Source: Abditibacteriaceae bacterium
GTDB taxonomy: Bacteria; Armatimonadota; Abditibacteriia; Abditibacteriales; Abditibacteriaceae
Reading direction: 5' to 3'
NCBI GenBank assembly: GCA_031425655.1
Contig: JANPJS010000065.1
Location: 1 to 22,155 of the forward strand
DNA length: 22,155 bases
The position numbers and the translations under genes are program-made. The notes under the pieces were generated by a model. That model saw nothing but the letters and a program-made list of their open reading frames with translations, was not told where the DNA came from and ran no database searches. Positions within the stretch are counted from its first letter, which is position 1; each line of letters starts with the position of its first letter. Positions 1 to 22,155 of this stretch are shown piece by piece.

Positions 1-1
1 C

Positions 2-124
2 ATCGCAACCCATCTCAATCACTTCGCACTCAAAGCCAAACTTTATCAAGCGGCCCTCCAAACCGCCTTTCGACAACTCAACGAACTCAAATCCAACCAC
101 GCAGCGGCCTCTATCACAGCCTGA
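2..124 (+). mobile_element. 3' end of a probable IS701-family transposase gene (partial, runs off window)
   Basis: Frame 2 reads IATHLNHFALKAKLYQAALQTAFRQLNELKSNHAAASITA*. The LNHFALKxKLY..AL..AF..L tail matches my recollection of ISAba11-like IS701 transposase C-termini. Composition is C/A-rich, unlike the flanking genes. Confidence 0.65.
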
Positions 125-126
125 CC

Positions 127-138
127 GCGTAAGGTGAG
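127..138 (+). repeat. Putative right terminal inverted repeat of the IS (GCGTAAGGTGAG)
   Basis: Lies directly after the transposase stop and resembles recalled IS701-group ends (CTCA..TTACGC on the other strand). The left end is outside the window, so it cannot be confirmed. Confidence 0.4.
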
Positions 139-151
139 TTAAGAATTGAAG

Positions 152-1363
152 ATGCGCGGTGAACTCAAAACTCAAAACTCAAAACTCAAAACTGTCGTTT
201 TTATGGCCGGCGATGTTTCGGGCGATATTCATTGCGCGATGCTGGCGCGCGAAATCGCACAAAGGCATCCCGACTGGAAAATTGTTGTTGTCGGCGGCGT
301 TAATCTTCAGCAAGTCGCGCGAAATGCCGAAAATGGGCAGATTTTAGGTGATACGACCGGCTATGGCGTGATTGGATTCGGCCCGACGCTGCCACTTTTG
401 CCGCGCGTGCTGAAATTGCGCCGAACTGTCGAGAACTTCGTGCGCCGAGAGCCTCCCGACGCTGTTGTGCTGTGCGATTGGGGCGCTTTTAATGGCCGCC
501 TGCTGCCGTTTCTCAAAGCGCAAAACGTGCCTTCGCTTTATTACTTTCCGCCGCGCTCGTGGCAACGCGAAGGCTCAGGCGGATTGGGCATTGTGCCGTT
601 CGTTAATCGTGTGGCGACGCCGTTCGAGTGGTCGGCGGCGCGTTTAATCAACGCCGGATGTCAGGCCGAATGGGTCGGCCATCCGCTTCTCGAAACGGTG
701 CGCTCGTCGCAGCCGCGCGAAGATTTGCGACGCGAGTTCGGCGCCGAAAACCGCGACACGCTGATCGCACTTTTGCCCGGTTCTCGCGCATTGGAATTGC
801 GCTACATCGCGCCGCATTTAGTCGAATCGGCGCGGCTGCTGCAAGCGCGCCATGCAAAGCGCAAGTTTCGCTTTGCCGTCGCCGTTCCGTCGGGCGCGGC
901 TTCGCGCGTGCGGCGTTATTTCGACGAATCGTTTGTCGTGGTCGAAGGCCGCGCCGGAGATTTATTTTTCGCCTGCGACGCCGCAGTTGTCAAAAGCGGA
1001 ACCGTCACGTTGGAAGCTGCTGTTGCCGGGGCGCCGATGGTTGTGGTTTACGATGTGCCCGCCGTGATGGCTTTGCAGTGGAAACTCACCGGTTCCAGCC
1101 GACGCGTGCCGTTGGTGGCGATGCCAAATATTATTTTGGGGCGCATGGCGGTGCGCGAGCTTCTTGGCCCGCATTGCCGCCCGCAAAACATCGTGGCCGA
1201 ACTGGAAAAGCTGCTCGATGATGCCGCGCTTCGCGCCCAAATGAGTGAAGATTATAAGGAAGTGCGGGGCGCATTAGGCGCCGAATTGCCATTTTCGGCG
1301 ACGGCGCGCAGCGCGACAATTTTAGAAGAAATGCTTTCGCCGGGGCGTGACGCGGCCACCTGA
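152..1363 (+). CDS. lpxB: Lipid-A-disaccharide synthase
   Basis: Motifs AGDVSGD, DWGAFN, YYFPPRSW, WVGHPL, LLPGSR, KSGTVTLE and MPNIILG. ATG at 152 is preferred over TTG 146; the start must precede the TVVFMAG beta-strand. Confidence 0.93.
   Translation: MRGELKTQNSKLKTVVFMAGDVSGDIHCAMLAREIAQRHPDWKIVVVGGVNLQQVARNAENGQILGDTTGYGVIGFGPTLPLLPRVLKLRRTVENFVRREPPDAVVLCDWGAFNGRLLPFLKAQNVPSLYYFPPRSWQREGSGGLGIVPFVNRVATPFEWSAARLINAGCQAEWVGHPLLETVRSSQPREDLRREFGAENRDTLIALLPGSRALELRYIAPHLVESARLLQARHAKRKFRFAVAVPSGAASRVRRYFDESFVVVEGRAGDLFFACDAAVVKSGTVTLEAAVAGAPMVVVYDVPAVMALQWKLTGSSRRVPLVAMPNIILGRMAVRELLGPHCRPQNIVAELEKLLDDAALRAQMSEDYKEVRGALGAELPFSATARSATILEEMLSPGRDAAT
161..193 (+). repeat. Heptamer tandem repeat (AAAACTC)x~4.5 inside the lpxB 5' end
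   Basis: gaactc aaaactc aaaactc aaaactc aaaact, translated as ELKTQNSKLKT. Confidence 0.95.
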
Positions 1364-3175
1364 ATGGAAAATATTAAGCGACTGTTGCCTTATGTGCGCG
1401 GGCAAAAAAGCGCCCTGATTCGCGGTATTCTCTGCGCCACATTATATGGCGTGGTCGGTTCGGTCTTCATTTATCTGATTAGTCAGGTTCTCAAGCCCAT
1501 GCTCGACCCGGAAATGCCGGATCGCATGGCGCAGCTCAATTACATCGTTTTTGTGGTCATCGTGCTGGCGGTTTGTCGCGGGTTTTTGGATTTTGGGCAG
1601 GTTTATATTATTCAGCGCAGCGGTCAGCGCATTTTCACCGCGCTGCGCGCCGACTTATTTCGCCATTTTCAAAATCTGCCGGTCAGCTATTTTGAAGGTC
1701 ATCGCACCGGCGAAATCATCAGCCGCTTGACCAACGATTTGACGGCATTGACGGCCCTGCTCAACGTCGGAATTATAACCGCCGTCGCGGCGCCGATTGA
1801 ATTGGTCGGCTCGCTGGGCTTGATGTTGTATTTCAACTGGCGGCTTTCGCTCTTCGTGGTGCTGATTTTGCCGCCGATGGCGATTCTGATTAATCGCGCC
1901 GGGCGGCGCATTCGTCGCGCTTCCGCCGAAGTGCAGGAGCAAGCCGCGAATCTGAATGATTATCTTCAGGAAAAGTTCGCGGCCATGCGCTTGATTCAAA
2001 CTTTCGGCAGCCGCGATTACGAAATTCAGCTTTTCAATCGCGTCAATAACGATAGTTATCGCGCCACGCTGCACCCAATTCGCATTCATGCGAGCCTGGC
2101 TCCGGTGATCGAGTTTTGCGGCATGATGGGCGTTTTGCTGGCGCTGTGGTTCGGCGCGCAGCAAGTGAAAACCACCGAAGACGCCGCCAACCTTTTCGCC
2201 TTTTTAATGGCATTGCACCGTGTAGCGATGCGCGCTAAAGGCATCGCGAGTTTGAATTTGCTGATTCGTCAGGCCGATGCCGCCGCCGCCCGCATTTTTG
2301 AAGTGATAGACACGCAGCCGCACATTCGCAACGCGCCGGATGCCGTCGCTTTGCCGGATGCGCGCGGGCATTTGAAATTCGAGGACGTGCATTTTTCTTA
2401 CAACGACGAGCGCGAGGTTTTGCAGGGCATCAGCTTTGAGGTCAAGCCCGGCGAAATGGTCGCTTTGGCGGGCCTGAGCGGTTCGGGAAAAAGCACCATC
2501 GCTGCGCTTGTGCCGCGTCTTTACGACCCTAAACAAGGCGGGGTTTTGTTGGACGGCCACGATTTGCGCGATATTACGCTGGAATCGCTGCGCTCTCATA
2601 TCGGCGCGGTGCCACAGGAAACTACGCTTTTTCACGGCAGCATCCGCGACAACATCGCTTACGGCAAGCCCGAAGCGAGCTTCGAGGAGATCGTCGAAGC
2701 GGCCCGGCGAGCCAACGCGCACGATTTTATCGTCGCGCAGCCCGGCGGTTACGAAGCGGAAATCGGCGAACGCGGCGGAAAATTGTCGGGCGGACAGCGC
2801 CAGCGCATCGCCATCGCGCGGGCGCTACTTCGCAATCCGCGCATCTTGATTTTGGATGAAGCGACGGCATCTCTTGACTCGAAAACCGAAGCCGCCGTGC
2901 AAGAGGCTCTCGATGAATTGATGAAAGGCCGCACCACGTTAGTCATCGCGCACCGCTTTTCGACGATCCAAAATGCCGACTCTATTTACGTTCTCGATAG
3001 CGGGCGCATCGTGGAAAACGGCACGCATCCGCAGCTTTTGGCGCGCGGCGGCGTTTACGCCAAGTTGTATCAAGCGCAGGCGTTTGTGAAGGAAGGGGCT
3101 GGGGACAGGGGGCTGGGGACTGGGCAATCGCCGCAAAACGGAAACTCAACAGAGGACAGCGATGGCGCCCGATAA
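1364..3175 (+). CDS. msbA: Lipid A export ABC transporter (fused TMD-NBD), MsbA-like
   Basis: N-terminal TM domain, Walker A GLSGSGKS, signature LSGGQRQ, Walker B ILILDE and IAHR H-loop. Sits between lpxB and waaA with TGA-ATG coupling. Confidence 0.88.
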   Translation: MENIKRLLPYVRGQKSALIRGILCATLYGVVGSVFIYLISQVLKPMLDPEMPDRMAQLNYIVFVVIVLAVCRGFLDFGQVYIIQRSGQRIFTALRADLFRHFQNLPVSYFEGHRTGEIISRLTNDLTALTALLNVGIITAVAAPIELVGSLGLMLYFNWRLSLFVVLILPPMAILINRAGRRIRRASAEVQEQAANLNDYLQEKFAAMRLIQTFGSRDYEIQLFNRVNNDSYRATLHPIRIHASLAPVIEFCGMMGVLLALWFGAQQVKTTEDAANLFAFLMALHRVAMRAKGIASLNLLIRQADAAAARIFEVIDTQPHIRNAPDAVALPDARGHLKFEDVHFSYNDEREVLQGISFEVKPGEMVALAGLSGSGKSTIAALVPRLYDPKQGGVLLDGHDLRDITLESLRSHIGAVPQETTLFHGSIRDNIAYGKPEASFEEIVEAARRANAHDFIVAQPGGYEAEIGERGGKLSGGQRQRIAIARALLRNPRILILDEATASLDSKTEAAVQEALDELMKGRTTLVIAHRFSTIQNADSIYVLDSGRIVENGTHPQLLARGGVYAKLYQAQAFVKEGAGDRGLGTGQSPQNGNSTEDSDGAR

Positions 3176-3244
3176 TCCGCCGACAAATCGGGCACCAAGT
3201 GCTGATCGGCAATCGCCAGCCGCCAGCCCCCAGTCCCTAACCCC
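3095..3244. repeat. Tandem-heptamer palindrome: (GGGRCWG)x4 ... (CAGYCCC-like)x4 spanning the msbA/waaA overlap
   Basis: Left arm ggggctg gggacag ggggctg gggactg (3095-3122). Right arm cagccgc cagcccc cagtccc taacccc (3217-3244). Confidence 0.85.
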
Positions 3245-4553
3245 TTATCTTTTCAACGCGCTGCTGCTGCCTTTTTATCCCGTCGTGTGGCTGTATACGC
3301 TGTGGCGGCGTTTCGTGAAAAAACGGAGTGCCGCGTCGCTGCGTGGACAGTGGGGCAGTGTGCCGCACGAAGCGCGCGAAGCGTTGCGCGGCGGAGGGCC
3401 GATCATCTGGCTGCACGCGGTTTCGGTGGGTGAAAACGTGGCGGCGCGTCCTGTTTTGCGCGCTTTGCGTGCGGCGATGCCCGCATCGCGCATCGGCGTT
3501 TCCGTAACGACCGACACGGGATTTGAAACGGCGCAGGGCGCCCGAAAAGCCGGCGAATCGGACGCCGTTTTTTATTTTCCGATTGATCTTCCCGTTCACA
3601 TCAGCCGCGCGCTGCGTGCCGTTCGACCCAACGCGTTTCTCACGATGGAAACCGAATTGTGGCCGAACTTTTTGCACTTGGCGCGGCGTGGCGGCGCGAA
3701 AACTTTTCTGGTCAACGGGCGCGTTTCGGATCGAATGATGCAAAGCGTGCCGCGCTGCAAACCGCTGTGGCGTTGGACTTTTTCCAATCTCGACGGCGCT
3801 CTGATGCGCTCGGAAAGCGATGCCACGCGACTGCGCCAATTAGCCGAAATTCTTGGGGCCGGGCCGCGCGAAATTCTCGTGACGGGCGACGTAAAACTCG
3901 ATTCGGCGCCGCCCGACGAAGACGGACAGATGCGCCGCGCCGCGCGCGAAAAATGGCGTGGCCTTTTCGGCATCTCGCCCGACGCGCCACTGTGGGTGGC
4001 CGGCTCGACGCATCCCGGCGAAGAAGAGATGATTTTGCGCGCTTTCGCCGCGTTGCGCGCAGAGTTTCCGGCTTTGCGTTTAGCCATCGCGCCGCGCCAC
4101 GTTGAGCGCGCCGCAGACGTGGAAAAGCTCATCGCGCGCGATTTTCCGGTTTTGCGCCGCACGCAAACAGCGCGTGATGCAGTTGTTTCCGACGCCGTGT
4201 GTTTGCTGGATAGCGTTGGCGAATTGGCCGAGCTATATGCCGCCGCCGACGTGACTTTCGTTGGCGGCAGCCTGATTGAGCGCGGCGGACACAATATGCT
4301 CGAACCGGTTTTGCGCGGCGTGCCCGTCGTTTTCGGCCCCTTTGTGATGAACTTCCGCGATGCGGCAACTCTGGTCGAAAGTAGCGGCGCCGGCACGCGC
4401 GTGCAAAACGAAACCGGGTTGCGCGAAGCCATTGGAATGTGGCTGCGCCAGCCCGAAAAAAGCGAAAAGGTGCCGCAAATGGCCGCTGAAGCCCTGTCGC
4501 CGCATCAAGGCGCCGCAACCCGCGTGGCTGAATTCATCGCCGCGCGGCTTTAG
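3162..4553 (+). CDS. waaA: 3-deoxy-D-manno-octulosonic acid (Kdo) transferase
   Basis: Motifs IWLHAVSVGE, ETELWPN, VNGRVS, GDVKLD, AGSTHPGEE, APRH and GGHNMLEP. An RBS-like GAGGA precedes the ATG. Confidence 0.95.
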   Translation: MAPDNPPTNRAPSADRQSPAASPQSLTPYLFNALLLPFYPVVWLYTLWRRFVKKRSAASLRGQWGSVPHEAREALRGGGPIIWLHAVSVGENVAARPVLRALRAAMPASRIGVSVTTDTGFETAQGARKAGESDAVFYFPIDLPVHISRALRAVRPNAFLTMETELWPNFLHLARRGGAKTFLVNGRVSDRMMQSVPRCKPLWRWTFSNLDGALMRSESDATRLRQLAEILGAGPREILVTGDVKLDSAPPDEDGQMRRAAREKWRGLFGISPDAPLWVAGSTHPGEEEMILRAFAALRAEFPALRLAIAPRHVERAADVEKLIARDFPVLRRTQTARDAVVSDAVCLLDSVGELAELYAAADVTFVGGSLIERGGHNMLEPVLRGVPVVFGPFVMNFRDAATLVESSGAGTRVQNETGLREAIGMWLRQPEKSEKVPQMAAEALSPHQGAATRVAEFIAARL

Positions 4554-4554
4554 A

Positions 4555-4654
4555 TTTTAAACACAAAGACACGAAGGATTCACAAAGCGCACAAAGGAAT
4601 TTAACTTTGTCTTTTTGTGTTCTTTGTGCCTCCTTTGTGTTCTTTGTGTTTAAA
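4555..4654. repeat. Tandem-repeat palindrome with ~9-10 nt unit (CACAAAG / CTTTGTG) filling the waaA-lpxK spacer
   Basis: tttaaacacaaagacacgaaggattcacaaagcgcacaaagg ... ctttttgtgttctttgtgcctcctttgtgttctttgtgtttaaa; outer ends TTTAAACACAAAGA/TCTTTGTGTTTAAA are complementary. Confidence 0.9.
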
Positions 4655-5679
4655 TGCTTGCCCTCACACCCGCCGAAGCAATTTATCGCGCGCTTTATTT
4701 GCGCCGCAAAGCGAAGTTTTCGCGCGGCGGAACGGACATCGGCGTGCCGGTCGTTTCGGTCGGCAATATCACGGTGGGCGGCACGGGAAAAACGCCCGCC
4801 GTGCAATGGATAGCGCGCGAAATCGCCAAAACGGGCCGGCGCGTGGCGATTGTAGCGCGCGGTTACGGCGGCACTCTGAGCGCACGCGGCGCGGTTGTTT
4901 CCGACGGCGCGCAAGTTTTACTCAGCGTGCGCGAAGCTGGCGATGAACCGTTCTTGCACGCGCGGGCGCTGCCCGGCGTGCCTGTTGTCATCGGCCTGGA
5001 TCGCGTTGCTGCCGCGCGGCGCGGCGTAGAAGAATGCGGCGCCGAAATTGTGATTCTCGATGATGCTTTTCAATTTTGGTCGCTGAAGCGCAATTTCGAT
5101 TTGGTGCTGCTTGATGCGCGCCGGCCTTTCGACAACGAGCATTTGTTGCCTGCGGGAAGATTGCGCGAACCACCGCAAGCCTTGAATCGCGCCGGCGCGA
5201 TTTTACTAACGCGCTGCGATGCTGCGACGAGGGAGCAAATTGCCGCGTCGCGCCAACAAATCGCACGTTTTTGCGGCGCCCCGATTTTTGAATCGAATCA
5301 CGCGCCCTCCGGCTTGCGCGACGAAGAAACGGGCAAAGTCTGGCCTTTGAATAAACTGAAAGAGTTGCCGGTTGCGGCGTTGTCGGCTTTGGCGCACAAC
5401 GCCAATTTTTTCGACACGTTGGCGCGTTGCGGCGCACAGATCGAATCGCAGTTGGCGCGGCGCGATCATCATTTTTGGCGCGAATCCGAAGTGCGGAATT
5501 TCGCAAACCAGGCGCGGAAAAAGGGCGCGCAGGCCATTTTGACGACGGAAAAAGACGCCGTAAAAATGCGCTCCGATTGGACAACGCCGCTGCCATTGCA
5601 CAGCTTGGTTATCGAGTTGGATTTAGGCGATGACGCAGGGCATCTGCAAGAATTACTCTTAAAAGCCGTGAAAATATGA
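4654..5679 (+). CDS. lpxK: Tetraacyldisaccharide 4'-kinase
   Basis: Motifs VGNITVGGTGKTP, RGYGG, GDEP, LDDAFQ, PAGRLREP and TTEKDAVK. Confidence 0.96.
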   Translation: MLALTPAEAIYRALYLRRKAKFSRGGTDIGVPVVSVGNITVGGTGKTPAVQWIAREIAKTGRRVAIVARGYGGTLSARGAVVSDGAQVLLSVREAGDEPFLHARALPGVPVVIGLDRVAAARRGVEECGAEIVILDDAFQFWSLKRNFDLVLLDARRPFDNEHLLPAGRLREPPQALNRAGAILLTRCDAATREQIAASRQQIARFCGAPIFESNHAPSGLRDEETGKVWPLNKLKELPVAALSALAHNANFFDTLARCGAQIESQLARRDHHFWRESEVRNFANQARKKGAQAILTTEKDAVKMRSDWTTPLPLHSLVIELDLGDDAGHLQELLLKAVKI

Positions 5680-6578
5680 AATTCGACCGCAATTCCTGGG
5701 AAACGCGCGCCACACACTTAGTCGGCGGCGCGATGCAGCGCGCTTCGTGGGGCGCGTGTCGTCGCGCTGGTTGGTGGATGGGGCTGGCACTTTCCAAAGC
5801 CTTGAAAAGCCGACGCGCGGTGGCTGTCGGCAATGTGCGGCGCGCGTTTCCGCACCTGAGCGAAGCCGCCGCGCGCGAAGTAGTGCGACGCAGCGTGCAA
5901 AACTCGGCGATGATGCTTTTCGAGTTCATGCGCCTTTCGACGGCCACGCCGCAGGAAGTGCGCGATTACGTGGCCATTGAAGGATGGGAGAACGGCTTCG
6001 CGGCTTTGGAAAAAGGACGCGGAATGTTGATCTTTACGGCACATTTGGGCAACTGGGAGCTAATGGGCGCCCGCGCTGCGCAAGAGTTTCCGGTCGCTGT
6101 TGTCGCGCGGCCTTCGTCCAATCAGGGTATTCAAGAGCAAATTGTGCGTGTGCGCCGCGCTGCGGGCATCGAAGTGATTTCCAAGCACGACACGGGCCGC
6201 GCCGCGTTGGAAGTGTTGAAGAAAAATCACGCTTTGGGAATTTTGCCCGATCAGCACGCCGGGCCGGAGGGCTTGCTTTTACCGTTTTTCGGGCATCCCA
6301 CGCGCATGGTTTCGTCGCTATCGCGCATCGCCATGATGTCGGGCGCGCCGATTGTCCCGGCCTTCGGTGTGCGCCGCCGTCCCTGGCTCAGCGACGGGCG
6401 CATTATCGCCTATGCTTCACCCGGCTACGTTGTCGAAAACGACCGCAAACGCCGCGAAGAATTGGTGCTGCAAGGCACGCAGCGCATGGTTATGGAGTTG
6501 GAAAAGATCATCACGCAACACCCCGATCAGTGGCTCTGGCTGCATCGCCGCTGGCGCAAAGAAGACGGAAGCCAATAA
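5676..6578 (+). CDS. lpxL: Lipid A biosynthesis late acyltransferase (LpxL/HtrB family)
   Basis: Motifs HLGNWE, LPDQ, PFFG and PDQWLWLHRRW; ATGA overlap with lpxK. Family is secure, acyl specificity is not. Confidence 0.85.
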   Translation: MKFDRNSWETRATHLVGGAMQRASWGACRRAGWWMGLALSKALKSRRAVAVGNVRRAFPHLSEAAAREVVRRSVQNSAMMLFEFMRLSTATPQEVRDYVAIEGWENGFAALEKGRGMLIFTAHLGNWELMGARAAQEFPVAVVARPSSNQGIQEQIVRVRRAAGIEVISKHDTGRAALEVLKKNHALGILPDQHAGPEGLLLPFFGHPTRMVSSLSRIAMMSGAPIVPAFGVRRRPWLSDGRIIAYASPGYVVENDRKRREELVLQGTQRMVMELEKIITQHPDQWLWLHRRWRKEDGSQ

Positions 6579-6700
6579 ACGCAGGGCCGCAAAGTCGCGC
6601 CGGATGTGCCCGTTGTTGATGGCGGTGGGCATTCGTTCACCCTCCCAGCCTGATTCACCACCTCAAACCGCATCGCAACGAAAATATAAAGCCTATTTAA

Positions 6701-6827
6701 TTGAGGGGTCGCGGAGTTTTTCACGCTTGATTTGACAAGGAAAATGGCCTTCTCCAAATTCTCGGATCAGCCAAGAATCCTTGTCATTGCACGAGAGAAA
6801 CCGGGAAAAAACTCTGCGACCCCTCAA
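6701..6827. mobile_element. MITE-like non-coding element with 21-bp terminal inverted repeats
   Basis: TTGAGGGGTCGCGGAGTTTTT (6701-6721) vs AAAAACTCTGCGACCCCTCAA (6807-6827), one mismatch. Inner inverted repeat TGACAAGGA/TCCTTGTCA. No clear target-site duplication seen. Confidence 0.65.
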
Positions 6828-6830
6828 AGA

Positions 6831-7022
6831 GTTGTGTAACAGCGCGCGATTTGGTCGAAGCGAAGGCGGGCGTTCTCTGGTCGCTGGAAGTTAGTCGCGT
6901 TTCGCATTATGTTTCGCGTCGGGTCTCCGGTAGCGCGAAATCTCTGGCTCTGGTAAAAGGACTTTGGTCGCGCGGCAGGCAGCGGTTTCGACGTTGCAAC
7001 CACTGCACAATAATCGGTAGGC
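6831..7022 (+). other. Putative ORF-less integron cassette with collapsed attC
   Basis: Begins with core-site-like GTTGTGT (6831) and ends with the near-complementary inverse core GCACAAT (7005-7011). This is followed after only 4 nt by GGTAGGC (7016-7022), which nearly complements the GCCTAAC at the end of the next gene. Confidence 0.45.
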
Positions 7023-7036
7023 ATCACAGGAACCCA

Positions 7037-7684
7037 ATGCGCACCAACTATGTCCTTGTTGACTTCGAGAACGTCCAGCCTGCCTCATTCGAGGCGCTTG
7101 GGCACGACCACTTCAAGCTCTTGGTGTTCGTTGGCGCAAATCAGGCAAAAGTGTCCTTCGAAATAGCTGCCTCGCTTCAGCAACTGGGAACACGAGCCGG
7201 TTACGTCAAGATCACGGGAAACGGTTCAAATGCGCTTGACTTCCACATTGCCTATTACATTGGAAAGTTGGCGGCAGAAGAACCCACCGCCTACTTTCAT
7301 ATTGTCTCCACAGACACAGGCTTTGATCCTCTAATTCAGCACCTCAAGGCTGAAGGCATCCGCGCATGTCGCGTGAAAGATATCTCAGAGATTCCAGCGG
7401 CAAAGACACCAGCGGCAAAGACACCTGCGGCAAAGACACCTGTGGCAAAGACACCTGCGGCAAAGACACCGTCCGAGCGCAATCAAGTGGCAGCAAACTG
7501 GCTTCAACAGACGAAGGCAACGAAGCCGCGCACGGTCAAGACCCTGAGCAGCACTATCGCCTCGTTGTTCCATAAAAAATTGTCGGAAAAAGAGGTTGCT
7601 GGTATCGTTAATTGGCTGGCAGAACAGGGTTATGTGGCGATAGCGGGAACAAAAGTGTCGTATACAACGCGCCCTGATGCCTAA
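7037..7684 (+). CDS. PIN/NYN-fold (PIN7-like) putative ribonuclease carried as a gene cassette
   Basis: Motifs VLVDFENVQP, GSNALDFHIAYYIG and IVSTDTGFDPL contain the PIN-type acidic residues. ATG 7037 has a CAGGA RBS; the 62-codon upstream extension in the ORF track is unlikely. The stop TAA lies inside the attC inverse core GCCTAAC. Codon usage differs from the flanks. Confidence 0.85.
   Translation: MRTNYVLVDFENVQPASFEALGHDHFKLLVFVGANQAKVSFEIAASLQQLGTRAGYVKITGNGSNALDFHIAYYIGKLAAEEPTAYFHIVSTDTGFDPLIQHLKAEGIRACRVKDISEIPAAKTPAAKTPAAKTPVAKTPAAKTPSERNQVAANWLQQTKATKPRTVKTLSSTIASLFHKKLSEKEVAGIVNWLAEQGYVAIAGTKVSYTTRPDA
7394..7468 (+). repeat. 15-bp coding tandem repeat x5 (PAAKT)
   Basis: ccagcggcaaagaca x2, cctgcggcaaagaca, cctgtggcaaagaca, cctgcggcaaagaca. 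Confidence 0.97.
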
Positions 7685-7731
7685 CCATTCGCTTAACCTG
7701 CCGCCAAGCGCAGGTTAGCTCATCGGTGGGC
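7679..7731 (+). other. attC-like recombination site 1 (short, degenerate)
   Basis: R'' GCCTAAC, spacer CATTC, L'' GCT(T)AACCTGC pairing with L' GCAGGTTAGC with one bulged base, spacer TCATC, then R' GGTGGGC (GGT instead of GTT). Confidence 0.75.
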
Positions 7732-7764
7732 ACAGCAAGCAGCAATTCAAACGTCCCGACTGAT

Positions 7765-7857
7765 GCACAACAAGAAGATGCACCCGACCGCCGACCGCCT
7801 GCGCTCGTCGTGCCTCCTCACTGCCCTTCCGGCGGCGAGTCAGCTTGGTCGTTGTTA
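7765..7857 (+). other. attC-like recombination site 2
   Basis: R'' GCACAAC, spacer AAGAA, then GATG(C)ACCCG(A)CCGCCG pairing imperfectly with CGGCGGCGAGTCAGC. The two bulges correspond to the canonical bottom-strand extrahelical G and T. Ends TTGGTC-GTT at 7851. Confidence 0.75.
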
Positions 7858-7894
7858 ATTGTCTGTGTGTCAAGTAAGTAATTACCAAATCTAT

Positions 7895-9067
7895 TTATAA
7901 AGACTTGGTTTCTTCGTGAACTTCTTCGGTTTGATGTGGGTGCGGCTGTAAATAGGGAAGCGTTGTGCGGTCGCCGATCCACGTCGTGGGAGCCGAGGCG
8001 AATAGTTTGGCCAGATTATTTAAATCGGCTGCATAAACAGAGCGTTTTTCCGAAAACTCCTGCCACGAATCGCTTTCGAGATTGAGTTTATATCCGGCTT
8101 TTTCCAGACGGCGGCGGGCGTGACGAAACTCTTGAAATTCCACTCCGGGATGAGGCAGCCACTTCATGTTTTTTTGTTTTTTGCGAGTTTTCGTCGGTAA
8201 GCGAAATCGAAAATAAATACTGAGGTCGGCGATAGCGTGGCAGCCCAGACGATACATCATTTGCGCCGCGCCATGCCCGACGCGTTCTTCATCGGGGCCG
8301 GATTCCACGGCGGTGATTATCAGCGTGGAGGCATCTAAAACCGCGCCCATCGCGCTGATCCACGATTCGTTGTCGTGCGAGGAACGGAAAAACGGCAACA
8401 GCGGATAAGCTAAATGGCTGTCCAGCACGTCGGCTGTCCACAATTCCCATCGCTCGAAAGTGAAATGCAGTTGGTCGGTCATTTTTAGCGCCGCATAGGT
8501 TTCGAGCATCGTGATGCCTGAAGGCGGTGCTCCGGCGCGACCATCGAGCGTTAAAACCATGATTTCGCGCCGTGCGAAGGCTTGATAAAGCGTAAAAAGC
8601 CATGAAATTACCAGGGCGAATGTCGCTAATCCGGCGGCGCCCGCCGAGAGGAAAATCATGCGCGCGAAACTGGTATTGGGCACGAAATCGCCGTAACCGA
8701 TGGTTAAAAGCGATGTGCCCGCGATATAAAACGCGCCTGTCCAAGTGGATGGAACGGGAGTAATTTGCTCGCGCAGGGCATGAACCGCGAAACCGTAGCC
8801 AACCGTCAGCTGCGCCACCCAGAAAATAAGAATGAGAATAACCGTGAGCGGTGCGAAAGCGCCGAGCAAATCATCTTGACGCCGCACCGACCGCAAGCGC
8901 AGCGCGCTTGGACGCCAGACTGCCCATAATTCGCGGATGAGAAGTGGGGCGAGGCGCCAGCGGCGGCTCGTCCAGCGCGGCACGACGACGGTTTGAAAAA
9001 CATCGTAGAGAACCGACGACACCAGCAGCGCACAAACGGTGAGTTGGAAAACGATTTCCAGAGTCAT
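7895..9067 (-). CDS. Potassium channel family protein (Ion_trans_2 pore plus cytoplasmic C-terminal domain)
   Basis: Pore helix and filter FYIAGTSLLTIGYGDFVP flanked by TM helices; C-terminal motifs SHLAYPLLPFFRS and SWISAMGAVLD. Confidence 0.9.
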   Translation of the reverse strand: MTLEIVFQLTVCALLVSSVLYDVFQTVVVPRWTSRRWRLAPLLIRELWAVWRPSALRLRSVRRQDDLLGAFAPLTVILILIFWVAQLTVGYGFAVHALREQITPVPSTWTGAFYIAGTSLLTIGYGDFVPNTSFARMIFLSAGAAGLATFALVISWLFTLYQAFARREIMVLTLDGRAGAPPSGITMLETYAALKMTDQLHFTFERWELWTADVLDSHLAYPLLPFFRSSHDNESWISAMGAVLDASTLIITAVESGPDEERVGHGAAQMMYRLGCHAIADLSIYFRFRLPTKTRKKQKNMKWLPHPGVEFQEFRHARRRLEKAGYKLNLESDSWQEFSEKRSVYAADLNNLAKLFASAPTTWIGDRTTLPYLQPHPHQTEEVHEETKSL

Positions 9068-9070
9068 GCT

Positions 9071-12000
9071 TTAATCGTTTTCGGCGCGCAGAATCGCACG
9101 TTGCGCTTCATCCGCTAATAAGTAGGCGGCAATTCTCGCCCGCGCTTGCGTGCGGTTATAGTCCGAGGGCGCGTCAGCGAGCATTTCTAAGCCGCGCACG
9201 GCATCAAGGGCCACCATGGCAGCGCCGAGATTATTTTGCGAAGCCGAAATCATCCACTGGTTTTCTTTCGGCAAGTTTTTGGAATTCAGCCACGAATTTT
9301 CCAACCAAAGCCGCGCCAGAGCCGGATTCTCCTGCGCGCGATAAAAACCGTAGCCTGCCGCAGACTCGGCGTTAGGATAGGTTTGCGCGGCTGCTAATTC
9401 CTCGGATTTGGCAAATAGCTTTTCCGATAAATCTTTATCGAAATCTCGCGCCAGAGTTGCTAAATAAGCGATATCGCCGTTAGGAGCATAAGCCTGCTCC
9501 AATGCCGGACGCATCAAGCGTGCTGCGATATCGAACTTCTTTTGCTGCCATGCTACGCGCGCAGCTTGAGAGCGAGAATTCAAGTCGAAGCCGGGCTGGG
9601 CTTCAATCCACTTTACGCCCGCTTCGAGATCGGTTTCGATTTGCGCTCGGCGCCAAATCGTCTCCGCGCCGGCGATTTGTTGCGGCATTCTCTGGCCTTC
9701 CTGACCGGCATTTTCCAGTTGCTTTTTAAAAGCCGGATCGTCGCGCAATGTCTGCAATTTATCGAGCAGCAGTTTGGCGCGCGATAAATCAAGCGGCGCA
9801 ATATGGCGAATCGAGCCAGACAGCGCATTGACGCGCGCTTCGATAGGCCATTCCTCGTCGAGTCTGCCAAAAGCCTCTGGGCCGCCGATGGCGAGCGCCG
9901 CGCCCCAGTTGGAAGCGTTTTCTACGATGGTTTTTTTGCCGGCCTGATCGGCTAAAGTGAGCGCCGCAAGCAGAAGTCCGTCCGCGTTTTTTTGGCCCAG
10001 CGCTTTTGCGATTGCGGCTAATCGAAACAAGCGCGTGGCATTTTCGACGTTTTGATTTGGCTTGTCTTTTTGCGCGGCGGCGAAAGTCAGCCACGCAGCG
10101 GCAACGCCGCGCGCGGCTTCGTCGCCTTTGAGCGCCGCAACGCTGGCAAACGCGGCTTCGGCGTTGAAGCGTTCCTGCCCGTCTTCAGGATGCGGTGCGT
10201 TTTTCAGCAGCACGGCACCGTTTTGCAGAAGCCATGTCGGATCGCGGCGGGCGCTTTCGCTCAAAAAAGTAAAAGTTGCGCTGCCGGCTTTGCTCCAATC
10301 GGCCTTGATTGAATCCAACTCGCCCGGCGGCAAAGCGCCGTCTTTTTGCAGCGCCAACGCCAGCAGGTTTTCGGTGCCGATGAAATCCCAGTAATTGTGC
10401 AACGACGAAAAGGGGTCTTTGATGAGTTGAGCGAAAAATTGCCGCTGCATCGAAGGCACTAAAACGCCGGGCTGCATCAGTTGAATCTCGGATTCCACGC
10501 CGGTTTTGGCCACAACGCGCGCGAAGCTTTTGCCGTGCGCGGTCAAGAGCGAAACTTCGCCTTCGGGCAAATTTTTCAAGGTGAAACGGCCTGTCGCATC
10601 GGCTTTCGCCGTCACGAATTTCGCGGCATCCGGCGAAGAAATCAGCGCGTTTGCGGCAGGCGCGCCATCTGGCCCCAGCACGCGCCCGCTTACGATGGAG
10701 ATCATTTCTACGACGATAGTGTCGGGCAGAGGCCAATCGTTGGTTTTGATGTTTTTGCCGTCTACTCCGGGGCTGCCCTTGCGGAAAAAGTAGCCTTCGG
10801 CCTCGACTTTGGTGACCGTTGGCAGATTGATTGAGCCGTTGAAAGCCACGCTAAATCGGCCTTCAGCATCGGTCGTCGCGTTTTTTCCTTCGGTGATTGT
10901 GCCTTGTGTTCTCTCTCCTTTCGTTTTGGCGAGACGCGAAACAGAAATCGTGACGTTTGCGCCGGATACAGCTTTGCCTGCGGGCGTGACGACGCGGCCT
11001 TTAATCTGGTGCTGCGCCAACTTGCGCACCTTGATTTCAATCGGCGCGGTTTTCTCGTTGAACTCGATTTTTGTGGCGGTCTCGGAAATGGCCTCGTAAT
11101 CCTCGGCAAAGCTCAGAGTGACGGCTCCTGCGGGCACTTGCACTTTAAATGTGCCGTCGGCACCCGTCACGGCTCTTTCGCCGCGTTGGCCCGTGTCATC
11201 GTTTGGGTAGCTTGCCGTGAAGGCGTAATCTTTGACGGGCGCGCCTTTTTCGTCTACAAGACGGCCTTGCAAGGTGAGCGCGCGGGTCAGAGCGACGCGG
11301 CCCATGTCGAAGGTTGTAGCGGCCGGCGGCAATTCGACTTGCTTCCAGAAAGGCACATGATCGGGATGCGAAACGCTCATGAACGTTTGTGGCGGCGCCA
11401 CGCGAATGCGAAAGCGGCCCTCGGCGTCCGAAGTTTTACTCTGGCCCATTGACGAATTAATTTTGGCGTTGGCGATGGGCATTTTGGTTTTCGCATCCAC
11501 CAACTGTCCGGTGATTTCTACGCCGCGTGTGGCTTTCCATTCCGGCGCTTCGTTCATTTGTCCCAGCGTCAATGGTTTTTGAATCATCAGCGGCGGCACG
11601 ATCCAATCGTTGTCTAAGGAAATCCCCATCAAAGCCATCGGAGCATTGGGCATATTCGGTATCGTTGGAATACCGACGTTTACAAGTGTGAAAGCGCCCT
11701 CGGCGTTGGTGCGGGGTAACTGAGAGCCGAAAAAATCGCCCGATAAAACATAAACGCCCGGCAAAGGTTTGCCGTCGGGCGTTAGCAATTTTCCCTTAAT
11801 GTCGGCGCCCTGTTTGGCAATCAGCGCGACCGGTTTGCCATCCGACGGGCCTCCCAGACCGGCAAAACCAGTCGAAGGGGCAAAACGCGGGTCTTTCAGA
11901 GCTACGATACCGCTGTTTACACCGTTTATCGCCCATTTTCCGGCGGCATCGCTGCGTGTCTCGACGGGCGTCAGCGCGGCTGTCCACTTGAGGAAACTGA

Positions 12001-12454
12001 GCATGTTAACCGGAGTCTCCATGCCTTGTCCGAAGCTTTTTTCGTCGCCCGGCGCGAAAATCAATTGCACCACGGCATCGGCGACCGGCTCTCCTTTGGC
12101 ATCCTTGACCGTTCCATGCAGGCCTTTAATCAGTTTTAGTTGAACTGTGTTGTCGCCCGCTTTGAGAGCGGTGTCGTTCAGCGCGAAAGCGGGCGCGATA
12201 ATGCGCGCGAAAGCGGCAGGCGCGGTGTCGGCGATGTCGAATGCGAAGGTGCCATCGGCGCCGGTCGTCAGTTGGCGCAGCGTGCCGTCTTTCTCCGAGT
12301 ATTCGAGGCGGCCCATTTCGCCGGCCCAAACCGCAGCGCCGGCCACGGGCTGTCCGTCGGGCGCAACCACTTTAGCGCGCACTTGCGCCGCGTGAATCGG
12401 GGCGCAAAACCAAGCGCACAACAAAACCAGCACGACGGCGATGAATGGACGCAT
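9071..12454 (-). CDS. Large secreted protein with repeated carboxypeptidase-regulatory-like (beta-sandwich) domains and a helical C-terminal region
   Basis: ATG 12454 follows an AGGAG RBS. Signal peptide MRPFIAVVLVLLCAWFCAPIHA. About seven repeats of G.V....G.PV.GA.V ... T...G.F, then an Ala/Leu-rich helical tail. Confidence 0.8.
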   Translation of the reverse strand: MRPFIAVVLVLLCAWFCAPIHAAQVRAKVVAPDGQPVAGAAVWAGEMGRLEYSEKDGTLRQLTTGADGTFAFDIADTAPAAFARIIAPAFALNDTALKAGDNTVQLKLIKGLHGTVKDAKGEPVADAVVQLIFAPGDEKSFGQGMETPVNMLSFLKWTAALTPVETRSDAAGKWAINGVNSGIVALKDPRFAPSTGFAGLGGPSDGKPVALIAKQGADIKGKLLTPDGKPLPGVYVLSGDFFGSQLPRTNAEGAFTLVNVGIPTIPNMPNAPMALMGISLDNDWIVPPLMIQKPLTLGQMNEAPEWKATRGVEITGQLVDAKTKMPIANAKINSSMGQSKTSDAEGRFRIRVAPPQTFMSVSHPDHVPFWKQVELPPAATTFDMGRVALTRALTLQGRLVDEKGAPVKDYAFTASYPNDDTGQRGERAVTGADGTFKVQVPAGAVTLSFAEDYEAISETATKIEFNEKTAPIEIKVRKLAQHQIKGRVVTPAGKAVSGANVTISVSRLAKTKGERTQGTITEGKNATTDAEGRFSVAFNGSINLPTVTKVEAEGYFFRKGSPGVDGKNIKTNDWPLPDTIVVEMISIVSGRVLGPDGAPAANALISSPDAAKFVTAKADATGRFTLKNLPEGEVSLLTAHGKSFARVVAKTGVESEIQLMQPGVLVPSMQRQFFAQLIKDPFSSLHNYWDFIGTENLLALALQKDGALPPGELDSIKADWSKAGSATFTFLSESARRDPTWLLQNGAVLLKNAPHPEDGQERFNAEAAFASVAALKGDEAARGVAAAWLTFAAAQKDKPNQNVENATRLFRLAAIAKALGQKNADGLLLAALTLADQAGKKTIVENASNWGAALAIGGPEAFGRLDEEWPIEARVNALSGSIRHIAPLDLSRAKLLLDKLQTLRDDPAFKKQLENAGQEGQRMPQQIAGAETIWRRAQIETDLEAGVKWIEAQPGFDLNSRSQAARVAWQQKKFDIAARLMRPALEQAYAPNGDIAYLATLARDFDKDLSEKLFAKSEELAAAQTYPNAESAAGYGFYRAQENPALARLWLENSWLNSKNLPKENQWMISASQNNLGAAMVALDAVRGLEMLADAPSDYNRTQARARIAAYLLADEAQRAILRAEND

Positions 12455-12490
12455 GAAACTCCTGACCGGCAAAAATGGGATGGCTTCAGT

Positions 12491-14476
12491 TTAGAGTTCT
12501 TCAACCAGCACGCGCAGCGTTTCGGAAACGCTCCACGCCTGGGCGAAGCAGCCGCGCGGCGCGTGCGGGGCATCGCCGTCGAATATCTCACTGATGCTGC
12601 CGATGCAGCCTTCATCAAGATGAGCAAGCAACGGGTGCAGCCATTCCATCGCTTGTTTTTTGGCCGCGCCGCTGTGGCGATTGACCCGCAAATAAGCCGA
12701 CAAAAACGGGCCGATGAGCCATCCCCAAACCGTGCCCTGATGATAACTGCCGTCGCGGTGCCACGGATCGCCGATATAAATGCCTTTGTAACGCGAATCG
12801 CGCGGGCTGAGGCTGCGCAGGCCGTGCGGCGTCAGCAATTCGCGCTGCACACAGGCCACGACGCGCTTTTCCAAATCGGATGACAGCAAACGGTGCGGCA
12901 GCGAGACCGCGAAAATCTGATTCGGGCGAATCGCGCCGTCGCGGTAATCGCCGTGAACATAATCGAAGAGGCAATTTTCCGCAGGATTCCAGAACGTGTC
13001 GGAGAAGCTCTTTTTAACTTTGCGACTCCAATCGCCGCAAATGCTCTTCATTTCGGCGTCGTCGGCGCGCTCGGCCATTGCCATCATTTGCTTCAAAGCG
13101 TTGAACCAAAGCGCCTGAATTTCCACCGGCTTGCCTTCGCGCGGCGTAACGACCCAGTCGCCGACTTTGGCGTCCATCCACGTCAGTTGCGTGCCCGCAT
13201 CGCCGGCACAAAGCAAGCCGTCGGCGGCGTCGGCTTTGATGCCGTAGCGCGTGCCTTTGATGTGCCATTCGATGCATTCGCGCAAAACCGGATAAATTTT
13301 TTCGCTGACGGTTTTCCAATCGCCGCTGCGTTCTAAATACATGGCCGTCGCGTGAAAATACCACAGCGTGGCGTCCACTGTGTTGTAATCGGGCGTTTCG
13401 CCGTGATCGGGAAAACGATTGGGAATCATGCCTTCGGACGCGGCTTTGGCGAAGGACAGCAAAATCGAAGCGGCTTCGTAAAAACGCCCGGTCGTGAGGC
13501 ACAGGCCGGGCAGGGCAATCATGGTATCGCGGCCCCAATCGGAAAACCACGGATAACCCGCCAAAACCGTGTGCAACTTATCGTGGCGGCGCACAATGAA
13601 TTGGTCGGCGGCTAAGGCCAGTCGTTTCGCGGGTTCGCGGCGCGGCGCGGGCAACTCGTCGTAAATCGCAGTTAGGTTATCGCGGCGCGCGATGGCTGCG
13701 TCTAAATAGGCGCGGCGATTGGTGGTTTCGTCAGCTTGTTCGATGGCCAAAGGCTCGGTCGAAAGGATAAAAAGCGCCGATTCGCCCGGTTTCAGACGCC
13801 AAACGAAAGCACCGGGACACCAGGCATCTTCAACGTAATCCAAGCCGCGTTCCATTTCCACGGCGTATTCAAAGGCGTAATACCAGGCGCCGGCTTCGCG
13901 GAATTCTCCATCGGCGGAAAAGCAAATCGGCGGGCAGCCGGAGTAGGGCCGGATGGTGATTTGCGTGCTGCCCGACTCGCCGGAGCGTTCGAGATGCGTG
14001 TTGAAATCCGTATTAAAACGGTGGCTGGAATGATAGTCGCGGCCCGTCACGAAAGGATGCACGCACAGCGTCACGCCGGATTCAGGGCCACAAAGCAGCG
14101 TGTAGCGCACGCAAGTCCGGTTTTGGCCGTGCGGCATCCACAGCGTTTTTTCCAGCGACACATCCGGCGCGCCGTCGTGACCCGCGATGCGGTAATTCCA
14201 CTGCGGCAGAGGAGTCGCCGAAAAGTGTTCCAAAAACTGATAGCCGTTCGGATTGACCGCGCCGGAGTATTGATTGCAGCCCAATTCGACGTGCCTGTCG
14301 CCGATAATCAGCGTTTCATCGGCCTTATTGACCAGCACCATGCGGCCCAGAGGCGGCTGCGTGGCGGCACAAAGCAAAGCGTGATAACGACGTGTGTTAC
14401 AACCGATGACCGTCCCGCAGGCATAGCCGCCGATGCCGTTGCTTTCCAGCCATTCGCGCGAAAGATCGAAATTCAT
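12491..14476 (-). CDS. Glycogen debranching enzyme-like amylo-alpha-1,6-glucosidase (GDE_N + GDE_C)
   Basis: Motifs EWLESNGIGGYA, TRRYHALL, AGYPWFSDWGRDTMIALPGL, TWMDAK, IRPNQ, YHQGTVW and QAWSVSE. Confidence 0.93.
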   Translation of the reverse strand: MNFDLSREWLESNGIGGYACGTVIGCNTRRYHALLCAATQPPLGRMVLVNKADETLIIGDRHVELGCNQYSGAVNPNGYQFLEHFSATPLPQWNYRIAGHDGAPDVSLEKTLWMPHGQNRTCVRYTLLCGPESGVTLCVHPFVTGRDYHSSHRFNTDFNTHLERSGESGSTQITIRPYSGCPPICFSADGEFREAGAWYYAFEYAVEMERGLDYVEDAWCPGAFVWRLKPGESALFILSTEPLAIEQADETTNRRAYLDAAIARRDNLTAIYDELPAPRREPAKRLALAADQFIVRRHDKLHTVLAGYPWFSDWGRDTMIALPGLCLTTGRFYEAASILLSFAKAASEGMIPNRFPDHGETPDYNTVDATLWYFHATAMYLERSGDWKTVSEKIYPVLRECIEWHIKGTRYGIKADAADGLLCAGDAGTQLTWMDAKVGDWVVTPREGKPVEIQALWFNALKQMMAMAERADDAEMKSICGDWSRKVKKSFSDTFWNPAENCLFDYVHGDYRDGAIRPNQIFAVSLPHRLLSSDLEKRVVACVQRELLTPHGLRSLSPRDSRYKGIYIGDPWHRDGSYHQGTVWGWLIGPFLSAYLRVNRHSGAAKKQAMEWLHPLLAHLDEGCIGSISEIFDGDAPHAPRGCFAQAWSVSETLRVLVEEL

Positions 14477-14490
14477 AATGATACCTTTGG

Positions 14491-14572
14491 CTCGATACTC
14501 GATACTCGATGCTTGATGCTGGATGGTGTGAAGTGAGCATCCAGCATCAAGTATCGAGCATCAAGTAACGAG
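14491..14572. repeat. Tandem-heptamer palindrome: (CTBGATR)x5, 12-nt spacer, complementary units x5
   Basis: ctcgata ctcgata ctcgatg cttgatg ctggatg / catccag catcaag tatcgag catcaag taacgag. Confidence 0.95.
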
Positions 14573-14646
14573 AAGCCTTTTCAGGGAGGCGCCGTTCGCG
14601 GAAAATGTAGCAAGATTCTCTGCTGTTCACAAGCTAATCCGTTTCC

Positions 14647-15690
14647 ATGAAACCAATTCACATTGCCGTGCTGAGTTTCGCGCATGGCCACGCCAACGCC
14701 TACTGCGACGTTATCGCAACCTTCGATGATGCCAAAGTCGTCGCGGCTTGGGACGACAATCCTGAACGCGGCGAAAGCGCTGCGGCTAAATATGGCCTCG
14801 ACTGGCACCCGCATCTCGATTCGCTGCTAACGCGCGCCGATATTGACGCTGTGATCGTGACTTGTCCGACTAATAAGCACGCCGAAGTCATCGAAGCGGC
14901 CTGCGCGGCGGGCAAACATATTTTGTGTCAGAAGCCGATGGCGACAACTCTCGAAGATTGCGACCGCATTATCGCAGCGGTGGAAAAAAGCGGCGTGCAT
15001 TTTCAGATGGCGTTTCAAATGCGCTGCGACCCGTTGAATCAGAAAATCAAAGAATGGGTCGAATCCGGCGCCATCGGGCGCGTCGGCGCGATTCGCCGCC
15101 GGCATTGCATCAATTTCTTGTTCAATGCGGGCTTGGCGCAATCGCCAAGCGCGTGGCATATTGACCCGGTGCAAAACGTCGGAATGTTCTTCGATGACGC
15201 GGTTCACGCCGCGGATTTTCTTTACTGGATTTTGGGAAAACCGATCAGCGTCATGGCTGAAATTGACAACGTGCTAACCGATGTCGCGCCCGACGACACC
15301 GGAATCGCGCTTTATCGCTGGCAAAGCGGCACGATGGGCGTGCTTTTCAACGCGTCGGTGACTTTGGCCGGAGAAAATACGACCGAAATTTACGGCGACG
15401 AAGGCACAATTATTCAAAACTGGGACGACGGCGTTTCCACGCCGCACGCGCCCAAAGGCGTTGCTCCGTTGAAATTGTGGCGCAAAAGCACCGGGCAATG
15501 GGAAGAATTCGCTTTTCAGGTGCCGTCAAGCCATTATGAGCGGCTCAAAGCCGTGCCGCGCCCGTGGATTGACAATCTGAAAGCCGGCACGCCGCCGAGC
15601 GTTTCGGCGCGCGACGGCAAAATCAGCGTGGAAATGTGCCTCGCTGCGTATCAAAGCGCCCGCGAGGGAAGACGCATCGAATTGAAGTAG
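14647..15690 (+). CDS. Gfo/Idh/MocA family NAD(P)-dependent oxidoreductase
   Basis: Motifs DAVIVTCPT..H, AGKHILCQKPM and DDAVHAAD. Atypical N-terminus SFAHGHA in place of GxGxxG. Confidence 0.9.
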   Translation: MKPIHIAVLSFAHGHANAYCDVIATFDDAKVVAAWDDNPERGESAAAKYGLDWHPHLDSLLTRADIDAVIVTCPTNKHAEVIEAACAAGKHILCQKPMATTLEDCDRIIAAVEKSGVHFQMAFQMRCDPLNQKIKEWVESGAIGRVGAIRRRHCINFLFNAGLAQSPSAWHIDPVQNVGMFFDDAVHAADFLYWILGKPISVMAEIDNVLTDVAPDDTGIALYRWQSGTMGVLFNASVTLAGENTTEIYGDEGTIIQNWDDGVSTPHAPKGVAPLKLWRKSTGQWEEFAFQVPSSHYERLKAVPRPWIDNLKAGTPPSVSARDGKISVEMCLAAYQSAREGRRIELK

Positions 15691-15692
15691 AA

Positions 15693-15799
15693 AATGGAAC
15701 ACGGAGCTTCGCGACGCGGAAACGCACGGATTTTCACGGATCAATCCAAAGAAAAACCGTGTCAACCCGTGGCCGTTTCCGTGAAATCCGTGTTCCATT
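15693..15799. repeat. Tandem-repeat palindrome with CACGGA / TCCGTG unit (~10 nt period)
   Basis: Outer arms AATGGAACACGGA / TCCGTGTTCCATT are perfectly complementary (13 bp), with further internal CACGGA and CCGTG copies. Confidence 0.9.
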
Positions 15800-15823
15800 G
15801 AAAAGTAAGGGACGAAAAATCTT

Positions 15824-16606
15824 ATGAAATTAGGCATGAACACAGTCGTTTTCGCCGGGTCGGATTTTGAAACGGCGCTGCAACACGTCGCGTGGGCCGG
15901 TTACGAATACGTCGAACTGGCCGCGATTTCGGGCATGGCGCCGCACGTCGAAATCGGCGACGACGCGGGCAAAATTAAAGAATTGCTGGCGATGAACCGC
16001 CTCACTCCGACTGCGATGGAAGCGGCCACCAACGATAAAGAGCGTTTGCGTGGCTTGTTCGCGCTGGCGCCAAAAATTGGCGTCGGTATTGTCAACATCG
16101 GCAGCGGCGGAACGAGCGGCGACGAAGAGTCCATCGTCGCAGCCATCGAATTGATGCGCGAATTCGCAAAAATGGCGGGCGATTGCGGCGTGATGTTAGC
16201 CGTCAAACCGCACGTCGGACAGGCGATTTACAACGCCGAAACTGGCCTGCGCCTGATGAATGAAGTGAGCGAATCGTCCATCGGCCTCAACTTTGACCCC
16301 AGTCATCTGGCCCGCGCTGACGAAGACCCGGCGCAAGTCGCGCCGCGTTGGGGCAGCCGCATCGTGACCTGCCATTTCCGCGATTGCCCGGTGCGCGTTC
16401 CCGGCCCGCCCGGAACACCCGAACAGCAAATTCCCGGTCGCGGCGCGCTCGATTTGCCCGGCATTTTGAAGTCGCTGAAAAGCATCGGCTACGAAGGCCC
16501 GGTCAATTTGGAAGTCATCGGCGCCAAAGATTATCCAACTTCGCGCGCGATGGGCATCGCCGCCGAAGCGCGCGGTTATTTGCATCGCTGCTTGCAGGAA
16601 ATCTAA
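15824..16606 (+). CDS. Sugar phosphate isomerase/epimerase, xylose-isomerase-like TIM barrel (AP_endonuc_2)
   Basis: Motifs AGYEYVEL, GLNFDPSH, HFRD, PGRGALD and GYEGPVNLE. Confidence 0.88.
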   Translation: MKLGMNTVVFAGSDFETALQHVAWAGYEYVELAAISGMAPHVEIGDDAGKIKELLAMNRLTPTAMEAATNDKERLRGLFALAPKIGVGIVNIGSGGTSGDEESIVAAIELMREFAKMAGDCGVMLAVKPHVGQAIYNAETGLRLMNEVSESSIGLNFDPSHLARADEDPAQVAPRWGSRIVTCHFRDCPVRVPGPPGTPEQQIPGRGALDLPGILKSLKSIGYEGPVNLEVIGAKDYPTSRAMGIAAEARGYLHRCLQEI

Positions 16607-16668
16607 GAGGCTGGGGGTTAGAGGCTGGGGACTGGTTTCTAAATTCCAGTCTCCAGTCTCCAGCCTCC
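16607..16668. repeat. Tandem-heptamer palindrome (GAGGCTG/GGGACTG ... CCAGTCT/CCAGCCT)
   Basis: gaggctg ggggtta gaggctg gggactg / ccagtct ccagtct ccagcct; same unit family as 3095-3244. Confidence 0.88.
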
Positions 16669-16680
16669 AAAAACTAAATC

Positions 16681-17670
16681 ATGCTTCGTTTTGCCCTCGT
16701 CGGCGCCGGAAATCTTGGCACAGCGCACGCGCGCTATCTCAGCGAAAATCCCGACGCCGAGTTAGTCGCGGTGTGCGACGTGCTGCCCGAAAAAGCCGCT
16801 GCGTTGGCCGCGAAACATGGCGCGAAATCGTTTTCGAGCGTGCCAGAGATGCTCGAAAGCGCCGATATTGACGTAGTTGATGTCACAACGGCGGGAGTGG
16901 AAAACGGCAGCCATCACTTTGAGCCTGTAATGCAGGCCATCGCAGCCGGCAAGCACGTTTTGTGCGAAAAACCCATTTCCAACGACATCGAACACGCGCG
17001 CCAAATGGTGCAAGCCGCGCGCGAAAAAGGCGTGGCTTTCGGCATTGACCTTAATCATCGCTTCACGCCCGCTGCGGAACGCTTGAAGCAAATGCAACTC
17101 GACGGTGCGCTTGGCGATTTGCTTTTCATCAACATGGCGCTGTGGCTCAACAATCCGAACGACCCGTCGGAATGGCATCACTTGCGTGCGTTGCATCCGC
17201 ATTCGATTGATGTGATGCGCTATTTTGGCGGGCCGATTGAAAAAGTGCATTGTTTTATGCTCAAAGCGCCGGGTCGCGCGACAATGTGGAGCACGTTTCA
17301 GATGAATTTGCGCTTTGCGTCCGGCGCCGTCGGGCACCTGACGGGCAGCACCGATATGTCGTGGCACCATCCGATTGAACGCTGCGAAGTGGCCGGAACC
17401 GGCGGGCGCGCGATCATCGAAAACGTGTATCAGCGCCTCGAATGGATGCCGCGCGGCGATGGCGGAAAAATGGTGTGGGAAAACAACCTCTTCACAGGCA
17501 TGACCGAGTTCAACGACACGATCAAGCGGCGCATCGCGCGCTTTGTTGAACAAGTCGAATCCGGCGAAGCATTGGAAGCGTCCGGCGCCGATGGATTGGC
17601 CGCGCAGGAAGTCATCGAAGCTGCGATTCGTTCGCACCAAAGCGGCGCAGTGATTGATGTGTCGGGGTAA
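16681..17670 (+). CDS. Gfo/Idh/MocA family NAD(P)-dependent oxidoreductase
   Basis: Motifs FALVGAGNLG, AGKHVLCEKP, NHRF and HPHSID. Confidence 0.92.
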   Translation: MLRFALVGAGNLGTAHARYLSENPDAELVAVCDVLPEKAAALAAKHGAKSFSSVPEMLESADIDVVDVTTAGVENGSHHFEPVMQAIAAGKHVLCEKPISNDIEHARQMVQAAREKGVAFGIDLNHRFTPAAERLKQMQLDGALGDLLFINMALWLNNPNDPSEWHHLRALHPHSIDVMRYFGGPIEKVHCFMLKAPGRATMWSTFQMNLRFASGAVGHLTGSTDMSWHHPIERCEVAGTGGRAIIENVYQRLEWMPRGDGGKMVWENNLFTGMTEFNDTIKRRIARFVEQVESGEALEASGADGLAAQEVIEAAIRSHQSGAVIDVSG

Positions 17671-17673
17671 GAA

Positions 17674-17706
17674 CCCTCCCCCCAACCCCTCCCGTAGCAA
17701 GGGAGA
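17674..17706. repeat. Short REP-like C/G-rich element (CCCTCCCCCAACCCCTCCC-N7-GGGAG)
   Basis: Resembles the unit at 21925-21958. Its right arm coincides with the RBS of the next gene. Confidence 0.5.
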
Positions 17707-17713
17707 AATTTTC

Positions 17714-18970
17714 ATGGCATCAGCACAAAATTCCGCCGCACGCCGGCCCGCACCAAGCTCGCCTCCAAAGCGCCGCCGCTCGTCCGGCCCGCTCAAAATC
17801 GCCGACGCTTATCTTTTTTCGCAAGTCTTCGAGGCCACGATGCGCGGCTTGCTCTGGTTTGGCGGCTTATTGTTCATGGTCACGGTGGTGACGGCGCTGC
17901 GTAAAGGTATGTCGAACAGCCTCAGCATTGGCGCCATGATGCAAATGGTGGCTTATCAAACGCCGCGCATCGTTCTTTTCGCGCTGCCGATGTCGGTCTT
18001 ATTTGGCGTGGTGCAGGCGTTTACCGACCTTTCGACCGAAAGCGAAATTACGGCCTTGTCCGCCGGGGGCATGAGCCTGCCGCGAATGATGGCCGCGCCG
18101 CTGTGTTGGGGCGCGTTTTTAGCCGTCGTCGCCTTTATATTGCAAGAAACCGTGGTGCCCGCCTCGCAGATGCGCATGGATGCCGCGGCGCTCAGCAAGA
18201 TCGGCGGGACGGCTGGCAAGAAGTTTCAGTATGCCAACCCTCCTATCGGCAAAGGCCCGACCAAGCAATTTATTCAGGCTGAGCGCCTTGATTTACAATC
18301 CGGTGTGATGATAAAACCGCGCATCCTAATATTCAATGAATCGGGCGATGTCAGAGTGCGAATTGGGGCTGAGCGCGGGCAGTGGGATTTGAAATCCAAT
18401 CAATGGAAATTCATAAAAGGTTCAACGACCTATTATGGCCGTGGAATGTTCGGCGCGTGGGTTCAGAAAGGCTTCTCGAAATTCGATGTGGCGCAAAACG
18501 ATGTCGCGCAGGCGCCATCGCTGGGCACACTTTCGCGCAGCAACACCGATGCCCGCGCCGCTCTCGATGCCGACAACTACGAATACGTCTCCATCTGGCA
18601 GATTTTGGATTACCGCCGCGAAAAGCAGCAGGAAACGCTAACGGCCCGCACCCAAACCGACCGCGACGACGCAAATCAGCGCATCAAGAGTGCGACTTTC
18701 GGTATTCACGACAAAATCGCCACATCGCTCGTGGTGCTGGCGATGGTATTAGTCGGCGCGCCGCTGGGACTACGCCCACCGCGCGCTAAAGGGCAGGGCG
18801 GCGTGGCGATGGGCGTCAGCCTCGCGGTTTTGATTCTTTATTACGTCACTTGGACATGGTGCAGTGCGGTCGGCAAAAACGGGCAGGGCAACCCAGTAAT
18901 ATTCGCTTATTTTTCGCCTTTCATCACTTTTGCAACCGGGTTAATGTTGCTGGCGAAAAAGAGCCGGTGA
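17714..18970 (+). CDS. LptF/LptG family LPS export permease
   Basis: N-terminal TMs with D.YL and ALPMSVL, motif ESEITALSAGGMSL..M..P, periplasmic beta-rich domain, then H.K.A, GAPLG and C-terminal TMs. ATG 17714 follows a GGGAGA RBS. Confidence 0.9.
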   Translation: MASAQNSAARRPAPSSPPKRRRSSGPLKIADAYLFSQVFEATMRGLLWFGGLLFMVTVVTALRKGMSNSLSIGAMMQMVAYQTPRIVLFALPMSVLFGVVQAFTDLSTESEITALSAGGMSLPRMMAAPLCWGAFLAVVAFILQETVVPASQMRMDAAALSKIGGTAGKKFQYANPPIGKGPTKQFIQAERLDLQSGVMIKPRILIFNESGDVRVRIGAERGQWDLKSNQWKFIKGSTTYYGRGMFGAWVQKGFSKFDVAQNDVAQAPSLGTLSRSNTDARAALDADNYEYVSIWQILDYRREKQQETLTARTQTDRDDANQRIKSATFGIHDKIATSLVVLAMVLVGAPLGLRPPRAKGQGGVAMGVSLAVLILYYVTWTWCSAVGKNGQGNPVIFAYFSPFITFATGLMLLAKKSR

Positions 18971-18973
18971 TTC

Positions 18974-19071
18974 AAGTGCGAAGTGCGGAATGCGGAATGC
19001 GAAGTATTGAGTGCGCGGGCGCCCTCTGGGCATTCCGCATTCCGCATTCCGCATTCCGCACTCAATACTTC
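18974..19071. repeat. Tandem-heptamer palindrome (GAATGCG / CGCATTC) between convergent genes; likely bidirectional 3'-end structure
   Basis: aagtgcg aagtgcg gaatgcg gaatgcg ... cattc cgcattc cgcattc cgcattc cgcactc. Confidence 0.93.
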
Positions 19072-19559
19072 CAATCGTTGTGTTCAGCGTAGCTTAAAAC
19101 GCCGAGCAGACATTCGGGTGAAGGGCGACCGCGCGGGCCGCTGAGAAGCCATTGGCAGGAAATCAAACCTTCGGTATCTACGAGAACGACCGCCGGAGCC
19201 GTGTAAATTTTGTAATCGTCGCGGAGTGGCTGATTAACTTCGTAGAGACCGTAAGCCAGCCCGACCTCGCCGTCTTCGTCAATGAGCAGCGGCGGGCGGA
19301 TTTTGAACTGTTCGGCGAACTGCGCGTGTTCGGCGCGGCCACCGTTGACCAGAAAAACCAATTCGCAATTCATCATTTTGAAGATGTGCGAAAACGTGTC
19401 CCAGAGGGCGAACTCGCCCCGCGTCGTCGGTCAGAATTCGCCGCGACAGAAATGCAGAATCACCATTTTGCCGCCTTGCTCGCTGAGCTTCCACTGGCCG
19501 CCGCGCACGTCCGTCAGCGCGATTTCGGGCGCGCGGTCGCCGTTTTTCAAGGTAAACAT
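19062..19559 (-). CDS. Peroxiredoxin-like (AhpC/TSA, thioredoxin-fold) selenoprotein, 165 aa, Sec at codon 43
   Basis: GGAGG RBS (19569-19565) precedes ATG 19559. Reads MFTLKNGDRAPEIALTDVRGGQWKLSEQGGKMVILHFCRGEF-TGA-PTTRGEFALWDTFSHIFK and continues in frame into the listed 19376..19062 ORF (LLIDEDGEVGLAYGL, PAVVLVDTEGLI, GRPSPE). Confidence 0.88.
19405..19420 (-). promoter_or_regulatory. Putative bacterial SECIS hairpin
   Basis: mRNA GGGGCG-AGUU-CGCCCU. The loop starts 16 nt after the UGA (19433-19431) and has G at its second position. Confidence 0.65.
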
Positions 19560-19641
19560 TCAAGCCTCCGTAATTATTAAAGCCAATCTATCGCACGAGG
19601 TGGCTAAATCCCACCACGCGGGTAGACTGAAACTTCCTGTC

Positions 19642-19670
19642 TTGATATTGAATCGCTTGCCGGGTAGATT
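19642..19670 (+). promoter_or_regulatory. Sigma70-type promoter, probably giving a leaderless DUF309 transcript
   Basis: TTGATA-N17-TAGATT, followed 6 nt later by the GTG start at 19677. Confidence 0.55.
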
Positions 19671-19676
19671 CAAGGC

Positions 19677-20099
19677 GTGAAGCAATTGCCGTCGTTCGTG
19701 CGCGGCGGGGCAAAGGACGCGCCGCCGCAACTGCGTGAGTTCTGGGAATTATGGCAAAACGAAGAATTTTTCGCTTGTCACGAAGTTCTCGAAGAATTGT
19801 GGCGGCAAAGCGCAGAGCCGAAACGCCGGTTTTATAACGGCCTGATTCACGCCGCCGTGGCGATTTATCAGCATCGGCGCGGCAACCCGGTCGGCGCGGC
19901 GCGGCAATGGGTGCGGGCGCAAGTCAAATTGGCGCCGTTTGCGCCGGAATACGATGACGTAAACGTGGAATTGCTGCTGCGCGCCGTCGAAATGGAAATC
20001 GCGCCGTCGCTGCGGCGTTTAGATGAAAGTGAAGAGCGGCGATTAGAGATATTGCGCCGCGATTTGAGCCGGGAATTGAACGGTTCCGAAGGAGTTTGA
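19677..20099 (+). CDS. DUF309 domain-containing protein
   Basis: Motifs FFACHEVLEELW and GLIHAAVAIYQHRRGN. Confidence 0.9.
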   Translation: MKQLPSFVRGGAKDAPPQLREFWELWQNEEFFACHEVLEELWRQSAEPKRRFYNGLIHAAVAIYQHRRGNPVGAARQWVRAQVKLAPFAPEYDDVNVELLLRAVEMEIAPSLRRLDESEERRLEILRRDLSRELNGSEGV

Positions 20100-20105
20100 G
20101 ATTAC

Positions 20106-21785
20106 ATGGCGGATCAGTTAGTGGAAACAGCACCCGACGCGCGCTCGCAAAAGCGTTACGCGGCTTTGAAATTATCGGAAGACGGGCGTTTGGCGACTTT
20201 GGACGCCATGGGCGATGACCGGCGCGATTTAAACGCCGCCGAGCGCATCAAGTTGGAAAAACCCGGCCCCAAAGTGTGGGACGATGTCGTTTCGCGTTAC
20301 GCGGCGGGCGGCTTCGCTTCGATTGACGCCGACGATTTCGACCGCTTCAAATGGATCGGCGTTTATCAGCAGCGGCCCAAAGATGGCTATTTCATGCTGC
20401 GAATTAAACTACCGGGCGGGCAGGTCAGCAACGCGCAACTGCGCGTTTTGGCCGACATAACGCGCGATTATGCGCGCGGCGTGTCCGACATCACCACGCG
20501 CCAGACTTTGCAGATGCACTGGCTGACCATTGATATGTTCCCCGACATCATGGAGCGTCTGGGCACCGTCGGTTTGGGCGTGAAAGAAGGCTTTTTCGGC
20601 GCGTGCGGCGACATTTGCCGCAATATCGTGTCGTCGCCGATTGCCGGTCTGGATGCGGAAGCGGTCATTGACACGACGCCGCTGGTTCTCGAAGCCAACC
20701 GCTATTTTTCGGCGCATCCCGATTACGCCGATTTGCCGCGCAAATTCAAAGTTGGCATCTTCGGGCATCGCAGCGCCGGTCAGTGCGAGATCAACTGCGT
20801 GGCGTTTTACGGCGTGCGCCGCGCCGACGGCAGCGTCGGCTATGGCCTGATGGCGGGCGGTGGCCTTTCGACTGAGCCGCACATCGGCCAGGATTTGCAC
20901 GTCTTCGTGCAACCCGAACAAGTGATGGAAGTTTTGGAAGCGATCACGCGCACTTACCGCGATCACGGCTACCGCAAGAATCGCAAGCACGCGCGCCTGA
21001 AATTTCTCGTTGCCGATTGGGGCCGCGAAAAGTTCCGCGCCGAAATCGAAAAGCTCATCGGCTATGCGCTGCCGGACGCCGAAGCGCAGCCGCGCGTCAA
21101 GGGCTATGAAGACAAACTCGGCGTGTTTCCGCAAATGCAGGCCGGACTCAGCTTTGTCGGCGTTCCGGTCGTCGCCGGGCGCCTGACCGACGCGCAGATG
21201 TTCGCCATTGCTGACTTGGCGCAGGAGTTCGGCAGCGGCGACGTGCGTTTCACCGTGATGCAGAACTTTTATCTCATCAACGTGCCGAACGCGAAGATTT
21301 CAGAGCTTTTGGTGCGTTTGGATGACTTGGGATTTCCGGTCGAAGCCAGTCCGGTGCGGCGCGGCATTGTGGCTTGCACCGGCATCGAATTTTGCAATTT
21401 GGCCGTGACGGAAACCAAAGCCCGCGCCGCCAATCTGGTGCAGTTGCTCGACCGCGACGTGAAGTGGACGGACTCGGAATTTTTCCGCATTAACGTCAAC
21501 GGCTGCCCGAATTCGTGCGGTCAACACTGGATTGCCGACGTTGGCTTGCAGGGCTGCCAGAAGAAAGTTAACGGCGAAACTGTCGAGCTTTACGATGTGT
21601 TTTTGGGCGGCACATTAGGCACCGACGCGCGCTTTAATCGCCGCATCAAGCGCGTGCCCGCCGAGGAAGTTGCGCCCGCCATTCAGAAGCTGATGGGCAG
21701 TTACGAATTGAGCCGTCTCAGCGGCGAATCGTTCGCGGACTGGGTTTCGCGCCACAGCGATGAAGAACTCGAAGTGCTTTTTTAA
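20106..21785 (+). CDS. Ferredoxin-dependent sulfite (nitrite/sulfite family) reductase, siroheme-[4Fe-4S]
   Basis: Motifs GVYQQR, FMLRIKLPGG, ITTRQTLQMH, ACGDICRN, LPRKFK, CTGIEFC and GCPNSCG. AAGGAG RBS upstream. Confidence 0.93.
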   Translation: MADQLVETAPDARSQKRYAALKLSEDGRLATLDAMGDDRRDLNAAERIKLEKPGPKVWDDVVSRYAAGGFASIDADDFDRFKWIGVYQQRPKDGYFMLRIKLPGGQVSNAQLRVLADITRDYARGVSDITTRQTLQMHWLTIDMFPDIMERLGTVGLGVKEGFFGACGDICRNIVSSPIAGLDAEAVIDTTPLVLEANRYFSAHPDYADLPRKFKVGIFGHRSAGQCEINCVAFYGVRRADGSVGYGLMAGGGLSTEPHIGQDLHVFVQPEQVMEVLEAITRTYRDHGYRKNRKHARLKFLVADWGREKFRAEIEKLIGYALPDAEAQPRVKGYEDKLGVFPQMQAGLSFVGVPVVAGRLTDAQMFAIADLAQEFGSGDVRFTVMQNFYLINVPNAKISELLVRLDDLGFPVEASPVRRGIVACTGIEFCNLAVTETKARAANLVQLLDRDVKWTDSEFFRINVNGCPNSCGQHWIADVGLQGCQKKVNGETVELYDVFLGGTLGTDARFNRRIKRVPAEEVAPAIQKLMGSYELSRLSGESFADWVSRHSDEELEVLF

Positions 21786-21795
21786 AGCACAAAAC

Positions 21796-21841
21796 AAAAG
21801 AAAACGGGCTTGAGATTAATTTCTCAAGCCCGTTTTTCTTT
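21796..21841. terminator. Bidirectional intrinsic terminator
   Basis: Perfect 15-bp stem AAAACGGGCTTGAGA-ttaatt-TCTCAAGCCCGTTTT with flanking A and T tracts, just after the reductase stop. Confidence 0.92.
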
Positions 21842-21906
21842 GGACGACAGGCCTGCCGGCCCAGCCAAAACTTCTATTTAACCCAAGTTGCTACCTATCG
21901 TTTGAA

Positions 21907-22014
21907 GAGCGACTTCGTCGCTCCCGCCCCCATCCAACTTCCCCCGGAGGGGGAAGAGTGCGCTCTTCAGGGCAAAAATCCTTGAGAAAACGCGGCTCCT
22001 CCCCCTCCGGGGGA
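21907..22014. repeat. Cluster of GC-rich hairpins including an inverted REP-like doublet
   Basis: GAGCGAC-TTC-GTCGCTC (21907-21923), CTTCCCCC-GGA-GGGGGAAG (21938-21956) and TCCCCC-TCC-GGGGGA (22000-22014). 21940-21958 and 21996-22014 are reverse complements with 1 mismatch in 19. Confidence 0.75.
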
Positions 22015-22155
22015 CGGGCGCCCTTGTATGGTTGAGAATGTCGGTGGTGAGGCGTAAGCTGAGGATAAAGTCTGGGTGCCCTTGCTGCGGTCTTGGCCTT
22101 TTCAAAACTGACAGCCTCCCAGAGATCACTTGTTCCACTGGTCTCACCACCGATG

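Follow-up and report, generated by a model that had tools for sequence, protein, structure and literature searches.

A probable UxxT selenoprotein on an AhpC/TSA scaffold, encoded by an apparently interrupted gene of an Abditibacteriaceae bacterium

An interrupted gene and its surroundings

The stretch analysed here (the window) is contig C65, 22,155 nucleotides in length, of a 5.98-Mb genome that is 97% complete and whose closest titled relatives are Abditibacteriaceae (76–84% identity, with one further record at 86%). On its minus strand, the ORF at 19559–19062 contains one in-frame TGA, at codon 43 (Table 1), and ORF calling without read-through returned only a 104-aa C-terminal ORF. An earlier inspection of the letters alone (the sequence-only reading) had described a ribosome-binding site and ATG, a single in-frame TGA at 19433–19431, a 165-aa product and a final UGA, and every one of these coordinates was reproduced. 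The AhpC/TSA N-terminus that it saw continuing into a thioredoxin-fold C-half was also borne out: the Pfam AhpC-TSA match crosses the TGA (residues 7–133 of the read-through product, E 1.2e-17; Redoxin was also matched), and the AlphaFold model of this product has a pLDDT of 93.9, with a helix starting at residue 44. That the true stop is UGA as well was correct but unremarkable, TGA being the stop of 776 of 1882 long ORFs in the host genome, and some orthologues with TGA at codon 43 (TGA forms) terminate with TAA or TAG.

Table 1. Features of the interrupted gene and its flanks (window coordinates)
Feature	Position	Strand	Basis
Predicted 165-aa AhpC/TSA-fold (Prx-like) selenoprotein gene, one UGA read through	19062..19559	-	Pfam, homologue alignment, AlphaFold model
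Shine-Dalgarno GGAGG, ATG (19559) 5 nt further on	19565..19569	-	sequence
Predicted Sec codon UGA, residue 43, start of first helix, first-Cys position of CxxC	19431..19433	-	Cys in homologues, TGA in orthologues, model, ResA alignment
Putative SECIS upper stem-loop, encodes R47-L52	19405..19421	-	conservation, frozen codons, bSECIS constraints
A121-P122, thioredoxin-fold cis-Pro position (Arg in peroxiredoxins)	19194..19199	-	homologue alignment, PrxQ alignment; cis geometry presumed
Family signature W137..G-P-R-G-x-P-S-P-E, optional Cys150 at start of last helix	19110..19151	-	alignment and model
True stop UGA	19062..19064	-	homologues terminate at matching Tyr
Two inverted arrays, 7-bp repeat, between selenoprotein gene and convergent lptF/G-like gene	18974..19060	.	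sequence

No promoter was found on the strand of the gene, nor any upstream motif conserved across five aligned loci. The inverted repeat arrays beyond its stop codon likely act as a terminator-like hairpin separate from the recoding signal; a consensus terminator scan found none, and other contigs of the public runs compared are rich in repeats of this kind. Divergent DUF309 and nitrite/sulfite reductase genes lie at 19677–21785 (+), a layout found in only 3–4 of 30 loci. Candidates for a conserved operon partner were rejected on such counts: DUF309, NIR-SIR and LptFG (only 3–4 of 30 loci), DUF1802, DUF1844 and a hexapeptide-repeat gene (11 of 30), a zinc-ribbon gene and MoCF_biosynth (4 loci each) and Gfo/Idh/MocA (6 loci). 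Elsewhere in the window, the run of ORFs at 146–6578 (+) presumably comprises lipid A/Kdo-like genes (LpxB-, MsbA-, WaaA-, LpxK- and acyltransferase-like), and an ORF at 6851–7684 (+) has five tandem PAAKT-like repeats and a composition that looks different.

Decoding of UGA43

The residues occupying column 43 were examined among 120 listed homologues. All 52 full-length homologues aligned have Cys there, and neither Trp nor any other non-Cys residue was found; of the remaining 68, two reach column 43 (both with Cys) and 66 start after it, the last count being judged from proteins, some of which may be contig-edge fragments. Residue 43 also aligned to the first Cys of ResA, in agreement with the earlier placement of the TGA at the first redox Cys. 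Eight of nine short matches end exactly one residue before codon 43 (one is listed in the window's own cluster), so that annotation pipelines evidently split the gene, as the sequence-only reading had expected of standard pipelines; the N- and C-terminal halves are stored in databases as separate proteins.

A family profile at 1e-25 found matches in 40 of 401 genomes of the phylum, including 26 of 27 from the host's family and one (G315) that represents the sister family. The loci scored (N = 39, duplicates counted once) were 38 genome orthologues and one metagenome locus; the G017 orthologue, a gene in two pieces with column 43 unaligned, was left out. Fifteen of these loci have TGA and 24 have Cys at column 43, which is the Cys/TGA pairing to be expected of a selenocysteine position. 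The TGA recurs in 15 genomes over a protein identity range of 54–99%.

A hairpin had been noticed at 19420–19405, just 3′ of the UGA as in bacterial SECIS elements. It forms in the predicted RNA fold, with a 6-bp stem (19420–19415/19410–19405) and an AGUU loop (19414–19411), at a spacing of 16 nt from the UGA. The bSECIS model, as given in the Fig 2 legend of PMC13188914, allows a loop of 3–9 nt with a G among its first two bases, a stem of 4–16 bp, a spacing of 16–37 nt and an MFE ≤ −7.5; the 4-nt AGUU loop, 6 bp, 16 nt and −9.9 kcal/mol of the isolated hairpin fall within these limits. An Rfam scan gave no SECIS family match, and the stability of the hairpin relative to shuffled sequences was not significant in any of four windows (z = +0.36, −0.23, −0.13 and −1.46). 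The significance of the hairpin therefore lies in its conservation and not in its energy. The 17 nt at 19421–19405 are identical in 15/15 TGA forms and in 0/24 Cys forms, none of which has the complete 6-bp stem, and the genome contains a single copy of the 14-nt hairpin core. Among the TGA forms there are 49 degenerate columns with an invariant amino acid; the codon itself is invariant at 5/5 of those inside the hairpin (columns 47–51) and at 0/43 outside it; the third base of column 52 lies beyond the stem. Since the stem never varies among TGA forms, no compensatory changes were seen and covariation evidence is absent.

The host genome encodes selA, selB, tRNA-Sec (selC) and selD, all over their cut-offs (549, 356, 76 and 364 bits, respectively), and ARAGORN also calls the tRNA-Sec; the machinery on which the sequence-only reading made its claim depend is thus present. 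Across the scored set, selA and/or tRNA-Sec was found in 15/15 genomes with TGA forms, as against 2/23 with Cys forms (G084 and G072). These counts include related genomes, and no p-value is attached to them because kin are not independent. In three of the TGA genomes these matches are weak, missing or split: G255 (72% complete) has a weak tRNA-Sec match only, G096 has no tRNA match, and selA of G023 (C8) is in two pieces. In G255, the orthologue (L091) has a second TGA ten codons past the Sec codon, and neither selA nor selB was matched in this 72% complete genome, for which reasons its Sec system may be decaying.

Other Sec sites were observed in the host. Its selD (G000:C40:91-1277) carries an in-frame Sec codon of its own and is followed by the tRNA-Sec; the loop of the first hairpin predicted after this UGA is CCC and lacks the usual G. 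A second host selenoprotein (G000:C297, TGA at 5210, minus strand; L099, L102–L105) has a Bcp/PrxQ-type domain with PxxxTxxU and a long N-terminal region. The TGA of this TxxU Sec-peroxiredoxin is common to four of five relatives tested, and the hairpin downstream of it differs in sequence. Four molybdopterin-family matches in the host have no stop within the matched part. A de novo scan for selenoproteins by coding potential was noisy: it kept two of the three Sec sites from the family searches and missed selD.

The Sec genes, the Cys/TGA pairing and the hairpin confined to TGA forms all agree with the central claim of the sequence-only reading, a hidden selenoprotein. We conclude from these comparisons that UGA43 is, with very high probability, recoded as selenocysteine, and that the apparently broken gene almost certainly encodes a Sec-containing redox protein. 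Bound to the AGUU-loop hairpin 16 nt past the codon, SelB with its Sec-tRNA would decode UGA43 as selenocysteine, giving a 165-aa thioredoxin-fold protein on an AhpC/TSA scaffold without an N-terminal extension. That the TGA might instead be a nonsense mutation or sequencing error, or the locus two small separate genes, could draw on the separate database entries for the two halves and on the presence of private TGAs in the host assembly (the TGA of a sulfatase-like gene is absent from its 10 listed matches in three relatives), but this is highly improbable and is effectively refuted, on comparative grounds, by conservation of the TGA in 15 genomes at 54–99% identity, each with Sec genes and an identical hairpin, and by the frozen hairpin codons; moreover, both halves are conserved as a single domain. 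Contigs from four public runs showed no difference at 19431–19433 among the rows listed; one run is possibly the source of the assembly, and its contig, with 0 differences, is not independent.

Reading of UGA as Trp was considered and rejected, column 43 being Cys and TGA a major stop in the host. About two dozen coding-like frames of the host contain comparable in-frame TGAs, including non-Sec-like ones in C144 (1659, −) and C149 (12438, +). Of these two, the sulfatase-like one is the private TGA mentioned above, and the thioredoxin-like one sits just before an intact CxxC, where the residue is usually Trp.

Fold, family and proposed chemistry of the UxxT protein

The best Foldseek match of the model was Bcp4 (TM 0.82), and the top nine structural matches (VIA) are all peroxiredoxins. 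Structure comparison gave Z 21.2 for AhpE (rmsd 2.0 over 151) and Z 17.4 for ResA (rmsd 2.2 over 137); prostamide/prostaglandin F synthase and deiodinase 3, at Z 16.2 and 13.6, respectively, have the same fold as the model. In the alignment with PrxQ, U43 pairs with the Thr and T46 with the peroxidatic Cys of TxxC, and R39 and P122 occupy the places of the Pro and the Arg, so that R39, U43 and T46 stand in place of PxxxTxxC/U and P122 in place of the catalytic Arg. In PMC2757866, as far as its available text goes, the Arg is assigned to peroxiredoxins, thioredoxins and CMPs are given the cis-Pro, and Cxx[S/T] is the motif of monothiol glutaredoxins and glutathione peroxidases, Cxx-T being the usual GPx arrangement. 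Based on the likeness of the model, the PrxQ and ResA alignments and these assignments, the protein as modelled has the shape of a peroxiredoxin and an active-site layout of the thioredoxin type, with one redox residue. The earlier label "peroxiredoxin-like" therefore holds for scaffold and fold, but peroxiredoxin identity was rejected, given Sec at the first-Cys position and Pro in place of the Prx Arg. The predicted fold implies a redox role for U43.

The conserved core of the family is R-G-x-[FY]-[U/C]-[P/H]-T-x-R-x-E, and not the C-x4-U-x-x-T first proposed, as Cys38 is present in 13/15 TGA forms but in only 4/24 Cys forms. R39 is invariant, R47/E49 and T45 are near-invariant, and T46, fixed in TGA forms, can be P, G or A in Cys homologues: the +3 residue is Thr in 15/15 TGA forms and T, P, G or A, never C, in the 52 database homologues. 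P122 is Pro in 51/52 database homologues and in 11/14 TGA forms, the other three having Ser. A C-terminal GPRG motif and the aromatic residues Y106, Y119, W137 and Y165 are highly conserved. The Cys residues of HFCRG, NCEL, SCQW and PECL had been put forward as resolving residues; besides Cys38, these are C65 (8/15 TGA forms), C135 (13/14) and C150 (11/14), and G096 and G070 retain just one of them. Since no extra Cys is universal among TGA forms, an obligatory resolving Cys drops out.

The nearest known selenoproteins are the Prx-like thiol:disulfide oxidoreductases of the same Pfam family (PF00578, UxxC/UxxU; WP_010940744.1, Table 1 of PMC13188914). The F-x-R-G-x-aromatic-U-P frame is common to both (FYRGAWUPYC in WP_010940744.1, according to the supplement of PMC12013277), and these proteins likewise have Sec at the first-Cys position and, compared by eye, Pro at the cis-Pro position. 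They differ in having a second Cys or Sec at +3, where the present family has Thr; this family also has its own C-terminal signature (GPRG-x-PSPE) and lacks an N-terminal extension. Judged from sequence, the protein is a UxxT variant of these known UxxC "Prx-like" selenoproteins. It belongs to a tight cluster of its own (best representative E 2.5e-81, the next full-length ones about 1e-25). The AhpC/TSA selenoprotein of cd02970/PF13911 (UxxS) has a related fold and is likewise listed with a single redox residue; its representative in the PMC12013277 supplement, compared by eye, has the active-site frame FVRHFGU, unlike the UxxT family, 5/53 members of which matched PF13911 weakly (best E 0.0011). 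Bcp/PrxQ and AhpE (PxxxTxxC/U plus Arg) are the closest solved folds and differ in that the redox residue of the UxxT family is at their Thr position and Thr46 at their peroxidatic position. ResA/TlpA oxidoreductases, the SelL-related redox protein (NF040769) and WAxxUGC proteins (NF041054) gave the best NCBIfam matches, with scores far below the cut-offs (43 vs 170, 33 vs 120 and 26 vs 300 bits, respectively); in comparison with them, the UxxT protein has no second Cys and no membrane anchor. No model of NCBIfam 20.0 reached its cut-off (best E among 53 members 2.6e-15, ResA). The host also has a Cys-only paralogue (G000:C175:6624-7115, −; L100) of 29% identity, with CPTA/CPTS and a common GP[RK]G motif; it belongs to a sister family present in 18 of 401 phylum genomes, whose 21 listed matches include no Sec form.

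Among the 119 families of PMC13188914, Table 1 lists AhpC/TSA-type selenoproteins with TxxU, UxxC/UxxU, UxxS, UGC, redoxin UxxC and Prx-SUH CxxU, and UxxT on this scaffold is absent from that table. It is likewise absent from the available portions of PMC9312934, PMC1088965 and PMC2398784, and such a selenoprotein is not described in those of PMC1976440; the motifs UPTT and UHTT are absent from the GOS and deep-Sep supplements. BSepDB covers Armatimonadota genomes (PMC13326102, as far as available) and may carry members of the family as Prx-like entries; literature searches found no study of the selenoproteome of Armatimonadota. With the combination also missing from NCBIfam 20.0, an undescribed subfamily, as the sequence-only reading suspected, is possible. 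Its view of UxxT as unusual stands for the AhpC/TSA scaffold but not for the motif as such, which Table 1 of PMC13188914 lists for GPx-like, OsmC-like and distant Grx-like selenoproteins. The family would thus add to the bacterial selenoproteome a UxxT/AhpC-TSA subfamily, defined by motif, that databases hold as split halves. Prx-like selenoproteins as a class are among the best known, which limits the surprise.

By analogy, we consider it moderately probable that the protein functions as a single-selenol thiol–disulfide oxidoreductase. Se43 at the helix N-terminus would be the nucleophile, like the first Cys of thioredoxin or ResA, and Thr in place of the second Cys would leave a single selenol. 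Se43 would attack an oxidised protein thiol or a (mixed) disulfide, and an outside thiol such as thioredoxin would resolve the resulting selenenyl-sulfide, with help from an optional internal Cys (150 or 38) in many members. Lineages that lack Sec machinery would rely on a Cys43 version of this enzyme. Housekeeping thiol repair in oxidative stress would be the likely role, with which occurrence in 26/27 genomes of the host's family and the lack of a family-wide conserved neighbour are consistent. The canonical TxxU Sec-Prx that the host encodes separately was counted in favour of the oxidoreductase reading; searches of the host genome for gshB and bshC found neither, and this result was weighed against that reading, as was the Ser at position 122 of three TGA forms.

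The same recoding could serve a peroxidase, in which Se43 would reduce H2O2 or organic hydroperoxides in GPx style on the peroxiredoxin scaffold, with Cys150 as an optional resolver. We regard this as a possible but rather doubtful alternative, kept in play by the peroxiredoxins at the top of the structural matches and by Cxx-T being usual in GPx. Glutathione peroxidases share UxxT, with Sec first and Thr at +3 (Table 1 of PMC13188914 gives it as the GPx motif); an oxyanion site could be formed by R39, R47/E49 and R143; 11/14 TGA forms have Cys150; and the host has a match to heme-copper oxidase subunit I (660 bits) just below the cut-off of 670.75. Against a peroxidase, none of the three Prx residues (Pro, peroxidatic Cys and Arg) is in its place, a Sec-Prx is already encoded by the host, and 0/53 members matched Pfam GSHPx (PF00255) at E ≤ 0.01. 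Glutathione peroxidases have a Gln/Trp/Asn tetrad, which was not seen, by eye, in the alignment of the UxxT family. Less probable still is a real selenoprotein with other chemistry, such as redox sensing, transport of sulfur/selenium or of a metal, or small-molecule reduction as in the PRXL2 or deiodinase relatives of this fold. The fold common with prostamide/prostaglandin F synthase and deiodinase 3 and the conserved GPRG and aromatic residues would fit it, but neither of these two matches exceeds the Prx or ResA rows and the conserved neighbours include no metal or small-molecule pathway gene.

Evolution of Sec and Cys forms

For the tree, the Sec column and the residues encoded by the SECIS were masked. 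A strongly supported split divides the TGA forms, a similar tree was obtained with outgroups, and monophyly of the TGA forms was rejected (AU p = 5e-7). Strongly supported branches require at least three U/C changes. The two Cys forms from genomes with Sec genes, G084 and G072, nest among TGA forms and retain the 3′ arm of the hairpin, that of G084 being one synonymous change from the TGA-form sequence. As the TGA forms are not one clade, these results point to repeated Sec-to-Cys reversion. The simplest reading of the sequences would be that Sec and SECIS arose once and that reversion to Cys then took place at least twice, because independent gains must yield an identical 17 nt; the root of the gene tree is poorly resolved owing to a long outgroup branch, which bears on the status of the large Cys clade. 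According to the available portion of a 2026 review (PMC13188914), Sec-to-Cys changes are rare in bacteria, and aerobes rarely keep selenoproteins. A fuller picture, in which oxygen-respiring Armatimonadota would have a selenoperoxidase type with GPx-style U-x-x-T on a Prx scaffold without the Prx Arg, the Sec and exact SECIS being ancestral and reversion to Cys repeated, is offered very tentatively, as an unlikely combination.

The SECIS is fixed letter for letter over 54–99% protein identity and decays once Cys replaces Sec, even in two Sec-competent genomes. These matched natural pairs would make the advantage of Sec over Cys, and Sec-to-Cys reversion, directly testable. For two TGA-type loci (L055 and L058), the name Actinomycetota comes from the depositors' record titles, and the distribution claimed here is that within Armatimonadota.
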